DNA of 64,000 bases from an uncultured Alphaproteobacteria bacterium. GTDB lineage: Bacteria; Pseudomonadota; Alphaproteobacteria; RF32; CAG-239. Positions 1 through 64,000 of the stretch are shown in pieces. The translations under genes and the position numbers were made by a program. Below the pieces are notes generated by a model. The model saw nothing but the letters and a program-made list of their open reading frames with translations, did no database searches and was not told the DNA's origin. The DNA lies in NCBI GenBank assembly GCA_944392205.1, contig CALXVV010000002.1, forward strand, positions 20,949 to 84,948, in the 5' to 3' direction. How positions within the stretch are numbered: the first letter of the stretch is position 1; each line of letters starts with the position of its first letter.

Positions 1-1376
1 ATAAACTCATCGGCTGAGGCAGACTTGGCCGCCTTAATAACCTCTTCTCTGGTGGCTGAGGTTTTGCCATAGCGAATATTATCAAACAGACTACGGTTGA
101 ATAAGCAAACATCTTGGGGAATCGTGGCAATGTTTTTGTGCAGAGAATCTTGGGTGACTTTTCTGATATCTATACCGTTTATGTCTATCTCTCCTGAGGT
201 GACATCAAAGTACCTTGAAAGCAATTTAATAAAGGTTGACTTGCCGGCGCCGGAAGATCCCACCAATCCGACTTTTTCTCCGGCCTTAATCTCAACATTT
301 AAGTTATCAAAAATTTGGCGGCTGCTTTTATATGCAAAACCAACATTTTTAAATGAAATTGCGGCTCTTTTAATATTTAATTTTTTTGCGTCCTTGGCAT
401 CGACAATATCCGGAGTTACGGCCAAAGTTTCCAGCGCTGCATTGAGGCGGCCGAAAACTTGCAGAAAATTGTTATACATCCAGGTAATGTTAAACAATGC
501 TCCGCTCATGGTCATAAACAACGTGTTTACAAAGATAAAATCGGTGGCGCTTAAACACTGTTTTGAAAAAAGCCAAATTGTATAAAGCAAAAATGCCAGA
601 AAAGAAAATACTACAGCCGTGTGTTGAACTAATATTACTACAGCTTGCCCAATCTGCTCTTTGGTTTCTGCCTTGCGAAGCATGCGCAGAGCTTTAAGTA
701 AATTCAATCTCTCAAAATGAAAATTAGCAAAGCTTTTTATCTCGCTATAGTTGGCTATCGAATCTACAATCATGCCGTTGGCATAGCTCTGGCGGCTGCC
801 GGAATCTTTGGATAAAACATGGAGTTTTTTGCCAAGCTTTAATCCCAAAAGCGCCATCAAAAAGGCCCACAAAATAAAAACCGGTGTCAGCCACAGACTA
901 ACAGAGCTCAATATAATAAGCCCGATAATTACATAAAAAAATGTCCAGCTACTGTCTATGATGTGGCGGAACAAATCATGCGTGTTGCTCTGCAGCTGTT
1001 GAACCTTGTTGGAAACATTGCCGGCCATTTCCTCGGTGAAAAAGGCTATTGAGTGTTGGTTGACATAGTCAAAAACATCTCTGATGACAACCGTGCGCAA
1101 CAAAGGTGCAACACGTGACACCATGATGAAGCCTACATTTGGAACAACCTGACCGGAAAGCTGCAAAACAAAGGCAAAAAATATTATCAGTAAAATATCT
1201 TGCCAAGGCTGCGGCTTGGTAGAAAAATTAGCTACCGCATCATACAATTGCGCCAAATAATATGGCACAAACTGCCGACATGTTTGGCCAACAACCAACA
1301 AAACCAACATGATAAGAAGCGGCCATTTGAAAATTTTGGCATAGTGCCAGATAAAACGAGCTGCAGTTTTTTCCAT
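1..1376 (-). CDS. ABC transporter, fused permease/ATP-binding protein (MsbA-like exporter). The 3' end runs off the window edge.
   Basis: The reverse complement of 1374-1376 is ATG, giving MEKTAARFIWHYAKIF... with a hydrophobic N-terminus. The minus-strand frame contains a Walker A motif GSSGAGKST (around 240-284) and an ABC signature region. The plus-strand ORF 97..585 in the track is its antisense. No sub-ORFs are listed on the minus strand, which is consistent with one long ORF truncated by the window edge. Confidence 0.75.
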   Translation of the reverse strand, partial: MEKTAARFIWHYAKIFKWPLLIMLVLLVVGQTCRQFVPYYLAQLYDAVANFSTKPQPWQDILLIIFFAFVLQLSGQVVPNVGFIMVSRVAPLLRTVVIRDVFDYVNQHSIAFFTEEMAGNVSNKVQQLQSNTHDLFRHIIDSSWTFFYVIIGLIILSSVSLWLTPVFILWAFLMALLGLKLGKKLHVLSKDSGSRQSYANGMIVDSIANYSEIKSFANFHFERLNLLKALRMLRKAETKEQIGQAVVILVQHTAVVFSFLAFLLYTIWLFSKQCLSATDFIFVNTLFMTMSGALFNITWMYNNFLQVFGRLNAALETLAVTPDIVDAKDAKKLNIKRAAISFKNVGFAYKSSRQIFDNLNVEIKAGEKVGLVGSSGAGKSTFIKLLSRYFDVTSGEIDINGIDIRKVTQDSLHKNIATIPQDVCLFNRSLFDNIRYGKTSATREEVIKAAKSASADEF

Positions 1377-1401
1377 ATCTTTGAAACTCTTTAACACTAA
1401 A

Positions 1402-1430
1402 TTGACACTTTTGGTTTATTGTTATACTAT
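1402..1430 (+). promoter_or_regulatory. Candidate sigma70-type promoter (TTGACA, then TATACT or TACTAT) upstream of the 1458 ORF.
   Basis: ttgaca at 1402-1407. tatact at 1423-1428 gives a 15-nt spacer; the alternative tactat at 1425-1430 gives a 17-nt spacer. Located about 30 bp before the ATG at 1458. Confidence 0.3.
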
Positions 1431-1457
1431 ATCTAAAGTTTTTATGCAACCGTTGGG

Positions 1458-1886
1458 ATGAAATTGATGGAAACACAATATTACACTCTGATTGAAAAAC
1501 AGGATTTTTATGAAATCATCGAAAATAAATATGGAGAATTGGCTATATTTATTGATGCTCGTGATGGTGCTCCCGAAAATCCCGTGTTGGAATTTGACGG
1601 CAAAAGAACTGCCCTTTTAAAACGTGATCCTCACTTGGCTGTTAGGTTAGACAACATCAATGAAGAAACGGTTGAACCTTTGGCTGAATCTGAATTTGTC
1701 ATGATCGTGGAACTCAAAGGCAAAATGGTTGAAAGAGTTTATGGCGTGCCGGTTGATAATGTGGAGGAAGTTGTGTTTGAGGGTAAGGCCACCCGCGCTG
1801 ATGAACTCGTTAAGGCAAAAAGCCGTGAAGAACTTCTCAAAGAATTCGGGGCTGTTAAGGTTTGGACCAGCGGCTCTGCAAAATAA
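1458..1886 (+). CDS. Hypothetical protein (142 aa), acidic, with no recognisable motif.
   Basis: Clean ORF in the divergent intergenic region upstream of the PTS genes. No P-loop is present, so it is not HprK. The function cannot be assigned from sequence. Confidence 0.5.
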   Translation: MKLMETQYYTLIEKQDFYEIIENKYGELAIFIDARDGAPENPVLEFDGKRTALLKRDPHLAVRLDNINEETVEPLAESEFVMIVELKGKMVERVYGVPVDNVEEVVFEGKATRADELVKAKSREELLKEFGAVKVWTSGSAK

Positions 1887-1906
1887 AACTGTTAAGGTGA
1901 TAGGAA

Positions 1907-2305
1907 ATGATTGGTTTGGTACTGGTAACCCATGGCAATTTGGCTAATGAATTTATTTCTGCCATGCAGCATGTGGTTGGAAAACAAGAACAAGTGGCTC
2001 CCGTTTGTATCGGCCCGGAAGATGATATGGAAATGCGCCGCGCCGAAATCTTGAAAAAAGTTGAAGATGTTAATGACGGAAGCGGTGTCGTGGTCTTGAC
2101 CGATATGTTTGGCGGAACACCTTCAAACCTTGCCATCTCCATCATGGACAGAGCAAAAGTTGAGATTATTGCCGGCGTTAATTTGCCGATGCTTATTAAA
2201 CTTGCCTCTTTGCGCAAGGATAAGAGCTTGAAAGAGGCTGTCGAAGGCGCACAAGAAGCAGGCAAAAAATATATTAATGTTGCCTCGCAGCTATTGGGGG
2301 CTTAA
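1907..2305 (+). CDS. manX: PTS EIIA component, mannose/fructose family (ManX-like).
   Basis: N-terminus MIGLVLVTHGNLANEF matches the EIIA-Man consensus G-x-V-L-V-T-H-G, with the phospho-His in the THG motif. About 132 aa. Followed directly by an HPr gene, as in the alphaproteobacterial hprK-EIIAMan-npr module. Confidence 0.8.
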   Translation: MIGLVLVTHGNLANEFISAMQHVVGKQEQVAPVCIGPEDDMEMRRAEILKKVEDVNDGSGVVVLTDMFGGTPSNLAISIMDRAKVEIIAGVNLPMLIKLASLRKDKSLKEAVEGAQEAGKKYINVASQLLGA

Positions 2306-2306
2306 G

Positions 2307-2582
2307 ATGGCACAGTCTTACTCAAAAGATTTGGAAATTAAAAATAAAAAAGGACTGCATGCCCGCGCCGCTGCCGCTTTTGTTAAAACGGTTGAGCCTT
2401 TTGATGCAGAAGTTTCGGTTGAGCGTATCGGGCAAAATGTTAGCGGATCTTCTATCATGGGGCTGATGATGTTGGCAGCCTCTAAAGGCACTTTCATCAA
2501 AGTCACCTGCTCCGGTAACCAAGCTAAAGAGGCTATGGAGGCTATTGAAAAACTCCTTGATAATAAGTTTGGAGAAGAATAA
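2307..2582 (+). CDS. ptsH: Phosphocarrier protein HPr/NPr.
   Basis: MAQSYSKDLEIKNKKGLHARAAAAFV contains the HPr active-site GLHARPA-type motif (His15). About 91 aa. Confidence 0.85.
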   Translation: MAQSYSKDLEIKNKKGLHARAAAAFVKTVEPFDAEVSVERIGQNVSGSSIMGLMMLAASKGTFIKVTCSGNQAKEAMEAIEKLLDNKFGEE

Positions 2583-2583
2583 G

Positions 2584-3519
2584 GTGGCCGCAAAAAAAGC
2601 CAAAGCACCCAGAAACAAAACGATAGAGCTGTCCCGAATCGAGACGGCTTTATATGTTTCTCAGGCTTTGCTGCCTAAGCAGAAACTCTCCCTTGAAGAT
2701 GCTAAAGATCAAATCATATTTGGTGACTGTCTAAAGGCCATGGACCTGCTTCCTGATGCTTGCGTGGATTTGATGATTGTTGACCCGCCTTACAATCTCA
2801 CAAAAAATTTCGGCAAAAACATCTTCAAGCAAATGGATGCAACAGAATATATGAGCTGGCTTGATTCTTGGCTTAAAAAAACCGTGCGCATTCTCAAAGA
2901 TAACGCCTCTGTCTACATCTGCTCTGACTGGAAAACGTCTTTATTTATTCCCGAAGTAGTCGGAAAATATTTTATTTTACAAAACCGCATATCTTGGGAG
3001 CGCGAAAAAGGTCGCAGCGCCGCTAATAACTGGAAAAATTGTCTTGAGGATATTTGGTTTTTTACCAAAAGCAAAAAATATACTTTTAACCTCGATGCTG
3101 TTAAGATTTTGCGGCCGGTGCTGGCTCCCTACCGTGACAAAAAGGGAAACCCTAAAGATTGGAAAGAGCAAGAAGGCCTGCGCCAACGTTTGACCTCTCC
3201 TTCCAATATCTGGACCGATATCTCGGTGCCGTTTTGGTCAATGCCTGAAAACACCTGTCACCCAACCCAAAAACCGGAAAAACTTATTGCTAAACTTATT
3301 TTGGCCTCCAGCAACCAGGGCGATCTGGTGTTTGACCCTTTTGTCGGCTCCGGTACCACCGCTGTCACCGCCAAAAAATTAAACCGCCACTTTATCGGAA
3401 TTGAGCAAGAAAAGGAATATGTCGCACTCTCTCTCAAGCGCCTTGAAATTGCCGAATCCGCGCCGCAAATCCAGGGCTTTGAAAACGGCATTTTTAAACC
3501 TCGCAACAGTGAGTGCTGA
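2584..3519 (+). CDS. ccrM: N6-adenine DNA methyltransferase, CcrM family (GANTC-specific, cell-cycle regulated).
   Basis: Motif IV DPPYNL (MIVDPPYNL) and an IIFGDCLKAM N-terminal block match CcrM of Caulobacter and Brucella. A C-terminal TRD-like region is present. The start is uncertain: GTG 2584 is the first in-frame start after the ptsH stop. The track start at 2545 overlaps ptsH. Confidence 0.75.
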   Translation: MAAKKAKAPRNKTIELSRIETALYVSQALLPKQKLSLEDAKDQIIFGDCLKAMDLLPDACVDLMIVDPPYNLTKNFGKNIFKQMDATEYMSWLDSWLKKTVRILKDNASVYICSDWKTSLFIPEVVGKYFILQNRISWEREKGRSAANNWKNCLEDIWFFTKSKKYTFNLDAVKILRPVLAPYRDKKGNPKDWKEQEGLRQRLTSPSNIWTDISVPFWSMPENTCHPTQKPEKLIAKLILASSNQGDLVFDPFVGSGTTAVTAKKLNRHFIGIEQEKEYVALSLKRLEIAESAPQIQGFENGIFKPRNSEC

Positions 3520-3573
3520 TATCTCTTTTGGATAGGTTCTATTGTTTTTATCTTTTTGATTTTTATTTTGATT

Positions 3574-3607
3574 CCGTGATGATAATCATCACGGTTTTCT
3601 TTTTTTT
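3574..3607 (+). terminator. Rho-independent terminator after ccrM.
   Basis: Stem ccgtgatgat/atcatcacgg with loop aatc, followed by the T-run ttttcttttttt. Confidence 0.7.
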
Positions 3608-3621
3608 AGGAGAATAATACA

Positions 3622-3762
3622 ATGTCTTGTAACAATACAAAAAATAACTCAAATAAAATGTCTGCCTCTGAGAACTCAAAGACAGCCAAATCATCTGAAA
3701 ACGAAAATGCGCAAACTAAAAAAACATCCAAGGGCGGATGCGGTTGCGGCTCTAATCGTTAA
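3622..3762 (+). CDS. Small hypothetical peptide (46 aa), Lys/Asn/Ser-rich, with a GGCGCGSNR C-terminus.
   Basis: ATG 3622 is preceded by the RBS aggaga (3608-3613, 8-nt spacer). Translation: MSCNNTKNNSNKMSASENSKTAKSSENENAQTKKTSKGGCGCGSNR. It is bracketed by the ccrM terminator upstream and a hairpin with T-run at 3802-3845 downstream. It is not in the ORF track because it is shorter than 60 aa. Confidence 0.35.
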   Translation: MSCNNTKNNSNKMSASENSKTAKSSENENAQTKKTSKGGCGCGSNR

Positions 3763-3801
3763 TTATTTTTATTTACTCATTCCTGTTTAAAACTATTAAA
3801 A

Positions 3802-3845
3802 ATACCTCCTGCCGCTTTTGCTGACAGGGGGTATTCTTTCGTATT
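3802..3845 (+). terminator. Hairpin plus T-rich tract downstream of the small ORF.
   Basis: atacctcctg pairs with cagggggtat (one G:U pair), followed by tctttcgtattt. Confidence 0.45.
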
Positions 3846-3908
3846 TACTAATTTGTTTTATTGATTATATAATAGCTCCGATGTGATGATTGTGAGGAAT
3901 CTGAAATA

Positions 3909-4517
3909 ATGAAAAAATGGTTGTTGGCTTTGGTCGGGATTCTTATGGCAACTCAGGCTCGAGCTCAAAGCGCAGAAAACATTAAGAGAATTGAGGCCTA
4001 CCTAAACAATATCAAAAGCTTGGAGGCTACCTTTGTGCAAATGGCCAGCAACGGCGCTACTGCCGAAGGGCGGTTGTTTATTAAAAAACCAAACAAAATT
4101 CGCATGGAATATGCTGACCCGGTTAATGTTTTGATTGTGGGCGATGGCAACTTCATTGTTTATAACGACACCGAGCTTGATCAAGTTACCCATATTGATT
4201 ATGAGGACATTCCGGCCTCTCTTATCTTGGCTAATGACATTAAAATTGATGGCAAAAAAATCAAAGTTGTTGATTTCTACCAGGATTCAGGCTCAACCTC
4301 CATTACTTTAGAATATGCCGACAGCGGCGATCTGGGGCCCATCACCCTGGTATTTTCAAACAGCCCGATGGAGCTTAAACAATGGAAGATTGTTGACCCG
4401 CAAAGTGTTGAGGTGGCCGTTTCTTTGTATGATGCAAAAAAAGATGTGCCTTTGGATGATAAAATATTTAAATTCAAAGAAAAAAAATCTCCCAAAAAAG
4501 GTTATAAAAAGAAATAG
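3909..4517 (+). CDS. lolA: Outer-membrane lipoprotein carrier protein LolA.
   Basis: Signal peptide MKKWLLALVGILMATQARA. About 200 aa periplasmic protein with the LolA-like pattern (LEATF, RLFIKKPNKIRMEY). Confidence 0.75.
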   Translation: MKKWLLALVGILMATQARAQSAENIKRIEAYLNNIKSLEATFVQMASNGATAEGRLFIKKPNKIRMEYADPVNVLIVGDGNFIVYNDTELDQVTHIDYEDIPASLILANDIKIDGKKIKVVDFYQDSGSTSITLEYADSGDLGPITLVFSNSPMELKQWKIVDPQSVEVAVSLYDAKKDVPLDDKIFKFKEKKSPKKGYKKK

Positions 4518-5330
4518 GTGCTCATGAACTCTTTTAAACTTGCGACTTGGAACGTTAACTCTATTCGTATTCGGCTTGACCCGCTGAGGCTTTTTTGCCA
4601 ACTGGTGCATCCTGACATTATCTGTTTGCAGGAAGTTAAGGCTAAAGCTGAAGATTTTCCTTATGATGAAGTAAAAAAGCTCGGCTTTGAACATATTGCT
4701 CTTTATGGACAGCCGGGCTACAACGGCGTGGCTATTCTCTCCCAATTTCCCTTAAAAGAAATTGCTCAACATGACTGGGTCGGCAAGCATGATGCCAGGC
4801 ATATTTCGGCTTGCGTATTTGATGATATTGAAATCAACAACATCTATATACCGGCCGGCGGCGACATTCCTGACCCGATTGAAAACTTGGCCTTTGCGCA
4901 TAAACTTTGTTTTATGGATGATGTGGCCGAATATTATGAGCAGCATAAGGCCTCTCTTTCTCAGCGCAAAATGCTCTTGTGCGGGGATTTTAACGTTGCA
5001 CCGTCAGAAAACGATGTGTGGAACCATAAACAATTGCTTAAGATTGTTTCTCATACTCCGGTGGAGGTAGAACGTTTGACACGCCTATTTAACTCTCTTG
5101 ATTTTGTTGATGCGGTGCGAAAATTTCACCCTGAGCCGCAAAAGATATTTTCTTGGTGGAGCTACCGCAACCCCAACTGGCAGACCAATGACAAAGGACG
5201 GCGGCTTGACCATATCTGGGTTACGCCAAATTTGCAGGACAGAATCTTAAGCACTCTTATTGTCAAAGAAATGCGGCTTTGTGCCCGGCCATCTGACCAT
5301 GTGCCGGTGGTGGCGGAAATCAAGATTTAA
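4518..5330 (+). CDS. xthA: Exodeoxyribonuclease III (AP endonuclease).
   Basis: LATWNVNSIR at the N-terminus (ExoIII family N-terminal motif), internal QEVK and C-terminal SDHVPV motifs. Starts at GTG 4518 or ATG 4524. Confidence 0.85.
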   Translation: MLMNSFKLATWNVNSIRIRLDPLRLFCQLVHPDIICLQEVKAKAEDFPYDEVKKLGFEHIALYGQPGYNGVAILSQFPLKEIAQHDWVGKHDARHISACVFDDIEINNIYIPAGGDIPDPIENLAFAHKLCFMDDVAEYYEQHKASLSQRKMLLCGDFNVAPSENDVWNHKQLLKIVSHTPVEVERLTRLFNSLDFVDAVRKFHPEPQKIFSWWSYRNPNWQTNDKGRRLDHIWVTPNLQDRILSTLIVKEMRLCARPSDHVPVVAEIKI

Positions 5331-5337
5331 TTATGTC

Positions 5338-5970
5338 TTATATCTTTAACTGATAACCACCTTCAACCGTTGTTATCAGTTGCGCCTCTGCGTTGTCATG
5401 CTCAACCTTTTGGCGCAGACGGTAAATGTGTGTTTCTATCGTGTGGGTGGTGACATCGGGTGCATAGCCCCAGACTTCTTGCAACAACTCGTTCTTGCTG
5501 ACTATGCGGTTACGGTTTTTGTAAAGATACTTCAAAATTGCGACTTCTTTCTCGGTTAATTTGACAACCTCACCGTTGCGCTGGTTGAAAATATCTTTTT
5601 TTATCGGGCGCACAATATAGCGATTAAACACAACATAGCCGTTTTCGCTGTTTTCAAAGATATTAATGCAGGAATGGAGCTCATCTAAAAATGCCGACAA
5701 GCTAAACGGCTTGATGATGATGTGGGTGGCCGGACAGTCTGCCCCTATCTCCTCTGCGTGTGAGGTTAGGAAAAACAGAGGCACTTTCAAATCATGCTCG
5801 GAGCAGTTTTTTAAGAGCTCTCCTTTTTCATCAACAACAATAATATCCGGCAGAAGGGAACTATCTTTTTCTATGATGTTATAATCTTTGGCATAGTGGC
5901 TGATTTGGTCTGACAAATCAGCGGCAAAAACATCATCTTCTGATAACAGCAAAATGTTTGGCATTAGCAA
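5338..5970 (-). CDS. OmpR-family response regulator (receiver domain plus winged-helix domain), orphan.
   Basis: C-terminal wHTH LTEKEVAILKYLYKNRNRIVSKNELLQEVWG...THTIETHIYRLRQKV. Receiver features: acidic SEDD, candidate phospho-Asp in IIVVDEKG, T in FFLTSH, K in IKPFS. No histidine kinase gene is nearby. Confidence 0.7.
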   Translation of the reverse strand: MLMPNILLLSEDDVFAADLSDQISHYAKDYNIIEKDSSLLPDIIVVDEKGELLKNCSEHDLKVPLFFLTSHAEEIGADCPATHIIIKPFSLSAFLDELHSCINIFENSENGYVVFNRYIVRPIKKDIFNQRNGEVVKLTEKEVAILKYLYKNRNRIVSKNELLQEVWGYAPDVTTHTIETHIYRLRQKVEHDNAEAQLITTVEGGYQLKI

Positions 5971-5975
5971 ATTCC

Positions 5976-7088
5976 TTAAAAATTAATTCCTAGACCGCTC
6001 ACAAAAGCCCAGCCCTGATTATTATCCGCAAGCGCAGAAGAATCACCTTCAAAATCCACATGCGCGGCGGCCAGATAAACATCTATGTATTTATTCAGCT
6101 GATATTGGTTGGAAAGAATCCATATCTTATCTTTATTTTCCGTGCGAGAAGCTTTTGATTCAAAATAAGACAAGGCTGCCTCAAAGGGACCTATCTCATA
6201 GCCAAGCCCTATGTCCCAGGCCTCACCCTCACGGTAGTTATCAAACAAATAGGAAAGCCTTGAATCTTGAGAATCTTGTTTGTCTTGACCGTCTATATAA
6301 GTTTTACGCCAGCCTCCGCCTAAGCTCCAATTGCCATAACCAAATTTCAGCGAAGCCGAAAATTCGGTATCATTATCATGATAACGGGCAGCGGCAAAGG
6401 AGGCATCCATATTCAAGCTGCCAAGCTCCTGAGTGGTATAAAGCGCGCCAATATAACCGTCTTTTCTGGAATAAGAGGCGTGTTTATTTATCAGCCCTCG
6501 GCGGTTGTAGGCATCCGGCACATAGGTAAGACCTATTGCTGTGCCATAAACTTCCGGTGAAACATAGCTAATCTTGGGGGCAACGCCGTCGGTGTTGATA
6601 TAGGTGCTATTTAAGGTAGCAAAGCGGGTTTCTTTAGAATCTCTCTGCCAGTTTGGGTTAGAGATAAAATCTACGACATCACTGTTATTGCTCAAAGCCC
6701 CTACCGAGGGTGCTCCGTCATGAAACTGGGCGGCAACATTGAATGTTTGGCCCAAAAGAATCCGCCCATAAAGACTATCGGCAATAGCATAGGCCTCTTC
6801 GCCCCAACGGCCTTGATTGTAGTTTTGGAGTTCTCTATCAATCCCCCCCATCAGGTCCAAGTAAAAGCCTAAGTTATATTCTTCATCTTCTGAAGTATAA
6901 ACGGCAGAGGTGTTTATCTCACCAATACCGACGCCGTGGTTGTTTTGGTCTTTTTTTTCAAACCTCTCGGCAACATCCGTATAGCCATAGAGCCCTTTTG
7001 CTTGGCCTGAGACGTCAAACTCCCATTCTCCGGCTTTGGCAGAAAAAGGCAGCAGTCCCAGCAATGCGATTATATATATCTTCTTCAT
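5976..7088 (-). CDS. Outer-membrane beta-barrel protein or porin.
   Basis: Signal peptide MKKIYIIALLGLLPFSAKA. Alternating amphipathic strands rich in G/Y/S. C-terminal ...GLGINF with a terminal Phe, typical of OMP beta-barrels. The stop lies 5 bp from the downstream response-regulator start. Confidence 0.6.
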   Translation of the reverse strand: MKKIYIIALLGLLPFSAKAGEWEFDVSGQAKGLYGYTDVAERFEKKDQNNHGVGIGEINTSAVYTSEDEEYNLGFYLDLMGGIDRELQNYNQGRWGEEAYAIADSLYGRILLGQTFNVAAQFHDGAPSVGALSNNSDVVDFISNPNWQRDSKETRFATLNSTYINTDGVAPKISYVSPEVYGTAIGLTYVPDAYNRRGLINKHASYSRKDGYIGALYTTQELGSLNMDASFAAARYHDNDTEFSASLKFGYGNWSLGGGWRKTYIDGQDKQDSQDSRLSYLFDNYREGEAWDIGLGYEIGPFEAALSYFESKASRTENKDKIWILSNQYQLNKYIDVYLAAAHVDFEGDSSALADNNQGWAFVSGLGINF

Positions 7089-7210
7089 TGTTTCTCCGGC
7101 ATTTGCGATGCTTTAGTTTAGCCCCAGGAATCCCCGCCGTCAACAGATTATATTTGCATTCTTTTGTCCTTTATTTATAATATTTTTCATGCAAAAAGGA
7201 GGGCAAAAAA

Positions 7211-7741
7211 ATGTTTCAAACCGGACTGGCAATCATGCGAGCGCAGCCGCCGCATATCGGGCATATCAAGCTCATTAAACGGATGCTTAGAGAATGTAAA
7301 AATGCTGTCATCATCTTGGGCTCTGTTCAGGAGCAGGGAACCGAGCGCAACCCTTATAGCTATATTCAAAGAAAGGAAATGCTGCAAAAAATCTTTGCCG
7401 GCAAACCCGAGGCCAAAAGATTAAAAATTCTTGGCATGTTTGACATCAACAACCCTACCCAATGGGGTGCTTTTGTCATGGATTTTTTGAAAGAAGCCTG
7501 CCCGGGTGAGCCTCTGCCTGAGGTTTACTATGCCGGCAGCGAATATGATGCCCAGTGGTTTAGAGATATCTTTACCAATATTCAGATTGAAAACCGTGTG
7601 GATTATGATTTTCCTTACGTCTCTGGCTCCATGGTGCGCGATATGATTAAAATCGGGGATAAACGCTGGCACGATTTTGTACCGGAAGAAATTCACAAAA
7701 TGATTGAAGAACTAATCCCTTCCAAAAAAGGAGTTTGCTGA
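7211..7741 (+). CDS. nadM: Nicotinamide-nucleotide adenylyltransferase, NadM (archaeal-type) family.
   Basis: The sequence RAQPPHIGHIKLIKRM matches the (H/T)xGH nucleotidyltransferase motif and NadM N-terminus RFQPxHxGH. About 176 aa. Its stop overlaps the nadE ATG (TGATG). Confidence 0.7.
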   Translation: MFQTGLAIMRAQPPHIGHIKLIKRMLRECKNAVIILGSVQEQGTERNPYSYIQRKEMLQKIFAGKPEAKRLKILGMFDINNPTQWGAFVMDFLKEACPGEPLPEVYYAGSEYDAQWFRDIFTNIQIENRVDYDFPYVSGSMVRDMIKIGDKRWHDFVPEEIHKMIEELIPSKKGVC

Positions 7742-8520
7742 TGAAAGAAATTTGGAACAGCCTAACCGATGGCTTAAAAGATTTTTGTGCCCGAAATGGT
7801 TTTTCAAAAGTATGTCTGGGCCTCTCGGGTGGTTTGGATTCAGCCATTTGTGCTACGTTGGCGGCTGATGCCTTGGGCGGGGAAAATGTTCAGGCTTTGA
7901 TGATGAAAACTAAACATACCTCTGATTTGAGCCTCAAAATCGCCCACAAGATTGCAAAAAGAAACAATCTCGCATTCAAAGAACTTGATATTAATTCGCT
8001 GATTGATGAAGAAACCTTGTTTTTAACTCAAGCTTTTGGCCAAGCCCCAAAGCAAATCGTGCTTGAAAATTTGCAGGCACGCGCCAGAGGAAAAATCTTG
8101 ATGGCTTTTTCAAACCAATTTAACTACTTGGTTTTAGCCTGTGGGAATAAGTCTGAAATCGCCATGGGTTATTGCACGCTTTATGGTGACACTTGCGGCG
8201 GTTTGGCGCCAATCGGCAATCTTTATAAATCAGAAATTTTTGAGCTGGCGCGGTGGCGCAACACGCTCTCTCCCGCTTTGCCGGAAGAAGTTATTTCTCG
8301 CGCGCCCAGTGCCGAGCTGGCAGATGGCCAAAAAGATGAGGATACCTTGCCGCCTTATGCCCTCTTGGACAAGGTTTTGCATCTGTATCTGGATGAGGGC
8401 AAATCAGAAGAAGAAATTTGCGCCGCCGGATTTGAACAAAAAACCGTTGGTTGGATTATTAAGCGCTATCAATCTCAAGCCTTTAAGCGCCTCCAGCTGC
8501 CTCCTCTTCTCAAATACTAA
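7741..8520 (+). CDS. nadE: NH3-dependent NAD+ synthetase.
   Basis: LGLSGGLDSA PP-loop motif. About 259 aa. RBS aaaaaaggag upstream. The ATG at 7741 overlaps the nadM stop. Confidence 0.85.
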   Translation: MKEIWNSLTDGLKDFCARNGFSKVCLGLSGGLDSAICATLAADALGGENVQALMMKTKHTSDLSLKIAHKIAKRNNLAFKELDINSLIDEETLFLTQAFGQAPKQIVLENLQARARGKILMAFSNQFNYLVLACGNKSEIAMGYCTLYGDTCGGLAPIGNLYKSEIFELARWRNTLSPALPEEVISRAPSAELADGQKDEDTLPPYALLDKVLHLYLDEGKSEEEICAAGFEQKTVGWIIKRYQSQAFKRLQLPPLLKY

Positions 8521-8523
8521 CAA

Positions 8524-8558
8524 AACCCCCGCTGGATTTTTTCCTGCGGGGGTTTTTA
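8524..8558. terminator. Bidirectional rho-independent terminator between nadE (+) and gyrB (-).
   Basis: aaacccccgc ... gcgggggttttt, a GC-rich stem flanked by A and T runs on either side. Confidence 0.7.
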
Positions 8559-8570
8559 GTTTCTCTGGTT

Positions 8571-11018
<2,448 letters not shown>

Positions 11019-11125
11019 TTATTTTTCCTTACATTTTCAACGATTTTTCTATGAGAAAATATAGAACATTTTCTCAAAATTACCAAGCAAAAAAGTGCTT
11101 GTTACCCCCATTTTTGTGCATAAAA

Positions 11126-13876
11126 TCAGTGGGCTTCCGTCCAGGTGTTGCCGATGCCCAATTCAGCATTGAATGGAACATCAAAATCTACCACTTTTTC
11201 CATTGTTTCTTTGATGAGTTTTGAGGCCGCCGCCAACTCATCTTCCGGCACCTCAAAAACTAGTTCATCGTGCACTTGCAACAACATCTTTGTCTTTAGC
11301 CCTTGCTCTTTTAACAATCTTCCCAGCTTGTTCATGGCTAATTTGATGATATCTGCCGCCCCGCCTTGAATCGGCGCGTTTATCGCCGCGCGCTCGGCAT
11401 TGGCTACTAAGCGTTTATTTTTGTCATTAATCCCCATAACCGAGCATTTGCGCCCAAACGGGGTGACGACATAGCCGTGTTTGTGGGCAAAAGCTATTGT
11501 TTGCTCCATATAAACTTTAATCTCCGGCATTTGGCGGAAATAGGCATCTATGTAGGCTTTGGCATCTGCCGCCTCAACCCCAATATTTCGCGCCAGACCA
11601 TAAGCCGAAATACCATAGACAATGCCAAAATTGATGGCCTTGGCATGGCGACGCAAATTGGCATCCACATTTTCGGGCGGAACCCCAAAAACATGTGAGG
11701 CCGTGGCGGTGTGAACATCTATGCCGGCGGCAAAAGCTTTCTTTAGGTTCTTAACATCTGCCACCGCCGCAAGCAACCGCAATTCAACCTGCGAATAGTC
11801 ACAAGAAATAAGCTTGCATCCGGGCTTGGCGATAAAGCAGGAGCGAATCTTCTTGCCTTCCTCACTGCGGATGGGAATGTTTTGCAAATTGGGGCTGACC
11901 GATGACAAACGCCCGGTGTTTACAACCGTTTGCAAATAGGTAGTGTGAATACGCGAATTTTTATCCAACAGGGCAAACAAAGAATCCGTATAAGTCGATT
12001 TTAGCTTACTCAACTCTCGCCAATCTAAAACCTTTTGTGCAAACTGGTTGCCCTCAGCGGCAATTTCCTCCAGGATTTCGGCCCCGGTTTGCCAAGCGCC
12101 GGTTGGGGTCTTTTTGCCTTTTAATCCTTGTTTCTCAAACAGAATCTCGCCAATTTGCTTGGGCGAGCCGACATTAAATTCCTCGCCGGCAATTTGGTAT
12201 AAATCCTGCTCCAAAACCTTAAGCTTGGAATCCAAATATTCACTCAATTCTTTTAGGGCAACAGCATCTATCATGATACCGTTTTTTTCCATTTCATAGA
12301 GTGTGCCAAGCAGAGGGCGGTCAAAATTCTCATAAACGGCAACTTTGCTCTCGCTTAGCAATCTTGGTTTCAAAACACTGTGGACCCTTAAAATATAATC
12401 AGCCCTTTCTGCCAGATAGCCCATTGCCGTTTGCTGGTCCAGCTGCCCGAAAGAAATTTTATTTTTGCCGCTGCCCAACAAATCATCAAGATTTTGCAAC
12501 GGCTCATCTTGATAATTTCTCACCAAATCTGCCAGGCCATGCCCATGCTCAGAGCTATCCAAATCATAAGAAATTATTGAAATATCATCATATGATGCTA
12601 TCTCCACCCCCGGCATTATCTGCTCTAAAAAGTGCCAGGCGGTTTTTAAGTTACAGCCGATTTTTAAAATCGCCGCATCTGCCAACAGCGGCTGCAAGTG
12701 GCTTACTAAGTTTTGCGCTGAAATGCCTGCCTTTTGCGGAGACAAAGAAAACAGGTCTAAATTCTCACCTTTTCCGGGCTCAAGATTTATGGGAATATAG
12801 CAGGCCTCTCCGGGCGCAACAGCCAGAGACACACCACAGATTTTATCAAATGTCGGATTATTCCCCTCGCCAATAACATCTACACTGAAGGCCCTTTTCT
12901 CTTTTATCTTATTTACAAACTTTTTAAGACTAGCCTCACTGTCCAACAGTTCATAGTGCTTTTCGATATTTTTAAATACATTGTTCAGCCCACGGTCTGC
13001 AATATCCGAACAGCGTTCAGACATCCATTTTTCCAGGCGTGGTTTTAGAGAATTGAAGCCATAAGTATCTACAAATTTGCTCAATTTTGCAGCCTCAGGC
13101 GCACGGCAAATATATTCCTTTAGCGCATGTTCCACCGGCACATCACTCTTTAGTGTCACTAACTGCAGCGATATTCTGGCGTTTTCCATATTCTCAAGCA
13201 AAACCTGGCGGCGTTTTTCTTGTTTTATCTCGCCGGCATGAGCCAGAACCCCTTCCAGCGAGCCATAGTCATTAACCAACTGAGCTGCCGTTTTGGGGCC
13301 AATTCCCGGAACACCGGGAACATTATCGGTACTATCCCCAGAAAGTGCCTGAACATCCACCACCTTGTCCGGATAAACGCCGAATTTTTCCTTAACATCT
13401 TCGGGCGAGAAAAACTTATCTTTCATGGGGTCATAAAATTCCACACCGGGGCGTATCAACTGCATCAAGTCTTTGTCCCCGGAAACGATGGTGACCTCCA
13501 ACCCCTCAGATAAGGCCTGTGCGGCGTAGGTGGCTATCAAATCATCTGCCTCATAGCCCTCCATTTCCAAATGATTCAAATTTAGGGCTTCTACCGCCTC
13601 GTGGATGATTGAAAACTGCGGAATCAAATCCTCGGGAATTTCTTTTCTGGTCCCCTTATAATCCGGGAAAATTTCGTTGCGAAAATTTTGCCTTTTGGCA
13701 TCAAACAGAACCAAACAATAGTCACAACCTATCTTGGTGGTGAGGCGCAAAAACATATTGGTGAAGCCATAAACGGCGTTGACCGGTGTGCCATCGGGCG
13801 CAGTCAAGGGCGGAAGCCCGTAAAAAGCTCTGAATATGTAGCCAGAACCGTCAATTAAGCAAACTTTTTTGGGCAT
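11126..13876 (-). CDS. polA: DNA polymerase I.
   Basis: 916 aa. 5'-3' exonuclease N-terminus (LIDGSGYIFRAFY), 3'-5' exonuclease domain and polymerase motifs A (DYSQVELR), B (RRHAKAINFGIVYG) and C (LQVHDELVFE). Confidence 0.95.
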   Translation of the reverse strand: MPKKVCLIDGSGYIFRAFYGLPPLTAPDGTPVNAVYGFTNMFLRLTTKIGCDYCLVLFDAKRQNFRNEIFPDYKGTRKEIPEDLIPQFSIIHEAVEALNLNHLEMEGYEADDLIATYAAQALSEGLEVTIVSGDKDLMQLIRPGVEFYDPMKDKFFSPEDVKEKFGVYPDKVVDVQALSGDSTDNVPGVPGIGPKTAAQLVNDYGSLEGVLAHAGEIKQEKRRQVLLENMENARISLQLVTLKSDVPVEHALKEYICRAPEAAKLSKFVDTYGFNSLKPRLEKWMSERCSDIADRGLNNVFKNIEKHYELLDSEASLKKFVNKIKEKRAFSVDVIGEGNNPTFDKICGVSLAVAPGEACYIPINLEPGKGENLDLFSLSPQKAGISAQNLVSHLQPLLADAAILKIGCNLKTAWHFLEQIMPGVEIASYDDISIISYDLDSSEHGHGLADLVRNYQDEPLQNLDDLLGSGKNKISFGQLDQQTAMGYLAERADYILRVHSVLKPRLLSESKVAVYENFDRPLLGTLYEMEKNGIMIDAVALKELSEYLDSKLKVLEQDLYQIAGEEFNVGSPKQIGEILFEKQGLKGKKTPTGAWQTGAEILEEIAAEGNQFAQKVLDWRELSKLKSTYTDSLFALLDKNSRIHTTYLQTVVNTGRLSSVSPNLQNIPIRSEEGKKIRSCFIAKPGCKLISCDYSQVELRLLAAVADVKNLKKAFAAGIDVHTATASHVFGVPPENVDANLRRHAKAINFGIVYGISAYGLARNIGVEAADAKAYIDAYFRQMPEIKVYMEQTIAFAHKHGYVVTPFGRKCSVMGINDKNKRLVANAERAAINAPIQGGAADIIKLAMNKLGRLLKEQGLKTKMLLQVHDELVFEVPEDELAAASKLIKETMEKVVDFDVPFNAELGIGNTWTEAH

Positions 13877-13960
13877 TAATCATTCTCCCGTTTATCTACA
13901 GGGTGGTGGTTATATCCTCAAATATATACAATAAAACGGCTAGCGCCAACAGATAAAAAG

Positions 13961-14161
13961 TTATTCACCAATAGAGAGGAAAAAACTGCGCTCCAAATTA
14001 TCTACCGCGCACAAATCTGTTTTATAAATATCCTCGTAGTTTTCAATATAATCACGCAAGGCCAAGGCAACACAATCATCCACACTGCGGCCGCTTTTTT
14101 GGGCAATCTTTTCAATCTTGTTTTGAAGATCATCGTTAACCATGACTGAAATCTTGCGCAT
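13961..14161 (-). CDS. Ribbon-helix-helix (CopG/Arc/ParD-like) DNA-binding protein, orphan.
   Basis: 66 aa. The N-terminal beta-strand-like ISVMVNDDLQNKIEKIAQKSGRSVDDCVALALRDYIE fits the RHH fold pattern. No toxin partner is adjacent. It is divergent from the PBP gene and lies upstream of polA. Confidence 0.45.
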   Translation of the reverse strand: MRKISVMVNDDLQNKIEKIAQKSGRSVDDCVALALRDYIENYEDIYKTDLCAVDNLERSFFLSIGE

Positions 14162-14217
14162 CTTAAAATCTTCCTTAACTTATTTGTGATATTTAATACC
14201 TATTGTTTTAATTTATT

Positions 14218-16035
14218 TTGCTTTTCAAGACAAGACTTAAAAAGGCGGGACTCGTGGCAAAAGCTCAGAAAAAAAAGAAAAAGACTCGAAAAAGAGAGTC
14301 AAAACAACGCTTTAAGAATCGGATGCGGCTGTTAAAAATTTTTGCCGTGTTGGTGATAACTTTATTAACTTATGTTGCTTATTGTTTAATCACTTTGCCA
14401 AACATGAGTGAAGCCATCAACCGCACCAGGCAACCTTTTACCACCATTATTGCCGACAATGGCAATGAGGTGCAAACTTTTGGCACGGTTTATTCGGAAA
14501 TTATCCGCTCCGAAGAACTTCCCCAATATGTTGTTGACGCCATTGTTTATACCGAAGACCGTCGTTTTTACAGCCATTTTGGCTTTGATATCATCTCCTT
14601 TACCAGAGCCATGATTGCCAATATTTTTGCCGGAAGATACGCTCAAGGCGGCAGCACCATCACCCAGCAAGTGGCAAAAAACCTCTTTCTGACCTCTGAA
14701 AAAAGTGTGCGGCGCAAAGCTCAAGAGCTTCTCTTGGCCTTTTGGCTGGAATATAAATTCACCAAAGAGCAAATTCTAACTCTCTACCTTAATCGTGTTT
14801 ACCTCGGCTCAGGCGCCTATGGTATTGAGGCCGCCAGTCAAAAGTATTTTCAGAAGACTTCTCGCGATCTCAATATGTTGGAAGCGGCCGTTATTGCCGG
14901 TATGCTCAAAGCCCCCTCTCGTTATAACCCCATTGCCTCAAAAGAAAGAGCTTTAGAACGGGCTAAAGTGGTGCTTGGTATCATGGAAGAAAATAATCTG
15001 ATTACCGCCGCCGACAAAGAGAGAATCCTAAAGATGCCTTTGGGAAGAGAAAAAAGTGCCAAAGTTGTCGGCGCCGCTTATTTTGCCGACTGGGTCTACA
15101 ATGAGGTTAATGCCTATGTCGGCGAGCGCAATGATGATATCTATGTCTCGACCACCTTGGACCAGAATCTGCAAGAAAAGGCCTCTGCCATTTTGCGAGA
15201 GACCATTGCCGCCAACGCCCACCGCAACGTGACCCAAGGCGCAATCGTCATCATGGACTACAATGGCGCCGTAAAGGCCATGGTTGGAGGAGTTGACTAC
15301 AACAAAAGCCAGTTTAACCGTGCGGTTTCCGCCCTCAGACAGCCGGGATCCGCTTTCAAACCTTTTGTATACCTAACCGCTTTGCAAGAAGGTTTTAAGC
15401 CAGAAGACACCATTGAAGACCGCCCCATCTCCATTAAAGGATGGCAACCGCAAAATGATGACCGTAAATATTACGGAACCGTAACCTTAAAATATGCTTT
15501 GGCAAAATCGCTCAACCTTGCCACCATCAATCTAGCTCAACAGCTCTCGGGAGCAGAAATCATCCGCAATGCTCGCAAAATGGGCATCAACACACCCATT
15601 CAGGACACCCCTTCTCTGCCGCTCGGAACTTTTGAAGTGACTGTTTTGGATCTGACAACCGCCTATGCCTCTATTGCCAACGGCGGGTACGCCGTGTGGC
15701 CATATGCCATTGAGGAAATCTATAATCGCGACGGCTTCCAGCTCTACCAGCGCGAATCCACTGACAAGACCCAAATTCTTGACCCTGTGGCGGTTTTGGA
15801 GCTAACCCAGATGCTTGAGAAAGTTGTGCAATCCGGCACCGGGCACCGTGCCCAAATAAATGGTTTTGCCGCCGGAAAAACCGGCACCAGTCAAGACAAC
15901 CGTGATGCCTGGTTTGTCGGCTTTACCGATAGCTTGGTCGGTGCGGTTTGGCTCGGAAATGATGATAACTCTCCGATGAAAGGCGTTTACGGCTCCGGCC
16001 TGCCCGCCCAAATCTGGAAAAAAATTATGCAATAG
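14218..16035 (+). CDS. Class A penicillin-binding protein (bifunctional glycosyltransferase/transpeptidase).
   Basis: GT51 motifs (EDRRFYSHFGFD, GGSTITQQ), a TM helix near the N-terminus and a transpeptidase region (SAFKPF, KTGT). The track start is TTG 14218. An alternative ATG at 14323 (MRLLKIFAV...) is plausible. Confidence 0.8.
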   Translation: MLFKTRLKKAGLVAKAQKKKKKTRKRESKQRFKNRMRLLKIFAVLVITLLTYVAYCLITLPNMSEAINRTRQPFTTIIADNGNEVQTFGTVYSEIIRSEELPQYVVDAIVYTEDRRFYSHFGFDIISFTRAMIANIFAGRYAQGGSTITQQVAKNLFLTSEKSVRRKAQELLLAFWLEYKFTKEQILTLYLNRVYLGSGAYGIEAASQKYFQKTSRDLNMLEAAVIAGMLKAPSRYNPIASKERALERAKVVLGIMEENNLITAADKERILKMPLGREKSAKVVGAAYFADWVYNEVNAYVGERNDDIYVSTTLDQNLQEKASAILRETIAANAHRNVTQGAIVIMDYNGAVKAMVGGVDYNKSQFNRAVSALRQPGSAFKPFVYLTALQEGFKPEDTIEDRPISIKGWQPQNDDRKYYGTVTLKYALAKSLNLATINLAQQLSGAEIIRNARKMGINTPIQDTPSLPLGTFEVTVLDLTTAYASIANGGYAVWPYAIEEIYNRDGFQLYQRESTDKTQILDPVAVLELTQMLEKVVQSGTGHRAQINGFAAGKTGTSQDNRDAWFVGFTDSLVGAVWLGNDDNSPMKGVYGSGLPAQIWKKIMQ

Positions 16036-16152
16036 AAAACTCAAAAATAGTGCTTTTCTAATAAGTTTTATTATATATAATACGAAGAAGTTTTAGGCTT
16101 TTTGCCGGCGAATCTTGTCGGTAAATTAAATTGTAAATTAAAAGAGGAAAAA

Positions 16153-17682
16153 ATGAGACAAAAACCTGTATTGCTGATGATTTTGGACGGCTGGGGATAT
16201 CGTGAACCCAAAACCCCGGATAACGCCATTGAGATGGGACACACACCAAATTGGCATAGAATGTATGCCGACAACCCGCATTGCTTGATTGAAACTTATG
16301 GCTTGGCCGTTGGTTTGCCTGAGGGACAGATGGGCAACTCAGAGGTCGGACACACCAATCTTGGTGCCGGACGTGTGGTTATGCAAGATCTGCCCAAAAT
16401 CGACCAGGCCGTAAAAGACGGCTCTTTGGCTAAGAATCCGGTTTTGGTTAAGATGATTGAAACCCTCAAAGCCAACGGTAAGGCCGCTCATGTGATGGGA
16501 TTGATGTCGCCGGGCGGCGTGCACTCTTCCCAAGACCATATTGTGGCTGTTTGCAAAATCTTGGCCCAGGCCGGCATCAAAGTTTGGGTTCATGCTTTTT
16601 TGGACGGGCGTGATACCCCGCCGGCTTCTGCTGCCCAATATCTCGCTGATTTTGAAAAAGCCGTGGATGGACTTAATGTTAAAGTCGCCACCATTGAAGG
16701 CCGTTTTTATGCCATGGATCGTGACAAACGCTGGGACCGTGTGGAGGCTGCTTATAACAACATGGTTTTGGCTGACGGCAAACACTTTGCTTCCTGCGAA
16801 GAAGCTATCAAAGCCTCTTATGCCGACAAAGTTACCGATGAATTCGTAATTCCTTGTGTTGTCGGTGACTATAAGGGTATGCAGGACGGTGATGCCATTT
16901 TGATGGCAAACTTCCGTGCAGACCGTGCAAGAGAAATTCTCTATGCCTTGGCCGATGCTGAATTCTCCGGCTTTGCCCGCAAAAAGATTGTTCATTTTTC
17001 CGACCATGTCGGCATGACTGAATACTCGGTTGATCATAACCGCTTTATGCACACCATGTTTCCGCCCGAGACTTTAACCAACATCTTGGGAGAAGTTGTG
17101 GCAGACCATGGATTGACCCAACTGCGTATTGCCGAGACCGAAAAATATGCCCACGTTACTTTCTTCTTTAACGGTGGTGAGGAACGCGAGTTCAAGGGTG
17201 AAGAGCGAATCCTGATTGCCAGCCCCAAAGTGGCAACTTATGACCTCAAGCCCGAAATGAGTGTCTATGAAGTAACCGAGCAACTGGTTAAAGCTATTGA
17301 AGACAAACGCTTTGATATGATTATTTGCAATTTTGCCAACGGCGATATGGTTGGACACACCGGAATTATGGAAGCAGCCCTCAAGGCTGTGGCCGCCGTT
17401 GATGAATGCTTGGGCAAAGTTGAAAAAGCCATCAAAGATGTCGGAGGCGTTATGATTGTGACTGCTGACCACGGTAATGCCGAAAAAATGGTTGATGAAA
17501 AAACCGGCCAACCCTACACGGCTCACACTGTTGGCAAAGTGGCCGCTATTTTGGTCAATGACCAAAGCAATGTCAAACGCTTGAAGGACGGTGCTTTGTG
17601 CGATATTGCTCCAACCATGCTGGAGCTGATGGAAATCAAGCAACCTCTCGAAATGACCGGACATTCTTTGTTGGTGAAGTAA
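16153..17682 (+). CDS. gpmI: 2,3-bisphosphoglycerate-independent phosphoglycerate mutase.
   Basis: MRQKPVLLMILDGWG N-terminus, catalytic Ser region (GNSEVGHTN) and C-terminal DHGN. RBS aagagg before ATG 16153. The track start at 16102 is probably an N-terminal over-extension. Confidence 0.9.
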   Translation: MRQKPVLLMILDGWGYREPKTPDNAIEMGHTPNWHRMYADNPHCLIETYGLAVGLPEGQMGNSEVGHTNLGAGRVVMQDLPKIDQAVKDGSLAKNPVLVKMIETLKANGKAAHVMGLMSPGGVHSSQDHIVAVCKILAQAGIKVWVHAFLDGRDTPPASAAQYLADFEKAVDGLNVKVATIEGRFYAMDRDKRWDRVEAAYNNMVLADGKHFASCEEAIKASYADKVTDEFVIPCVVGDYKGMQDGDAILMANFRADRAREILYALADAEFSGFARKKIVHFSDHVGMTEYSVDHNRFMHTMFPPETLTNILGEVVADHGLTQLRIAETEKYAHVTFFFNGGEEREFKGEERILIASPKVATYDLKPEMSVYEVTEQLVKAIEDKRFDMIICNFANGDMVGHTGIMEAALKAVAAVDECLGKVEKAIKDVGGVMIVTADHGNAEKMVDEKTGQPYTAHTVGKVAAILVNDQSNVKRLKDGALCDIAPTMLELMEIKQPLEMTGHSLLVK

Positions 17683-17688
17683 AACACT

Positions 17689-18939
17689 ATGGAACTGAAA
17701 ACTGCCTTTACCTATATCTTTTTTGTTGCCGGAGCTTTTCTTGGTTCCGCGCAAACGGTAAAGGCGGTTTCAAGCTCCGATCTTGAAAAAATGGAGCAAA
17801 AAGTCCAGCAACAAAGTATGGAACATAAAAAGCTCCAGGCACAGGCCACGCAGATCAATCTTGAGCTCACTGCCGTTAGCCGAGAGATGGTTAAGGCAGC
17901 TAAGCAAATTCAAAATAACGAGGAAAAGCTCTCGCAAATGGAGCGCCAACTCGAAAAATTAAAAGCTGATTTGGCAGAAGCTGAGGCCGGCTTTACTAAA
18001 GAAGACGACAACCTCATCAAAACTTTGGCCGCTCTCCAAAACTTGGCCCTTAAACCAACAGAGGCTCTTTTGGTGCAGCCTTTAACTCCGGTTGAAATTA
18101 TCCGCAGCGCCATGTTGCTCAGAGAAACGGTTCCCTATCTGGAAGAAAACGCGGAGAGAATCCGTAAAGAACTTGAGACCATCGCCAAGAAAAAAGACTT
18201 GGTTGAAAAACAGTTTGCGCAGATTTCAAAACAAAAGAAAGTTTTGGAGCAGGAACATAATCGGATGAAGGCTCTGGTGCAGAAAAAGTCCAAGATGCGC
18301 AACATGGTCGAAATCAAAAGCGAAAAAGCCAAGAAAAATGTTGAAAAGCTTGCCGCTCAAGCAAATGACTTGCGCGATCTCTTGAACAAGCTCGAAAAAC
18401 AACGGCTTGAAAAACAACGCCAAGAGGAGGAAAAACGCCGCTTAGCCGAGAAAAAAGCCGAAGAAGAACGCAAGTTGGCAGAAAAGAATCGTGCAGAAAC
18501 GAAAACTGCCGACTTGATTAAATCTCATCCGCCAGTTATAACTGGTATGAGTACTGGTTTCAGACAGGCAAAAGGAACGTTACCGATGCCGGCCAGAGGC
18601 AAAATCATCACTGCTTATGGCGAGCAAGTGGTTAAAGGTGTTTCTGCCAAAGGAATTACCATTAGGACCAGAAACGGTGCTCAGGTTATTGCTCCTTTTG
18701 ATGGCTCCGTTATATTCTCAGGACCTTTTAGGGGGTATGGAAATCTTATTATTATTGAACACGGTGACGGGTATTTATCTTTGCTTGCCGGACTTGAAAA
18801 TATGGATGTCGAGTTGGGGCAAATGCTTTTGGCAGGAGAACCTGTCGGACAAATGCCGGAGGATGGAGACGCTAAGCTCTATATGGAAATTCGCAAAGAT
18901 AACCAACCCATTGATCCACTAGCGTGGATAAAAGTTTAA
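17689..18939 (+). CDS. envC: Murein hydrolase activator / M23 (LytM) peptidase-family protein, EnvC-like.
   Basis: Signal peptide, a long coiled-coil rich in E/K/Q, and a C-terminal LytM/M23 domain (GITIRTRNGAQVIAPFDGSVIFSG, GNLIIIEHGDGYLS). The gpmI-envC-ctpA order is conserved in alphaproteobacteria. Confidence 0.8.
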   Translation: MELKTAFTYIFFVAGAFLGSAQTVKAVSSSDLEKMEQKVQQQSMEHKKLQAQATQINLELTAVSREMVKAAKQIQNNEEKLSQMERQLEKLKADLAEAEAGFTKEDDNLIKTLAALQNLALKPTEALLVQPLTPVEIIRSAMLLRETVPYLEENAERIRKELETIAKKKDLVEKQFAQISKQKKVLEQEHNRMKALVQKKSKMRNMVEIKSEKAKKNVEKLAAQANDLRDLLNKLEKQRLEKQRQEEEKRRLAEKKAEEERKLAEKNRAETKTADLIKSHPPVITGMSTGFRQAKGTLPMPARGKIITAYGEQVVKGVSAKGITIRTRNGAQVIAPFDGSVIFSGPFRGYGNLIIIEHGDGYLSLLAGLENMDVELGQMLLAGEPVGQMPEDGDAKLYMEIRKDNQPIDPLAWIKV

Positions 18940-18964
18940 TTCTTTATAAAATAGGAAAAACACC

Positions 18965-20257
18965 ATGGCAAAAAAATTATCTATCATCTTCTTTATTTGT
19001 TTTGGACTATTGTTGGCTGCAGGCTCTGATGCTTGGGCCAAAAAAGAAACAAAGACCTCTGAGAATGAAGATACTTATGAACTGCTGAACTTATTCGGCG
19101 AAGTTATGGAACGCGCCAAAGCGTCTTATGTGGAAGAAGTTGATGATAAAAAACTTATCGAATCCGCCATTAACGGAATGCTCGTTTCTTTAGACCCTCA
19201 CTCAAGCTATCTGGATGAAAAAAGTTTCAAATATATGAATGAGCAAACCAAAGGCAAATTCGGAGGCCTGGGAATCGAAGTTACCATGGAACAAGGTGTG
19301 GTTAAGGTCGTGTCCCCAATCGATGACACTCCGGCCTCAAGAGCCGGCCTGAAACCCGGCGATTATATCACCAACATTGATGGCGAAAACGTTGTCGGCA
19401 TGAGCCTTAATGACGCTGTTGACAAGATGCGCGGCAAACCCGGCTCAAAGGTTAAACTCACCATCCGTCGCGTTAATGAAAAACCTTTTGATGTTACTCT
19501 CAAACGTGAGGAAATTAAAATCCAATCTGTCAAAAGCGACCTCAAGGCTGATGATGTGGCTTATATCCGCGTAACGTCTTTCAGTGAAGATGTTGATAAG
19601 AACATTGAAAAGGCTCTCAAAAAACTTCAGAAGAAAGCTGACGGCAAATTGGCCGGAGTGGTTTTGGATGTTCGCAACAATCCCGGAGGTTTGCTGGAAC
19701 AGGCGGTGGCTGTTTCCGATTTATTCCTAAATCAGGGAGAAATTGTTTCTACCCGTTCACGCAATGCCGAAGACACTATCCGCTACTCTGCGCAAGACGG
19801 CGATATTATCAACGGACTGCCTATCGTTGTTCTGATTAATGACGGGTCTGCTTCTGCCTCTGAGATTGTGGCAGGAGCTTTGCAAGACCATAAACGTGCT
19901 GTGTTGCTAGGTGAAAAATCTTTTGGAAAAGGATCTGTGCAAACCGTTATTCCGCTCGGAAAATATGGAGCAATGAGGTTGACGACGGCTCGTTACTATA
20001 CCCCGTCCGGGCGCTCTATTCAGGCAAAAGGAATCGAGCCAGATGTTGAGGTTCATCCGGCAAAAGTAGAAGAAATTGAGAGTGCTTACAACTTTAGCGA
20101 AGCTGAGTATGGAAATGCTCTGAAAAATGAAAAGGCTGACAGCGAGGCAAAAGATAAAAAAGAAAAAGCGCAAAATGATGATTGGCGTGCCGATTATCAG
20201 TTGTCTCGAGCTGTCGATTTGGTTAAGGCTCTTGCTATCTATAAACCTGCCGAATAG
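18965..20257 (+). CDS. ctpA: Carboxy-terminal processing protease (S41).
   Basis: PDZ domain (GLGIEV, GLKPGDYI) and S41 catalytic region (VVLDVRNNPGG, GSASASEIV, FGKGSVQ). Confidence 0.9.
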   Translation: MAKKLSIIFFICFGLLLAAGSDAWAKKETKTSENEDTYELLNLFGEVMERAKASYVEEVDDKKLIESAINGMLVSLDPHSSYLDEKSFKYMNEQTKGKFGGLGIEVTMEQGVVKVVSPIDDTPASRAGLKPGDYITNIDGENVVGMSLNDAVDKMRGKPGSKVKLTIRRVNEKPFDVTLKREEIKIQSVKSDLKADDVAYIRVTSFSEDVDKNIEKALKKLQKKADGKLAGVVLDVRNNPGGLLEQAVAVSDLFLNQGEIVSTRSRNAEDTIRYSAQDGDIINGLPIVVLINDGSASASEIVAGALQDHKRAVLLGEKSFGKGSVQTVIPLGKYGAMRLTTARYYTPSGRSIQAKGIEPDVEVHPAKVEEIESAYNFSEAEYGNALKNEKADSEAKDKKEKAQNDDWRADYQLSRAVDLVKALAIYKPAE

Positions 20258-20269
20258 GAGGACCAACTC

Positions 20270-21457
20270 TTGGTGCAAAAAGTTACTTCTTATAAAATCT
20301 TGGCGGCTGTCGCCGTTGCGGCGGTAATCACATTGGCCATTGTCGGCTACTGGTTTGCCGATGAAAAGAGTGAACCTGTTTATCTTTCTAAAATCGACAA
20401 GCTGATGTTTGACAAAGATAATAAAGCACCAAAGTTCGTTTTAACTCTGCCGGAACCCGGAAAACATCAACAAAGCGGTGGAACTCCAATTATTTCTGCA
20501 TCTCCGGATATTCTCCCTTTGCCGCAAACGCCTAAAAATGATGCTCTGGGACCGGTTTTGGAAACATTGAATGAAATTATAGCTCAAATACCTAACCTTA
20601 ACCAATTGACAGATCAACAGCCGACTCAAACCCTTAGATATATTACACAAGATGAGGAAATGATCGAAAAGGATGGGGCGTTTGTTTTACCAAAAATTGC
20701 TGTTGACGGACGTAAGCCTTGGAATGAATATGGCGAAAGTGTCAACACTTTGCCGAATTTTAAAAAAGTCGCCCTAATCATTAAGGGGCTTGGTTTTGAC
20801 CCCCTTTCATTGGACAAAGTTGCTAAAGGATTAAATTCGGAGGTTTCTATATCTTTATCTCCCTATGCAGCAGATGCAGAGAAAAAAATTACTTCTGCAC
20901 GGCAGTTTGGTCATGAAACTTATATTGACTTGCTTTTGTCATCAAAAGATTTCTTGAAATCTGACAGCGGGCCAATGTCTATGAGCCTGACAATTAGCCA
21001 AGATGAAGCTCTCCAGCGTCTAAAACGTTCACTTTCCGTTAATGCTCCCATTGGCGGAGTGGTTGTCAACGATGGTGTGGCCGACGAGAGCAACCAAGAG
21101 CTCTTAACTAAACTTTTTACGGAGCTCAAAAACCGAGGCCTGATGCTGATTGATGCCACTCATGGTGATGGAGTGGAGCAGATTAAGATTGAAGGCCTGG
21201 CCAGAAGAAAGGCTGATATTGTTATTGACTCTGATTTTAGGAGAAACTCCATTGATAAGGCTTTCAAAAAGGCTGAAGAAATTGCTTTCAGCAAAGGGCA
21301 AGTTGTCGTCGTGATTGACCCTAAACCCATTGCAATTATTGAGGCTTATAAGTGGATTAAGAGCTTTTCTCCGCAAGTGTCTTATGAAGAAGCAAAAAAC
21401 ATGGAATTAACCAAGCCTTTTGCCTTGGTTCCTATATCTAATTTGGTGATGGAATGA
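20270..21457 (+). CDS. Divergent polysaccharide deacetylase family protein (YibQ-like).
   Basis: N-terminal TM anchor. A C-terminal domain of about 250 aa follows ctpA, which is the position YibQ homologues occupy in E. coli and Rhizobiales. TTG start with RBS aggagg 8 nt upstream. Confidence 0.55.
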   Translation: MVQKVTSYKILAAVAVAAVITLAIVGYWFADEKSEPVYLSKIDKLMFDKDNKAPKFVLTLPEPGKHQQSGGTPIISASPDILPLPQTPKNDALGPVLETLNEIIAQIPNLNQLTDQQPTQTLRYITQDEEMIEKDGAFVLPKIAVDGRKPWNEYGESVNTLPNFKKVALIIKGLGFDPLSLDKVAKGLNSEVSISLSPYAADAEKKITSARQFGHETYIDLLLSSKDFLKSDSGPMSMSLTISQDEALQRLKRSLSVNAPIGGVVVNDGVADESNQELLTKLFTELKNRGLMLIDATHGDGVEQIKIEGLARRKADIVIDSDFRRNSIDKAFKKAEEIAFSKGQVVVVIDPKPIAIIEAYKWIKSFSPQVSYEEAKNMELTKPFALVPISNLVME

Positions 21458-21942
21458 TGTCAAAATATCGCCCAAATGTCGGTATTGTTGTTTTCAATGC
21501 TGCTAAAAAAGTCTTAATGTGTGCCAGAGCTGACTGCTTTGATTTGCAATGGCAATTTCCTCAAGGCGGAATTGATGCAAATGAAACTCCTCTTGCTGCT
21601 GCTTTTAGAGAGCTCAAGGAGGAGACAAATTTATCTTCGGTCAAACTTGTGGCAAAGCTGCCACAGCCTTTACGTTATGACTTTCCGCCAGATATTTTAG
21701 CCAGACAACAAAGAAGGGGCTCTCCTTTTGTCGGGCAGGAACAGTATTGGTTCTTGTTTTATTTTTATGGTGACGATAAGGAGATTGACTTTCTTACCCA
21801 TCCTCAGGAAATTGAATTTAAGGCCTTTGAATGGGGTGATATTTCCGAAGCTCCGCTGAAAATCATCAGCTTCAAAAAAGATGTTTATTCAAAAGTGGCT
21901 CAAGCCTTTGCCCCATATATCCAAAATTACCAAGAAAGATAA
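21454..21942 (+). CDS. rppH: RNA pyrophosphohydrolase / Nudix hydrolase (RppH/NudH, the IalA orthologue).
   Basis: Nudix box GGIDANETPLAAAFRELKEETNL matches GX5EX7REUXEEXGU. About 162 aa. Confidence 0.85.
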   Translation: MMSKYRPNVGIVVFNAAKKVLMCARADCFDLQWQFPQGGIDANETPLAAAFRELKEETNLSSVKLVAKLPQPLRYDFPPDILARQQRRGSPFVGQEQYWFLFYFYGDDKEIDFLTHPQEIEFKAFEWGDISEAPLKIISFKKDVYSKVAQAFAPYIQNYQER

Positions 21943-21946
21943 AACC

Positions 21947-22504
21947 ATGGCAGAGAAATTTGCAAAAGAACGAAGCTTGGTCTTAAGTGCCGCCAAACAA
22001 GGAATCAAGGGAAATCTTCACCTCTCTTCTGCTCAAAAAAAATATGTTAAAAATCTGCTCCTCTTTGCTTTGATGAATGCTTCCGGCAATGAAACCGTGA
22101 CTAATCGCAATTTTATTAAGCTGGTAAACAAGCTTTTTAAGGGATTTTTGGTCAAAATCATTAAAGAAAGCCTTGATGACGATGATGATACAGATTTTGA
22201 TGAGGCCTTAAATGTTGAACTCAATAAAATCATGGCCGACAAAGCTCTTCTGGACCTTAAAAACCTTGAAGAGGTTTTGACTCCTGAGACAATTAATGCT
22301 TTTCTTAAGAGCAATACTCAAGGCCTTTCTCAAAGCCAGATATTAAAGCGTTTACTTGCCCTGCGAGAAGTTAAGGCTAATTACCGCGAAACGCCCGAGG
22401 AAGAGAAAAAAAGAGAACAGCACCGCAAAGAATATGAACTGCAACAGCAGCGACAGAGAATGATGGAAGGACATTTGCGTTCCAGAGACTCTTATGAACG
22501 ATAA
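21947..22504 (+). CDS. Hypothetical protein (about 185 aa), charged and coiled-coil-like.
   Basis: ATG 21947 lies immediately after the rppH stop at 21940-21942. Acidic DDDDDTD stretch and a QQQRQR tail. No motif recognised. The track start at 21881 overlaps rppH. Confidence 0.45.
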   Translation: MAEKFAKERSLVLSAAKQGIKGNLHLSSAQKKYVKNLLLFALMNASGNETVTNRNFIKLVNKLFKGFLVKIIKESLDDDDDTDFDEALNVELNKIMADKALLDLKNLEEVLTPETINAFLKSNTQGLSQSQILKRLLALREVKANYRETPEEEKKREQHRKEYELQQQRQRMMEGHLRSRDSYER

Positions 22505-22505
22505 T

Positions 22506-22534
22506 AAAAAAGGCACCGAAATGGTGCCTTTCTT
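22506..22534. terminator. Bidirectional terminator between the hypothetical gene (+) and tsf (-).
   Basis: aaaaaaggcaccgaaatggtgcctttctt: a perfect 8-bp stem with A and T runs. Confidence 0.75.
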
Positions 22535-22554
22535 GTTATATCTATTCCAGAAAA

Positions 22555-23481
22555 TTACTTCTTCAGCTGAGAAGCAACCTCTGCGGCAAAGTCTTCTTCT
22601 TTTTTCTGCAAGCCTTCACCCAACTTAAAGCGAACAAAGCCGGTTATCTTGATGTCTGCGCCAAGCTCTTTGGCTGCATCGGCAACAACCTGTTTTACTT
22701 TCTTATCGGGATCCATGATATAAGCCTGCTCCTCAAGAACAACTTCCTCATAGTACTTGCGAATCCGGCCTTCTACCATCTTCTCAATGATATTATCCGG
22801 TTTGCCTGATGCTTTGGCTTGCTCGGTGAAAATTTCCTTCTCGTGAGCAACAGCTGCCGGGTCAACACTCTCAATGTTTAAGAACAGAGGTGCAGATGCA
22901 GCAATGTGCATAGCAATATGCTTGCCCAATTCTTGCAATTTGGCTTTGTCTGCCTTGGACTCTAGGGCTACCAAAACACCGATTTTACCAATATTGCTAC
23001 CGGCAGCATTGTGGATATAGGAGGCAACAACGCCTTCGTTTACATCCAATACGGCGGCACGGCGCAAGGTCATGTTCTCGCCAATTTTGGCGATCATATC
23101 TGTTAAACGTTCTTCAAAAGTTTTACCGCATTTCGGGCAGTGGAACGCCTTCATATCGCAAATCTCGCCAGCGCTCTTCAAAGCAACAATTGCGGCATCG
23201 GTAACATATTCTTGGAAGATATCATTCTTGGCAACAAAGTCTGTTTCTGAGTTTACCTCGGCGATAGCTCCTCTGTTTCCTTCAACATAAACAGAAACCA
23301 AACCTTCGGCTGCAATACGGCTTGCTTTTTTGGCGGCAGTAGCCAATCCTTTTTTGCGCAGCCAATCAACAGCTTCATCCATGTTTCCGTTGGCTTCTAC
23401 CAAAGCCTTTTTGCAGTCCAGCATACCGGCACCGGTGCTCTCTCTCAGCTCTTTTACTTTTGCGGCTGTAATTTCTGTCAT
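22555..23481 (-). CDS. tsf: Elongation factor Ts.
   Basis: MTEITAAKVKELRESTGAGMLDCKKAL... is the canonical EF-Ts N-terminus. 308 aa, downstream of rpsB. Confidence 0.95.
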   Translation of the reverse strand: MTEITAAKVKELRESTGAGMLDCKKALVEANGNMDEAVDWLRKKGLATAAKKASRIAAEGLVSVYVEGNRGAIAEVNSETDFVAKNDIFQEYVTDAAIVALKSAGEICDMKAFHCPKCGKTFEERLTDMIAKIGENMTLRRAAVLDVNEGVVASYIHNAAGSNIGKIGVLVALESKADKAKLQELGKHIAMHIAASAPLFLNIESVDPAAVAHEKEIFTEQAKASGKPDNIIEKMVEGRIRKYYEEVVLEEQAYIMDPDKKVKQVVADAAKELGADIKITGFVRFKLGEGLQKKEEDFAAEVASQLKK

Positions 23482-23582
23482 CTTTTGTTCCTTCTTTTGT
23501 GATTAATTTGCGGCGATATTCGCATCTTTATCAAATGCCAATACCGCCGCTTGTGTGATAATATTTCTAATCTGGTTTAGAA

Positions 23583-24389
23583 TTATTCGGCACTTGCCTC
23601 AGCAGCGGCCTTCTTGGAAGCTCTCTTGCGAGCAGGCTTTTTGGCCTCAGCTTCCTCTTTCTCAACCATCTCATCAACCTTTACGCCCTGAGCTGCAATT
23701 TGAGCGGACATACCGTCCAATACAGCTGCAGAAACCAATTCAGAATAAAACTGAATGGCGCGAATGGCATCATCATTACCGGGAACCGGTAAATCTACTG
23801 CCTCCGGATCTGCGTTAGTATCGCAAATGCCAATGACAGGAATACCGAGCTTCTTGGCTTCTTTGATAGCCAAAGATTCTTTGCAGGTATCAATTACAAA
23901 TACCAAATCCGGCTGGCCACCCATGTTCATGATTCCACCAAGCTCTTTGTTGAGTTTCTCTTGCTCTTTTTTGAGATTCAGTTGCTCTTTCTTGGTGTAG
24001 CCTTCATATTCATTCTTCTCGGCCATCTCGTTTAATTTAACAAGGCGAGAAATTGATTTATGAACGGTTTTCCAGTTGGTCAGCATTCCGCCCAACCAAC
24101 GTTGGTTAACATAGTATTGGCCGCATCTCTCGGCATTTTCTTTGATGATGTCTTGAGCCTGACGTTTGGTGGCTACAAACAATACCTTACCGCCGTTGGC
24201 AGCAATCTCACGAGTGGTGGCCAAAGCTGTGTACAGCATCGGGTAAGTCTTTTGCAAGTCAATAATGTGAATATTGTCTTTTTTGCCGTAAATATACGGA
24301 GCCATCTTCGGGTTCCAACGACGAGCGTGGTGACCGAAGTGAACGCCAGCTTCAATCATCTGACGCATTGTAAATGTAGGAAGGGTCAT
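23583..24389 (-). CDS. rpsB: 30S ribosomal protein S2.
   Basis: [29 protein letters not shown]... is the canonical S2 N-terminus. Acidic/Lys-rich C-terminal tail. Confidence 0.95.
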
Positions 24390-24582
24390 TATTTCTTATC
24401 CTTTTCCGGTTAAACCTCCGCAGATCCTCTTGAGCCTTCTTTCCAAGGCACCGGAGCGAAACATCAAAAAAACATCCCGCCAAAATCTGCGTGTGAATTA
24501 TGAATCGGCACCATTGCCAATTCGTGTGCATTTCTATACTTAAATTATTATTTTGGCAAGTATTTTTTTGCCTAAACCGCAC

Positions 24583-24612
24583 AAAAAAAGCGTCGATATT
24601 CTCGACGCTTTT
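24583..24612 (-). terminator. Terminator after the 24634 membrane-protein gene.
   Basis: aaaaaaagcgtcgatattctcgacgctttt: a perfect 9-bp stem. It reads as a terminator on the minus strand. Confidence 0.7.
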
Positions 24613-24633
24613 AAGCCTTAATAATTTTTCTAG

Positions 24634-25047
24634 CTAAAAAAGCCAGAAAAGCAGGTGGAACAAGCCACACAAAACGCCTGCAATAACAGCCGTGAAGAGC
24701 AAGTCCAACACCGCCAGTATCCAAACGTTTTTAACAACCCCAAACTCGTAAATGCACACTATTGCGCCGGCAACAGCCCAAACCCATGCATCTATACTAA
24801 AGGCAGCCATTATGGCAACCAACAGCGCGCTGCAAAAAGATATCAGCCGCGTGTTTCCCAGCCAATTAATTGAAAGGTGTGACCCTAACAGGCCAAAATA
24901 AAGCACCACGGTCAAAACCGCCGCACCATAATTCGGGTTGGCGAATCCACAATCCCAATAGACAACCAGCAAAACAGAAAACGCCACAAAAGCGTTAAGG
25001 AGCATCCACAACAGATTGTTGCGAGAAATTTGAGATTTCCTTTTCAT
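24634..25047 (-). CDS. Hypothetical integral membrane protein (137 aa, 4 predicted TM helices).
   Basis: Strongly hydrophobic segments (LLWMLLNAFVAFSVLLVVYW etc.) and its own terminator. Confidence 0.45.
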   Translation of the reverse strand: MKRKSQISRNNLLWMLLNAFVAFSVLLVVYWDCGFANPNYGAAVLTVVLYFGLLGSHLSINWLGNTRLISFCSALLVAIMAAFSIDAWVWAVAGAIVCIYEFGVVKNVWILAVLDLLFTAVIAGVLCGLFHLLFWLF

Positions 25048-25203
25048 GTTAAAATAAGTTTTAAGTAATAGTTTTTAATAAGGGCAAGCTATCTTGCTTT
25101 TTTGTATTTGTCAACATCTGCTCTTTCTTGTTAAAAGCCTTGAAATTGTGCTTGTTTTGAGCCAAAATTTGGTATACTTTGGCATAAATTGTGATTTTTT
25201 GTT

Positions 25204-27204
25204 TTGAGGATGATAATGCCTGATTTGTTTGAAGCAACCGCCCCGGTGGCCAGTGATTACAGCGCCAGCAGTATTGAGGTTTTGGAAGGCCTGGAACCGG
25301 TACGCCACCGCCCGGGTATGTATATCGGTGGAACCGATGAAACCGCCCTTCATCACTTGGTAGCTGAAATTTTAGATAACTCCATGGACGAGGCCGTGGC
25401 CGGTTTTGCCAACAGAATTGATGTGACTATGAATGCCGATTACTCCGTCACTATCGTTGATAACGGACGTGGTATCCCTGTTGACCCACACCCCAAATAC
25501 CCAGGTAAATCGGCCCTTGAAGTGATTATGACCGTATTGCACTCAGGAGGAAAATTTGGCGGCAATGCCTATAAAGTATCAGGCGGTTTGCACGGCGTGG
25601 GACTTTCTGTTGTTAATGCCTTGTCTGAAAAGCTTACTGTTGAAATTGCCAGAGACAAAAAACTTTATCGGCAAGAATATTCCAGAGGCTATCCGATGGG
25701 ACCGTTGGAGTTGGTCGGCAATGCACCTAACCGCAGAGGTACATCCATCACCTTCAAGCCGGATCCGGAAATTTTTGGCGTCAACTCCAATCTTTCGCCA
25801 AATCGAATTTATCGAATGGCTCGTTCAAAGGCTTTTTTGTTTAAGGGAATCCACATCAATTGGAAATGCGCGCCTGAGGTTTTGGGTGAAGGAGAAGCAA
25901 CCCCGCTTGAGGCAGAACTTTGTTTTCCTAACGGTGTTCTCGATTTCTTAAACTACCAAATCGGCTCTAAAGGGACCATTAACCGCAAACCTTTCTTTGG
26001 TGAGGCTGAGCTTGCAAATGATGAGGGAAAAGTTGAATGGGCTATAACCTGGCCGGAAGACGAAAATGGCTTTTGCAACTCCTATTGCAACACCGTTATT
26101 ACTCCCCAGGGCGGAACACATGAAATCGGCTTTAAAACCGCTCTTATCCGCGGCCTCAAAGAATATGCCGAAATGGCTAACATCAAAAAAGCAGCCTCTG
26201 TCACGGCAGAAGATTTCTTGAGTGATGCCTGCATTATGCTCTCGGTCTTTATCCGTGACCCGCAATTTCAAGGCCAAACTAAGGATAAACTGACCTCTAC
26301 CAAAGCTATCCGCCTAGTGGAATCGGCGGTAAAGGACACTTTTGACCATTGGCTTTCTTCTGACCCTGAAAACGCAACGGCCCTTTTGGAATATGTGATT
26401 GACAGAGCCGAGGCTAGAAAAAAGAAAAAAGAAGAAAAAGCTCAGGCCAGAAAAACCCCTACCAAGCGCCTACGGCTCCCTGGCAAGCTGGCCGATTGCT
26501 CTCAGGCAGCTGCGGAGGGAACCGAGATATTTATCGTTGAGGGAGATTCCGCCGGTGGTTCTGCAAAACAGGGACGCGACCGTTTTACTCAAGCTATCCT
26601 CCCCTTGCGCGGAAAAATTCTCAATGTGGCCAGCGCCTCTTTGGATAAAATTTTGCAAAACCAAGAAATCAAAGATATGTGTGAGGCTCTTGGGTGCGGC
26701 GTTAAGGAAAATTACAAAGAAGAAAATTTAAGATATGAAAAAATCATCATCATGACCGATGCCGATGTGGACGGCGCCCACATTGCCTCACTGTTGATGA
26801 CGTTTTTCTATCAGCAAATGCCAAAGCTTATTGAAAATGGGCATCTGTTTATCGCCACACCACCTTTGTATAAGATTGCTGTCGGTGGCAAAAATTACTA
26901 TGCTTTGGATGATGATGATAAAGATAAAATCCTTGCCAAGGTTGTTAAAGGCAACCAAAAGCCCGAAATCAGCCGCTTTAAAGGTCTTGGCGAAATGAGT
27001 GCTCAGCAACTCAAAGAAACAACCATGGACAAGAAAAACCGCCTGCTTTTGCAGGTTAAGATACCTTCAACCAACACAGAAGAAGGCAAAGAAGAGGCTT
27101 TTGAAACCAGGCGTTTGGTTGAGCGATTAATGGGTAAAAATCCTGAAACTCGTTTCAAATTCATTATTGAACGTGCGAAATTTGTCGATGATTTGGATAT
27201 CTGA
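25204..27204 (+). CDS. parE: DNA topoisomerase IV subunit B.
   Basis: GHKL and Toprim motifs shared with gyrB ([32 protein letters not shown]) but about 660 aa, lacking the gyrB-specific insertion. C-terminal RFKGLGEM. Confidence 0.9.
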   Translation: MRMIMPDLFEATAPVASDYSASSIEVLEGLEPVRHRPGMYIGGTDETALHHLVAEILDNSMDEAVAGFANRIDVTMNADYSVTIVDNGRGIPVDPHPKYPGKSALEVIMTVLHSGGKFGGNAYKVSGGLHGVGLSVVNALSEKLTVEIARDKKLYRQEYSRGYPMGPLELVGNAPNRRGTSITFKPDPEIFGVNSNLSPNRIYRMARSKAFLFKGIHINWKCAPEVLGEGEATPLEAELCFPNGVLDFLNYQIGSKGTINRKPFFGEAELANDEGKVEWAITWPEDENGFCNSYCNTVITPQGGTHEIGFKTALIRGLKEYAEMANIKKAASVTAEDFLSDACIMLSVFIRDPQFQGQTKDKLTSTKAIRLVESAVKDTFDHWLSSDPENATALLEYVIDRAEARKKKKEEKAQARKTPTKRLRLPGKLADCSQAAAEGTEIFIVEGDSAGGSAKQGRDRFTQAILPLRGKILNVASASLDKILQNQEIKDMCEALGCGVKENYKEENLRYEKIIIMTDADVDGAHIASLLMTFFYQQMPKLIENGHLFIATPPLYKIAVGGKNYYALDDDDKDKILAKVVKGNQKPEISRFKGLGEMSAQQLKETTMDKKNRLLLQVKIPSTNTEEGKEEAFETRRLVERLMGKNPETRFKFIIERAKFVDDLDI

Positions 27205-27674
27205 TGATTCGAAAAATAAAAGACACTGACATAACCAAAGTTTTGGATATTTGGCTTGAGGCATCTCTGATTTCTCATGGTTTTGTCGAGGCTGATTACT
27301 GGCAAAAAATGCTTCCCTCTGTCAGAGATAACTATCTGCCTTATGCCGATACTTTTGTGTTTGAAGACAAGCACAAAATCAAAGGTTTTATCAGTATCTT
27401 AGATAAGAAACATATTGGTGCTTTGTTTGTTGCTCCTAAATTTCAAAACAAAAAAATCGGCTCAAAATTGTTGCGCTTTACTCAGCGCAGATATCCGCTT
27501 TTGAGCCTTAATGTGTTTACCAAAAATCCGTCGGCCATTGCATTCTATCAGCAAAACAACTTTAAAATCATTGCCGAGCAAACGGATCCCTCAACTAAAG
27601 AACAGCAGTTGCATATGAGTTGGGGCTTGGGCTGCAAAAGCGGCTTCAGAAAAAGATATTACGGTGATTCTTAA
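27204..27674 (+). CDS. GNAT-family N-acetyltransferase.
   Basis: About 156 aa. Motif A-like region KHIGALFVAPKFQNKKIGSKLL (Q/RxxGxG/A pattern). The ATG overlaps the parE stop. Confidence 0.65.
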   Translation: MIRKIKDTDITKVLDIWLEASLISHGFVEADYWQKMLPSVRDNYLPYADTFVFEDKHKIKGFISILDKKHIGALFVAPKFQNKKIGSKLLRFTQRRYPLLSLNVFTKNPSAIAFYQQNNFKIIAEQTDPSTKEQQLHMSWGLGCKSGFRKRYYGDS

Positions 27675-27677
27675 ACC

Positions 27678-27708
27678 TAAAAAAACCGCCTTGTGGGGCG
27701 GTTTTTTT
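27678..27708. terminator. Bidirectional terminator between the GNAT gene (+) and the kinase gene (-).
   Basis: aaaaaaccgccttgtggggcggtttttttt. Confidence 0.75.
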
Positions 27709-27711
27709 TGT

Positions 27712-28299
27712 TTATTGCTTTGCGTTCACCAGAATGTGACGCAAAACGCGGCGGATCACTCGGTCAAAATCATCCGGGCCATTGACAACGTAGCTGTTGT
27801 TGGGCGCGATGGACATAATCTCACTCCATGCAGGAGAAACAACATCATGATACTCCTGCAACTTCTCGTGAATCTTGTTCTCTTTGCGAGCCTTCAGCCT
27901 AGCGGCGGCCACGTCATCAGGCACCGAAGACTTGATGAAAGCCAGAGAATATTCCTCTGACATCTTCTCCTGCATATAGAGAACACTACCGACACTCCGC
28001 GGATAGCCATCAATAATTGTGATTTCTGCCGGATGTCTCCTCAGGTAGTCGTGAATAAAGGGATCTATCAGTTCCTGAGGAACCAATTCATCTTTTTCAA
28101 ACGGTTCCTTAATCTTTATTCCGAGCGGCGTTTGATTCTCAACTTCTTTCTTGAGGAGCTCGCCAACAGATATCATTTTGATATCTTTTTCCGCTATACC
28201 GAACCAATCAATCAACTCCCATTTCAGAGCTTCAGATAAAATGCTTTTACCACTTCCGGGTTTGCCAAATATGGCTAAAATAATCTTTTTGTTTGTCAT
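27712..28299 (-). CDS. Adenylate-kinase-like P-loop nucleoside monophosphate kinase.
   Basis: MTNKKIILAIFGKPGSGKS (Walker A). The GYPRS motif is analogous to Adk GFPRT, with a LID-like region. The track start at 28344 adds 15 residues. ATG 28299 is preferred. Confidence 0.6.
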   Translation of the reverse strand: MTNKKIILAIFGKPGSGKSILSEALKWELIDWFGIAEKDIKMISVGELLKKEVENQTPLGIKIKEPFEKDELVPQELIDPFIHDYLRRHPAEITIIDGYPRSVGSVLYMQEKMSEEYSLAFIKSSVPDDVAAARLKARKENKIHEKLQEYHDVVSPAWSEIMSIAPNNSYVVNGPDDFDRVIRRVLRHILVNAKQ

Positions 28300-28382
28300 A
28301 GTAATAGTATTAATTTTTAAGTTAAGATGTTGGCGTGTTACCACATTTTTTTACAACACGCAATATTTAATCTAAAAAAAGA

Positions 28383-28411
28383 TTGACATTTTATTTTTGT
28401 TTTCATATAGT
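28383..28411 (+). promoter_or_regulatory. Near-consensus sigma70 promoter driving the tRNA-Ala cluster.
   Basis: TTGACA (28383-28388), a 17-nt AT-rich spacer, then TATAGT (28406-28411). Located about 10 bp upstream of the first tRNA-like sequence. Confidence 0.65.
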
Positions 28412-28423
28412 CGCCTTGACCTT

Positions 28424-28447
28424 GGGGTTATAGCTCAGCTGGGATGG
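28424..28447 (+). pseudogene. 5' fragment of tRNA-Ala (24 nt, acceptor arm plus D arm), truncated.
   Basis: ggggttatagctcagctgggatgg is identical over 21 nt to the 5' end of the intact tRNA-Ala(GGC) at 28592. It is followed by 144 bp that contains a second fragment (gcgcttgaatg, around 28551-28561) from the same tRNA. Confidence 0.6.
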
Positions 28448-28591
28448 CTAAGCGAAAAGAACCCCAACGGGTGCTTTTCGTCTGCAACATCTTGGCTGCC
28501 TTGCCAAGCCAGGGAAGCGACAGCAACCGCAGCGAGGATAGGCACCCAAGGCGCTTGAATGAGCGCTCGACCTATTATTTTGTTGCAACAT

Positions 28592-28667
<76 letters not shown>

Positions 28668-28707
28668 ATTTCAAAAGACCACTAAAAAAGTGGGCTTTGT
28701 TTCTAAT

Positions 28708-28783
28708 GGGGGTATAGCTCAGTTGGGAGAGCGAATGGTTCGCAATCATTAGGTCAGGAGTTCGATCCTCCTTACCTCCACCA
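28708..28783 (+). tRNA. tRNA-Ala (anticodon CGC).
   Basis: Acceptor gggggta/tacctcc with G3:U70, D arm gctc agttggga gagc, anticodon loop ttCGCaa, T arm ggagttcgatcctcc, and encoded CCA. Confidence 0.85.
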
Positions 28784-28830
28784 ATAAAACAACAAGACCG
28801 CAGCCTGTTTTCGGGACGCGGTTTTTTGTT
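28776..28830 (+). repeat. Direct repeat copy 1: the tRNA-Ala 3' end plus a terminator-like hairpin.
   Basis: cctccaccaataaaacaacaagaccgcagcctgttttcgggacgcggttttttgtt is repeated at 29010-29066 with 1-2 mismatches. Confidence 0.7.
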
Positions 28831-29009
28831 TACCTTTTGGGAGGAAAATCCTCCTCTAGCTTACTAAGCTCCCTCTCGTTCGCTAAGTGCGCGTCGGTCA
28901 CTCGGTTTGTAACGCTTGCCAAGGGGCGCTCACGCTTGCTTGGCTCGCTAACAAACTGTCGCCTGTCGTTGAAAAACAACCGGAGCAACGGTTGTTTTTC
29001 TTCCTCCAG

Positions 29010-29066
29010 CCTCCACCAATAAAACAACAAGACCGCAGCCCGTTTTCGGGACGCGGTTTTTTGTTG
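29010..29066 (+). repeat. Direct repeat copy 2 (about 57 bp), including a pseudo 3' end of the tRNA.
   Basis: cctccaccaataaaacaacaagaccgcagcccgttttcgggacgcggttttttgtt. It is preceded by cctccagc, which resembles the T-arm cctcctta. Confidence 0.7.
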
Positions 29067-29124
29067 TTCTCCTATCTTCTTCCGTGATTGACATTAATTT
29101 GTTTTTGTGACACCCTGAGAGCAC

Positions 29125-29811
29125 TTGGAGATTTTGATGACTAAGCTGATTATAAAAAATATCTTTTGGGACGTGGACGGCGTTTTGGCTAACCTCAACT
29201 TTGCCTATTTTAACTTTCTGACCAAGCACCCGAAATATGCAGAATCTTACAAAAACCTCAAATGGGAGGATCTTCCTAAAGTTTTGCCTATCGACCCTAA
29301 ATATGGAGCTTTAGAACTCAAAACTCACCCAACTCTTGGCGTGCAAATGGATAAAGATTTTTGTGCGGACTTTAGCTTTTTTAGCGATCGGCCGCTTTAT
29401 GACGGCGTGGTTGACACCTTAAAAGAACTTAACCAACTTGGATATCGCCAATTTACCATGTCTGCCACTTTTGATGTGGAAACAAAGAAAAAACTCTTAA
29501 ACACTCTGCTTGCCGAAGTAACCGATTTTCTGACCATTGAATGTGTGCAGCACGGAAAATTTATGCATGATACCGCTAAAGAGGATATGCTCAAAAAATG
29601 TTTTGAAAAATACGGTCTTGCGGCAGAAGAAACGCTGCTCGTGGATGACCGCATTTATAATCAATATGCAGCTATTAATGTCGGGGCTCACCCTTTGCGG
29701 ATGCGCTGCCCTTTTACCACTGATTTGCCGCCGGAACTTTCTTGGATTCCGGAAGTTAAAACTGTTCCGCAAGTCAAGGACTGGCTGCTTGAAAATACAA
29801 CACAAGGATAA
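29125..29811 (+). CDS. HAD-superfamily hydrolase, 5'(3')-deoxyribonucleotidase (NT5C)-like.
   Basis: HAD motif I (FWDVDGVLAN) and a motif IV-like LLVDDR. The size and layout resemble the NT5C deoxynucleotidases often carried by phages. The alternative ATG 29137 is equally plausible. Confidence 0.55.
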   Translation: MEILMTKLIIKNIFWDVDGVLANLNFAYFNFLTKHPKYAESYKNLKWEDLPKVLPIDPKYGALELKTHPTLGVQMDKDFCADFSFFSDRPLYDGVVDTLKELNQLGYRQFTMSATFDVETKKKLLNTLLAEVTDFLTIECVQHGKFMHDTAKEDMLKKCFEKYGLAAEETLLVDDRIYNQYAAINVGAHPLRMRCPFTTDLPPELSWIPEVKTVPQVKDWLLENTTQG

Positions 29812-29815
29812 CTTG

Positions 29816-30250
29816 ATGAGTGATGAATTTAAATTGGTTCCGGCCTTAGCGCAAAAGGATTTTGTCCTTGACCTCAAGCTTTGCTCGGTCTTGTTTGAGG
29901 ATAATCAATATTATCCCTGGATATTCCTTGTTCCCCGCAAAGCAAATGTTAAAAACATGCTAAACCTTACCATGGATGAGCGCTTGCAATTGATGAGAGA
30001 AATTGCTTTGGCGGAAAAAGTTATGAATGACCTTTTTTCTCCTGACCAAACCAATGTGGCTATGATCGGCAATATGACGCCGCAGCTCCATGTCCATGTT
30101 TTGTGCCGCAAAGAAGGCGACCCAGACTGGCCCGGAACTGTTTGGAACAATGCCTCAAAACCCTATTCTCCTCAGCAGAAAGAGGATGTCATCTTAAAAA
30201 TTAAAAACGCTTTTTTACAAAACAAAAACAACCCTGAATTTAACCAATAA
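29816..30250 (+). CDS. HIT-family (histidine triad) protein.
   Basis: Histidine triad HVHVL in TPQLHVHVLCRK. About 144 aa. RBS aagga before ATG 29816. The track ORF 29537..30250 is an over-extension that overlaps the HAD gene. Confidence 0.7.
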   Translation: MSDEFKLVPALAQKDFVLDLKLCSVLFEDNQYYPWIFLVPRKANVKNMLNLTMDERLQLMREIALAEKVMNDLFSPDQTNVAMIGNMTPQLHVHVLCRKEGDPDWPGTVWNNASKPYSPQQKEDVILKIKNAFLQNKNNPEFNQ

Positions 30251-30263
30251 AGGATGAAAAAAC

Positions 30264-31037
30264 ATGAGTAGAGTAATTACCTTGATGCCGGTGCGTATGG
30301 CGGCCACTCGTTTGCCTAACAAGCCCCTTTTGGATGTAAACGGAAAATCTATTATTCAACGTGTTTGCGAAAACGTTAAGGCTGCCATTGATACAGATAT
30401 TGCCGTTGCGGCTGGCGACCAGGCTATTGTTGATGAATGCAAAAAAATCGGTGTAACTGCGGTTTTGACAGATCCCAATTTGCCTTCCGGCACCGACAGA
30501 ATCGCCGCTGCGCTTAAAGTTCTTGATCCTGATGGCAGCAAATATGATATCGTGGTCGATTTTCAGGGCGACAACCTCAATGTTGACCCAAAAGTCAACC
30601 TACCTTTAATCGAAATGGTTGAACGTACGGGCTGTGATATTGCCACCTGTGGTATGGTTATTAAAAATGAAGAGGACAAAACCAACCCTGCCGTAGTTAA
30701 AATCATCATGGGATTAAAGCCCGGTGAGGATGAGGCTCGTTGTCTTTATTTTACCAGAGCAACGGCTCCCTTCACTCGCAACCCGGAAAAATGTCCTAAC
30801 CAAGATCTTTATCATCATATCGGAATTTATGTCTTTAAGGCTGCATCTTTGCACAAAATGGTTGCATTGCCGCCTAGTGTGTTGGAACAACGCGAATCCT
30901 TGGAGCAACTGCGCGCGCTTGAAAACGGTATGGAAATCAGAGCAAAATTGGTTGGAGATATCCGTCTCAACAAAAACGCTCCGGCGGACATCAATACGCC
31001 GGAAGATTATGAAATTTGCAAAAAGTACATTTTCTAA
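30264..31037 (+). CDS. kdsB: 3-deoxy-manno-octulosonate cytidylyltransferase (CMP-Kdo synthetase).
   Basis: N-terminus VITLMPVRMAATRLPNKPL matches the KdsB consensus (IIPARxxSxRxPxKPL). About 257 aa. Confidence 0.85.
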   Translation: MSRVITLMPVRMAATRLPNKPLLDVNGKSIIQRVCENVKAAIDTDIAVAAGDQAIVDECKKIGVTAVLTDPNLPSGTDRIAAALKVLDPDGSKYDIVVDFQGDNLNVDPKVNLPLIEMVERTGCDIATCGMVIKNEEDKTNPAVVKIIMGLKPGEDEARCLYFTRATAPFTRNPEKCPNQDLYHHIGIYVFKAASLHKMVALPPSVLEQRESLEQLRALENGMEIRAKLVGDIRLNKNAPADINTPEDYEICKKYIF

Positions 31038-31051
31038 TCTGTTTTGCATAC

Positions 31052-31087
31052 AAAAAAGCCGCTCACCAAAGAGCGGCTTTTCTTTTT
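31052..31087. terminator. Bidirectional terminator between kdsB (+) and cca (-).
   Basis: aaaaaagccgctcaccaaagagcggcttttcttttttt. Confidence 0.75.
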
Positions 31088-32314
31088 TTAAGAAACCTTA
31101 TTGTATTTTGGTTCCAGAAGCTCTTCTTTGCTTAATCTGAAGCCGCTGTTTATCCAGGCTTGCTCCCTTTCTTTCAGAATTCTACCGATTTGAGCTGTTT
31201 CTACGCCCCTATCCACCAAATCTTGGCCTCGCAGAGGAAATGTGGGAACCTCCATATGCTCTATTGCATCATACAGCCCCCAAAAATTAGGCAGAGGTTC
31301 TTTGTTGCGCGCCGTTATTAAAAGTAGCTTCTCTAGGCAAAACTCTTTGCCATATTCATAAGCCAAATGCAGTCTGCTTTTATCATCCAAAAGCTGATTT
31401 AGAGTAACGTCTTCTTCTGCCCAGCTTACAAATTTTTGGCGTTCTTTCTTACTAAACTTCAGCCTTTGTGCCAAATTCTCCGCAAAGGGAACATCTGGCT
31501 GGTACATCGTGAACAAGTAAAGCAAAGCCTTGTTGGCTAAGGTTCTTCCGTTTACCAGTTTTTTTATAAAATCAAGACTGTCTAGGTATTTGGCCTGCGG
31601 CATGATATAACTCATGATGTTGTTTTCTTGCATTATCTCTATGGTTTTTACCGCATTCTTGGTCAGCAAGATTTTCAACATCTCGTCTTTTATCCGCTCC
31701 ATTGGCAGATTTTTTAAGTTTTCGGCGTTTTCCGCGCAGGCCTCAACCGCCTTTTTATCGGGCTCGCCAACACCAAACATTGAATAGAATCGGAAAAAAC
31801 GCAAAATACGTAAATAGTCTTCTTTTACTCTTTGAGTGGCTGAGCCGATAAAGCGAACCACCCCTTTTTCCAAATCATCTATGCCGTTGTAGTAGTCAAA
31901 AACATTACCTTTCTCATCGGCGTAAACGGCGTTTATGGTCAAGTCACGGCGAGAGGCATCTTCCTCCCAATTATCCGTAAACTCAACTTCTGCATGACGA
32001 CCATCTGTTTTTATATCCTTGCGCAGAGAAGTCACCTCTACCAGAGAATCGTCTATCATTACTCCGACGGTTCCGTATTTTATTCCGATGGCAACGGTCT
32101 TTAGTCCTTCTTCTGTGCAGGCCTCTACCAACTCATCAGGCGAAAGGTTGGTGGCAAAATCCAAGTCTGAGCCTTCTATCCCCTTTAGGGCATCGCGCAC
32201 GGCGCCGCCAACAAAGCGGACAACGCCTCCGTGTTTTTCAACAACCTTAAACAACCGGAAGATTTTTTTGTTTTTTACAAGTTTATTTATATCAAGGTAA
32301 TTATCGCGTATCAT
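31088..32314 (-). CDS. cca: CCA tRNA nucleotidyltransferase / poly(A) polymerase family.
   Basis: Pol-beta nucleotidyltransferase head motif (VGGAVRDALKG, DLDFAT), the RRDLTINA motif, and a C-terminal tRNA-binding region. Confidence 0.85.
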   Translation of the reverse strand: MIRDNYLDINKLVKNKKIFRLFKVVEKHGGVVRFVGGAVRDALKGIEGSDLDFATNLSPDELVEACTEEGLKTVAIGIKYGTVGVMIDDSLVEVTSLRKDIKTDGRHAEVEFTDNWEEDASRRDLTINAVYADEKGNVFDYYNGIDDLEKGVVRFIGSATQRVKEDYLRILRFFRFYSMFGVGEPDKKAVEACAENAENLKNLPMERIKDEMLKILLTKNAVKTIEIMQENNIMSYIMPQAKYLDSLDFIKKLVNGRTLANKALLYLFTMYQPDVPFAENLAQRLKFSKKERQKFVSWAEEDVTLNQLLDDKSRLHLAYEYGKEFCLEKLLLITARNKEPLPNFWGLYDAIEHMEVPTFPLRGQDLVDRGVETAQIGRILKEREQAWINSGFRLSKEELLEPKYNKVS

Positions 32315-32409
32315 GCATCTTTCCTAAAATTTTTCTTGAAATTAACAGTTTTTATATATTTTTCAATTATTATTATGTTAATTTTAACGAAAATTGTGGG
32401 TAGTTTAGG

Positions 32410-32922
32410 ATGAAAAAGTTTTTATTTTTTATTGCATTAGCTCTTGTTTTTAATATTTCTTCTGCTCAGGCTGCAGCTCCGCAAGTCTTGGGAGAATATG
32501 GAGATTGGGTCGCTTATTACTACCGCGATAGTGCCGGACCCGTTTGCTATATGGCATCAACACCCAAAAAAGATGAGGGTAAATATACCAAACGCGGCGA
32601 TATCTATGCCGTGGTTACCCACCGCCCCAATGAGAAAAGCTTTGACGTGGTTAACTTTAATGCTGGATATACCTACAAAAGCGGGGCCAAAGTTACCGTG
32701 AAAATCGGCGCGAAAACATTTGAAAACCTTTTCACCAGCGGAGATAAAGCTTGGGCCACCAGCGAAAAAACAGACAAAGAGATTGTGGCCGCCATGAAGA
32801 GAGGCAGCCGTATGGTTGTGCATGGAACATCTTCCAGAGGGACAAAAACAAAAGACACATACTCTCTTTCTGGTTTCTCCAGCGCCTACCGAGCAATCTC
32901 CAATAAGTGCAAGGTTAAGTAG
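32410..32922 (+). CDS. ialB: Invasion-associated locus B (IalB) family periplasmic protein.
   Basis: Signal peptide, then the block AAPQVLGEYGDWVAYYYRDSAGPVCYMAS, which is characteristic of the IalB family. About 170 aa. Confidence 0.7.
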   Translation: MKKFLFFIALALVFNISSAQAAAPQVLGEYGDWVAYYYRDSAGPVCYMASTPKKDEGKYTKRGDIYAVVTHRPNEKSFDVVNFNAGYTYKSGAKVTVKIGAKTFENLFTSGDKAWATSEKTDKEIVAAMKRGSRMVVHGTSSRGTKTKDTYSLSGFSSAYRAISNKCKVK

Positions 32923-32924
32923 AC

Positions 32925-33986
32925 ATGGAAAAAATTGAGCTTGTCGGCCTCTCTAAAGAGGAATTGGCCGAGCAAATTGCCAAAATCGGGGAAAAACCTT
33001 TCCGCGCTAAGCAACTTTGGCAATGGATTTATTTTCGCGGCGAAACTGACTTTGAAAAGATGACCAATCTTTCTAAGGATTTGCGCCAAAAGCTTGCCTC
33101 TTGCTTTTCCATTTCTCGTCCTAAAATCGTTACCGAACAAATTTCTAAAGACAAAACCCACAAATGGCTGTTGGAATTTGCCGATGGTCAGAGAATCGAG
33201 ACTGTTTATATTCCTGAAGATGACCGCGGTGCCGTTTGTATATCCACTCAAGTTGGCTGCGCTGTTGGGTGCAAATTTTGCCATACCGGGAGCCAAAAAA
33301 TTACCCGAAACCTAACCGCTGGGGAAATTGTCTCCCAGTTTATGGTCGCCCGTGATGCTTATGGTGAGTGGCCTTCTCCGGTTAATGAAACTCGTTATCT
33401 TTCAAATATCGTGGTAATGGGAATGGGAGAGCCTTTGCATAATCCGGAAAATGTTTTTAAGGCCTTAAAAATTCTTTCCGACGGGGACGGAATTGCCATC
33501 TCTAAACGCAAAATCACCCTTTCAACGTCCGGAATTGCACCCAAAATTCCGTTGGTGGCAACCGAACTTGGCTGCAAATTGGCCATCAGCCTCCATGCGC
33601 CAAACAACGAAAAACGCTCACAGATTATGCCGATTAACGACCGCTACCCGATTGAAGAGGTTTTGGCCGGCTGTGTCGAATATCAACGCCTCATGAGTCC
33701 CGGGCGCTATGTGACGTTTGAATACCTGATGCTTAAAGATTTTAATGACTCACCTGAAGATGCCAGAGCCTTAATTGCACTCATGAAAAAATTTAAGCTC
33801 GGTGCCAAATTTAATCTCATTCCCTTTAATCCATGGCCGGGTTGTGACTTTCAACCAAGCTCCGGAAACAAGGTTAAGGCTTTTTCTAAAATCCTTGAAG
33901 ATGCCGGCTACGAGGCTCCTATCCGCGTGGCCAGAGGGCAAGATATTTTGGCCGCCTGCGGACAGCTTAAATCTAAAAAATCTTAA
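32925..33986 (+). CDS. rlmN: 23S rRNA / tRNA m2A methyltransferase RlmN (radical SAM).
   Basis: Radical SAM cluster CAVGCKFC. N-terminal HhH-like region (AKQLWQWIYF). The C-terminal conserved Cys is present. Confidence 0.9.
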   Translation: MEKIELVGLSKEELAEQIAKIGEKPFRAKQLWQWIYFRGETDFEKMTNLSKDLRQKLASCFSISRPKIVTEQISKDKTHKWLLEFADGQRIETVYIPEDDRGAVCISTQVGCAVGCKFCHTGSQKITRNLTAGEIVSQFMVARDAYGEWPSPVNETRYLSNIVVMGMGEPLHNPENVFKALKILSDGDGIAISKRKITLSTSGIAPKIPLVATELGCKLAISLHAPNNEKRSQIMPINDRYPIEEVLAGCVEYQRLMSPGRYVTFEYLMLKDFNDSPEDARALIALMKKFKLGAKFNLIPFNPWPGCDFQPSSGNKVKAFSKILEDAGYEAPIRVARGQDILAACGQLKSKKS

Positions 33987-33989
33987 AAA

Positions 33990-34340
33990 CTAAAACGCGT
34001 TTTCAAGATGGCAAACAGAAAAAGGCCATGTGACTAAAACCGCATCAAAGCGGATATCATATCCTCTGTATTTTTCATTAGCCGCCAAAAAAGCTTTTGC
34101 GGCCTGGCGAATCCGCTTTTGTTGGCGCGCTTCAATAGCATAGGCGGCATTTTCTATTGAGGTTCTTTTTTTGACCTCCACAAAAACGATGGTTTTACCT
34201 CTTTTTACAATCAAATCCACTTCCCCGGCGCCGGTGCCGCGGCCGGTAACATAGTTTTTGGCGACCTTACGGTAGCCTTTTAGGCGCAAGTACCATAAAG
34301 CAACGTCTTCCGCAAAATGTCCGAAATAGTAGTTATTCAT
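33990..34340 (-). CDS. yraN: YraN-family endonuclease (UPF0102).
   Basis: About 116 aa. Block HFAEDVALWYLRLKGYRKVAKNYVTGRGTGAGEVDLI...IVFVEVKKR matches YraN. Confidence 0.75.
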   Translation of the reverse strand: MNNYYFGHFAEDVALWYLRLKGYRKVAKNYVTGRGTGAGEVDLIVKRGKTIVFVEVKKRTSIENAAYAIEARQQKRIRQAAKAFLAANEKYRGYDIRFDAVLVTWPFSVCHLENAF

Positions 34341-35169
34341 TGTTTTTTAATTTCAGCGCAAGGTTGTAAACTTCATTCTTATTTAACCCATAGGCCTCGA
34401 CAATGTTCTTTACCGCGGTTTTCAGGGTTTCTTTTTTCATTTGTTCTTTCAGCAACTCTTCAATATCCAAACCTGCTGTTTTTATATCTTCCGGCGGTGG
34501 AGAAACCATCAGCACCATTTCTCCTTTAGGCTCTTTGGCTGCAAAGTGAGCAAGCAACTCTCGAGCGGTACCGTTAACACATTCCTCATAGACCTTGGTA
34601 ATCTCTCTTGCCACCGCTAATTCTCTGTCACCAAAAACCTCTGCGGCCACCTCCAAAGTTTTGACTATGCGGTTGGCGGTTTCGTAAAAAATAAGCGTGG
34701 TGTCTATCTCTTTCAGCTTATTAAACAAATCTTTGCGGGCTTTTTCTTTGTTGGGAATAAAACCGGCAAACATAAAACTGTTGGTAGGCAGGCCGGATAA
34801 TTGCAAAGCACAGATTAGCGCGCAAGCTCCGGGAATCGCGAAAACATCTACCCCCACCTCTCGGCAACGGTGGATAAGTTTGTAGCCGGGATCTGAAATC
34901 AGCGGACTGCCGGCATCGCTGATTTGAGCAATAATCTTGCCTTTTTGCGCCTCTGATACCAACATCTCTGTTTGCTCGGCCTCATTGTGATCCTCTAGTC
35001 GGATAAACTCTTTGTGAGCCGGCAACCCTAAAAGTGAAAACAATTTTCTTGCCACTCTTGTATCTTCACAGGCAATGATATCCGCCGCACTCAACACCTC
35101 TTTGGCGCGCTCGGAGATATCTTTGAGATTGCCTATGGGTGTGGCAACAATGTATATGCCGTTTTTCAA
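34333..35169 (-). CDS. rsmI: 16S rRNA (cytidine1402-2'-O)-methyltransferase.
   Basis: N-terminus IYIVATPIGNLKDISERA...ADIIACEDTR matches the RsmI tetrapyrrole-methylase-fold consensus (LYxVxTPIGNLxDIT). Confidence 0.9.
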   Translation of the reverse strand: MKNGIYIVATPIGNLKDISERAKEVLSAADIIACEDTRVARKLFSLLGLPAHKEFIRLEDHNEAEQTEMLVSEAQKGKIIAQISDAGSPLISDPGYKLIHRCREVGVDVFAIPGACALICALQLSGLPTNSFMFAGFIPNKEKARKDLFNKLKEIDTTLIFYETANRIVKTLEVAAEVFGDRELAVAREITKVYEECVNGTARELLAHFAAKEPKGEMVLMVSPPPEDIKTAGLDIEELLKEQMKKETLKTAVKNIVEAYGLNKNEVYNLALKLKNNE

Positions 35170-35210
35170 AAGACCTCTCTTTACATTAAGTAAAATATCC
35201 GTTACAACTT

Positions 35211-36659
35211 ATGAAAGATTGTTTTATATTTTGGGATAAATTGCAAGTGCTAAAAAAACTTAATTTAATTCTGCTCTGCTTAGGTCTGGTTGCCTGCTCT
35301 ACCACTCCTAAAGCCCCGGTCTTGGAGCGCAGTGGAATCGATGATTTTAATACTGATATTTCTGAGATAAACATCACTGACGCCGCAAGTTTTAGGGTCG
35401 GTGTGTTGCTGCCTTTGAGCGGGAAAGCCGCCACACATGGGCAAGGGCTTAAAAATGCTTCCATGATTGCTTTGGAAGATATCAATAACCCCAACCTTAT
35501 CTTGCAATATTATGATACCCAAAGCACACCGAGCGGTGCCAGAATTGCTGCCGAAAACGCCATCCGCCAACGCTCAAATTTGATTATCGGCCCCTTGATG
35601 AGCTCTGAGGTACAAGCTATTGCCGGTGAGACAATTTACCAGGGAATCCCGGTTATTGCTTTCTCTACCGCTCAAGAGGTTTTGCAGCCAACCGTTTATA
35701 CCATGGGCTTGTTGATTGAAGAACAGGTTAACCGCGTGGTTTCTTACGCCGCCGCTCAGGGGCGCAAACGCCTTGCGCTGCTTATCCCGGACAACTCAAC
35801 CGGAAATGCGGTGGCAAAAGCCGCGGTTAAATCCGCCCAGAAAAACGGTATGGCTGTTACCGTTATCGGATACTATCAACCACAAAATTCCGATTTTTCT
35901 GCCATTGCCAAAGACATGACCAACTATGGCGAAAGACATGCTCAGGTAGTGCGCCTTAAGGCAAGCTTAAAGGCGAGAGCTGATGCCGGTGATGCTCAAG
36001 CGGCCCGCGAGCTTGCAACCCTAAAGACCACAGAAGGTATCGGGGATCTTGGGTTTGACACGCTCTTGATTCCTGAAAGCGGAGCTAAGCTAACTTCTGC
36101 CATCTCTATGTTTGCTTACTATGATGCAGCTTATCCGGATGTCCAATTCCTTGGTACTTCTGTTTGGGAAAACGGACGCTTTAACAAAGAAAGCGTAATG
36201 CAAAAAAGTTGGTATCCTGTCATTTCAAGAGCTCATTCAAACTATTTTGCCGGCAAGTATTACCAAATATTCAACGAGCGTCCCAGCAGTCTTTATTCCT
36301 TTGCTTATGATGCTGTTGCTTTGGCCAATGAAATCTCTCGCAAAGGCTCCGAAAACATCAACCAGGTAATTACCAGTGTTGATGGCTACAGCGGAATTAA
36401 CGGAGCTTTTAGATTTTTTGAGGATGGAACCAACCAACACAGTCTTGATATTGTGGAAATTCGCTCTGACGGCGATGTGGTGGTTGATGTCGGGCCAAGA
36501 CGCTTTGACGACGATGGATCTTCGCAGCATTTGGCTCCCGTTGATACCTCTTATAACTTCAGCGCACCAAAGATTTTCGGTAAAGACCCGCAGGCCGCCC
36601 AGATTGCCATCTATGGCTCTTTGTTGCCCCAAGAAAATGCTGCTTTAAGCGGAGAATAA
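35211..36659 (+). CDS. lpoA: LpoA/LppC-like penicillin-binding-protein activator (periplasmic-binding-protein fold lipoprotein).
   Basis: Lipoprotein signal peptide with lipobox (LVACS) and a type I PBP-like domain (RVGVLLPLSGKAATHGQGLKNA). It is divergent from rsmI-yraN, as at the E. coli lpoA locus. Confidence 0.6.
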   Translation: MKDCFIFWDKLQVLKKLNLILLCLGLVACSTTPKAPVLERSGIDDFNTDISEINITDAASFRVGVLLPLSGKAATHGQGLKNASMIALEDINNPNLILQYYDTQSTPSGARIAAENAIRQRSNLIIGPLMSSEVQAIAGETIYQGIPVIAFSTAQEVLQPTVYTMGLLIEEQVNRVVSYAAAQGRKRLALLIPDNSTGNAVAKAAVKSAQKNGMAVTVIGYYQPQNSDFSAIAKDMTNYGERHAQVVRLKASLKARADAGDAQAARELATLKTTEGIGDLGFDTLLIPESGAKLTSAISMFAYYDAAYPDVQFLGTSVWENGRFNKESVMQKSWYPVISRAHSNYFAGKYYQIFNERPSSLYSFAYDAVALANEISRKGSENINQVITSVDGYSGINGAFRFFEDGTNQHSLDIVEIRSDGDVVVDVGPRRFDDDGSSQHLAPVDTSYNFSAPKIFGKDPQAAQIAIYGSLLPQENAALSGE

Positions 36660-36707
36660 AGCTAAATTTTACTTGAAAATTAGCGCCAATCTGCTAACTA
36701 TACCAAA

Positions 36708-36796
36708 GGAGAGCGGCGGGTTGACCTTTCGCCAACCCGGTCAGGTCCGGAAGGAAGCAGCCGTAACGAATCCGGTTGAGGTCGCTTGCTCTCCAC
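36708..36796 (+). ncRNA. ffs: Signal recognition particle RNA (4.5S RNA, small SRP type).
   Basis: Contains the conserved domain IV motif ggtcaggtccggaaggaagcagcc. The terminal helix ggagagc...gctctcc closes the molecule. Located immediately upstream of dnaX, as in other alphaproteobacteria. Confidence 0.8.
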
Positions 36797-36826
36797 TTTT
36801 TGAACTCTTTCTTGATTGAAGTTTTT

Positions 36827-38551
36827 ATGGCTGAAGATACTCAAAATAAACAAGATTATGTGGTTTTGGCCCGCAAGTATCGCCCCCAGAATTTTAACGA
36901 GCTTCTGGGGCAAGATGCTCTGGTGCAAACCCTTACCAACGCCATAAAAAACAATCGGCTTCACCATGCATATATCCTGACCGGAATCAGAGGTGTGGGT
37001 AAAACCACCACCGCTAGAATTATTGCCAAAGCGCTTAACTGCACAGGCAAAGACGGTCATGGCGGGCCGACAATCAACCCCTGCGGTATTTGCGAAAACT
37101 GCCGCGCCATCTCTGAGTCCAGACATATTGATGTTTTGGAGCTTGATGCTGCATCCAGAACAGGTGTTGATGATATGCGCGAAATCTTAGACGGTGTGCG
37201 CTATAAACCAACTAATGCCCGCTACAAAATATACATCATCGACGAAGTGCACATGCTTTCAAAAAGCGCGTTTAATGCCTTGCTTAAGACTTTGGAAGAG
37301 CCGCCTTCTCATGTTATATTTATCTTTGCCACAACCGAAATTCGCAAAGTGCCCGTTACTGTTTTATCTCGGTGCCAAAGGTTTGACTTGCAGCGGTTGA
37401 CCATTGATACCTTGTTTAACCATTTCAAAAATATTATTGCCAAAGAAGGCTTGAGCGCCGAAGATGAGGCTTTGCGCCTGATTGCCAAAGCTGCCGACGG
37501 CTCTTGCCGTGATGGCTTGTCTCTTTTGGACCAGGCTATATCTTTGGGCGGCGGCGTGGTTAAGACCGATGTCGTTAAAAACATGATCGGTCTTGCTGAT
37601 CGTACTCAAACTTTTGATTTGTTTGAAAAACTTTTGGCCGGTAAAGTTGATGCCGTGGTGCAGAGCTTGGCGGAAATGTATAAAAACGGTGCCACTCCTT
37701 TAACCGTTTTGCAAGATCTGATTAACATTACCCATTTGTTGGCTAAGGTTAAGATTATTCCGGCCTTTGCCAATGATGACAGCCTCTCGGAAAGCGAAAA
37801 AGAGTTTTGTGCCAAAGTGGCGCCAAATGCTCCGATTGCCATTCTTTCTAAAATCTGGCAGATGATGATTAAGGGTTTGTCCGAACTCTCTTTGGCCCCG
37901 GTCCAGATAGACGCGCTTGAGATGATACTCATCAGGATTGCATATTCTGCCAGCTTGCCAACGCCGCTTGAGATTCTCAACGACGTAAAAAAAAAATCTG
38001 AATTAGCCCCAACTATCGGTGTGGCGCCTAAGCCGGTACAGGTTCAGCCTGCCGCAGAGACTTCTCTTGCACCGGCGGAGGTTGCTCCTGAAGGAAAAGG
38101 TTTGGTTTTTAGTTCGCCAGAGGAACTTGCCGCTTATTTGGAATGCTCTAAAAAAGTTTTGCTGGCTTATACTTTTAAGCACGATATCTCTTTTAGCGAA
38201 TTTGCTCCGGGAAAGATGAAAATCACCGCCTCTGATAAAATCAATAATGATTTCTTGCTGAATTTACAAAATATTCTTATTGAGGCAACCGGAAGCAAGT
38301 GGGATATTGAGGTTTTGCGAGGGCACCTGGGCGAAACGATTGCCGACAAAGAAGAAGCCGCCGAAAACGCCAACAAAAAAAGTGTCTCCGACCTACCGCT
38401 GGTCAAGGCTATTTTGGCTGAATTTAAGGGTTCTAAAATTGAGACCCTAACACGCAAAATCAGCTCAACCGATGAAGAAGAGCCTGAAGAAGCAACAAGC
38501 TCGTTTAACAGCTATGATGACAATGATAACTATTTTGATGAGGATTTATAA
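36827..38551 (+). CDS. dnaX: DNA polymerase III subunits tau/gamma.
   Basis: MAEDTQNKQDYVVLARKYRPQNF is the canonical N-terminus. AAA+ clamp-loader motifs (GIRGVGKTT, DEVHMLS, SRC). The track start at 36776 overlaps the SRP RNA. An A10 run at 37987-37996 is noted under findings. Confidence 0.9.
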   Translation: MAEDTQNKQDYVVLARKYRPQNFNELLGQDALVQTLTNAIKNNRLHHAYILTGIRGVGKTTTARIIAKALNCTGKDGHGGPTINPCGICENCRAISESRHIDVLELDAASRTGVDDMREILDGVRYKPTNARYKIYIIDEVHMLSKSAFNALLKTLEEPPSHVIFIFATTEIRKVPVTVLSRCQRFDLQRLTIDTLFNHFKNIIAKEGLSAEDEALRLIAKAADGSCRDGLSLLDQAISLGGGVVKTDVVKNMIGLADRTQTFDLFEKLLAGKVDAVVQSLAEMYKNGATPLTVLQDLINITHLLAKVKIIPAFANDDSLSESEKEFCAKVAPNAPIAILSKIWQMMIKGLSELSLAPVQIDALEMILIRIAYSASLPTPLEILNDVKKKSELAPTIGVAPKPVQVQPAAETSLAPAEVAPEGKGLVFSSPEELAAYLECSKKVLLAYTFKHDISFSEFAPGKMKITASDKINNDFLLNLQNILIEATGSKWDIEVLRGHLGETIADKEEAAENANKKSVSDLPLVKAILAEFKGSKIETLTRKISSTDEEEPEEATSSFNSYDDNDNYFDEDL

Positions 38552-38553
38552 AA

Positions 38554-38874
38554 ATGATGAATATTCAAGGCATTATGAAACAAGCACAAATGATGCAAAA
38601 GAAAATGGAAGAAGAGCAAGCCAAACTTGCGCAGGAAGAAGTTGAAGGATCTTCCGGCGGCGGTATGGTTAAGGTTACCTTAAACGGCAAATTTGAGATG
38701 AAAAAACTCTCTCTGGACAACAGCCTTGTAGATCCTCAGGATGTGGAAGTTTTGGAAGATTTGATTGTGGCTGCCTATAATGATGCCAAAAACAAGGTTG
38801 ATGCCAAAATGCAAGACAGCATGAATGCCTTGAGCGGCGGGCTTAACCTCGGCGGTTTGAAACTTCCGTTCTAG
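38554..38874 (+). CDS. ybaB: Nucleoid-associated protein YbaB/EbfC.
   Basis: 106 aa. MKQAQMMQKKMEEEQAKL N-terminus and GGLNLGGLKLPF C-terminus, typical of YbaB. Conserved position between dnaX and recR. Confidence 0.9.
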   Translation: MMNIQGIMKQAQMMQKKMEEEQAKLAQEEVEGSSGGGMVKVTLNGKFEMKKLSLDNSLVDPQDVEVLEDLIVAAYNDAKNKVDAKMQDSMNALSGGLNLGGLKLPF

Positions 38875-38905
38875 CGTTTTATTTCTGGTAAAAAAGAGAA
38901 AGATA

Positions 38906-39499
38906 ATGGCCGGAAACGAAATTGAAAAACTGGTTAAGCAAATTGCCAAACTGCCCTCTTTAGGTACGCGCTCGGCCAGAAGAATTGTCCTGCATCTGCT
39001 TAAGAAAAAAGAAACATCTCTTTTGCCGTTGATTGAGGCCCTAAACGAGGTGGCAACAAATATTCAAACCTGTGAAATCTGCGGCAACTTTGATACGGTT
39101 TTGCCCTGCTCGGTTTGCACATCAACAACCAGAGATTCTAAAATTCTTTGCGTAGTGCAAGATGTGGCTGATTTGTGGGCAATGGAGCGTGTATCCCAAT
39201 TTAAGGGAAAATATCATGTGCTGGGAGGCGTTTTATCGGCTCTGGAGGGGGTTGTGCCTGAAGACTTGAACATTGAACCTCTTCTTAAAAGAATCGCTTC
39301 TGAGGGCGTGCAGGAGGTTATTTTGGCTCTGCCGGCAACTGTGGATGGGCAAATTACCGCTCACTACCTTTCTTCTCGCCTCAAGGACTTTAATGTTAAG
39401 ATAACAACCCTTGCGCAAGGAATCCCCATGGGAGCCGAGCTGGACTACATGGATGAAGGCACCTTACAACTGGCGCTTAATTCTAGAAAAGCTTTGTAA
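38906..39499 (+). CDS. recR: Recombination protein RecR.
   Basis: HhH N-terminus (LPSLGTRSARRIVLHLL), C4 zinc finger (CEICGNF...CSVC) and Toprim domain. Confidence 0.9.
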   Translation: MAGNEIEKLVKQIAKLPSLGTRSARRIVLHLLKKKETSLLPLIEALNEVATNIQTCEICGNFDTVLPCSVCTSTTRDSKILCVVQDVADLWAMERVSQFKGKYHVLGGVLSALEGVVPEDLNIEPLLKRIASEGVQEVILALPATVDGQITAHYLSSRLKDFNVKITTLAQGIPMGAELDYMDEGTLQLALNSRKAL

Positions 39500-39533
39500 T
39501 TCCGAACCCTGAGAATTTTATCAGGGTTCGGAA
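39500..39533. terminator. Bidirectional terminator between recR (+) and the HTH gene (-).
   Basis: ttccgaaccctga gaatttta tcagggttcggaa: a perfect 11-bp stem. Confidence 0.75.
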
Positions 39534-39541
39534 AACTCTTT

Positions 39542-39775
39542 TTAATCCTGCAATAAAATCCGGACTTTTTTGCCGTAGTATTTGGCCAGGGCGTAGACTG
39601 CGCCCATGTTTATGCCGCCGCGGCCCAGCTCCAAATTATCTAAAATATACATCGGGACACCGGTTTCGGCACAGACTCTTTCCATGCTCAGCTGCTTGGA
39701 GCTACGTATCTGATGAAGCTGCTGGGCAAGACTGCCCTGCAAACCTATTAACTCTTTTATTTCCTTATTTCTCAT
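39542..39775 (-). CDS. XRE-family helix-turn-helix transcriptional regulator (77 aa).
   Basis: HTH LSMERVCAETGVPMYILDNLELGR. RBS aaggag before the ATG. Confidence 0.5.
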   Translation of the reverse strand: MRNKEIKELIGLQGSLAQQLHQIRSSKQLSMERVCAETGVPMYILDNLELGRGGINMGAVYALAKYYGKKVRILLQD

Positions 39776-39807
39776 TTTGAAACTCCTTTATTTTGTTACT
39801 TAAAACA

Positions 39808-39838
39808 AAACCGCCTTTTTAAGAAAAAAAGGCGGGGA
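39808..39838 (-). terminator. Rho-independent terminator downstream of cvpA, upstream of the HTH gene.
   Basis: On the minus strand: ccccgcctttttttcttaaaaaggcggtttt. Confidence 0.6.
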
Positions 39839-40022
39839 GTTCACAACTGCTCAAGAACAGTCCGGGTTCTTCGAGCATAGCCTTATTCCCCCGGCTCCCC
39901 ATAAAAGGAGTTGTTCTTTTTCTTGAGAGGAGCTGTGACACTCCGCAGGCGCAACTCGCACCTGCAGAGCCAATATTAAAACATTTTGCTTAAATTACAA
40001 TTAAAATTATTCGGCGCTTGGC

Positions 40023-40751
40023 TTATTCCACATTCTCAATCAGCCTATCAAGGTTGTCTCTTTCTGATTCCTTGTAGCCTTCAAATCCTTCTTTTATGCC
40101 AACCAAATTCTTTTTCTTCTTTAGGGCTTTTTTGATTTGCGGTTGCGCTAATTTTTCAAACAACTCTTCGGTATCTGAATCGCTTGCCTCTTCCTCAACA
40201 GTTTCCGGTTCTTCTTCAACCGTTTCTTCATCACTCATACCTTGAGTCTTCTCTTTTATCAGCTTTAAGGTTTCTTCAGGGATCATCTCCTCTAATGGTG
40301 CCGCAAATTTACCGGCTAATTGAAAATACTTTGATTCCGTTAGGGTTTCTGATTGTTTCTCGGGCGGAATCATCCAACTTACCAAAATATAAAATAATAT
40401 TACCAGCAAACACGCTCTGGCGATGCCGAAAAACAGGCCCAACATTCTGTCCATGCCGTTTAACTTGCTTGAACGAATCTTGCCAACAACTCCGGCCGTT
40501 GCATATATCCAAATAATGAAAAACAATATCAATATGCATAAAGCCGATACCGCCCCGGCAATATAGCCATTGGAAATGTAATTTTTGGCAAAAGGCATTA
40601 CCATTGGCAAAACATATATGATGGCAAAAGTCGCTAAAACCCACCCGATGATGGATAAAACCTCTTTTACCAATCCTCTGGATAAGGCTATCAGCGCCGA
40701 AATGGCAACAACAATCAATATGATAATGTCCAGATTATTTAATGAAGACAT
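40023..40751 (-). CDS. cvpA: CvpA-family membrane protein (colicin V production protein).
   Basis: N-terminus NLDIIILIVVAISALIALSRGLVKEVLSIIGWVLA matches the CvpA consensus. Four TM helices and an acidic C-terminal tail. Confidence 0.75.
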   Translation of the reverse strand: MSSLNNLDIIILIVVAISALIALSRGLVKEVLSIIGWVLATFAIIYVLPMVMPFAKNYISNGYIAGAVSALCILILFFIIWIYATAGVVGKIRSSKLNGMDRMLGLFFGIARACLLVILFYILVSWMIPPEKQSETLTESKYFQLAGKFAAPLEEMIPEETLKLIKEKTQGMSDEETVEEEPETVEEEASDSDTEELFEKLAQPQIKKALKKKKNLVGIKEGFEGYKESERDNLDRLIENVE

Positions 40752-40764
40752 TTCCTTTTTCCTT

Positions 40765-42138
40765 TTAATTAAACCAGTTTATCAGCCGCTGAACGTTGCC
40801 GATCTCATAAATGTTAATATCCACTCTTGATTTTTTTTCTTTGGCATGGGTCGGCGGGGTAATGGCGCTGGCAAAGCCCAACTTATTGGCCTCTTTTAAG
40901 CGCAATGACGGTTGCGAAACAGCCCTTATCTCACCGGAAAGACCTATCTCTCCAAAAATCACCATATCTGCCGGCAAGGGTTTGTTGGTGAGTGATGAAA
41001 TAACGGCCATCGCTACCGCTAAGTCTGCCGCCGGCTCTGATATCCTCAAACCTCCGGCAATATTCAGATATATATCCTGCGAGCTCAAGTTCATGCCGCA
41101 ACGCGCTTCCAGTACCGCCAAAACCATGGATAATCTGTTAGAATCCCAGCCAACAACCGCTCTTTTGGGGCTGGCATAGCTGGTGGGGCTGACAAGCGCC
41201 TGAATCTCTACCAAAACCGGTCTGGATCCTTCTACGCCGGCAAAAACGCATGAGCCAGATATGTTCCCTTGCCTCTCTGCCAAAAACAAAGCTGACGGGT
41301 TTTCAACCTCTACCAGGCCTTGATCCTGCATCTCAAAAACGCCAATCTCATCTGTGGCGCCGTAGCGGTTCTTTACCGCTCGCAGAATTCTGAAGTGATG
41401 ACCTCTCTCGCCCTCAAAATATAAAACCGTATCAACCATATGCTCAAGCACCCTGGGGCCGGCTATGGCTCCCTGTTTGGTGACGTGGCCAACCAAAAAC
41501 AATGTAAAACCTTTTCTTTTGGCCAATTTTATCAGCTCATAGCTGCAGGCCCTGACTTGAGTAACACTGCCGGGGGTTGATTCAACCTCGTCTAAATACA
41601 TGGTTTGAATCGAATCTATCACCACTACCGCTGCATTTGATTTCTCAAGCGTGGTGACAATATCTTTTATTTCGGTCGAACTGGCTAATTTTACCGGTGA
41701 TTGCTCCAATCCCAATCTCTTAGCTCTTAACCTGACCTGGTCTATCGCCTCTTCTCCGGATATGTAATAAACCTCTTTCCCATTCGGAGAATCCGCTATT
41801 TTGGCACAAGCCTGCAGCAAGAGCGTGGATTTACCAATGCCGGGGTCGCCGCCAACCAAAATGACAGAACCTGCCACTAAGCCGCCGCCAGAAACACGGT
41901 CTAACTCTTTAATCCCGGTGCTGAGCCTGCTCAAATGCTCTTGCGCACCGCTTAAGGGCACAAACTCTATCATGTGCCCTTTTGACTTCTTCGGATTAAA
42001 GTTTGAAAAACCTTCTCCGCCAAGAACCTCCTCTTCTATACAGTTCCACTCCCCACACGCATCGCATTTGCCCTGCCACTTCGGATAAACCGAGCCACAA
42101 TTCTGGCAAACATATTGCTTATTGTCTTTCTTTGCCAA
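40765..42138 (-). CDS. radA: DNA repair protein RadA (Sms).
   Basis: N-terminal zinc finger CQNCGSVYPKWQGKCDACGEW, RecA-like domain with Walker A GDPGIGKST, the KNRFG motif (KNRYGATDE) and a Lon-protease-like C-terminal domain. Confidence 0.9.
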   Translation of the reverse strand: MAKKDNKQYVCQNCGSVYPKWQGKCDACGEWNCIEEEVLGGEGFSNFNPKKSKGHMIEFVPLSGAQEHLSRLSTGIKELDRVSGGGLVAGSVILVGGDPGIGKSTLLLQACAKIADSPNGKEVYYISGEEAIDQVRLRAKRLGLEQSPVKLASSTEIKDIVTTLEKSNAAVVVIDSIQTMYLDEVESTPGSVTQVRACSYELIKLAKRKGFTLFLVGHVTKQGAIAGPRVLEHMVDTVLYFEGERGHHFRILRAVKNRYGATDEIGVFEMQDQGLVEVENPSALFLAERQGNISGSCVFAGVEGSRPVLVEIQALVSPTSYASPKRAVVGWDSNRLSMVLAVLEARCGMNLSSQDIYLNIAGGLRISEPAADLAVAMAVISSLTNKPLPADMVIFGEIGLSGEIRAVSQPSLRLKEANKLGFASAITPPTHAKEKKSRVDINIYEIGNVQRLINWFN

Positions 42139-42141
42139 AGC

Positions 42142-42906
42142 CTAAACCTCCACTTTTATCGGTCCTTGAGAACTACCGTTGATAAACTGGCGAACATACG
42201 GATTATCGGTTTTATCCATCTCTTTGACCGTGCCTTGCCATACAATCTTGCCCTGATACAGCATCGCTATTCTATCGGCAATTTTGCGAGCCGAGGTCAT
42301 ATCGTGCGTAATTGTCAAGGCTGTTGCACCCAAACCTTTTACAGACTCTATAATCAGGTCATTAATAACGTCTGACATTATCGGGTCCAATCCCGTGGTC
42401 GGCTCATCAAAAAAGATTATCTCCGGTTTGGAGGCTATGGCTCTGGCCAAGCCCACGCGTTTTTGCATACCGCCGGAAAGCTCTGAAGGAGACAATTCTG
42501 CAACATCCGGTGCTAAACCTACCGAGCGCAAAACCCTAATAGCCTCGTTCTTGGCGTCTTTTTTGTTCATGCCCCGATTTTCAAGCAAGTCAAAAGCTAC
42601 GTTTTCCCACACGCTTAAACTATCAAACAAAGCGCCGCCTTGAAACAGCATGCCCATTTTGGAGTGCAGTGCCTCTTTCTCATCCTCGTCTATCCCGACA
42701 ACCTCTTGATCATCTACCAAGATTGATCCTTCATCTGGCACCAATAATCCTTGTATACACTTAATCAGAACCGATTTTCCGGTACCGGAACCGCCGATTA
42801 CAACCAGAGACTCTCCTTTGGCTATTTCCAAATCAACGCCGGCAAGAACAATTTTTTTTCCGAAAGCTTTATGAAGATTGCTTATCTTTATTTTTGTTTC
42901 TGTCAT
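42142..42906 (-). CDS. mlaF: ABC transporter ATP-binding protein, MlaF-like.
   Basis: Walker A GGSGTGKS, signature LSGGMQKRV, Walker B IIFFDEP. Paired with an MlaE-like permease immediately upstream. Confidence 0.8.
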   Translation of the reverse strand: MTETKIKISNLHKAFGKKIVLAGVDLEIAKGESLVVIGGSGTGKSVLIKCIQGLLVPDEGSILVDDQEVVGIDEDEKEALHSKMGMLFQGGALFDSLSVWENVAFDLLENRGMNKKDAKNEAIRVLRSVGLAPDVAELSPSELSGGMQKRVGLARAIASKPEIIFFDEPTTGLDPIMSDVINDLIIESVKGLGATALTITHDMTSARKIADRIAMLYQGKIVWQGTVKEMDKTDNPYVRQFINGSSQGPIKVEV

Positions 42907-42924
42907 CTTTTATTCTCCATAAAA

Positions 42925-43716
42925 CTATTTTGAGAAAAATAGCTCGGTAATTACATAGTTGAAAATCAAAATCAAAATAGAAGCGGAAACCACCGCATTG
43001 GTGGTGGCCGCACCAACGCCCTGAGCGCCGCCTTTTGATTTATAACCGTTATAGCAGCCCATGATGGAAATGATAAAACCAAAAACCGCCGCTTTTACCA
43101 CACCGGTGGTAATATCTATGGCCTGCAAATTCTGTAAAGTTGAGTTGACATAGTTGGCCGGGTTAAACCCTAATTTATATACACCAACCACATAACCACC
43201 AAAAATACCGATAACATCGCCCAACAACACCAGCAACGGCATAACTATCAGCCCGGCCCAAACGCGCGGAGCTACCAAATACTTGAACGGATTGGTTGAC
43301 AACGTTACCAAGGCATCTATCTGCTCGGTTACACGCATGGTGCCGATCTCTGCCGCCATTGCCGCACCTATACGACCGGCAACCATCAGGGCCGACAACA
43401 CCGGCGCCAACTCTCTGGTTACAGAAATCAGCACAACCGAGGCAACCGCTCCCTCGGCGCCAAAACGCATAAAGCCCGAATAACTCTGCAGAGCTATAAC
43501 CATTCCGGCAAAGATTGTGGTCAACCCTACAACAGGCAAGGAATAAAAGCCCATGTCAACAATCTGGCGCCACAAATTTCGCCAATATATGGGAAACGTA
43601 AAACAGTTATAAACCGCTTGAGCTACAAACAGTGAGAACTCACCTAAGCCGGAGAAAAACTTAACCAGCGGCTGTCCTTGCCGCCGCAAAAAATTTTCTA
43701 TTGATTTCAGACACAT
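42925..43716 (-). CDS. mlaE: ABC transporter permease, MlaE-like.
   Basis: About 263 aa with 5-6 TM segments. The RELAPVLSALMVAGRIGAAMAAEIGTMRVTEQIDAL block is characteristic of MlaE. Confidence 0.8.
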   Translation of the reverse strand: MCLKSIENFLRRQGQPLVKFFSGLGEFSLFVAQAVYNCFTFPIYWRNLWRQIVDMGFYSLPVVGLTTIFAGMVIALQSYSGFMRFGAEGAVASVVLISVTRELAPVLSALMVAGRIGAAMAAEIGTMRVTEQIDALVTLSTNPFKYLVAPRVWAGLIVMPLLVLLGDVIGIFGGYVVGVYKLGFNPANYVNSTLQNLQAIDITTGVVKAAVFGFIISIMGCYNGYKSKGGAQGVGAATTNAVVSASILILIFNYVITELFFSK

Positions 43717-43797
43717 ATCTTTTCTCTCTAATCAGAATTAAATTTGCCTTATTTTAGAACTAAGATTGTAAAGAATCAACCGCTAAGAGATTGTTCC

Positions 43798-44214
43798 TCA
43801 CAGCATTGTCAGAGCGGCCAAAATTTTTGACGGGGTTGAGGCGTCAAACGCATAAAGGCTGATTTGCGGAATTTTTATTCCACTAAATTCGTAAACCTCT
43901 CCTTCAGGAAAACGATCAACCATTTCTCTTTTTTCCACCAGCCGAACAGCTAAAAACAAATCAGCGTCAACAGAAGGAAAATTTACTATTCCGACCCCTC
44001 TTACTTCTAACAAATCCTTGAGGATTGTTGGCGCAGTTGCCTTTATCTTGCCTTTTAACACCTGTAAATTTACTCTGTCATCAGCGACAAGTTTGGCGCC
44101 CTGCTCCATAATTAAGCGTAAAGCAAGGTCTGACTTTCCTCTGCCGGAAGGCCCATATATCAGAATCCCTTTTTTCTTATATTCCACACAGGAGGCATGT
44201 ACATTAGCCCTCAT
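43798..44214 (-). CDS. hprK: HPr kinase/phosphorylase, short form (C-terminal kinase domain only).
   Basis: P-loop GPSGRGKS and signature LEVRGVGI. About 138 aa, the size of the truncated HprK of alphaproteobacteria. Confidence 0.8.
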   Translation of the reverse strand: MRANVHASCVEYKKKGILIYGPSGRGKSDLALRLIMEQGAKLVADDRVNLQVLKGKIKATAPTILKDLLEVRGVGIVNFPSVDADLFLAVRLVEKREMVDRFPEGEVYEFSGIKIPQISLYAFDASTPSKILAALTML

Positions 44215-44677
44215 TTTTTAGCTCCAGTGCGGATAAACGAGAATGTTTTTCTTTTGAGCGTGTTTCTATGGTAAGTTTGCGCCCCTCTCCTTGCGGGGTT
44301 ATTTCAAGTCTGAAGATATCTCTTGGCAGATAGCCGGCCATTTTTTCCGGCCACTCAATTAAACTCACTCCGGAATACAAGGCCTCCTCAACCCCTATTT
44401 CAAATATCTCTTCCGCCGATTTGAGGCGATATAAATCAAAATGATAAATTTCAAAATCCGGCGCCTCGTAAGTTTGCAACAGCGTAAATGTCGGACTCGG
44501 AACCTCTCCTTGGCCGCATAATTCCTGCACAAAGGCTCTGGCTAACACGCTTTTCCCCATACCCAGTGTGCCGTAAAGCGCGAATACGTCTCCTTTGCGA
44601 GCAATATGTGCAAGCTTTATTCCTATTTTTTTTGTTTCGTTTTCCGTTGCCAGATTTATTTCTATTTTATGGTCCAT
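44204..44677 (-). CDS. tsaE: tRNA threonylcarbamoyladenosine biosynthesis protein TsaE (YjeE ATPase).
   Basis: Walker A-like LYGTLGMGKSVLARAF and the conserved SPTFTLLQTYE / YHFDLYRL blocks of TsaE. Confidence 0.8.
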   Translation of the reverse strand: MDHKIEINLATENETKKIGIKLAHIARKGDVFALYGTLGMGKSVLARAFVQELCGQGEVPSPTFTLLQTYEAPDFEIYHFDLYRLKSAEEIFEIGVEEALYSGVSLIEWPEKMAGYLPRDIFRLEITPQGEGRKLTIETRSKEKHSRLSALELKNEG

Positions 44678-44678
44678 T

Positions 44679-45692
44679 TTATCCTAACGGATTAATTAAA
44701 GTTCTTTTGCGTTTGGGTTTTTGGTTTATCACTTTTATTTTGGGTTTGCGGGCCTGAATTTTGCGCCAATCCCAGGGCATATAAAATTCTCCTTGCCACA
44801 AACCTCGTCCGTTATTTTGAGCCTGGGTCTGATAGGGTGTATAGATATCCGTGTGTTTGCTGTAAACAACAGCCCAACCGGCATTAACCAAAGCAGCTCC
44901 TATATCATATGCTCCCAATGAACAAACCCCTACCATGTTGCCATTTGTATCTCTTTGAATAACCCGGCACTCTAATTCATTATCTTGCAACCAACTCTTC
45001 AGCCATGCCGCGGCTTGCTGTCCACAATGGTATGGACGACCGTTTCCATCCGCGCAGGTTTGGTTACTTTCAGGCGCATCTATACCGAAAAGCCGAAAGT
45101 AATGACCGCTTATAACTAGGGTATCACCGCTTATAACTTTAGCGGTTGAGTAAATGGCCGGATAATTTTTTGGGTTGAATGTTGCTGCCTGATTGTTTGA
45201 TGAAGAGCCTCCAAACAATTTATCAAAAAAGCTTTCCTCTTGAACCTGTTGCGGTTGTTGCGGCTGTGCTACCTGTTCTTCAATCACTATTTCTTCTTCA
45301 GCTGCCGGAGAGAAACTTTCTGAAATCGGCACATCAAACTCCTCCTCATCCAGCAAGTTGATCTTTGCAGAAGCCATGCTGCTTTGAGATGATGCCATAC
45401 CCTGCCCTAAAAAGCTTTTTACATTCTTGCCGACACCACCCAAGCCGTCACTAAAGGCCCCTATGGCGTAAAGAATAAAGACAATTATTGCGGCAATTAA
45501 AAATAATGAAGGCAGACACCCCATGGCCCGCCAAGCCATCTTGGCAAAAATGTATAACACAACCAACCCGATGATGAGGCCTAAAAAACCACCGCCTTGC
45601 ATCAGAACACTGTTGCTTCTGGTTCCTGCGCCCCCAAGCAAGATAAGAAATAAAGCGCCCAAACCTAACAACACTCTCTTTAAGAAAATCAT
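44679..45692 (-). CDS. Membrane-anchored thermonuclease (SNase-like) family protein.
   Basis: Three N-terminal TM helices, a Q/E-rich low-complexity linker, and a C-terminal SNase-like domain (GDTLVISGHYFRLFGIDAPE...GRGLW). Confidence 0.65.
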   Translation of the reverse strand: MIFLKRVLLGLGALFLILLGGAGTRSNSVLMQGGGFLGLIIGLVVLYIFAKMAWRAMGCLPSLFLIAAIIVFILYAIGAFSDGLGGVGKNVKSFLGQGMASSQSSMASAKINLLDEEEFDVPISESFSPAAEEEIVIEEQVAQPQQPQQVQEESFFDKLFGGSSSNNQAATFNPKNYPAIYSTAKVISGDTLVISGHYFRLFGIDAPESNQTCADGNGRPYHCGQQAAAWLKSWLQDNELECRVIQRDTNGNMVGVCSLGAYDIGAALVNAGWAVVYSKHTDIYTPYQTQAQNNGRGLWQGEFYMPWDWRKIQARKPKIKVINQKPKRKRTLINPLG

Positions 45693-45958
45693 GGCAGACC
45701 CCTTCGGTTATTTTAGTTGTTACAATTAAAGCATATATGTGCTTATTTAATCAAATCTTTTTTTGTTACAATATTGGCTTTTGGTAAATATTCCCTTAAG
45801 TCTGCGATTCGGAACAAAAAGAAAATATTTTTTTTATGTGTTTGATAATATTTTTTATTTGCCGAAATCGAATCTGAGCCTTTGTTTGCCGCGAATCGTT
45901 TGTTTTCCTGGAATTTTTGTTAAAACATTCTTTACTAAAATCTGATTATATAACCACA

Positions 45959-45987
45959 TTGATTGTACTTGTTTTTTATGGTATACT
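45959..45987 (+). promoter_or_regulatory. Sigma70-type promoter for the autotransporter gene.
   Basis: TTGATT (45959-45964), a 17-nt spacer, then TATACT (45982-45987). Confidence 0.5.
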
Positions 45988-46012
45988 AAAGGTTAGTTTA
46001 TCATAATTATTA

Positions 46013-49000
46013 ATGGGGTATAGCATGAAGCCGCTTCACGTTCTATCCGGATTTTGTTTGGCCTTGCTTTTGGTTTGTGGTTGCACAGCAAAGGCAATGG
46101 CCGAAACTGTTTGCTCTGGTGGTAATTGTGATGGTTTGGTGATGGACGATGTCTATAATGTACCTTCTCAAGAAACTGTGAATAATGCCACCGTTGTGAA
46201 TAACGGAGAATTATCTCTAGAAGACAACAGTTCCGCTACAAATATAGTTGTTAGTGATGGTGGAAAAATCTCTGCAGGATACAAGGTAACAATTGATGGA
46301 CTTACTCTTGAAAATGGTTCTGTTTTTGACTTTGCTGGCTCTCGCGGCGAAAATTCTCCGGTTATTTCTAATGCCACCCAAAACGGAAATGAGGTCTCTA
46401 TCCAAGATGATCTTGCCAAAGGCTTTGTTGTAAACAACGGTAGCTCTTTAGATGTGAAAAAGGGTGAAAACATCACTGTTGAAGATGGTGGAAACTTAAA
46501 GCTTTATAACGCCAGCAATATTGTTGTTAATGGCGGAACTGTTGACTTAGAAATGGCTGATGGCGTTGTTGTTAATGCTATAGATCAGAATATTATTGAT
46601 TATTCTACCTTTGATACAAGCCTGAAAACTGATGATTTAAGACTACGAGTAAAGGACTATCTGGATCTTGAGCAAAAATATGCGGATGGAGAAATAACTA
46701 AAGAAGAATTCTCAACTGCCATGGAGCAATTTGCTGACATGGAAACTGCTCTTAATGATTCCACAAATGTACTGACTAACTTATTGTCATATGCCTCTTT
46801 TTCAGCTACAAGCGCAAATAATTTAACAATAAATGCAATACCGCTCGATAATACTATTCCTCTGAATATGCTTAGGGATTATTTTCAGGTTTCGGCAAAA
46901 TTTTATGATTCCTTGGTTACTGACAAAGGAGATTCCCCCGTTAATGCTGGAATGTTGGACTATTTTATTGGTCTTTATACCCTGGCCTCAGAAATGAAAG
47001 AACAAAATATTGCCGGACCTAATGTTATTGGAAATATAAAATTAACCAATAGCTCTCTTTCTGATTGGGGAATAATAAGTAACCTTGTAAGGATGGAAAA
47101 TGTTGATCTTAATGATGGCTCTTTTGTTGTTGGATTAACGCAGTTGAACGGTCCTTCTGGCCATGAGGTTTTGCTTGATAATGTCCGCTTTAATGAAGGA
47201 AGCACTTTCTTTCTTGATACTGCCTCTACGGTTATAAACTCTACACAAGAGGGTAAGGAGGTTTCTATTATTGACCATGTCGCTGATGGTTTTTCTGTAA
47301 ATAAAAATAGTATGCTGGTTGTCAGCAATGGTGATAAGGCAAAAAATATTACCGTTAATGATGGCGGTCTGATTATGGCTGCCTTTGACTATTATTATAC
47401 TGACGGAAATGCTGAACTAGATAACATTGTTTTGAACGAGGGTGCCCTTTTTGACCTGCATACCGATGTTACAATGACAAACTCTACTCAAGAAGGTAAA
47501 GAGGTCTCTATTAAAGATAAAGTTGCTGATGGACTGACCATCAATGACGGTAGTGTACTCACCGTAAAAAGTGATGGTACAGCGAAAAATACTTTGGTTG
47601 AAGATGGCGGAACCTTAATTGCTAAAAAGACAGCTCAGATAAACAACTTGGTCGCTCATGGCGGTGCTATTTTGAATATTGATGCCGAAGCTATCTTATC
47701 CGGCGATATAGTCATTGATAAACAAGCTGATACTTCTTTTTCAGACTATGACTTCTCAGCTCTGTTTGCCGCAATGAATAAGGATACAACCTCTTTGACT
47801 CTGACCGGTGGTGTTCATGATTCCTTTGCCGATAAATTAATCAACGAAGATGTTGATGAAAATAAATCTTTGACCCTTGCCCAGGGCGATTATGTTATTG
47901 CTAATACTGAAAAAGACGGAGCTACCAAGGTCACCGGTTGGGATGTTATCAATATCGAAGCAGACACTTCTGAGGATGCAAAAAAGACAACTGTTAAATT
48001 AGAATCTGATATTTCTTTGCAGGGGTCTAATAAAAACTTTGTTGTCGGTGAAAATGCCGTTTTGGACCTCTCCGGACATTCTCCTCTTGATGTGACTATT
48101 GACGGTAATGTTATCAACAAAGGATTGATGGATTTTACTGTTAATGACACCCAAGGAGAAGCTGATGATACCACCACTATTACCGGCAATTATACGGCTC
48201 AAAACGGAGCAACCATTGCACTTAATGTTGATCCGGATACTCTAACTGCCGATAAACTGGTTATTGATGGCGATGTTGTCGGAAACACCAATGTCTTCCT
48301 TAAAACATCTTCTGAAAACTCGGCAGATGGAGATATTCTCTTTGCTCAAGTTCCTAATGACAATCCTGATACGGAATCTTCTTTTGATATATGGCGTGTA
48401 GAGGGAAGTCCTTATAAATGGTCATCAAAGTTTGAGGATAACAACTGGTATACTTATGTTTCCGGCGTTGCCGCTGATGATGACGAAGAGCCCGGAGATA
48501 ACAAACCTGTTTTTGTTCCGGAGATGGTGGCTTATGCCGGCCTTTATGACGCCGGATTTGAACAAACCCGTTCTTTGGCCAGAGCTATTGCCTCAAACAG
48601 CGGTAAAAATGGTTTGCTTGGCTCTGGTTGCCGTGACGGATATTGTCGCAAAATTGAACCCTTGCATACGGCCTGGGCGGTTCCTGTTTATTCAAACGTA
48701 AAAGTTAAGGCTCCTTACGACTATGAAGCCGATATCAGTGGGCTTGATGCCGGATTTGATTTGGTTGCTGATGGAATAAACAAACTTGGAATCTTGGTTT
48801 CTTATCGAGATGGTTCTTATGATTTTAGCGGCAAAAGTGATGATTTTATGTCTTACGGCGGTGCCGATATTGATATTGATAGTTATCTATTGGGTATCTA
48901 TGCCAGACACGATAAAGGACACCTCAAGGCCTTGGCTGCTGCTTTTGCAGGTGTTCAGTCTGCTGACATTCAATCTGATGACGGTGTAAAGGCAGACACT

Positions 49001-49450
49001 GATGCTGTTGAAGCCGGTGTAACTCTTGATGTCGCTTATATCTATGAAGCCGTCAAGGGAGTTACTTTAGAACCAGAACTTCAAGCCTCTTATACAATGC
49101 TTAAATATGACGATATTAAGGATAATGCCGGAAAGAATGTTAAATTTGATACTGCACATCGAGTTGAAATTGACGCTGGTGTAAAGATCAAAAAGTCTTG
49201 GCAACTTGATGAAGCTAAAGCGGCTATTTATGTTAAGCCGAGCCTTGTTCAAACATTTAACAGCGGCGGAGACTTAGTCCTAGCCAATGATGCAACCAAC
49301 ACTCTTGATGATCAGACTTTAGGTAGGGTAGAAATTGGAGCTGATTTCCAGCTTGATACTCGGTGGTCTGTCGGAGCGTCTGCTTCCCATACCTTTAACT
49401 CTGATTATGAGGACACATCCTTTAATCTTGATTTGCAATATAGGTTTTAA
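46013..49450 (+). CDS. Autotransporter (type Va) adhesin-like protein with three internal repeats.
   Basis: Signal peptide (MKPLHVLSGFCLALLLVCGC). The passenger domain is rich in VxDGG/NxGG beta-helix-like repeats. Three copies of an about 50-aa unit are present (ATQNGNEVSIQD..., STQEGKEVSIID..., STQEGKEVSIKD...). A C-terminal beta-barrel of about 280 aa ends in ...LDLQYRF with a terminal aromatic residue. Confidence 0.8.
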   Translation: MGYSMKPLHVLSGFCLALLLVCGCTAKAMAETVCSGGNCDGLVMDDVYNVPSQETVNNATVVNNGELSLEDNSSATNIVVSDGGKISAGYKVTIDGLTLENGSVFDFAGSRGENSPVISNATQNGNEVSIQDDLAKGFVVNNGSSLDVKKGENITVEDGGNLKLYNASNIVVNGGTVDLEMADGVVVNAIDQNIIDYSTFDTSLKTDDLRLRVKDYLDLEQKYADGEITKEEFSTAMEQFADMETALNDSTNVLTNLLSYASFSATSANNLTINAIPLDNTIPLNMLRDYFQVSAKFYDSLVTDKGDSPVNAGMLDYFIGLYTLASEMKEQNIAGPNVIGNIKLTNSSLSDWGIISNLVRMENVDLNDGSFVVGLTQLNGPSGHEVLLDNVRFNEGSTFFLDTASTVINSTQEGKEVSIIDHVADGFSVNKNSMLVVSNGDKAKNITVNDGGLIMAAFDYYYTDGNAELDNIVLNEGALFDLHTDVTMTNSTQEGKEVSIKDKVADGLTINDGSVLTVKSDGTAKNTLVEDGGTLIAKKTAQINNLVAHGGAILNIDAEAILSGDIVIDKQADTSFSDYDFSALFAAMNKDTTSLTLTGGVHDSFADKLINEDVDENKSLTLAQGDYVIANTEKDGATKVTGWDVINIEADTSEDAKKTTVKLESDISLQGSNKNFVVGENAVLDLSGHSPLDVTIDGNVINKGLMDFTVNDTQGEADDTTTITGNYTAQNGATIALNVDPDTLTADKLVIDGDVVGNTNVFLKTSSENSADGDILFAQVPNDNPDTESSFDIWRVEGSPYKWSSKFEDNNWYTYVSGVAADDDEEPGDNKPVFVPEMVAYAGLYDAGFEQTRSLARAIASNSGKNGLLGSGCRDGYCRKIEPLHTAWAVPVYSNVKVKAPYDYEADISGLDAGFDLVADGINKLGILVSYRDGSYDFSGKSDDFMSYGGADIDIDSYLLGIYARHDKGHLKALAAAFAGVQSADIQSDDGVKADTDAVEAGVTLDVAYIYEAVKGVTLEPELQASYTMLKYDDIKDNAGKNVKFDTAHRVEIDAGVKIKKSWQLDEAKAAIYVKPSLVQTFNSGGDLVLANDATNTLDDQTLGRVEIGADFQLDTRWSVGASASHTFNSDYEDTSFNLDLQYRF
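46360..47640 (+). repeat. Internal degenerate repeats within the autotransporter passenger domain (3 copies of about 140-150 bp at roughly 46360, 47229 and 47472).
   Basis: Copies 2 and 3 are recognisably similar at the DNA level by eye (aactctacacaagagggtaaggaggtttctatt... versus aactctactcaagaaggtaaagaggtctctatt...). Copy 1 is more diverged. Confidence 0.6.
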
Positions 49451-49455
49451 TAAAA

Positions 49456-49486
49456 GAAAAGCCCCTACTTTAGGGCTTTCTTTTTC
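49456..49486. terminator. Bidirectional terminator between the autotransporter gene (+) and the Cys-rich ORF (-).
   Basis: aaaagcccctactttagggctttctttttc. Confidence 0.75.
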
Positions 49487-49723
49487 TTAGGCTATGTCTT
49501 TTTTGCAATAACAGTGGCAATGGCACTCACCGTCTCTTTCTATATCCTGACGACAGGTCTCTGATATGCAGTAACGTGCCGGGTTGTTACCGTCACAAGG
49601 GCAACGCTGCCACTCGGCCTCGCCAAACATAACCTGTTTAGCATTAGCTATTTTTTTTACGTTTTTGGTTGTGGCGTAGCCTGCTTTTTCACAGTTTTCC
49701 AACATCTTATCTAGTATAGTCAT
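49487..49723 (-). CDS. Hypothetical small Cys/His-rich protein (78 aa).
   Basis: The C-terminal half contains CPCDG...CISETC...ECHCHCYC (9 Cys and 2 His in about 40 aa). Has its own terminator. No known motif recognised. Confidence 0.4.
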   Translation of the reverse strand: MTILDKMLENCEKAGYATTKNVKKIANAKQVMFGEAEWQRCPCDGNNPARYCISETCRQDIERDGECHCHCYCKKDIA

Positions 49724-49735
49724 TTTAGTTTGTCC

Positions 49736-50731
49736 TTAGTCTACAATTTTTATTGAAAATTTATCGTTTGATGCTACAGGCTCCTCAGCTTTAAATACAG
49801 TGTTCTGAGAAGTTTCTCCGCGGCGTTTTTGCTCCAATGTCTCTATAATCATATCTAACTCTGCTACCGATGAATACTGCAGAACTACTTTGCCGCCGCC
49901 TTGTTTGTTGGGGCTAATCTTAATTCTTAGGCCCAAGCTTTTTACAAGTTGTCTTTCTATGTCGGCAATATCAGAATTTCTTTCTGTTTTTTCTTTAGCC
50001 GGTTTAGGAGTTTTTTGGCGAGAAACCAAATCTTCTACCTGGCGAACATTTAGATCTTTGGCTATTATCTGCTTGGCTAAAGAACTCGCGTTTTCTAGCC
50101 CAACAAGAGCTCTGGCATGGCCGGCGGAGAGTTTGCCTTCTTTTACAAGCTCCTGAACATCTGCCGGTAAAAACAACAGGCGCAAAGTATTAGCTATATG
50201 GCTGCGAGATTTGCCTACAATCTGAGACAACGCCTCTTGGGTATGGGCAAACTCATTTATGAGCCGCTGGTAACCTTCTGCCTCTTCTATGGCTGATAAA
50301 TTCTCACGCAAGATGTTTTCAACCAGAGCAGCCTCTAAAACCTCTTGATCATTCAAATCTTTGATAACAACCGGAACCTCTTGTAACCCGGCTATTTTTG
50401 CCGCCCGCCAACGGCGTTCTCCGGCGATCAGTTCATATTTATCTCCTTGGTGGCGTACCAAAAGAGGTTGTAAAACGCCCTTTTCTTTGATTGAATCTGC
50501 CAAGGATTGCAGAGCTTCCTTATCAAACTCCGTGCGCGGCTGATATTTTCCGGGAATAATATCATCAACACTTATGCTGTCAGTTGGTTTTATTTCTGTG
50601 TTGATTTCATTTTCCAAATCATCCCCCAGCAGGGCGCCCAGCCCTCTTCCCAAACTTTTTCTTTTGTGAGAGGCCTGGTTGGTGTGAACAGAATCATCGT
50701 TCAACAGCTCATCTAAATCATTATCTAACAT
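49736..50731 (-). CDS. parB: Chromosome partitioning protein ParB.
   Basis: ParB box GERRWRAA, HTH QEALSQIVGKSRSHIANTLRLL, and an N-terminal Lys/Asp-rich region. The start is set to ATG 50731 (MLDNDLDELL), 5 bp after the parA stop. The track start at 50800 overlaps parA. Confidence 0.9.
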   Translation of the reverse strand: MLDNDLDELLNDDSVHTNQASHKRKSLGRGLGALLGDDLENEINTEIKPTDSISVDDIIPGKYQPRTEFDKEALQSLADSIKEKGVLQPLLVRHQGDKYELIAGERRWRAAKIAGLQEVPVVIKDLNDQEVLEAALVENILRENLSAIEEAEGYQRLINEFAHTQEALSQIVGKSRSHIANTLRLLFLPADVQELVKEGKLSAGHARALVGLENASSLAKQIIAKDLNVRQVEDLVSRQKTPKPAKEKTERNSDIADIERQLVKSLGLRIKISPNKQGGGKVVLQYSSVAELDMIIETLEQKRRGETSQNTVFKAEEPVASNDKFSIKIVD

Positions 50732-51504
50732 GCAATTAATTCCTTTTCTCTCTTCAATACTTCTCCGGTGAGGCTGATATAGGCCTGAGACCCCGGACAT
50801 TTGAAATCATACAACAATACCGGCTTGCCGTGTGAGGGGGCTTCAGAAATTCTGACATTCCGCGGAATAACCGTATTGTAAACCTTTTTACCAAAGAAAT
50901 GGCGGACATCATCTTCTACCATCTGGCTTAGATTGTTGCGTTTGTCATACATTGTCAGCACAACGCCATGCAAAGCCAAAGACGGGTTAAATTTCTTCTT
51001 TATTTGATTTATGTTGCGAATTAAGTCCGTCACGCCCTCTAATGCCAAAAACTCACATTGCAGTGGTACGATAACAGCATCAGCGGCAACGAGTGCATTA
51101 ATTGTTACCAAGCTCAATGAAGGGGGGCAATCTATCAAAATATAGTCGTAGTTAACCGCATCTCTTTTCAGAGCTTTTTTGAGAGCAAACTCTCTGTTTT
51201 CCATATCAACCAGCTCAACCTCCGCACCGGCCAAGTCAGGAGAAGAAGGAACCAGCGAGAAATTGGGAATCTCTGTCCAGACAACGGCATCCGTTAATCT
51301 TTTTTCGCCCAACAAGACTTCATAACTTGAGGCCATGCGCCCTTTTTTGTTTATTCCCATTGAAGTTGAAGCGTTGCCTTGAGGATCCAAATCTACCACC
51401 AAAACTTTTTTACCGGCAGCGGCCATGGCCGTGGCAACATTGACCGTTGTCGTGGTTTTTCCGACTCCTCCCTTGCGGTTGGCAACAGCTAAAATTCTCG
51501 GCAT
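50725..51504 (-). CDS. parA: Chromosome partitioning ATPase ParA (Soj).
   Basis: Deviant Walker A KGGVGKTTT. About 259 aa. Directly follows rsmG. Confidence 0.95.
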   Translation of the reverse strand: MPRILAVANRKGGVGKTTTTVNVATAMAAAGKKVLVVDLDPQGNASTSMGINKKGRMASSYEVLLGEKRLTDAVVWTEIPNFSLVPSSPDLAGAEVELVDMENREFALKKALKRDAVNYDYILIDCPPSLSLVTINALVAADAVIVPLQCEFLALEGVTDLIRNINQIKKKFNPSLALHGVVLTMYDKRNNLSQMVEDDVRHFFGKKVYNTVIPRNVRISEAPSHGKPVLLYDFKCPGSQAYISLTGEVLKREKELIAC

Positions 51505-52131
51505 CTACTTTTCTCCTTTAATTTTGCTTAACTTGGTTATAACTAAAATTCTTCCCTCTTGGCTTTGCTCACTGGGCAAAATTTGGCACTTAAATTTCCA
51601 GTGGCGGTGAGCTTCTGCCAATTCCTCGACATATTTTTTACCCTTTGGAAAAATACAAATTGTTTCTTCTTTACAAAAGCGAAGAGCATACCCCAACAAA
51701 TCATTCAATGAAGCCATAGCTCTTGAGGTAATGACATCAGCCTTTTGGGCGGGAATTTTTTCGATTCTGTCATTTATGATATTTACTTTTGTGTTGGTCT
51801 GCGCCTTAACCTCGTTTAAATACAGTGTTTTCTTTCCTGTGCTCTCAACTAAATTAACTTTTAAATCCGGCAATTTTTCATTGGCTATAATTGCCAGTAC
51901 CATTCCCGGAAACCCAGCTCCAGAGCCAAAATCATACAAAACTTTGGCACTTTCCGGTATCAAAGAAAACAACTGAACAGAGTCCAAAAAATGACGGTTC
52001 CAGGCATCTTCCAGCGTGGCTGAACTAACCAAATTAAATTTTTGCTGCCAAGACAAAAGAAGCTCTTGGTAGGTTTTTAACTTGTCAAATGTTTCACGTG
52101 AAACATTGTATTTTTCGCAGAAATTTTTCAT
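51505..52131 (-). CDS. rsmG: 16S rRNA m7G527 methyltransferase RsmG (GidB).
   Basis: SAM-binding region DFGSGAGFPGMVLAI. About 208 aa. Sits in the conserved position before parA. Confidence 0.9.
   Translation of the reverse strand: MKNFCEKYNVSRETFDKLKTYQELLLSWQQKFNLVSSATLEDAWNRHFLDSVQLFSLIPESAKVLYDFGSGAGFPGMVLAIIANEKLPDLKVNLVESTGKKTLYLNEVKAQTNTKVNIINDRIEKIPAQKADVITSRAMASLNDLLGYALRFCKEETICIFPKGKKYVEELAEAHRHWKFKCQILPSEQSQEGRILVITKLSKIKGEK
52090..52105. promoter_or_regulatory. parS centromere site (perfect 16-bp palindrome).
   Basis: tgtttcacgtgaaaca equals the universal parS consensus TGTTTCACGTGAAACA. It lies inside the 5' end of the rsmG coding sequence. Confidence 0.8.
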
Positions 52132-52258
52132 AAGATATTTTTATAATTTTTATGAAAAATTTAAAACACAAAAAATCAAGTTATAAACACCTTATTCTGA
52201 CACTCATAAAATAGACTCTTATTTCAACCACTTAGACACCGTTCTTTGAATCAAATTA

Positions 52259-53065
52259 TCAAAATTTAAATCTCTTTTTACAGCCAAGTTCTGCAAGTTT
52301 GGATTCTGCCTCGGCAAAATATTGTCCTAAACAATCAGTATTGTGTGCATCGTCACTGATGAGGGTCGGAACCCCTGCCCTCACCAGCTCCTTTACAATC
52401 CACCAATCAGGGCTTGGAATTCCACAGCGTCTGATGCCGTTGGTGTTTATTTCAAATGGGGTTTTTGTTTGCTTAAAGGCCTCTATCACTTTCCACTTCC
52501 AATCATCCCACTCCGATTCTGTGCAGAGACCTAAATTTGATGCTAGGTCAAAATGAGCTATAAAAGCAAAATAGCCGCTATTTATGCAATCTATGATGTT
52601 TTGCCAATGGTTTCTAAGATATTCTTTCATGCTTTCGTCTTTTATCGGCTTTCCGCCTAGCCGCCAAATATTGTAAATATTTTGCTCATCTTTGCTAAAG
52701 GCGTTGTGATTAGATCCGATAACATAGTCCGGCTTTACCTCTTTTAACATCTTTTCAAAGGCATCTCTCCATATTTTTGATGGGAAAAAGTCAACCTCAA
52801 ACCCTGCATAAACTTTTATCTTGTGGCGACTGGCAGCTTCCCTTGTCTGCTCAATATCCTTTTTGGCATAGTCCAGAGCCTTTGTGAGGTTACTAAAAAA
52901 CATAGAATGTTCTTCAGAAATATTGGGATGGTAAACAAAATGGTTGCTAACACCAATCTCTGAAAAACCTATTTCCTCTGCTCTTGACAACATCTCATCA
53001 CAAGTGTTGTGCCCATCTGCTATTCCTTGGCTGGAATTATGTGAGTGATAGGTAAAATCTTGCAT
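52259..53065 (-). CDS. PHP-domain metal-dependent phosphoesterase (HisK-like histidinol-phosphatase family).
   Basis: PHP motifs YHSHNSSQGIADGH (HxH...DG), GFEVD, IGSNHN, IAHFDL and EINTNG. Its ATG overlaps the stop of the upstream HD gene by 1 nt. Confidence 0.7.
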   Translation of the reverse strand: MQDFTYHSHNSSQGIADGHNTCDEMLSRAEEIGFSEIGVSNHFVYHPNISEEHSMFFSNLTKALDYAKKDIEQTREAASRHKIKVYAGFEVDFFPSKIWRDAFEKMLKEVKPDYVIGSNHNAFSKDEQNIYNIWRLGGKPIKDESMKEYLRNHWQNIIDCINSGYFAFIAHFDLASNLGLCTESEWDDWKWKVIEAFKQTKTPFEINTNGIRRCGIPSPDWWIVKELVRAGVPTLISDDAHNTDCLGQYFAEAESKLAELGCKKRFKF

Positions 53066-53676
53066 TACTTTATCCCCAACAACTCATAAATATCTTGTCC
53101 GCAGAGCTTATCAAATCGCTTTTTTAACTTCTCTGCAGCTTTTTTCATGCCTTCCGACTCTTTTGGATCTCTATTATATTTTTTGATTATATAGTCAATC
53201 CGTTCTTCCAGTCTTACAAACTTTCTGTGACAGCAAAGCATGTCACTCAGCTGGATTAAATAATCGTAGTCATCCAACTCCATTTTTGATATAAGTTCTT
53301 TTGCTCGCTCTATTTCCTTTTTATCATAGACAAAGTGCTCCGGGGCAAATGTTCCTTTCCAAAAGCTGTGAGTTAAGCATACCCTAGCAATTTCATCATA
53401 ACCTAGCTTCATCATCTCATCATAGCCAGCTGTGCCGTGAAAGGTGCCGGGAACGGTTCTTTCTATATATTCACCATAGTCATGAAAAAGCCCTAAAATT
53501 TTGGCCTTATGACTATCTAAACCACAATGTGAGGCTATCTTTTCTGCACAGCGAGAAACATCTATATAGTGGTGAACAGATTCATCTGCTGCACACCCTC
53601 TTGCAATATTTGGCTCTTTTGTTTTTTCACAAACAAAATCAAAAAGATTTTTGACTGCTTTTTTATCCGGTAACAT
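53065..53676 (-). CDS. HD-domain phosphohydrolase, paralogue 2.
   Basis: HD motif GLFHDYGE and conserved blocks FHGTAGYDEMMKLGYDEIARVCLTHSF and DDYDYLIQLSDM, which are shared with the adjacent paralogue. Confidence 0.7.
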   Translation of the reverse strand: MLPDKKAVKNLFDFVCEKTKEPNIARGCAADESVHHYIDVSRCAEKIASHCGLDSHKAKILGLFHDYGEYIERTVPGTFHGTAGYDEMMKLGYDEIARVCLTHSFWKGTFAPEHFVYDKKEIERAKELISKMELDDYDYLIQLSDMLCCHRKFVRLEERIDYIIKKYNRDPKESEGMKKAAEKLKKRFDKLCGQDIYELLGIK

Positions 53677-53681
53677 CTATG

Positions 53682-53700
53682 GCCCCCTTTTTTAGGGGGC
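53682..53700 (-). promoter_or_regulatory. Intercistronic hairpin that sequesters the Shine-Dalgarno of HD paralogue 2.
   Basis: On the mRNA: gcccccuaaaaaagggggc, then cauag and AUG. A 6-bp GC stem. The purine-rich agggggc that would serve as the SD is one arm of the stem. No U-run follows, so it is not a terminator. Confidence 0.4.
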
Positions 53701-53711
53701 TATTCTAGCAT

Positions 53712-54326
53712 CTATATATTTAATATTTTGTAAACATCCATTCCGCAAAGAGCATCAAAATATGTTTTGTTTCTTTTTGTATATTTCTCTTGTTCTTTCG
53801 TTTGTTCTTTGTCCAAACCATAACGTTTTCTTATGCCGGCAAGGCGCTCTTCAAAACCGACTTTGGACATTCCCTCAAAAAACATATCGCATAGCTGTAT
53901 TAAGCGATCATAATCATCATATTCTTCTATTTCATCCAACTTTTGATGAGCCCAGTGCAACCATTCCGGCCGATATGAAGCATAATACTTGTCGTTAAAT
54001 TTTTTATTTGGAAAGCTATGAGTCAGACAGATACGCGCACATTCATCATAGCCCAACTTTAGCAATTCTTCATAGCCTGTTTGGGCGTGAAATTTGCCAG
54101 TCAATTTTTCATCGTATTTCTTGCCATAGTCATGTAATAAACCGACAATATATGCCTTTTCAGAGTTTAAATACGGTGTTTTTTCCGCTATTTTTTGAGC
54201 TGCCTCTGCCACACCGGTAGTGTGAAAAACATATTCCTTATAAATGGGCCAATCGTAAGGTTGTTTTAATCTAAAATCTATTCCCTCTTGCCATAGCTGT
54301 TTGGCTTTTTGCAGAGAAGGTATCAT
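53712..54326 (-). CDS. HD-domain phosphohydrolase, paralogue 1.
   Basis: Metal-ligand series H35 (VFHTTGV), H65-D66 (LLHDYGK), H80 (FHAQTGYEE), H103 (CLTHSF) and D147 (LIQLCDM). The ATG overlaps the mnmG stop (ATGA). Confidence 0.7.
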
Positions 54327-56173
54327 TTTTTTACATATCCCAAAATGGCTGTGATTGCTGCAGGTGTAACACCCGGAATTCTTGAGGCCTCTCCTATAGT
54401 TGACGGACGAACCTTAGAAAGCTTTGTCACCATTTCGCGCGACAAACCTCCTATCTTGCTATAATCTATATCTTCTTTTAAGCGCAGATTTTCATCTTTT
54501 TTGAAAACTTCTATATCTGCCATTTGACGTTTGATATAGCCAGAATACCGTGCCTCTATCTCCACCTGCTCGTAAATATCATCTGCAACATTCTCAAATT
54601 GTGGCCAGATGCTATTGATGGTTTCACGTGAAACATCGTGATAAGACATAACATTAAAAGCACTTCTTCTGACACCGTCTTGTTTGATGTTTATTCCTCT
54701 TTTTTCTAATTCAATAGGAAGAATATTTTCAGCCTCTGCTGCTTTTCTAAAGTCGTTTATTGCCTTCTTTTTGGCTTTAAATACACTGTATCTATATTCT
54801 CCGACACAGCCTATTTTATAGCCTTTCTCTGTCAAACGCTGGTCTGCGTTATCGGCTCTCAAAAACAATCTATATTCAGAACGAGATGTGAACATTCTAT
54901 ATGGTTCATCAACTCCCTTGGTGATCAAGTCATCAACCATCACACCCATATAGCCCTCTGCTCTGTCTACAGTGAAAATATCATCTCTTCCTAAAGCTGA
55001 TAAAGCGGCATTCACTCCAGCCAAAAGACCTTGTGCCGCGGCCTCCTCATAGCCCGTTGTTCCATTAATCTGACCAGCCAAAAATAGACCCGGAACCTTT
55101 TTTACAGCCAATCTGCTATCTAATTCTTGCGGATCTACATAGTCATATTCTATGGCATAGGCCGGGCGCAAAATCTCTACATTTTCCAACCCCGCCATAG
55201 TATGAATAAACTGATCTTGAACATCCGCCGGCAGTGATGTCGATATTCCGTTTGGGTAAACAACATCCGTATTTAACCCTTCTGGCTCCAAAAATATTTG
55301 GTGACTGGTGCGGTCTGCAAATTTGACCAGCTTATCTTCTATGCTAGGACAATATCTTGGCCCGATGCCAGTTATAAGCCCAGAAAACAGTGCACATTTC
55401 GAAAAATTATCTCTTATTATCTTGTGCGTTCTCTCATTTGTGTGCGTGATGTAGCATTTTATCTGCGGATTTTCCAACTTCTCAGTCAAAAAAGAAAAAG
55501 GTTGCGGATTTTTATCTCCTTCTTGGGATTCCAAAATATCCCAGTTAATTGTTTTACCATTCAACCTGGCGGGGGTGCCTGTCTTCAGGCGCCCTACTTT
55601 TAGCCCCATATCCTTTAAATACGGTGTTATACCTGTACAGCTGATGTCATTTACCCTGCCCCCAACATATGTTTGGTGGCCAATAAACATTATTCCGTTC
55701 AAAAAAGTACCTGAGGTCAATACTACCGCTTTGGCCCTCAGTTCTCTTCCGTCTGCAAGTTTTACACCGCAAACTTTTCCTTTCTCAACAATAAAACCTT
55801 CTGCTGAGGCTTCTACTAACTCTAAATTTTTTTGCTCCCTTAGCGCCTCTAGCATATATTTTTTATAAAGCTCTCTGTCTGCTTGAGCTCTTGGACCCCT
55901 TACTGCCGGACCTTTTGAGGCATTGAGCATTCTAAACTGTATGCCGGCTTTATCTATAACGCGCCCCATCAATCCATCTAGCGCATCAATCTCTCTTACC
56001 AAATGTCCTTTACCCAGACCCCCTATGGCCGGGTTGCAAGACATCTCGCCAATAGTTGAAATCTTGTGAGTTACCAAGGCTGTATCAGCTCCTATCCGGG
56101 CTGCTGCTGCGCAGGCCTCACATCCGGCATGGCCGCCGCCGACAACAATTACGTCATATTCTGTTTTAGTCAT
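54323..56173 (-). CDS. mnmG: tRNA uridine 5-carboxymethylaminomethyl modification enzyme MnmG (GidA).
   Basis: FAD-binding N-terminus [15 protein letters not shown] and the full-length conserved GidA body (about 616 aa), ending ...[10 protein letters not shown]. Confidence 0.95.
54619..54634. promoter_or_regulatory. parS-like site (15 of 16 match, with a perfect 14-bp core).
   Basis: ggtttcacgtgaaaca. The GTTTCACGTGAAAC core is intact. It lies inside the mnmG coding sequence. Confidence 0.65.
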
Positions 56174-56276
56174 AGAATTTTGCCTCTTTTCAATTGCCTA
56201 AGCTATAATACAGCCTTTCCTTTTTTGCAATAAAAAAATCCGCCTCTCTTTTTTTTGAGAAACGGATTTTTCTTTG

Positions 56277-56651
56277 CTATTTCTTACCTATCAGATATTC
56301 AAGCATTTTACGAAAATATGATAGTTTTTCAACAATCAGCCTCGGCTCTATGCGTGCACAATGGGCAAGAATGTTAAAAATAACAATATGCTCAAAGCTC
56401 CATCTGCCCTCGTGACGCTCTTTATCTAACAAATAAGCCTGGCGCTCAAAATTACCGGTTATGTCATATATCTTCATGATATAACTTCTGTCGTTATGGT
56501 CTGAGGCCAAAAAATCAAGAACCTCTTTTAGGTCAGATACATCTATCTTTTTATTGTCATAAAAGCGGCTTAATTGCTCTTGAAGTTCTGCCACATTATA
56601 TTGTGGTTGACCAGCAAGAAATTGTTCCAATAATTCATTTTTCATAGGCAT
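56277..56651 (-). CDS. Hypothetical protein (124 aa) inserted between mnmE and mnmG.
   Basis: Clean ORF with no recognisable motif. It occupies a junction that is normally contiguous in alphaproteobacteria. Confidence 0.4.
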   Translation of the reverse strand: MPMKNELLEQFLAGQPQYNVAELQEQLSRFYDNKKIDVSDLKEVLDFLASDHNDRSYIMKIYDITGNFERQAYLLDKERHEGRWSFEHIVIFNILAHCARIEPRLIVEKLSYFRKMLEYLIGKK

Positions 56652-56702
56652 AATACTTAAGTGTTTTGACTAAAGCTAACCATATAACACTTAAATGTCA
56701 AA

Positions 56703-58046
56703 TTATTTTCCAATACAAAAAGAGCCGAATATCTTATCTAATATTTCTTCTACTTCTATTCTGCCGGTGATTTTGCCAAGCTCTCTGGCTGCCAGACGAA
56801 TATCTTCCGCTGTTAGTTCTATTTCTTTGTCAAAACTAAACTGCTCCAAATTTTCTACTGTTTTTTGCAAGGCCTCTCTATAGCGTCGGCGCGTTATCAG
56901 GGCTCCGGAACTTGAGCTGAAAACAGATTTTATACGATCTTCTATGGCGTTAAGAAGCGTTTTGACACTTTCATAATCTTTGGCAGAGATAATCAAACAT
57001 CCTTCTTTTTTAATCTTTGAACATTGTTCAGATGTTAATTTATCACTTTTATTTGCTACAAATAACATTTTGTCTTTAAATGATTTTTTAATATTATCAA
57101 ACAGTTGAACAGAGTCTTTACACCCATCAAACAAACATATTACCAAATCTGCTTCTGCTATTTTGCTTTGGGTTATCTCTATGCCTTTTTTCTCTATTAT
57201 TTCCTCCGTTTCTCTCAAACCGGCGGTATCTGTGAAAATAACAGGATATCCACCTAAATCCAGATAAATATCTATGGCATCTCTGGTGGTGCCGGCAATA
57301 TCTGATACGATAACAGCCTCTCTTTTGACTATCGTATTAATTAAGCTTGATTTTCCTGCGTTTGGCGGGCCTACAATAACTACCCTGAAACCTTCTCTAA
57401 GCCTCTCCCCTGCTGAATTGTCAGACAAGTGTGCTTTGATGTCTTGTTTTAGTTTAAATACACTGTTTTCCATATCAGAAATTATATCTTGAGGAATTTC
57501 TTCTTCAGGAAAATCTATATAAGCTTCTAAATGGGCAAGGATTTTTAATAAACCTTCTCTCCAGCCCTCATATAAATTCTTTAAGCCTCCTTCCATCTGT
57601 CTTATGGCGTATTTCTGCTGCTCGGAGGTTTCGGCATCTATCAAATCTGCAAGTCCTTCAGCCTCTGTTAAATCCATTTTGCCGTTATAGAAGGCTCTCT
57701 TGGAAAATTCTCCGGGCTCTGCTAACCTAAAACCATCTATACAAGATAAACTATCCATGATTGACGATATAACGGCTCTGGAACCGTGAGTTTGAAATTC
57801 GACGATATCTTCACCGCTAAAAGAATTTGGTGCCTTAAAATACAATAAAAGGGCTTTATCTAACTTCCTCTTATCTTTTGCATGATGCAAAGATGCAAAA
57901 TAAGCATATCTTGGTTTTATATTTTCAACATCCAAATTGGTCATTGCCTTAACAGCTTCTAAAGCCTTATCTCCGGATATACGTATCACCGCCACACCGG
58001 ATTTACCAAAAACCGTCGATAAAGCATATATTGTTTGATTATCCAT
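56703..58046 (-). CDS. mnmE: tRNA modification GTPase MnmE (TrmE).
   Basis: G domain motifs G1 GPPNAGKSSL, G3 DTAG and G4 NKSD. C-terminal ...FCIGK (the MnmE C-terminal CxGK motif). N-terminal THF-binding domain. Confidence 0.9.
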   Translation of the reverse strand: MDNQTIYALSTVFGKSGVAVIRISGDKALEAVKAMTNLDVENIKPRYAYFASLHHAKDKRKLDKALLLYFKAPNSFSGEDIVEFQTHGSRAVISSIMDSLSCIDGFRLAEPGEFSKRAFYNGKMDLTEAEGLADLIDAETSEQQKYAIRQMEGGLKNLYEGWREGLLKILAHLEAYIDFPEEEIPQDIISDMENSVFKLKQDIKAHLSDNSAGERLREGFRVVIVGPPNAGKSSLINTIVKREAVIVSDIAGTTRDAIDIYLDLGGYPVIFTDTAGLRETEEIIEKKGIEITQSKIAEADLVICLFDGCKDSVQLFDNIKKSFKDKMLFVANKSDKLTSEQCSKIKKEGCLIISAKDYESVKTLLNAIEDRIKSVFSSSSGALITRRRYREALQKTVENLEQFSFDKEIELTAEDIRLAARELGKITGRIEVEEILDKIFGSFCIGK

Positions 58047-58224
58047 AATTTACCTCTCTTTTGTGTTTATAAAATCATTATTTCTCCCTGACAAGAGCAA
58101 AAAGCCGTTTTTTTGACTCTGGAGAGGTTTTTCAATCTTTCTTAATAAATTCATCATAAACTTATTGAAATTCTTTTCTGTGGGCTTTTAACGGACTCAC
58201 TTTTTTTAAACCGAAAGTTGATAT

Positions 58225-58905
58225 ATGAGTAAAAAATCTAATTTTCTTGTTGTTTGGGATTTTGACGGCGTTATTGCCGATACCGAAAAATTGTGGCTGC
58301 AAACCAGAATGGAACTCCTAAACAAAGTTTATGGTCTTAACTGGGACATGGATACCGTCAATAATTTTTTGGGCGGTATGAGCGATAAAACCAAACAAGA
58401 TGTTCTTCTTAAACTCGGTATTGAAACAGATGAGGAATTTTGGAAAGAAGCTTTGCGCCTTGATATGGAAAAAATGCTCAAAGGCTTTGCTTTGACCGAA
58501 GGAATTAAAGATATTTTTGACCTCTCCTATATTGAGCAGTGCATAGCTACCGGCGGAATAGCTTCTAAAACTGAGCAAAAAATTAAAATGGTCGGAATTG
58601 AAAATTATTTTCCGCCACAAAAGGTGTTTACTGCTGATATGGTTGCTTACGGCAAACCAGAACCCGATTTATTTTTGCTAGCTGCCGAATCTATGGGGTT
58701 TGAACCGCAAAATTGTATTGTGGTTGAAGATTCTATTGCCGGCCTCACCGCGGCTCAAAAAGCCAAAATGATCCCCGTTGCTTTTATCGGCAGTGACTTG
58801 TATGACAAAGCTGATTATACCTCTCGCATTAAAAATATGGGTATAAATAATATTTTTGATAAAATGTCAGATGTAAAAAATTTTATTGAAAATTTAGTTG
58901 GTTAG
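58225..58905 (+). CDS. HAD-superfamily hydrolase, subfamily IA (beta-phosphoglucomutase / phosphatase-like).
   Basis: Motif I VVWDFDGVIADTE, motif III AYGKPEPD and motif IV VVEDSIAG. Confidence 0.7.
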   Translation: MSKKSNFLVVWDFDGVIADTEKLWLQTRMELLNKVYGLNWDMDTVNNFLGGMSDKTKQDVLLKLGIETDEEFWKEALRLDMEKMLKGFALTEGIKDIFDLSYIEQCIATGGIASKTEQKIKMVGIENYFPPQKVFTADMVAYGKPEPDLFLLAAESMGFEPQNCIVVEDSIAGLTAAQKAKMIPVAFIGSDLYDKADYTSRIKNMGINNIFDKMSDVKNFIENLVG

Positions 58906-58947
58906 TTGTATCTATATAGCTATCAAAACCCTATAATTCTTACCATT

Positions 58948-59433
58948 ATGAAAAGAAAATCTTATTATTTGTTAATTGCTTTTGTTATATTGTTTGCAAT
59001 TGCAACCATTGTCGGCCTTGTGTCTCCCAAACATCTGGCTATCAAAATTACCGGCTTGCTCTGGGGAGTTTATTTCTTCTTTAATCTTAAAAGAGGAAGA
59101 GTTCCTATTCAGTCTGCCTTATTGAGAACTATGTGGGGCTTGTTTGCCGCTGCTCTTTTCATCCTTTCGGCTTTTAAGAGTATCTATTGGTTCCTGTTGG
59201 CCGGCTGTGTGATGATACTTATTCAAAAGTTGGCTCCGCCCATCAGCTATTTCTTAGGGTTTAAAGAATATGATGTTGCTGTTTATTGGAGCGGAACAAT
59301 CACTGATGAAGGAGAAGTTATAGGAATGGATAAGGACTCAATTTGCAATGGCTGGTTCGGAACATTCTTTGTTGTTTTGTTAGTAATGATGGTCTTAATT
59401 CCTATAGTTTGGGATGCTTCTTACGTACTGTAA
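58948..59433 (+). CDS. Hypothetical integral membrane protein.
   Basis: MKRKSYYLLIAFVILFAIATIVG..., with 4 predicted TM helices. The track start at 58906 adds 14 residues. No motif recognised. Confidence 0.4.
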   Translation: MKRKSYYLLIAFVILFAIATIVGLVSPKHLAIKITGLLWGVYFFFNLKRGRVPIQSALLRTMWGLFAAALFILSAFKSIYWFLLAGCVMILIQKLAPPISYFLGFKEYDVAVYWSGTITDEGEVIGMDKDSICNGWFGTFFVVLLVMMVLIPIVWDASYVL

Positions 59434-59437
59434 TAAT

Positions 59438-59470
59438 AAACCCCTTTGATTTTATTCAAAGGGGTTTATT
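59438..59470. terminator. Bidirectional terminator between the membrane-protein gene (+) and rho (-).
   Basis: aaacccctttgattttattcaaaggggttt: a 10-bp stem flanked by A and T runs. Confidence 0.7.
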
Positions 59471-60724
59471 TTAGGAATTCATATTGGCAAAGAAGTCATT
59501 ATTATCCTTACTTACTCTTAATTTATCAAGCAAGAACTCCATGCCGTCCGTCATGCCCATTTGCATCAAGACGCGGCGCAAAACCCACATCTTGGTTAAG
59601 CGTTCTTTATCCACCAAAAGTTCTTCTTTTCTGGTGCCGGAACGTGTGATATCTATGGTCGGGAATAAACGTTTATCAGTTAGTTTTCTATCAAGAATAA
59701 TTTCTGAGTTACCCGTTCCCTTAAACTCTTCAAAAATAACCTCATCCATGCGAGAACCGGTATCTATCAACGCCGTGGCAATGATAGTTAAGGACCCGCC
59801 TTCTTCAACATTTCTGGCAGCACCAAGCAGGCGTTTTGGTCTTTGCAGAGCATTGGCATCTACACCACCGGTTAAAACCTTTCCTGATGAAGGAATCACG
59901 GTATTATAGGCTCTGCCCAAACGAGTAATGGAATCCAGTAAAATAACAACATCTTTTTTGGTTTCTACCAAACGTTTGGCTTTTTCTATCACCATTTCTG
60001 CAACCTGAACATGGCGGCTTGCCGGCTCATCAAATGTCGATGATATAACCTCTCCTTTAACAGAGCGGGTCATATCCGTTACCTCTTCCGGGCGCTCATC
60101 TATCAGCAACACCATCAAATAGCATTCAGGATGATTGGTGGCTATGGCATGGGCAATGTTTTGCAACATTACGGTTTTACCGGTGCGAGGAGGAGCCACA
60201 ATCAAGCCTCTCTGTCCTTTTCCCTGCGGAGCAATCAAGTCAATGACTCTTGTGGTGTAATCTTTCTCTCCGCATATAATGTCAAAATTGAGTTTTTCCG
60301 TCGGGTACAAAGGTGTTAAGTTATCGAAATTTACTCTCAATTTTGATTTTTCGGGATCTTCAAAATTAATCTTATTTACTTTTACCAGAGCAAAGTAGCG
60401 CTCATTGTCTTTCGGCGCTCTTATCTCTCCTTCTACCGTGTCTCCAGTTCTTAGACCAAATTTCTTTACTTGGGCGGGAGATACATATATATCATCCGGG
60501 CCGGCCAGGTAATTTGATTGAGCCGAACGCAAAAAACCAAAGCCATCTTGCATGACCTCTATGGTTCCTTCGCCGCTGATGGTTTGATCTTCGCCTGCTA
60601 CTTTTTTCAAAATAGCAAACATTAAGTCTTGTACACGCATGGAAGAAGCGTCTTCTATGCCGAGATCCTCTGCCTGAGTTAACAACTCAGTCGGAGACTT
60701 TTGTTTTAAATCTTTTAAATTCAT
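59471..60724 (-). CDS. rho: Transcription termination factor Rho.
   Basis: [16 protein letters not shown]-terminus, the RNA-binding OB-fold, the ATPase Walker A GKT in [11 protein letters not shown], and Q/R loops. 417 aa. Confidence 0.95.
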
Positions 60725-60960
60725 GGAAACCTTTTTGGAAATGATTAAATAGGAGGGATATTTGTGATTTTTTTATAAGAGTTTTTTTACCTTCTGTCAA
60801 TTAATATTATAAGGCACTTTTATGAACAGCCCCGCAGGGCCAATAATATATTTTTAAAATGTTTTTGTTGTTTGTGAATCCCTGTGAGAGTTGTTGATTA
60901 TTTTTTTATCTTTGAGTTATTCAGATTTTAACTCTTTGTTAATAAAATTGAGGAAATTTG

Positions 60961-60975
60961 TTAATAGTTTATTAA
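60961..60975. promoter_or_regulatory. CtrA-box (TTAA-N7-TTAA).
   Basis: ttaatagtttattaa. Confidence 0.5.
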
Positions 60976-61041
60976 TATTTTAGTCTTTTCAATTGACTAA
61001 TGTTGTGAAGCTTATTTTTTGTTGGTTGTTAGTAAGTTTTG

Positions 61042-61050
61042 TTATCCACA
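61042..61050. promoter_or_regulatory. DnaA box (perfect 9-mer).
   Basis: ttatccaca. Confidence 0.6.
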
Positions 61051-61199
61051 TCTTGTGAATCAAATTTAAGCCTGTGTGTAAGTTGTGAGATTAAATTTTA
61101 CTTTACGGTGATAAAAAGTTATAAAAGGTAGGGTAGGGGTGAGTTATGCACAGAAAATGAGACTTCTGTTTATAACTTGTTTAACCTTCTGATAAAAGG

Positions 61200-61796
61200 A
61201 TGTTTTTTATGTTGCTTGTGGCTATTACCGGTTCTATCGGGTGCGGAAAGACTACTTTGGCTAAAATTGCCAATTCTTTGGGATATACCGTTTTTGATAT
61301 TGATGGTTGGGTGAGGAGACTCTACTTTTCTCGGGATTTTTTAAAAACACTGGAAAAATCTTTTCCCGGAACTGTTCATAATGGAGTGGCTGATAAAAGA
61401 GCTTTGCGCAACTTAGTCTTTAATGATAAAGGTAAACTCAAACTCTTAGAAAGTCTTATTCATCCTTTTTTGCGTGAAAATTTAAAAAAAGTCATTAGAG
61501 AAAACGCTTGTTATTCTGATATATTTTTTATTGACGTGGCTTTGTTGTTTGAAATGGGATGGGATAAATATTGCGATTTGATTTTGGTGGCAGATGTTGA
61601 TTATAATATCCAAAAACAACGTGTCATGAAAAGAGATAATATTTCTGCCGAGGATTTTGACAAGATAAATAATGTGCAAATGAGTAATGAACATAAAAAA
61701 ATGTTGGCTGATGTGGTGATTAATACCGATAAGCCTAAAAATTTGCTCAAGGTTGAGCTTATTAACATTATTAGAGGATTGGAAGCTAATTTATGA
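61200..61796 (+). CDS. coaE: Dephospho-CoA kinase.
   Basis: VAITGSIGCGKTT P-loop at the N-terminus. About 198 aa. Followed by dnaQ with a 4-bp overlap, as in other alphaproteobacteria. Confidence 0.85.
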   Translation: MFFMLLVAITGSIGCGKTTLAKIANSLGYTVFDIDGWVRRLYFSRDFLKTLEKSFPGTVHNGVADKRALRNLVFNDKGKLKLLESLIHPFLRENLKKVIRENACYSDIFFIDVALLFEMGWDKYCDLILVADVDYNIQKQRVMKRDNISAEDFDKINNVQMSNEHKKMLADVVINTDKPKNLLKVELINIIRGLEANL

Positions 61797-62479
61797 CAAG
61801 AGAAATTGTATTTGATACCGAAACAACAGGTTTTGACTATGCTAAGGGCGACAGATTGGTTGAAATTGGCGCTGTTGAGCTTATTAATCATATGCCGACC
61901 GGCGTGACTTTTCATCAATATATTAATCCGGAAAGAGATGTGCCTGAAGAGGTTGTTAAAGTTCACGGATTAACTTATGATTTTTTGAAAGATTTTCCTA
62001 CCTTTGAAAAAATTGCCGATGATTGGCTCGATTTTGTGGGTGATGCTACTTTGGTTGCTCATAATGCCTCTTTTGATATTAATTTTGTGAATTATGAGCT
62101 GAAACAAATAGGAAAGCCGGAATTTGAATGGAGCAGGGTGGTTGATACCTTGGAAATTGCCAGATTACTATTTCCAGGTGCCAGGTGCAGTTTGGATGCC
62201 TTGTGTAAGAGGTTTGAGGTTGATAACAGCAGTCGTACTTTTCACGGAGCATTACTTGATGCTCAGCTGCTGTCTGAGGTATATTTGGAGCTTTTGGGTG
62301 GAAAAGAACCAAGCTTGTTGCTTGATTCTAAAAAAACAAAAGTTGAAAAAAACGTGGAGACAACTCAACAACAAAAAACTTTGCGGCCGGCCAGAAATTT
62401 TTCTTTGAGTGAAGATGAAATAAATGCTCATAATGCTTTTTTGCAAAGTAAAATAAAAGAGGCCGTTTGGAACAGCTAA
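61793..62479 (+). CDS. dnaQ: DNA polymerase III epsilon subunit (3'-5' proofreading exonuclease).
   Basis: Exo I (VFDTETTG), Exo II (LVAHNASFD) and Exo III (HGALLDAQLLSEVY) motifs. Confidence 0.9.
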   Translation: MTREIVFDTETTGFDYAKGDRLVEIGAVELINHMPTGVTFHQYINPERDVPEEVVKVHGLTYDFLKDFPTFEKIADDWLDFVGDATLVAHNASFDINFVNYELKQIGKPEFEWSRVVDTLEIARLLFPGARCSLDALCKRFEVDNSSRTFHGALLDAQLLSEVYLELLGGKEPSLLLDSKKTKVEKNVETTQQQKTLRPARNFSLSEDEINAHNAFLQSKIKEAVWNS

Positions 62480-62501
62480 CGGCCTCTTTATTACTCAGTT
62501 T

Positions 62502-62792
62502 TTAGTTGTTCTGAATAACTGTTTCATCTTCTTCTATATCCAGACTATCGGGAGTTTCTGTGCCGGTAATTTGTTCCATAACAGTTGCCGAATCATCTGG
62601 CATGTTAGGAGATGTTTGATTGTCCGAATTTTCTTGCGGTGCGGCAGTCTGCACAACGTATCCTTCTTCTACCATCATCATATTAGCAGAGCCTGGATTG
62701 CCGATTTCAGCTTGGGTTTGATCTTGTGCAGCAGCTTCAAAACAACTCAAAAATGTTGTCGCCAGTGCTAATGTGAAAATATTCTTTATCAT
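62502..62792 (-). CDS. Hypothetical small secreted acidic protein (96 aa).
   Basis: Signal peptide MIKNIFTLALATTFLSCFEAAAQ, then an acidic low-complexity region rich in D/E/T/Q. Confidence 0.35.
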   Translation of the reverse strand: MIKNIFTLALATTFLSCFEAAAQDQTQAEIGNPGSANMMMVEEGYVVQTAAPQENSDNQTSPNMPDDSATVMEQITGTETPDSLDIEEDETVIQNN

Positions 62793-62927
62793 TTCTTCCT
62801 CTCTGTTGGTTGTTGGAACTTTTTTGATATATTTAGGAATATCGGCTATTCAAGTATTTTGTTGACGAATTTATCTATTTGGGTAATATTACCAAGGTTG
62901 TAAGTAAAATGAAAAAAGGAGATTATC

Positions 62928-63608
62928 GTGGTCTTTGGTAAAAATGTCATCATTTATGATTTGGATGACACACTTTATAATAAAACCGAAGAATTTGCCG
63001 ATTTATTGGATGCTACAATGGCCCAGGCTTTGATAGAAGATTTGGGGCTTAAGCTTGATTTTGATACTACTAAGAAATTAGTGACAGAATCCTTTAAAAT
63101 TTATCGTGACGGTGGTGAAATCTTCTTTAGAGACTATGGTATTAATCCCAGAGACTTATTCATTGCTTATCATAGGCGTAAACCTGTTGAAAAAATAGTT
63201 CCTTATAAGAATCTTTTGGAAAAGTTGAAAAAAATTCCCGCTGAACAATATGTGTTTACCGCCAGCGACAGATATGCTTCTGAGAAAATTCTCAAGCATT
63301 TGGGTTTATGGGAATTTTTTAAAGATCGCTATTATTCCGTTGAGGACTTTGGCGTTTATAAGAAAAATGAAAGCGCTGATGTTTATATTCGCTATTGTCA
63401 GAAGATTGGAGTTAAGCCCCAGGATTGCGTATTTGTTGATGACAGTTATTCTAACCTTGAGTATGCTAAAGAAGCCGGTATGACAACGGTTAGAATCTAT
63501 TATCATAATAATTCTGCCAAAGATAAAACTTACATTGATTATGCCTATAAAGGCTTGATGAGCTTTTTGGATTTTGTTTTGAAAGATGCCAAAAAGTTAT
63601 CTGCATAG
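62928..63608 (+). CDS. HAD-superfamily hydrolase (pyrimidine 5'-nucleotidase / YjjG-like).
   Basis: Motif I IIYDLDDTLYN and motif IV VFVDDSYSN. Confidence 0.6.
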   Translation: MVFGKNVIIYDLDDTLYNKTEEFADLLDATMAQALIEDLGLKLDFDTTKKLVTESFKIYRDGGEIFFRDYGINPRDLFIAYHRRKPVEKIVPYKNLLEKLKKIPAEQYVFTASDRYASEKILKHLGLWEFFKDRYYSVEDFGVYKKNESADVYIRYCQKIGVKPQDCVFVDDSYSNLEYAKEAGMTTVRIYYHNNSAKDKTYIDYAYKGLMSFLDFVLKDAKKLSA

Positions 63609-63872
63609 AATGTTTTCATGTTGATAGTTAGCTTGATTATCTAATTTTAATTGCTCTTTTAGTAATTCTTGTTTGAAAAATTCAAGCAAGGGTGAGAATT
63701 TTTTGTTATATTCTTCCGTTAACTCTGCAGATGCTTTGTCTATCTCTGAGAGAGATTTGACGTTTATCGGTTTTATAGAGAGTGCAATTTTTTTTGCAGC
63801 TTCATCAAATAATGGAAGAAAATAGTCTAAGGCTGCTTTATTTATTTGTTGGTGGGTTTGTTCATGCCTCAA
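63597..63872 (-). CDS. Hypothetical protein (91 aa). It may be the C-terminal part of a longer minus-strand gene that continues toward the window edge.
   Basis: Open frame only. No motif recognised. Confidence 0.25.
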   Translation of the reverse strand: MRHEQTHQQINKAALDYFLPLFDEAAKKIALSIKPINVKSLSEIDKASAELTEEYNKKFSPLLEFFKQELLKEQLKLDNQANYQHENILCR

Positions 63873-64000
63873 GACAACATTATATTCGCAACTGTTGGGA
63901 ATAAGTTGTTTGGAGATATAAATGGTGGGATCACTGAAATAAACAGAAAGTTTTATGGTTGTGGGGTAAACGCAAAAGTCATATTTGCCGATAATATCGC

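Follow-up and report, generated by a model that had tools for sequence, protein, structure and literature searches.

The dnaX gene of an uncultured alphaproteobacterium carries a run of ten adenines (A10) that, with a probability we put at roughly 70%, is a selected and programmed site of Thermus-type transcriptional slippage, through which a single gene would give rise to two clamp-loader subunits. In the mechanism proposed from sequence comparison, RNA polymerase would slip on the rA:dT hybrid of the tract and add or drop A's, as in Thermus thermophilus dnaX, and this would be the main source of the shorter product: mRNAs whose tract has changed by anything other than a multiple of three would run into an early stop and yield a gamma-like subunit, and unslipped A10 mRNAs would yield tau. 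Some of the shorter product may in addition come from ribosomes that shift or slide at the tract.

The dnaX locus and its A10 tract

The window (the whole 64-kb stretch of DNA that was analysed) contains one continuous dnaX ORF with tau in frame, and no zero-frame stop follows the A-run as it would in a two-ORF arrangement. Pfam assigns the product to the DnaX family through PF13177 (aa 29-191), PF22608 (aa 198-243), PF12169 (aa 246-385) and PF12362 (aa 430-539), which place the AAA+ module, the lid and domain III in the expected order, followed by the tau-specific C-terminal region. The protein has 120 homologues at 72-98% identity, and the locus shows the synteny ffs-dnaX-ybaB-recR (Table 1). 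An alternative, longer ORF with a TTG start at 36776 runs over the SRP RNA gene, and the ATG at 36827 is therefore regarded as the real dnaX start. No rRNA gene was found in the 64-kb window. Two short members of the homologue cluster (P0283 and P0288), checked as possible gamma-frame alleles, were rejected, both being only N-terminally truncated fragments.

Positions 37980-38010 read ACGACGTAAAAAAAAAATCTGAATTAGCCCC and contain a run of exactly ten A's; the reading frame across the tract is GTA AAA AAA AAA TCT GAA TTA (V387 K388 K389 K390 S391 E392 L393, numbered from the ATG). Neither strand of the window has another homopolymer of this length, the next reaching 8. In-phase A_AAA_AAA and A_AAA_AAC heptamers also lie within the tract. 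An earlier note on this DNA had reported ten consecutive A's at codons 388-390, an ATC TGA reading in the -1 frame and a CTG AAT TAG reading in the +1 frame, a predicted gamma/tau length ratio of 0.68, and a site directly past domain III; all of these proved accurate. The tract begins two residues past the end of Pfam domain III (aa 385), which is the last part common to tau and the predicted gamma, so that the run (387-390) is located between the shared domains and the tau-only domain (430-539). In position and phase it agrees with the recoding sites known from dnaX of other bacteria.

Simulated mRNAs with A11, A9 and A10 encode proteins of 391 aa (43.1 kDa), 392 aa and 574 aa (63.0 kDa), respectively. 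More generally, any change from ten by a number that is not a multiple of three leads to a stop one or two codons past the run and to a predicted gamma-like protein of 390-393 aa, with a mass of 43.1-43.3 kDa against 63.0 kDa for tau; this protein (~43 kDa) would comprise domains I-III without the linker and the C-terminal domain. Stops this close in both alternative frames occur at 1.1% of dnaX codon boundaries and at 1.4% of those in all long ORFs of the window.

The earlier note had named a homopolymer sequencing error, with a different true tract length, as a possible refutation. Homopolymers are error-prone, and a few low-coverage contigs do differ by one A. Nevertheless, an A10 that leaves the 574-aa frame intact recurs in independent NCBI, ENA and Logan assemblies from different samples, being shared by the window, L081 (95% nucleotide identity) and several other species, and the exact DnaX protein of the window is recorded from both NCBI and ENA, which leaves a sequencing or assembly artefact with a negligible likelihood.

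Table 1. Features of the dnaX locus, in window coordinates
Feature	Position	Strand	Basis and remarks
SRP RNA gene (ffs)	36705..36800	+	Rfam RF00169, 63.2 bits against a gathering score of 40; directly 5' of dnaX
dnaX CDS	36827..38551	+	ORF list; zero frame encodes full-length tau-like DnaX, 574 aa, 63.0 kDa
Clamp-loader domain III, aa 246-385	37562..37981	+	Pfam PF12169, E = 1.6e-38, profile positions 2-141 of 143
A10 tract (putative slippery site)	37987..37996	+	Third base of GTA plus AAA AAA AAA; codons 387-390
Hypervariable linker, aa 391-429, tau only	37997..38113	+	Protein alignment; without conserved RNA structure
TGA stop, -1 frame	37999..38001	+	Frame reads ATC TGA; would be used when the mRNA has gained one or four A's; the protein ends in VKKKI
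TAG stop, +1 frame	38004..38006	+	Frame reads CTG AAT TAG; would be used when the mRNA lacks one A or has gained two; the protein ends in VKKNLN
Tau-specific C-terminal domain, aa 430-539	38114..38443	+	Pfam PF12362, E = 4.8e-18; missing from predicted gamma
ybaB, conserved 3' neighbour	38554..38874	+	ORF; PF02575 in syntenic relatives
recR, conserved 3' neighbour	38906..39499	+	ORF; RecR Pfam families in syntenic relatives

Nucleotide-level conservation of the tract and of the flanking stops

A codon alignment of ten lineages (69-95% nucleotide identity, locus GC 35-51%) showed that T followed by A9 is invariant in all of them; no other invariant stretch of the gene exceeds 5 nt, against 10 nt here. 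In the same alignment a single codon is kept in only 17 of 304 degenerate columns with an invariant amino acid, and against this background the invariance of T+A9 points to purifying selection on the run itself. Valine before the run is replaced by leucine or isoleucine in some lineages, and the codon stays NTA throughout, so that the A-run is preserved despite the amino acid change; the serine codon after the tract is always TCT. Judged from these alignments, the tract is selected at the nucleotide level.

A metagenome scan was anchored on the upstream peptide DALEMILIR and is therefore unbiased with respect to the tract. It returned 41 distinct A9 or A10 contexts, every one of which (41/41) has stops in both alternative frames within at most 7 codons, reached by varying solutions such as TCT GAA TTA G, TCT AAT TTA A, TCT AGC CGG ATA A and CCA CTA ACT GA. 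Among 121 proteins the residue after the serine codon is always N, E, K, S or D, a restriction that fits TCT followed by AA, GA or AG and hence a -1 stop (T-AA, T-GA or T-AG); the +1 stop is kept in the relatives by TTA followed by A or G, or by an equivalent stop. The earlier note had put forward the conservation of the A-run and of the nearby out-of-frame stops as a check. All close relatives examined show it, synonymous sites included and with differing nucleotide solutions, and on this ground the general slippage interpretation holds. Slippage of RNA polymerase, which would add as well as drop A's, would account for the stops held in both alternative frames and for a run that does not fall below nine.

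Bacterial coding regions typically begin to avoid A/T runs at a length of nine, according to the literature. In 638 kb of DNA from the clade, 87 of the 99 A/T runs of at least nine are the dnaX tract site, which indicates that long runs are avoided elsewhere in clade DNA; at least 7 of the remaining 12 sit further downstream in dnaX. A second, tandem cassette of the same design is present in some lineages.

It could be argued that the run has no recoding function and is a by-product of two things, a preference for AAA and a conserved lysine-rich hinge (V-K-K-K/N-S) where domain III ends, slipped products being tolerated noise cut short by the stops. The V-K-K-K/N-S peptide is indeed conserved at the protein level and its K-K-K/N-S part could have a role of its own; moreover, AAA accounts for 70% of the lysine codons in the window, and 5 of the 22 invariant lysine columns of dnaX, three of them away from the tract, are all-AAA. 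Codon bias, however, explains neither the invariant wobble base of GTA/TTA/ATA (GTA being 17% of valine codons) nor the invariant TCT (30% of serine codons) or TTA (16% of leucine codons), and it accounts neither for the N/E/K/S/D restriction nor for stops in both frames achieved through differing sequences in 41 contexts. The near lack of runs of at least nine elsewhere in clade DNA and the design shared by the second cassettes likewise count against this explanation, which we regard as very improbable.

Outside the close relatives, 80 distant alphaproteobacterial dnaX loci (36-58% identity), drawn from a whole-protein scan dominated by a generic Walker-B peptide pattern, served as an outgroup, and 78 of the 80 lack a comparable long A-run. 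Three more distantly related alphaproteobacterial DnaX proteins that have KK[K/N] at this position (44-54% identity) are all encoded with A9 or A10, and Marinicaulis dnaX also carries such a run, at a locus GC of 56%. The stop in one of the alternative frames comes only after 12-19 codons in a few distant relatives.

Search for signals of ribosomal frameshifting

In E. coli dnaX, gamma arises by a -1 frameshift at A_AAA_AAG (X_XXY_YYZ), assisted by an upstream SD-like element and a 3' stem-loop. The window resembles it in that the site lies in the same gene at nearly the same relative position (0.67 in E. coli, 0.68 here), an A-rich heptamer is present in the same phase, and the -1 frame ends right after the shift, one codon on (ATC TGA). 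In the window, however, the A_AAA_AAG heptamer and its AAG at the A-site codon are absent, and AAG is seen at the site in no lineage; the heptamer is A_AAA_AAA, or A_AAA_AAC in the A9 lineages. No GGAG or AGGA occurs in the 30 nt 5' of the site in the ten lineages. A downstream stimulatory hairpin, which the earlier note had suggested looking for, was not detected: ViennaRNA folds of 45 and 70 nt in the ten lineages were no better than dinucleotide shuffles (z-scores -1.7 to +1.2) and gave structures that differ among lineages, and RNAalifold found 0 conserved pairs across 18 lineages. Rfam searches yielded no match at the tract, either at E ≤ 10 (37850-38150) or at the gathering threshold in the scan of the window. 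Premature transcription termination was also considered and rejected, no hairpin plus T-run going with the tract.

These results bear on translational recoding, in which it would be the ribosome that leaves the zero frame at the A-run and terminates nearby to give gamma. It could do so by the tandem -1 slippage known from E. coli dnaX, here with A_AAA_AAA or A_AAA_AAC as the heptamer, or by sliding along consecutive AAA codons. In favour of translational recoding, every lineage has in-phase slippery heptamers, iterated AAA codons make E. coli ribosomes slide (PMC4363877), and the bare E. coli dnaX site is reported to shift at ~14-16% in vitro without stimulators. Nevertheless, the SD-like element, the conserved hairpin and the Rfam match are all missing, and both heptamers are described as far less shift-prone in E. 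coli than A_AAA_AAG. Furthermore, 6-7 A's would suffice for a heptamer, whereas the lineages keep 9-10 of them, the wobble base of the V/L/I codon before the run among them; the +1-frame stop, unneeded for -1 frameshifting, is conserved too. Translational recoding is therefore considered an unlikely main source of gamma. The earlier note had read the tract as a tau/gamma slippage site on either the E. coli or the Thermus model; that reading is supported, and the evidence favours the Thermus-type over the E. coli-type alternative: the elements that define the E. coli site, namely its 3' stem-loop, its A_AAA_AAG heptamer and its upstream SD-like element, are all missing. A point against transcriptional slippage is that RNA polymerases of some AT-rich bacteria may, according to the literature, resist it.

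Strains with eleven adenines

In a related species, six contigs from different assemblies (L093, L103, L128, L135, L136 and L154) carry A11 on a haplotype of their own: five differ from one another by 0-3 SNPs over the 1.0-2.4 kb compared and the sixth (L136) by up to ~0.8%, whereas the group diverges by ~1.5% from seven A10 contigs of the same species. This lineage is known from metagenome assemblies, not from isolates. Its zero frame encodes a gamma-like protein ending in SVKKKI, and past the tract the tau frame stays open over 190 codons, in which 11 changes are synonymous and 3 nonsynonymous. Since tau is the essential DnaX form according to the literature, the A11 lineage must make it from mRNAs that have lost one A or gained two. 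As far as the frames of these contigs allow it to be judged, a -1 ribosomal shift cannot supply tau in this lineage, which speaks against purely translational recoding, and the reliance of the lineage on slippage for tau is equally at odds with a tract devoid of recoding function. L065, with A12, has the same two-ORF architecture.

The coexistence of A10 and A11 alleles in one species, segregating with haplotype, also fits a DNA-level contingency locus, in which heritable replication slippage (A10 to A11 and back) would switch the subunit encoded by the zero frame; in other species, individual contigs whose run is longer or shorter by one A (L112, L130 and L132) point the same way. These singletons, however, come from low-coverage contigs and could be errors, and tau is in frame in 41 of the 45 contexts from within the clade. 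Moreover, because tau is essential, a pure on/off switch would not be viable without slippage during expression, and the contingency reading therefore adds to transcriptional slippage rather than replacing it; as an explanation of the tract it appears improbable. It is possible, and we suggest it only tentatively, that besides being a slippage site the tract acts as a heritable tuning knob, with A10 (tau in frame) and A11 (gamma in frame) strains within one gut species, so that a one-base change would flip which essential subunit is recoded and reset the tau:gamma ratio. If so, slippage would be efficient enough to supply an essential protein, the second tandem cassettes of some lineages would shift the tau:gamma ratio further, and the species would offer a within-species natural example of the role reversal described in general terms by Atkins et al. 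(PMC5009743).

Relation to known dnaX systems and significance

Bacteria are known to make gamma in three ways, by ribosomal frameshifting, by transcriptional slippage and by proteolysis. In Thermus dnaX, as recounted from Larsen et al. 2000 in PMC1088944 and PMC5009743, an A9 run is accompanied by stops in both non-zero frames, and gamma is made from mRNAs with 8, 10, 11 or 13 A's. According to these accounts, Thermus thermophilus dnaX, like the window, has a single tau ORF with at least nine sense-strand A's past the shared clamp-loader domains and close stops in both non-zero frames (in the window TGA after one codon and TAG after two), so that every slip by a number not divisible by three gives gamma, and ribosomal stimulators are not required. 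The two differ in lineage, Deinococcus-Thermus against Alphaproteobacteria from gut and rumen metagenomes, and in the tract itself, which the Figure S3 alignment of PMC3711429 shows as A9 before a G in Thermus, whereas here a T or C comes after the A10 or A9. For the window, slippage is a prediction.

Antonov et al. 2013 (PMC3711429) describe two-ORF dnaX genes of Chlorobi, Bacteroidetes and Verrucomicrobia that contain an A7-A10 run and require recoding to produce tau, and propose transcriptional realignment as the mechanism; poly-A at the gamma/tau junction is common to these genes and the window. Their architecture is matched exactly by the A11 lineage (L093 and five others) and by L065, whereas the window has a single ORF. 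Alphaproteobacteria are absent from the nine poly-A taxa of Figure S3, as far as its text shows them, and from the three Chlorobi species in the main text of that paper. In Caulobacter crescentus, gamma results from partial proteolysis of tau by ClpXP (Vass and Chien, via PMC5009743 and bioRxiv 10.1101/2022.11.10.516041). Caulobacter belongs to the same class and reaches the same outcome, a DnaX without its C-terminal part, but its route acts after translation and needs no slippery sequence. Slippage at poly-A in dnaX is a known mechanism, and the window would be a new case of it in the Alphaproteobacteria, for which the literature found describes only the proteolysis of Caulobacter.

The reason why bacteria keep two DnaX forms is a still-open question (bioRxiv 10.1101/2022.11.10.516041). 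A Thermus-like poly-A cassette is kept under strong nucleotide-level selection across a broad alphaproteobacterial clade of uncultured gut and rumen bacteria, and in scattered other lineages of the class, and the argument for the functional importance of gamma would be strengthened because different bacteria would have converged independently on making it. For annotation, the consequence is that A11 alleles, though probably functional, will appear as pseudogenes or as truncated or split dnaX genes. A10 and A11 strains living side by side would constitute a natural experiment on the slippage efficiency needed to supply an essential protein.

A ten-adenine tract within dnaX

The product of the 574-codon ORF that holds the tract is DnaX, and ybaB and then recR follow downstream in the ORF list. 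The mechanical ORF list prolongs the gene 5' to a TTG at 36776; because this extension overlaps the SRP RNA gene, the ATG was taken as the start, and the numbering of the tract lysines as 388-390 in the earlier note proved correct. Positions 37980-38008 read ACGACGTAAAAAAAAAATCTGAATTAGCC, with exactly ten A's in the frame GTA AAA AAA AAA TCT GAA TTA G. By computed translation, one additional A or a -1 shift leads to ...VKKKI-stop (391 aa, 43.1 kDa), loss of one A or a +1 shift leads to ...VKKNLN-stop (392 aa), and a change by three A's retains the frame of tau, the full-length form. The claim of an A10 run with near stops in both alternative frames was confirmed in all details, from the sequence and the ORF to the translated slip products. 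A10 is the longest homopolymer within the window (the runner-up is 8), and just 1.1% of the codon boundaries within dnaX, and 1.4% window-wide, are followed as closely by a stop in each alternative frame.

Features in the window (nucleotide positions) and Pfam domains of DnaX (residues)
Feature	Position	Strand	Remark
SRP RNA gene (ffs), bacterial	36705-36800	+	immediately upstream of dnaX
dnaX ORF	36827-38551	+	ATG 36827; stop codon 38549-38551
A10 tract	37987-37996	+	inside dnaX
DNA_pol3_delta2/AAA	aa 29-191		Pfam
Lid	aa 198-243		Pfam
Domain III	aa 246-385		Pfam
PF12362, alphaproteobacterial tau C-terminal family	aa 430-539		Pfam
Rickettsia sRNA47 (RF02800), full-length match	19670-19974	-	65.4 bits; gathering score 60
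rpsB leader/sRNA (RF01815) match	24389-24495	-	43.8 bits
tRNA gene	28592-28664	+	
tRNA gene, adjacent	28708-28780	+	

The RF02800 match, lying in a non-Rickettsia genome, may represent an element, or a coding sequence, conserved among Alphaproteobacteria.

Conservation of the tract and its stops

Among the 120 best protein matches (72-98% identity; NCBI, ENA, Logan and JGI assemblies), the motif [D/G]-[V/L/I]-K-K-[K/N]-S closes the conserved region in all except P0101, which is one Lys short, and P0100, in which Ser is replaced by Gly; a hypervariable linker follows directly. Only N, E, K, S and D occur directly after the Ser. These are precisely the amino acids with codons beginning AA, GA or AG, which behind TCT produce a -1-frame TAA, TGA or TAG. 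Comparison of the window with nine distinct relatives (69-95% nucleotide identity, locus GC 35-51%) revealed two tract forms, GTA AAA AAA AAA TCT (A10) and [G/T]TA AAA AAA AAC TCT (A9). The codon alignment keeps a single codon in only 17 of 304 invariant, degenerate amino-acid columns, while a T followed by nine A's (10 nt) is the longest invariant nucleotide stretch of the gene, the next being 5. The Ser after the tract is always TCT, the sole single-codon column among 12 invariant Ser columns, and substitutions of the preceding Val by Leu or Ile use TTA or ATA, which leaves the run unbroken. Both features whose conservation the earlier note had proposed to check, the A-run and the alternative-frame stops (within 1-4 codons in the window and all nine relatives), are thus kept.

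An unbiased sample came from a metagenome collection, scanned by means of a degenerate pattern matching the peptide DALEMILIR, which lies about 20 codons 5' of the site and carries no information on the tract. The scan yielded 83 loci, of which three were unrelated, one (L106) ends short of the site and one (L147) is a relative with A6 only; the remainder gave 41 distinct A9/A10 contexts, two A11, two A8 and one 7-nt deletion (L101). Both alternative frames stop within seven codons, mostly 1-3, in 41 of 41 A9/A10 contexts, by way of, among others, TCT GAA TTA G, TCT AAT TTA A, TCT AGC TTA G, TCT AAC CTA G, TCT AGC CGG ATA A, TCA AAA CTG A, CCA CTA ACT GA and CGT TGA. Since the stops are built from so many different sequences, the feature is maintained and not just inherited. 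A/T run avoidance in many bacterial genomes sets in at length nine; the 638 kb of clade DNA examined contain 99 A/T runs of at least nine, 87 of which are the dnaX site, and at least seven of the other 12 lie in dnaX downstream of it.

L147 (MDTB01017380.1, locus GC 30%), the nearest tract-less relative in the anchored scan, reads ATA TTA AAA AAC GAT AGA and is a candidate marker for the phylogenetic boundary of the trait. Single contigs with deviant tracts may reflect either true variation or faulty assembly: the deletion in L101, a co-assembly, takes out part of the run, L130 (0.97x coverage) has A8 with a frameshift, L099 has A8 with the frame intact through an A/C swap, and L112, a 219 kb contig, has A11.

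Distribution in Alphaproteobacteria

Among 80 dnaX loci of distant Alphaproteobacteria (36-58% identity), 78 lack a comparable run. One exception, a Marinicaulis sp. MAG (L056, locus GC 56%), carries A9 at the homologous LKKN near position 4172 (GCC TTA AAA AAA AAC CGT GAA), at the corresponding boundary of domain III; its -1 frame stops after one codon, an additional A gives LKKKP-stop, and this is probably a separate, independent case of the device. The other, the Paracoccaceae MAG LRMED-264 (L065, locus GC 37%), has A12 near position 4310 at the linker end; two codons past the run its zero frame stops (ELEKKKS*), and a different frame carries on with the tau C-terminal domain (KKKKLEISSFEEILELIKEEKNF...). 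This layout is of the same type as the two-ORF dnaX variant with A7-A10 known from Chlorobi, Bacteroidetes and Verrucomicrobia (Antonov 2013, PMC3711429), but in an alphaproteobacterium. KK[K/N] occupies the aligned position in 8 of 150 representatives of 50%-identity clusters; all three examined at the DNA level (L176, L177, L178) have A9 or A10, and in two of them one alternative frame stays open for 12-19 codons. One large gut/rumen clade thus carries the device universally, while its occurrence in the rest of the class is patchy. The literature searched did not describe dnaX slippage for any alphaproteobacterium, and none of the taxa in the part of Antonov's Figure S3 shown is alphaproteobacterial.

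An A11 lineage

A related human-gut species (context SVKKKSESGT) has A11 in six contigs from different assemblies (L093, L103, L128, L135, L136, L154). Five of these are 0-3 SNPs apart over the 1.0-2.4 kb compared, and L136 lies 0-13 SNPs away from these five in comparisons of 0.5-1.6 kb (up to ~0.8%). Between the group and the seven A10 contigs of the species (L095, L098, L105, L117, L145, L152, L173) the divergence is ~1.5%, so that haplotype and tract length correspond without exception. The zero frame of the A11 lineage reads ...SVKKKI-stop, encoding gamma, the shorter form, while the out-of-frame tau is intact for 190 codons to its normal stop and differs from that of an A10 strain by 11 synonymous and 3 nonsynonymous changes. 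Tau being the essential form of DnaX, A11 strains must obtain it from transcripts that have lost one A or gained two, or through a +1/-2 ribosomal move. The lineage thereby offers indirect, natural genetic evidence for efficient slippage at the tract.

Mechanism of gamma production

Gamma is known to arise by three routes: E. coli employs -1 ribosomal frameshifting, in which A_AAA_AAG is accompanied by an SD-like element on its 5' side and a stem-loop on its 3' side; Thermus relies on transcriptional slippage on A9, every non-3n transcript meeting a stop in one of the two non-zero frames and so yielding gamma (PMC1088944, PMC5009743); and Caulobacter uses ClpXP proteolysis (PMC5009743, bioRxiv 10.1101/2022.11.10.516041). 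The window site differs from E. coli dnaX in that all three of its elements are missing: no SD-like motif lies within 30 nt upstream of the tract, AAG never occurs at the site, and the downstream hairpin suggested for checking was not found, the folds being no better than dinucleotide shuffles (z -1.7 to +1.2), with structures varying by lineage and RNAalifold predicting zero pairs across 18 lineages. No Rfam family matches the site, even at E <= 10.

Slippage by RNA polymerase fits better than a heptamer ribosomal shift because the run stays at 9-10 A's, a length that counts in the wobble base of the codon before it, because the +1-frame stop is conserved alongside the -1-frame stop, and because the A11 haplotype exists in a related species. 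A translational contribution at the tract, the main rival, seems rather unlikely: ribosomes sliding on iterated AAA codons (PMC4363877) might contribute, but, judged from the reading frames, a -1 frameshift cannot supply tau in the A11 lineage. The earlier reading of a tau/gamma slippage site, modelled on both E. coli and Thermus, is therefore supported and narrowed to the latter, and we consider A10 a putative Thermus-type programmed transcriptional slippage site with a probability of roughly 0.7. RNA polymerase would slip on A10, and the resulting non-3n transcripts would yield a gamma of a predicted ~43 kDa.

Tandem cassettes and implications

A second, tandem cassette is present in the dnaX linker of several loci, ~26 codons past the first tract in L108, L125, L131 and L158 and ~15 codons past it in L153. 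It reads GAA AAA AAA AAT AGT AAT TTA (A10; peptide EKKNSNL, resembling VKKNSNL at the first tract) and, like the first, is followed by a stop in each alternative frame; the second tract of L132 is A11, at a mere 1.6x coverage.

Gene callers will report A11 alleles as truncated or split dnaX. Together, the polymorphism between A10 and A11 and the second cassettes in tandem might serve as a heritable means of tuning the tau:gamma ratio.

Follow-up and report, generated by a model that had tools for sequence, protein, structure and literature searches.

A copy-number-variable HD-PHP phosphoesterase cassette at the mnmG-rsmG junction of uncultured gut Alphaproteobacteria

Introduction

The closest structures to the HD proteins considered here are nucleotide phosphodiesterases or diphosphatases throughout, namely the HD-GYP proteins PmGH (4MCW) and DvhD (9RC0), YqeK, and PgpH (4S1B). 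YqeK (COG1713, TIGR00488) is the symmetric Ap4A hydrolase of Gram-positive bacteria, with structures 2O08, 8JJA (SP1746) and 8WMY, and HD-GYP proteins and PgpH are cyclic-dinucleotide phosphodiesterases. HD-GYP domains are recognised by an HH pair, which provides a seventh ligand, together with the GYP triad; an extended six-residue motif, H..HD..H..H..D, is diagnostic of a dinuclear HD site; and HD phosphatases possess a strictly conserved arginine about three residues ahead of the first metal-binding histidine (PMC8177086). Two further types are relevant: the mixed-valent diiron oxygenases PhnZ, TmpB and MIOX, and HD-Pnk, an end-healing enzyme of Runella slithyformis whose HD domain is a 2',3'-phosphoesterase (PMC6097658). 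Among PHP proteins, histidinol phosphatases of the HisJ/HisK type, which are phosphomonoesterases, are closest to the PHP protein of this locus and provide its best PDB fold match.

The canonical origin-proximal operon reads mnmE-mnmG-rsmG-parA-parB. The locus described here keeps this gene order, and mnmG and rsmG each contain a parS site, but additional genes occupy 2.2 kb between mnmG and rsmG, and 0.7-6.5 kb in related loci. A first-pass annotation of this DNA could name no described system of HD-HD-PHP architecture, and we likewise found none in PADLOC, PHROGs, NCBIfam or a literature search.

Results and Discussion

The analysed window is a stretch of 64,000 nucleotides from an uncultured alphaproteobacterium (contig CALXVV010000002.1). 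On its minus strand the order is mnmG, HD1, HD2, PHP and rsmG, followed by parA and parB, with mnmE upstream of mnmG; tsaE lies at 44204-44677. The three same-strand genes between mnmG and rsmG noticed in the first-pass annotation are thus present, in that order and with HD proteins of about the length proposed:

54323..56173, minus strand: mnmG, 616 aa (TIGR00136, 830 bits), upstream of the cassette
53712..54326, minus strand: HD1, 204 aa, HDIG-type HD protein, core copy of the cassette
53682..53700, minus strand: hairpin GCCCCCU-AAAAA-AGGGGGC with a 7-bp stem, within the 35-nt HD1-HD2 gap (53677-53711)
53065..53676, minus strand: HD2, 203 aa, HD1 paralogue with all six ligands
52259..53065, minus strand: PHP, 268 aa, HisJ/HisK fold, nine conserved metal ligands
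52132-52258: PHP-rsmG spacer, 127 nt, AT-rich
51505..52131, minus strand: rsmG (TIGR00138, 143 bits), downstream of the cassette

Translation of the cassette is coupled, by stop/start overlaps at two junctions and by a hairpin masking the ribosome-binding site at the third; the overlaps and the GC hairpin in the 35-nt gap had all been read correctly from the sequence before. The mnmG/HD1 junction reads AAAAAATGATACC, so that the HD1 ATG and the mnmG TGA overlap by 4 nt (ATGA), and the HD2/PHP junction reads GGATAAAGTAATGCAAG, where the PHP start overlaps the HD2 stop (TAATG). Both arrangements recur, the 4-nt overlap of mnmG with the first HD gene (ATGA, GTGA or TTGA) in 30 of 49 related loci, and a PHP start overlapping the preceding gene or lying at most 10 nt from it in 29 of 39 cases. 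The hairpin has a predicted minimum free energy of -14.9 kcal/mol (z -1.8), and its 3' arm forms the HD2 Shine-Dalgarno sequence (GGGGG, 53683-53687), 6 nt ahead of the ATG at 53676. A hairpin of different sequence, GGCUCCC/GGGAGCC, occupies the same place in the related locus L007 (z -4.4), and others, again differing in sequence, do so in L008, L011 and L013 (z -2.9); L016 has none, and in other loci the gaps are only 4-7 nt long.

The promoter and terminator scan gave counts no higher than in shuffled sequence; it revealed no minus-strand terminator within the cassette, and no terminator-like site was predicted on that strand from PHP to rsmG. Rfam gave no match over 49.0-61.5 kb, and the GC content of the cassette is not anomalous. 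The genes are tightly coupled, and HD1, HD2 and PHP are most likely co-transcribed with mnmG, as the single transcript proposed in the first-pass annotation would have it.

Both HD proteins score above the gathering threshold of PF01966 (22 bits), HD1 with 39.3 bits (9e-10) and HD2 with 28.7 bits (1.7e-6), and against the HDIG model TIGR00277 (cut-off 27.6 bits) they reach 29.3 and 23.3 bits, respectively. They are paralogues, as supposed, with 38% identity (E 2e-40). The ligand series previously read in HD1 (H35, H65-D66, H80, H103, D147) is invariant in 21 diverse homologues and in 119 of 119 HD copies from 83 loci; since it is the dinuclear-diagnostic motif, the sequences point to a dinuclear site. 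We infer that HD1 and HD2 belong to an uncharacterised HDIG-type HD subfamily with a predicted complete dinuclear metal site. In addition, the family has an invariant Cys100 and a DDYD motif. The lysine of HDxGK is replaced by glutamate in HD2, and position 69 among the alphaproteobacterial copies is K in 55, E in 17 and R in 14. Where HD phosphatases have their arginine, at position 32, at least 90% of the family has tyrosine, and HD2 has serine (within the stretch ESVHH); since Tyr32 replaces the arginine, a simple phosphatase or diphosphatase model may be wrong.

The likeness to binuclear enzymes of the YqeK or PhnZ/MIOX type suggested in the first-pass annotation held in part. YqeK-type enzymes do rank with the closest relatives of known function, and the top profile match in the PDB is the YqeK-type Ap4A hydrolase SP1746 (E 1.9e-6), but HD1 and HD2 reach only 16.5 and 23.5 bits against TIGR00488, whose equivalog cut-off is 70.15. 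The cassette proteins differ from YqeK also in the tyrosine three residues ahead of the first histidine, in ligand spacing (14 versus 32 from the HD to the third histidine, 44 versus 18 from the last histidine to the aspartate), and in genomic setting, with paralogues in tandem and a PHP gene coupled to them instead of a nadD-yqeK operon. Comparison with PhnZ, TmpB and MIOX by the six-ligand motif, the YxxE substrate loop of PhnZ and TmpB, and a partner 2-oxoglutarate hydroxylase gene did not place the HD proteins in that group. About 145 of 204 residues superpose on HD-GYP proteins and PgpH at 3.3-3.6 A; however, H103 is flanked as T102-H103-S104 (L-T-H103-S-F), with no HH pair, G84-Y85-E86 is no GYP triad, and receiver, PAS and 7TM modules are absent. 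A likeness of domain order to HD-Pnk is seen in the HD-family relative P0311 (HD, then a P-loop kinase); the HD proteins of the window have neither a kinase domain nor a ligase neighbour.

The PHP protein matches PF02811 with 54.9 bits (1.8e-14; gathering threshold 26.4), and 53-54 of 54 copies retain each of its metal ligands (H7, H9, D17, H42, E90, H120, H171, D239, H241). We infer a HisJ/HisK-fold enzyme with a putatively complete trinuclear site. It falls below the HisJ-family models (67.9 against 90.2 bits for TIGR01856 and 92.2 against 202 bits for PRK07328), and differs from the solved enzymes of T. thermophilus (2YXO), Listeria (3DCP) and L. lactis (4GC3), to which it is 16-22% identical, in forming tandem paralogues, up to four, in invariably having HD genes, and in no case his genes, for neighbours (about 50 loci), and in belonging to a subfamily of 231 proteins that was found in this alphaproteobacterial clade alone. 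No signal peptide or membrane segment was found in HD1, HD2 or PHP, thus all three should act in the cytoplasm.

We surveyed the mnmG-rsmG junction in 44 species-level gut alphaproteobacterial MAGs, which were found via the HD protein, so that the share of the clade lacking the cassette cannot be read from this sample. Per genome we counted 1-3 HD domains and 0-2 PHP genes in the gap; one metagenome contig has four PHP genes. The trio thus represents a phosphoesterase cassette specific to one lineage, an uncultured gut-associated clade of Alphaproteobacteria, in which its place at the mnmG-rsmG junction is fixed and its copy number varies; what had been taken for an insertion is not a one-off event but a conserved, compositionally variable feature of the whole clade. 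The HD2-type copy occurs in a subset of genomes only. HD genes stand without PHP in 7 of the 44, indicating that there is no obligatory link between the HD and PHP steps. In three genomes (L015, L038, L047) this locus encodes two HD domains in a single open reading frame, and because related genomes make the two copies as one fused polypeptide, HD1 and HD2 probably act as a dimer or heterodimer. NUDIX genes adjoin the HD genes in the alphaproteobacterial loci L004, L005, L015 and L038.

At 50% identity the HD subfamily falls into about 1,350 representative clusters, mostly from gut Clostridia and gut Alphaproteobacteria. All-against-all clustering of about 1,200 ORFs revealed no conserved neighbours of the Clostridial homologues, which are never near mnmE, mnmG or rsmG. 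Among 20 fused representatives of the Clostridial branch, the partner was GNAT in nine, NUDIX in four, and a family-II inorganic pyrophosphatase, an NT5C deoxyribonucleotidase, an AAA_33 P-loop kinase, GDSL, peptidase S51 or SUKH in one each; two had no recognised partner. Fusions to NUDIX, pyrophosphatase, 5'-nucleotidase, P-loop kinase and GNAT point to nucleotide phosphate hydrolysis, but GNAT, the commonest partner, is not a nucleotide hydrolase and counts against such a model.

The probable task of the cassette enzymes is the clearing or recycling of nucleotides, not RNA modification. Of the RNA or nucleotide role proposed in the first-pass annotation, nucleotide processing is thus backed by the domain fusions, while the RNA-modification neighbours lend it no support: guilt by association is weak here, as parA and parB share the operon, the neighbourhood was simply inherited, and the link of the cassette to RNA modification is one of inherited gene order only. 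We tentatively favour, as a good possibility, a cytoplasmic two-step nucleotide phosphoesterase route, co-expressed with mnmG, with no RNA-modification role implied. The substrate of the HD enzymes would derive from a nucleotide, with a nucleoside polyphosphate, a dinucleoside polyphosphate and a cyclic or linear dinucleotide as candidates; they would cut a phosphoanhydride or phosphodiester bond in it, and PHP would then take off the remaining phosphomonoester, the two together constituting a nucleotide house-cleaning or salvage route. The site after mnmG would provide origin-proximal, constitutive expression and is no sign that the cassette takes part in modifying tRNA or rRNA.

Other explanations appear less probable. 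It is unlikely that the cassette serves turnover of signalling nucleotides, where the HD proteins would specifically hydrolyse a single alarmone or second messenger, such as Ap4A/Np4N (as YqeK), c-di-AMP (PgpH), c-di-GMP/cGAMP (HD-GYP) or (p)ppGpp/(p)ppApp, and PHP finishing the breakdown: the YqeK score, the lack of an HH pair or GYP triad and the absence of a 7TM module all speak against it, and the presence of one to three HD domains in tandem and as many as four PHP genes rather suggests that the range of substrates has diversified. Processing of RNA ends or caps in connection with the adjoining RNA-modification genes, along the lines of the first-pass annotation, with the HD proteins opening 2',3'-cyclic phosphates or stripping Np4 caps and PHP taking off the 3'- or 2'-phosphate in the manner of end-healing enzymes, seems rather unlikely, as the fusion to a P-loop kinase was seen in only 1 of 20, genes for a ligase, Hen1 or RtcB are missing from the vicinity, the Clostridial homologues keep away from mnmE, mnmG and rsmG, and the neighbourhood is no functional evidence for an RNA role because the operon also holds parA and parB. 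Were PHP a histidinol-phosphate phosphatase of histidine biosynthesis, the HD genes would be unrelated neighbours or would replace another phosphoesterase step; despite the fold, we regard this as quite unlikely given the sub-threshold family scores, the low identity to the solved enzymes, the variation from no PHP gene in seven genomes to two to four in tandem in several others, and a subfamily found in this clade alone, beside HD and not his genes. On histidinol-binding residues, PMC10804674 deals solely with enzymes of the HAD type.

A fast-evolving detoxification or immunity module, directed against toxic nucleotides or nucleoside-analogue toxins in the gut, would account for the different HD and PHP copy numbers among close relatives, for the occurrence of the HD family in both Alphaproteobacteria and Clostridia, two unrelated lineages of the gut between which it may have been transferred in that habitat, and for the fusions to GNAT, NUDIX, GDSL, peptidase S51 and SUKH, an immunity-protein domain. 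Yet the cassette is vertically inherited within a core, origin-proximal housekeeping operon, its base composition is unremarkable, and it holds no toxin, transporter or regulator gene. PADLOC produced for the HD proteins nothing beyond a weak generic Cas3-HD similarity in the H..HD region (best E 4e-5), and PHROGs no meaningful match for the cassette proteins; we therefore rejected a defence or phage origin and hold the module to be improbable. Equally doubtful is a closer bond with the host operon, in which the HD paralogues would form an obligate heterodimeric dinuclear enzyme, a new HD subclass marked by the tyrosine at the phosphatase-arginine position, Cys100 and the DDYD motif, and with an expandable PHP set would catalyse an undescribed nucleotide or RNA-end reaction tied functionally to MnmEG/RsmG, for example removal of a nucleotide by-product or of a damaged or capped RNA end met by these enzymes. 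Finally, a shared six-ligand motif, similar ligand spacing in the N-terminal half, the missing phosphatase arginine and a conserved tyrosine (Y32) near the first histidine would suit mixed-valent diiron oxygenases of the PhnZ/TmpB/MIOX type cleaving a C-P or C-C bond, but we consider this highly improbable.

If the preferred biochemical reading, the two-step nucleotide phosphoesterase route, is true, the HD proteins would represent a new dinuclear HD hydrolase subfamily and PHP a clade-restricted HisJ-like branch, neither of which has been characterised in any member. With HD-HD fusions occurring in nature and HD and PHP so tightly coupled, the two-step model is concrete and testable, and identification of the substrate would close a gap in the nucleotide metabolism of abundant uncultured gut bacteria. 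Our results also advise caution, as the mnmE-mnmG-rsmG-parAB neighbourhood, which in this lineage behaves as a permissive site of gene accumulation, is a poor guide to function.

Some of the gaps also hold a NUDIX gene and a MurA-like gene of 473 aa. We rejected a pathway link between the latter and the cassette, as in remoter alphaproteobacterial MAGs this protein (44-50% identity) follows obg and neither HD nor PHP genes are close by; the gene is probably a divergent murA native to the lineage.

A separate matter is the presence of short conserved sites in the operon. Two parS sites bracket the cassette, and an oriented motif lies within it:

52090..52105: perfect parS (TGTTTCACGTGAAACA), inside the rsmG 5' end
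54620..54635: parS with one mismatch, inside the mnmG 3' part
54165..54177, minus strand: copy of the oriented motif (ACCGTATTTAAAC), inside HD1

The former parS site coincides with the strongest third-codon-position conservation peak of rsmG (44 species), and the latter with the top such peak of mnmG (48 species). The oriented motif is a strand-specific 15-mer confined to the mnmG-rsmG operon, and is present also in ten HD genes of related loci. It was rejected as a parS site, since canonical ones are present separately, as a DnaA box and, by inspection, as a CtrA site (TTAA-N7-TTAA). A metagenome scan with the 16-mer AACACTGTATTTAAAC returned mainly single chance matches, about 7 of 120 coming from the operon of this clade; an unrelated 41-nt tandem repeat was noticed in L166 during the same scan.

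Organization of the mnmG-rsmG region

The gene order mnmG-HD-HD-PHP-rsmG on a single strand, proposed in the first-pass annotation, was borne out by gene calls and by Pfam and NCBIfam models, which matched the three proteins between mnmG and rsmG (HD1, 204 aa; HD2, 203 aa; PHP, 268 aa) to the HD, HD and PHP families, respectively. The region contains the following genes:

56703-58046, minus strand: mnmE
56277-56651, minus strand: unannotated 124-aa ORF between mnmE and mnmG
54323-56173, minus strand: mnmG (GidA by Pfam and NCBIfam)
53712-54326, minus strand: HD1 (HD by Pfam and NCBIfam)
53065-53676, minus strand: HD2 (HD by Pfam and NCBIfam)
52259-53065, minus strand: PHP (PHP by Pfam and NCBIfam)
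51505-52131, minus strand: rsmG (GidB by Pfam and NCBIfam)
after rsmG, minus strand: parA, then parB
49487-49723, minus strand: Cys-rich 78-aa ORF directly after parB
46013-49450, plus strand: autotransporter, 1,145 aa, PF03797 beta-domain and AIDA stalk

Both start/stop overlaps described previously, ATGA between mnmG and HD1 and TAATG between HD2 and PHP, are present in the sequence. The sole intercistronic gap, 35 nt between HD1 and HD2 (paralogues with 38% identity), indeed folds into a GC hairpin, of 7 bp (GCCCCCU/AGGGGGC), whose 5' arm begins 11 nt past the HD1 stop and whose 3' arm is the purine run constituting the HD2 ribosome-binding site. Hairpins of other sequence occupy the same place in three related loci, L007 (GGCUCCC/GGGAGCC), L011 (UUCUCC/GGAGAA) and L013 (UAUUUUCC/GGAAAAUA), and the gap is only 4-7 nt long in other relatives. 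The hairpin may be a device tying HD2 translation to ribosomes completing HD1.

The 124-aa ORF matches no Pfam or NCBIfam family and is common to the nearest relatives only; in other species unrelated ORFs, among them an opposite-strand methyltransferase, are found between mnmE and mnmG, thus this junction is variable too. The Cys-rich ORF, without a match in Pfam, holds the same position in 22 related loci. The autotransporter, flanked by the small gene after parB and by an SNase-like gene, looks like a recent insertion, because the closest relatives, L007 and L008, have nothing at that position.

Distribution of the cassette

One genome per species was scanned with an alignment of HD homologues, which yielded 80 loci, about 47 of them from uncultured Alphaproteobacteria of gut and rumen samples (labelled 'uncultured Alphaproteobacteria', 'uncultured Azospirillum sp.' or 'proteobacterium') and the remainder from Clostridia; as the survey was HD-seeded, its counts exclude clade genomes devoid of the cassette. 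Every alphaproteobacterial locus that includes mnmG has its HD gene between mnmG and rsmG, the exception being a second NUDIX-HD pair located elsewhere in one genome. The cassette is thus a clade-level feature rather than an insertion peculiar to this genome, and, on the evidence of the HD-seeded search, the trio is not general to Alphaproteobacteria.

Its composition varies. Across the 44 genomes whose contig spans the complete interval, it consists of one to three HD domains and zero to two PHP genes, two HD and one PHP, as in the window, being the commonest arrangement (14 genomes). Where a single HD is present, it is of the HD1 type, and one human-gut contig combines an HD and a MurA-like gene with four PHP genes. 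The 4-nt overlap of mnmG with the first HD recurs in 30 of 49 loci, and PHP overlaps the preceding gene or starts within 10 nt of it in 29 of 39 cases.

The HD proteins

HD1 and HD2 are matched by generic models only (HD, HDIG and, weakly, HDOD), and the YqeK model scores 16-24 bits vs a cut-off of 70. Their nearest structures are those of HD-GYP enzymes, an HDOD protein, YqeK, PgpH and the uncharacterised Thermotogales HD protein 2pq7. The six-ligand series noted previously (H35, H65-D66, H80, H103 and D147) is invariant in 119 copies and predicts a dinuclear site, of which this extended motif is diagnostic (PMC8177086). According to the same review, HD phosphatases have an Arg before the first His, where a near-invariant Tyr is found in this family, and HD-GYP proteins bear an HH pair and a GYP triad, both of which it lacks. 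The YxxE loop (PMC8177086) is absent as well, which leaves the proposed PhnZ/MIOX-type oxygenase activity unsupported. The family adds invariant residues of its own: C100, Y139, D140 and R161; D138 is nearly invariant. The ligands, the missing signatures and these residues define, at the sequence level, a separate subfamily within the dinuclear branch. An exhaustive HMM search recovered 1,350 representative clusters, of which 132 fell below 1e-30.

In three alphaproteobacterial species (related loci L015, L038 and L047), two HD paralogues between mnmG and rsmG are fused into one ORF (411-441 aa), with HD motifs kept in both halves:

L015, 6299-7624: HD-HD single ORF
L038, 6986-8221: HD-HD single ORF
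L047, 6923-8242: HD-HD single ORF

Their occurrence as a single polypeptide argues that the tandem copies cooperate.

Elsewhere in the window, the domains on record for a CCA-adding/poly(A) polymerase family protein (31088-32314, minus strand, 408 aa) are the PolyA_pol head and RNA-binding domains only, with no HD domain listed.

Possible function of the cassette

Fusion partners of the HD domain were scanned in 20 fused representatives of the Clostridial branch. GNAT was found in nine and NUDIX in four, while family-II inorganic pyrophosphatase, NT5C deoxyribonucleotidase, AAA_33 P-loop kinase, GDSL, peptidase S51 and SUKH occurred once each, and two had no recognised partner domain. NUDIX genes also adjoin HD genes in four alphaproteobacterial loci. 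NUDIX enzymes split nucleoside diphosphate linkages, the pyrophosphatase clears pyrophosphate, NT5C takes the phosphate off deoxynucleotides, and the AAA_33 kinase is of the polynucleotide-kinase type. These partners fit hydrolysis of nucleotide polyphosphates by the HD proteins; GNAT and SUKH do not match such activity and leave room for detoxification, a role that we keep open.

Of the interpretation proposed initially, the dinuclear site, the coupling and the nucleotide chemistry are plausible, and the link to RNA modification, deduced from the neighbourhood, is not supported. The order mnmE-mnmG-rsmG-parA-parB is inherited along with all its surroundings, the unrelated parAB included, and the Clostridial homologues, which have no conserved neighbours, are never near mnmE, mnmG or rsmG. 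Tolerance of the mnmG-rsmG gap for extra genes is suggested by a divergent MurA-like protein of about 473 aa (loci L004, 3110-4531; L090, 1893-3320; L095; L096). Some gut species encode it in this gap, whereas in alphaproteobacterial MAGs more remote from them its gene follows obg. It scores 277 bits vs the MurA equivalog cut-off of 393, is annotated by NCBI as hypothetical and probably represents this lineage's own MurA.

That PHP is a histidinol phosphatase is a live but minority explanation: the protein scores below the curated HisJ cut-offs, its subfamily was found in this clade only, as many as four copies stand in tandem, and seven genomes are without it. Most likely, the cassette would perform a two-step cytoplasmic hydrolysis, in which an HD (hetero)dimer hydrolyses a nucleotide-derived substrate and PHP acts next on the product.

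parS sites, an oriented motif and a candidate origin

Two canonical parS sites, both encoding VSRET, bracket the HD-HD-PHP cassette, which would place it inside a presumed ParB-bound centromere region:

52090-52105: perfect parS, inside the rsmG coding sequence
54620-54635: parS with a single mismatch, inside the mnmG coding sequence

Another motif, AACAC(T/C)GTATTTAAA, surfaced in junction sequences. Its 13-mer core, ACTGTATTTAAAC, has nine sites in the window (up to two mismatches) vs 2.2 expected; six of these nine fall between parB and mnmE, all on the gene strand:

49789-49801, minus strand
51814-51826, minus strand
54165-54177, minus strand
54775-54787, minus strand
55613-55625, minus strand
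57452-57464, minus strand

In the mnmE to parB interval of 43 related loci, a 12-mer core (up to one mismatch) occurs in 220 gene-strand copies and none on the opposite strand; 237 kb of flanks contain no gene-strand and two opposite-strand copies. Within genes the copies fall in two reading frames, and between genes they directly follow stop codons; some form arrays with a spacing of 21-32 nt. In an unbiased scan of third-codon-position conservation in mnmG, rsmG, mnmE and parB, the top peaks in the first three genes were the two parS sites and this motif; parB gave no such peak despite its 22 copies. Strand bias, placing and synonymous-site conservation mark the motif, as judged from sequence, as a cis element selected at the DNA or RNA level. 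Its identity with parS was rejected, the canonical parS sites standing separately; it is not in Rfam, and elsewhere in metagenomes it gave a chance match only.

The 475-bp AT-rich intergenic region between rho and coaE (60725-61199) is a candidate replication origin. It contains several TGTGA repeats and two DnaA boxes:

61042-61050: perfect DnaA box
61144-61152: DnaA box with one mismatch

The cumulative GC-skew minimum falls at about 58-60 kb of the window, and the genes change direction at about 58.1 kb.

Follow-up and report, generated by a model that had tools for sequence, protein, structure and literature searches.

The origin of chromosome replication of Caulobacter crescentus (Cori) has been mapped to the divergent spacer of a gene block that extends from dnaQ-coaE to rho-mnmE-mnmG-rsmG-parAB, and it contains seven DnaA boxes, five CtrA sites, a site for IHF, and internal promoters (PMC6393856, PMC1914354). 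Origins flanked by hemE/COG1806 (DUF299) have also been predicted in Rickettsia and other Alphaproteobacteria (PMC6393856, PMC1914354). A small RNA, CcnA, is transcribed from within the Caulobacter origin (PMC8959179), and methylation by CcrM has been reported to be dispensable for Cori function (PMC6393856). Another described element is the basal unwinding system, which is composed of a DnaA box, a spacer of 10–13 bp, and DnaA-trios (PMC8287927).

In this study, we analyzed the spacer between rho and coaE on a stretch of 64 kb (termed the window in the following) from an alphaproteobacterium with a GC content of ~42%. With a probability of roughly 80%, this spacer of 484 bp is the chromosomal origin of a reduced-genome gut alphaproteobacterium and descends from the hemE/DUF299 type of origin found in Caulobacter. 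A candidate oriC at this place had been proposed in a preliminary description of the window, and the proposal is supported, because the strand-composition skew has its breakpoint at the spacer, because motifs are conserved in position in nine genomes despite saturated synonymous sites, and because synteny with 58 loci identifies the spacer as the positional equivalent of the Cori spacer. The neighborhood comprises the following features:

49736–51504, minus strand: parB-parA partition genes, within the origin-proximal conserved block
52090–52105, no strand assigned: perfect parS site TGTTTCACGTGAAACA, in rsmG, 8.6 kb from the spacer
54620–54635, no strand assigned: parS site with one mismatch, in mnmG, 6.1 kb from the spacer
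59471–60724, minus strand: rho, left boundary, transcribed away from the spacer (NCBIfam TIGR00767, 687 bits)
60725–61208, no strand assigned: rho-coaE intergenic region, candidate oriC (motifs, alignment, GC3-skew breakpoint)
61209–62479, plus strand: coaE-dnaQ operon, right boundary, transcribed away from the spacer (NCBIfam TIGR00152 and TIGR01406; gene calls on contig L081)

As had been described, an AT-rich spacer of 475 bp separates the divergent rho and coaE-dnaQ; its GC content of 28% compared with ~42% for the window gives it the above-average AT content expected of a Cori-type origin. This first reading placed the borders at 60725 and 61199. The start codon of coaE is probably located at 61209, because the gene was called there on contig L081 and the spacing to the ribosome binding site is better, and therefore the spacer was extended to 60725–61208 (484 bp). 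For the start at 61200, which yields a CoaE of 198 aa, look-up of the protein gave no match. A small ORF at 60822 (MNSPAGPIIYF) was also rejected, because its ATG is missing in the related locus L088 and its third codon positions are conserved like the others. Contig L081 originates from a gut metagenome, shares 99.98% identity with the window, and adds 8.5 kb to the right, so that the joined sequence comprises 72 kb; a search for homologues of a hypothetical protein from L084 led only to the same 14.7-kb contig, with ~1.3 kb gained. In a collection of species-representative genomes, the closest one is the metagenome-assembled genome L001 with a Rho protein of 91% identity (all others ≤79%).

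The partition genes and parS sites are located 6–10 kb from the spacer. Both parS sites of the preliminary description were recovered, one perfect and one with a single mismatch; the distance of 7–9 kb given for them had to be corrected to 8.6 and 6.1 kb. Also, the statement that hemE is absent and rho directly adjoins the spacer was confirmed, and neither hemE nor an orthologue of DUF299/COG1806, one of which should adjoin a Cori-type origin according to Brassinga and Ioannidis (PMC1914354), was found beside the spacer, in the 64-kb window, or in the 8.5 kb beyond it. Genes for DnaA, CtrA, and IHF were not detected in the 72 kb, and the spacer does not adjoin dnaA or dnaN. To our knowledge, adjacency to dnaA/dnaN is not required of origins in Alphaproteobacteria. 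A gene for an OmpR-type regulator (5338–5970) was considered as ctrA and discarded; it showed weak, generic response-regulator matches and no match to the Pfam receiver domain.

For comparison of gene order, 58 alphaproteobacterial loci carrying both rho and coaE were used. In these loci, the order is dnaQ-coaE-(aroE)-maf-(DUF299), followed by the divergent spacer and then by (hemE)-(hemH)-hemJ-rho-mnmE-mnmG-rsmG-parA-parB. The genes at the boundaries vary by order, with DUF299 and hemE in many loci, maf and hemJ in Rhodobacterales-like loci, and DUF299 and rho in Bartonella. The GC content of the divergent spacer is below that of the locus in all but one of the 58 cases, and the spacers often contain 2–5 DnaA boxes with ≤1 mismatch. 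In the window, aroE, maf, DUF299, hemE, hemH, and hemJ are all gone from between coaE and rho; compared with the 58 loci, the loss of everything between these two genes occurs in the present lineage only. Since it is the sole divergent spacer left in the block from coaE to rho, the rho-coaE spacer corresponds in position to the Cori spacer.

Strand composition was analyzed per gene as GC skew at third codon positions (GC3 skew; in plus-strand terms) over the 72 kb of window and L081. Plus-strand genes have a GC3 skew of −0.11 to the left of the spacer and of +0.18 to its right; for minus-strand genes, the values are −0.03 and +0.28, respectively. Since genes of both orientations shift, the change does not depend on the direction of the genes. 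All inter-gene breakpoints were scanned with a weighted regression that included gene strand as a covariate, and the best breakpoint for both GC3 and all-site GC skew was 60962, located in the spacer, with none of 500 permutations being as good. The switch runs from minus to plus, which is the polarity of an origin and not of a terminus, and the raw cumulative skew reaches its lowest value at 58–61 kb of the window. The switch was followed across 61 kb on the left-hand side of the spacer and is to be read as local rather than chromosome-wide, because the sequence on the right-hand side extends over only 11.5 kb. On this right flank, the core genes coaE, dnaQ, maf, and that of RNase G carry positive GC3 skew. 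The 20-kb loci of relatives show the same contrast between left and right; in L084, L086, L088, and L082, the breakpoint at the spacer ranks first or second, and in L085, L089, and L001 the best breakpoint lies elsewhere, with low power due to 17–25 genes per locus.

Within the spacer, the following elements were identified; the numbers of genomes refer to the nine-genome comparison described below:

60772–60800, minus strand: sigma-70-type rho promoter, −35 TTGACA (60795–60800), 17-nt spacer, −10 TATAAA (60772–60777), read as reverse complements
60820–60828, plus strand: DnaA-like box TTATGAACA; TTATTCACA or TTATGCACA in relatives
60829–60841, no strand assigned: GC-rich 13-bp spacer GCCCCGCAGGGCC, a small palindrome
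60842–60872, no strand assigned: tract with the highest AT content (85–87%) and sequence conservation, proposed DNA-unwinding element
60873–60881, minus strand: weak DnaA-like box TGTGAATCC (reverse complement GGATTCACA, three mismatches), embeds GAATC
60892–60900, minus strand: DnaA-like box TAATCAACA; TAATCCACA, CTATCCACA, TTATCAACA or TTTTCCACA in relatives
60917–60925, plus strand: DnaA-like box TTATTCAGA; TTATCCAGA or TTATCCAAA in relatives
60928–60942, plus strand: CtrA-type site 1 TTAACTCTTTGTTAA; perfect in 6/9 genomes, N7 variable
60937–60945, minus strand: DnaA-like box TTATTAACA, overlapped by CtrA-type site 1
60961–60975, plus strand: CtrA-type site 2 TTAATAGTTTATTAA; perfect in 8/9 genomes, half-sites invariant, N7 freely variable
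61042–61050, plus strand: perfect DnaA box TTATCCACA; TTATNNACA kept here in 8/9 genomes
61054–61062, minus strand: inverted partner box TGTGAATCA (reverse complement TGATTCACA), embeds GAATC, conserved only in part
61073–61081, minus strand: DnaA-like box (reverse complement TTACACACA), located where conservation within the spacer is highest
61097–61125, plus strand: promoter-like element, rightward, TTTACT, 17-nt spacer, TATAAA; TTTAC and AT-AAA/TA positions invariant
61144–61152, plus strand: DnaA box TTATGCACA, one mismatch; TTAT-CACA invariant in 9/9 genomes
61167–61175, minus strand: DnaA-like box (reverse complement TTATAAACA); perfect TTATCCACA at this place in L085

The perfect DnaA box reported earlier for the spacer is present at 61042–61050, and it is the sole perfect TTATCCACA in the 64 kb. 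In the window's copy of the spacer, nine positions have ≤2 mismatches to this sequence (60820+, 60892−, 60917+, 60937−, 61042+, 61054−, 61073−, 61144+, and 61167−), and a tenth, weaker box is located at 60873−. The two near-boxes TGTGAATC(C/A), each said to embed a GANTC site, were found again at 60873 and 61054, with GAATC in both. The motif TTATNNACA occurs five times in the spacer compared with 0.20 expected, and none of 5000 dinucleotide-preserving shuffles of the spacer itself reached this number. Strict matches to TTATNCACA were obtained at 61042 and 61144, as several DnaA boxes are expected of an origin, and the 13 remaining intergenic regions with a length of ≥250 bp in the 72 kb contain none. 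According to Brassinga and Ioannidis, no other intergenic region of >300 bp should contain the same combination of sites (PMC1914354); the combination found here is unique to the spacer among all 14 intergenic regions with ≥250 bp across the 72 kb. A rival cluster of three TTATNNACA motifs (46150–46203) lies at the 5′ end of an autotransporter gene, where the GC3 skew is unchanged, and was rejected.

Besides DnaA boxes, two perfect TTAA-N7-TTAA sites of the type known from Cori are present in the spacer compared with 0.16 expected (P = 0.013; 5000 shuffles), while the whole window contains five, these two included. A perfect CtrA box and a half-match had been noted before; the former was verified at 60961–60975, and the latter had to be upgraded, since the second site at 60928–60942 is also perfect. 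In the loci of seven relatives (12.7–21 kb each), 13 of 17 TTAA-N7-TTAA sites are located inside the spacer, which makes up ~2–4% of each locus. Conservation of the TTAA half-sites together with a freely varying N7 is the signature of a protein target with spaced half-sites, and the motif suggests a CtrA-type response regulator as the most likely binding protein.

Conservation was studied in nine genomes, comprising the window, seven lineages with 72–98% CoaE identity, and L001 (54%). More than 1000 relatives of the CoaE protein are present in public metagenomes, and many of those seen come from gut-metagenome samples. In all nine genomes rho and coaE are divergent, with a spacer of 475–489 bp, in which about ten DnaA-like boxes and the two TTAA-N7-TTAA sites occupy fixed alignment columns, whereas N7 and the flanking bases vary. 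Most of the nine boxes keep TTAT..ACA in nearly all genomes with varying middle bases, the box at 61054− only partly; the perfect box at 61042 is not conserved in L001. Identity at the four-fold-degenerate sites of rho is 34–45%, so that these sites are saturated, compared with 55–74% for the spacer. For the closest pair of genomes, the values are 89% for synonymous sites and 99% for the spacer, and the few differences lie outside the boxes. These identities indicate strong purifying selection on the spacer. To its right, the relatives with 72–98% CoaE identity share a conserved gene order. In L001, the unit of rho, spacer, and coaE-dnaQ is inverted as a whole relative to the window, and every gene is still co-directional with forks leaving the spacer.

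Both hexamers of the rho promoter are invariant in the nine genomes, and the implied leader has a length of ~40 nt. An automatic promoter scan did not report this promoter, because its rule demands a T at position 6 of the −10 hexamer. The rightward element at 61097–61125 presumably drives coaE-dnaQ; the boxes at 61144 and 61167 would then fall in the coaE leader. Further to the left, box 60820 is followed by the GC-rich 13-bp spacer GCCCCGCAGGGCC, which is nearly identical in 8/9 genomes (a single loop change in one), and by the AT-richest tract (60842–60872), which we propose as the DNA-unwinding element. In L001, GCCCCGCAGGGCC is replaced by a different 13-bp sequence whose GC content exceeds that of the flanking DNA, and the layout of box, spacer, and tract is kept there as well. 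This layout is similar to the basal unwinding system, for which a DnaA box, a spacer of ~13 bp, and at least three DnaA-trios are demanded (PMC8287927). The run of trinucleotide trios is not convincing in the tract, as only a lenient (.A.)x3 pattern fits in one reading frame, and the similarity is to be taken as a resemblance only. The window has one match to the IHF consensus WATCAN5WTR, located on its minus strand immediately upstream of the ribosome binding site of coaE; a match at this position is present in only 4/9 genomes, so that no conserved IHF site was found in the spacer. Direct or inverted repeats other than pairs of boxes were not found in the spacer.

The preliminary description had also included GANTC sites as targets of CcrM and a ccrM gene in the window. 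Both parts were not borne out. The two GANTC sites in 475 bp correspond to the window average without enrichment, they have no positional conservation in relatives (at box 60873−, the core xxATxxACA is kept, whereas GANTC is present in only 5/9 genomes), and over the window GANTC is depleted with 147 sites compared with 205 expected. The presumed ccrM (2545–3519) encodes a beta-class N6/N4 methyltransferase according to Pfam. It reached 124.7 bits with the NCBIfam model NF050803 compared with a cut-off of 830 bits, it aligned to the CcrM structure 6PBD over residues 237–300 only, and the PDB entries matching it best are other beta-class methyltransferases. Judged by this model and by the C-terminal domain that a CcrM should carry, the window contains no CcrM equivalog, and the pairing of origin-located GANTC sites with a ccrM gene was not found in spacer and window. 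Because the methyltransferase fails the CcrM model and GANTC is neither enriched nor conserved, this part of the origin reading is to be dropped.

Three other explanations of the spacer were weighed and are less likely than a functional origin. It might be only a bidirectional promoter or regulatory region, with DnaA and the protein binding TTAA-N7-TTAA acting as transcription factors and the origin located elsewhere, e.g. beside dnaA, which is not nearby in the 72 kb. Two conserved sigma-70-type promoters are indeed present, and DnaA-like boxes are found just upstream of the rho −35 hexamer and in the presumed coaE leader; the boxes near both promoters could equally fit transcriptional control. 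However, about ten conserved boxes over 350 bp by far exceed the number usually required for control of a promoter, the GC3 skew changes sign at this place for genes of both strands, and parS and parAB are adjacent. Moreover, the homologous place in Caulobacter is a mapped origin that itself contains promoters (PMC6393856), and an exclusively regulatory function is therefore considered unlikely.

We regard it as very unlikely that the spacer is a relic of an ancestral origin or a rearrangement boundary, with the skew switch resulting from a recent inversion or an acquired right segment carrying T4SS and pilin genes. Such an event would leave the right-side core genes coaE, dnaQ, maf, and that of RNase G without an explanation for their positive GC3 skew, is at odds with the right-hand gene order shared by relatives of 72–98% CoaE identity, and, for a relic, does not agree with strong purifying selection on the spacer; in its favor are the possible accessory genes on the right flank (T4SS coupling protein and pilin), the small inversion of the same block in L001, and the short right flank of 11.5 kb in view. 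Finally, high conservation of the spacer could reflect a structured RNA, i.e. a long rho leader or attenuator, a riboswitch, or an sRNA, as CcnA arises inside the Caulobacter origin (PMC8959179) and a promoter-like match (60920–60948) overlaps CtrA-type site 1. This is extremely improbable, since the spacer has no match to an Rfam family at E below 0.1, the rho leader is short, and RNAalifold gave −16 kcal/mol over 509 columns with an unfavorable covariation term, the predicted pairs being inverted DnaA boxes. Also, a short sRNA embedded in an origin would add to the origin and not replace it.

For a functional origin, we infer protein binding, the site of unwinding, and the replication function from motifs, conservation, synteny, and the local skew switch, and initiation may proceed as follows. 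DnaA would occupy about ten dispersed boxes, one of them perfect, several with one mismatch, and the rest weak, and would open the AT-rich tract at ~60842–60872 beside box 60820 and the GC-rich 13-bp spacer. Replication forks would move outwards, co-directional with rho-mnmE-mnmG-rsmG-parAB on the left and coaE-dnaQ on the right. A CtrA-type response regulator most likely binds the two central TTAA-N7-TTAA sites, the first of which shares bases with a DnaA-like box, and would limit initiation by competing with DnaA, similar to the situation in Caulobacter. The element also holds two conserved outward promoters, one for rho and a presumed one for coaE-dnaQ. Doubtful, yet conceivable, is a more far-reaching version: the origin might be a self-contained module of ~480 bp that doubles as a DnaA- and CtrA-responsive bidirectional promoter, so that the state of initiation sets the expression of Rho and DnaQ, the lineage-specific palindrome GCCCCGCAGGGCC might be the site of a further factor or the boundary of unwinding, and a CcnA-like sRNA might start from CtrA-type site 1.

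The proposed origin provides a precise and testable coordinate for a widespread uncultured lineage of gut Alphaproteobacteria, useful for anchoring of assemblies and for estimation of growth rates from the peak-to-trough coverage of metagenomes. A Caulobacter-type origin can lose all classical flanking markers (hemE, DUF299) and keep its place and motif grammar, and therefore origin finders keyed on hemE or dnaA would miss it. Conservation of the TTAA-N7-TTAA sites suggests that CtrA-style control of replication persists in a gut commensal with a reduced genome. This kind of origin is already known; the current understanding is not overturned, and the finding will not surprise specialists.

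The closest described system is Cori of C. crescentus, which occupies the same place as the rho-coaE spacer in the block from dnaQ-coaE to rho-mnmE-mnmG-rsmG-parAB. Both are AT-rich divergent spacers of ~0.5 kb with promoters inside and with parS and parAB within 10 kb, and in both, TTAA-N7-TTAA sites are interspersed among numerous DnaA boxes, most of which are imperfect, with an overlap between one of these sites and a DnaA-like box. In contrast to Cori, the spacer of the window is not surrounded by hemE, DUF299, aroE, maf, hemH, and hemJ, and because these six genes are missing, rho and coaE directly abut the origin. Two CtrA-type sites are present compared with five in Cori, and one DnaA box is a perfect E. 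coli-type box, whereas Cori has only G-boxes of moderate affinity and weak W-boxes. Further differences are the GANTC sites, which are not conserved here, and the lack of a CcrM equivalog in the window and of a conserved IHF site in the spacer. In Bartonella (B. florencae, L036), which also has a low-GC genome, the block is without hemE, hemH, and hemJ, and rho adjoins an AT-rich spacer as in the window; this spacer (576 bp; 22% GC) contains three DnaA boxes with ≤1 mismatch and one TTAA-N7-TTAA site. On its other side, DUF299, maf, and aroE are kept, and the likeness is a positional one. The Rhodobacterales-type spacers between maf and hemJ (L056, L073, and L076) have boundary genes different from those of the window and mostly no TTAA-N7-TTAA sites; they carry 3–5 DnaA boxes with ≤1 mismatch, and the low-GC spacer stays in the block. 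This arrangement shows that the boundary genes change between orders while the low-GC spacer bearing the DnaA boxes stays in place.

The block formed by rho, the spacer and coaE-dnaQ (59471-62479 of the window) was found inverted as a single unit in L001 (8255-11254), a metagenome-assembled genome that is the nearest one in the species-representative collection and whose Rho is 91% identical. Its orientation in L001 is also opposite to the canonical alphaproteobacterial order, and the rearrangement is a small inversion spanning the candidate origin. Two further features are:

60829-60841, GC-rich palindrome GCCCCGCAGGGCC inside the spacer, with a DnaA-like box on one side and the tract richest in AT on the other
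52259-54326, (-) strand, a PHP-domain protein plus a tandem pair of HD-domain paralogues, between rsmG and mnmG

The palindrome GCCCCGCAGGGCC is near-identical in eight of the nine related genomes, one of which carries a single change in the loop; in L001 its place is taken by an unrelated 13-bp stretch, which again has a higher GC content than its surroundings. It may serve as a factor-binding site, as an unwinding boundary or as a tiny hairpin. In most of the other alphaproteobacterial loci compared, rsmG and mnmG are direct neighbours; the PHP/HD-domain insertion separating them here is also kept in the gut relatives.

Elsewhere in the window, the following features were noted:

2545-3519, (+) strand, beta-class adenine methyltransferase with a DPPY motif
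5338-5970, (-) strand, OmpR-family winged-helix regulator of 210 aa (Trans_reg_C)
19670-19974, (-) strand, match to Rickettsia sRNA47 (Rfam; 65 bits, barely over threshold)
28592-28783, (+) strand, two tRNA-Ala genes in tandem, one with anticodon GGC and one with CGC, with 40 bp between them
46150-46203, (-) strand, three clustered TTATNNACA matches within the 5′ end of an autotransporter-like ORF

The methyltransferase is not a CcrM equivalog by NCBIfam; GANTC is nonetheless scarcer than expected across the window (147 sites observed versus 205 expected). For the OmpR-family regulator, no CtrA model was present among its best 25 NCBIfam matches. Its N-terminal half remained below the Pfam receiver-domain model, so that the protein may represent a response regulator of atypical or degenerate type. 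At the TTATNNACA cluster in the 1145-aa ORF (46013-49450) no skew change occurs, and the cluster is therefore probably due to chance or derived from repeats. The sRNA47 match is located antisense within a 430-aa ORF (18965-20257), and conservation of the coding sequence, not an sRNA, may account for it.

The right flank was followed on L081, a gut-metagenome contig 99.98% identical to the window and reaching 8.5 kb farther:

L081 7071-13466, right of the window, genes close to the candidate origin, among them those for a pilin (PilS domain), FliX, DksA, Maf-RNase G-YacG and a T4SS coupling protein (VirD4/TraG-like)

This gene order is shared by relatives. Since FliX is a Caulobacter flagellar regulator, its presence weakly hints at what would be a Caulobacter-type flagellar hierarchy. 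At 60725-61208, aroE, maf and DUF299 are gone from the conserved block, and one maf gene is present 5 kb to the right, adjoining RNase G. The entire heme-related set hemE, hemH and hemJ is likewise missing, which, as far as this block is concerned, hints at a possible loss of heme biosynthesis. In Bartonella, these three genes are also absent within the block, as in the window.
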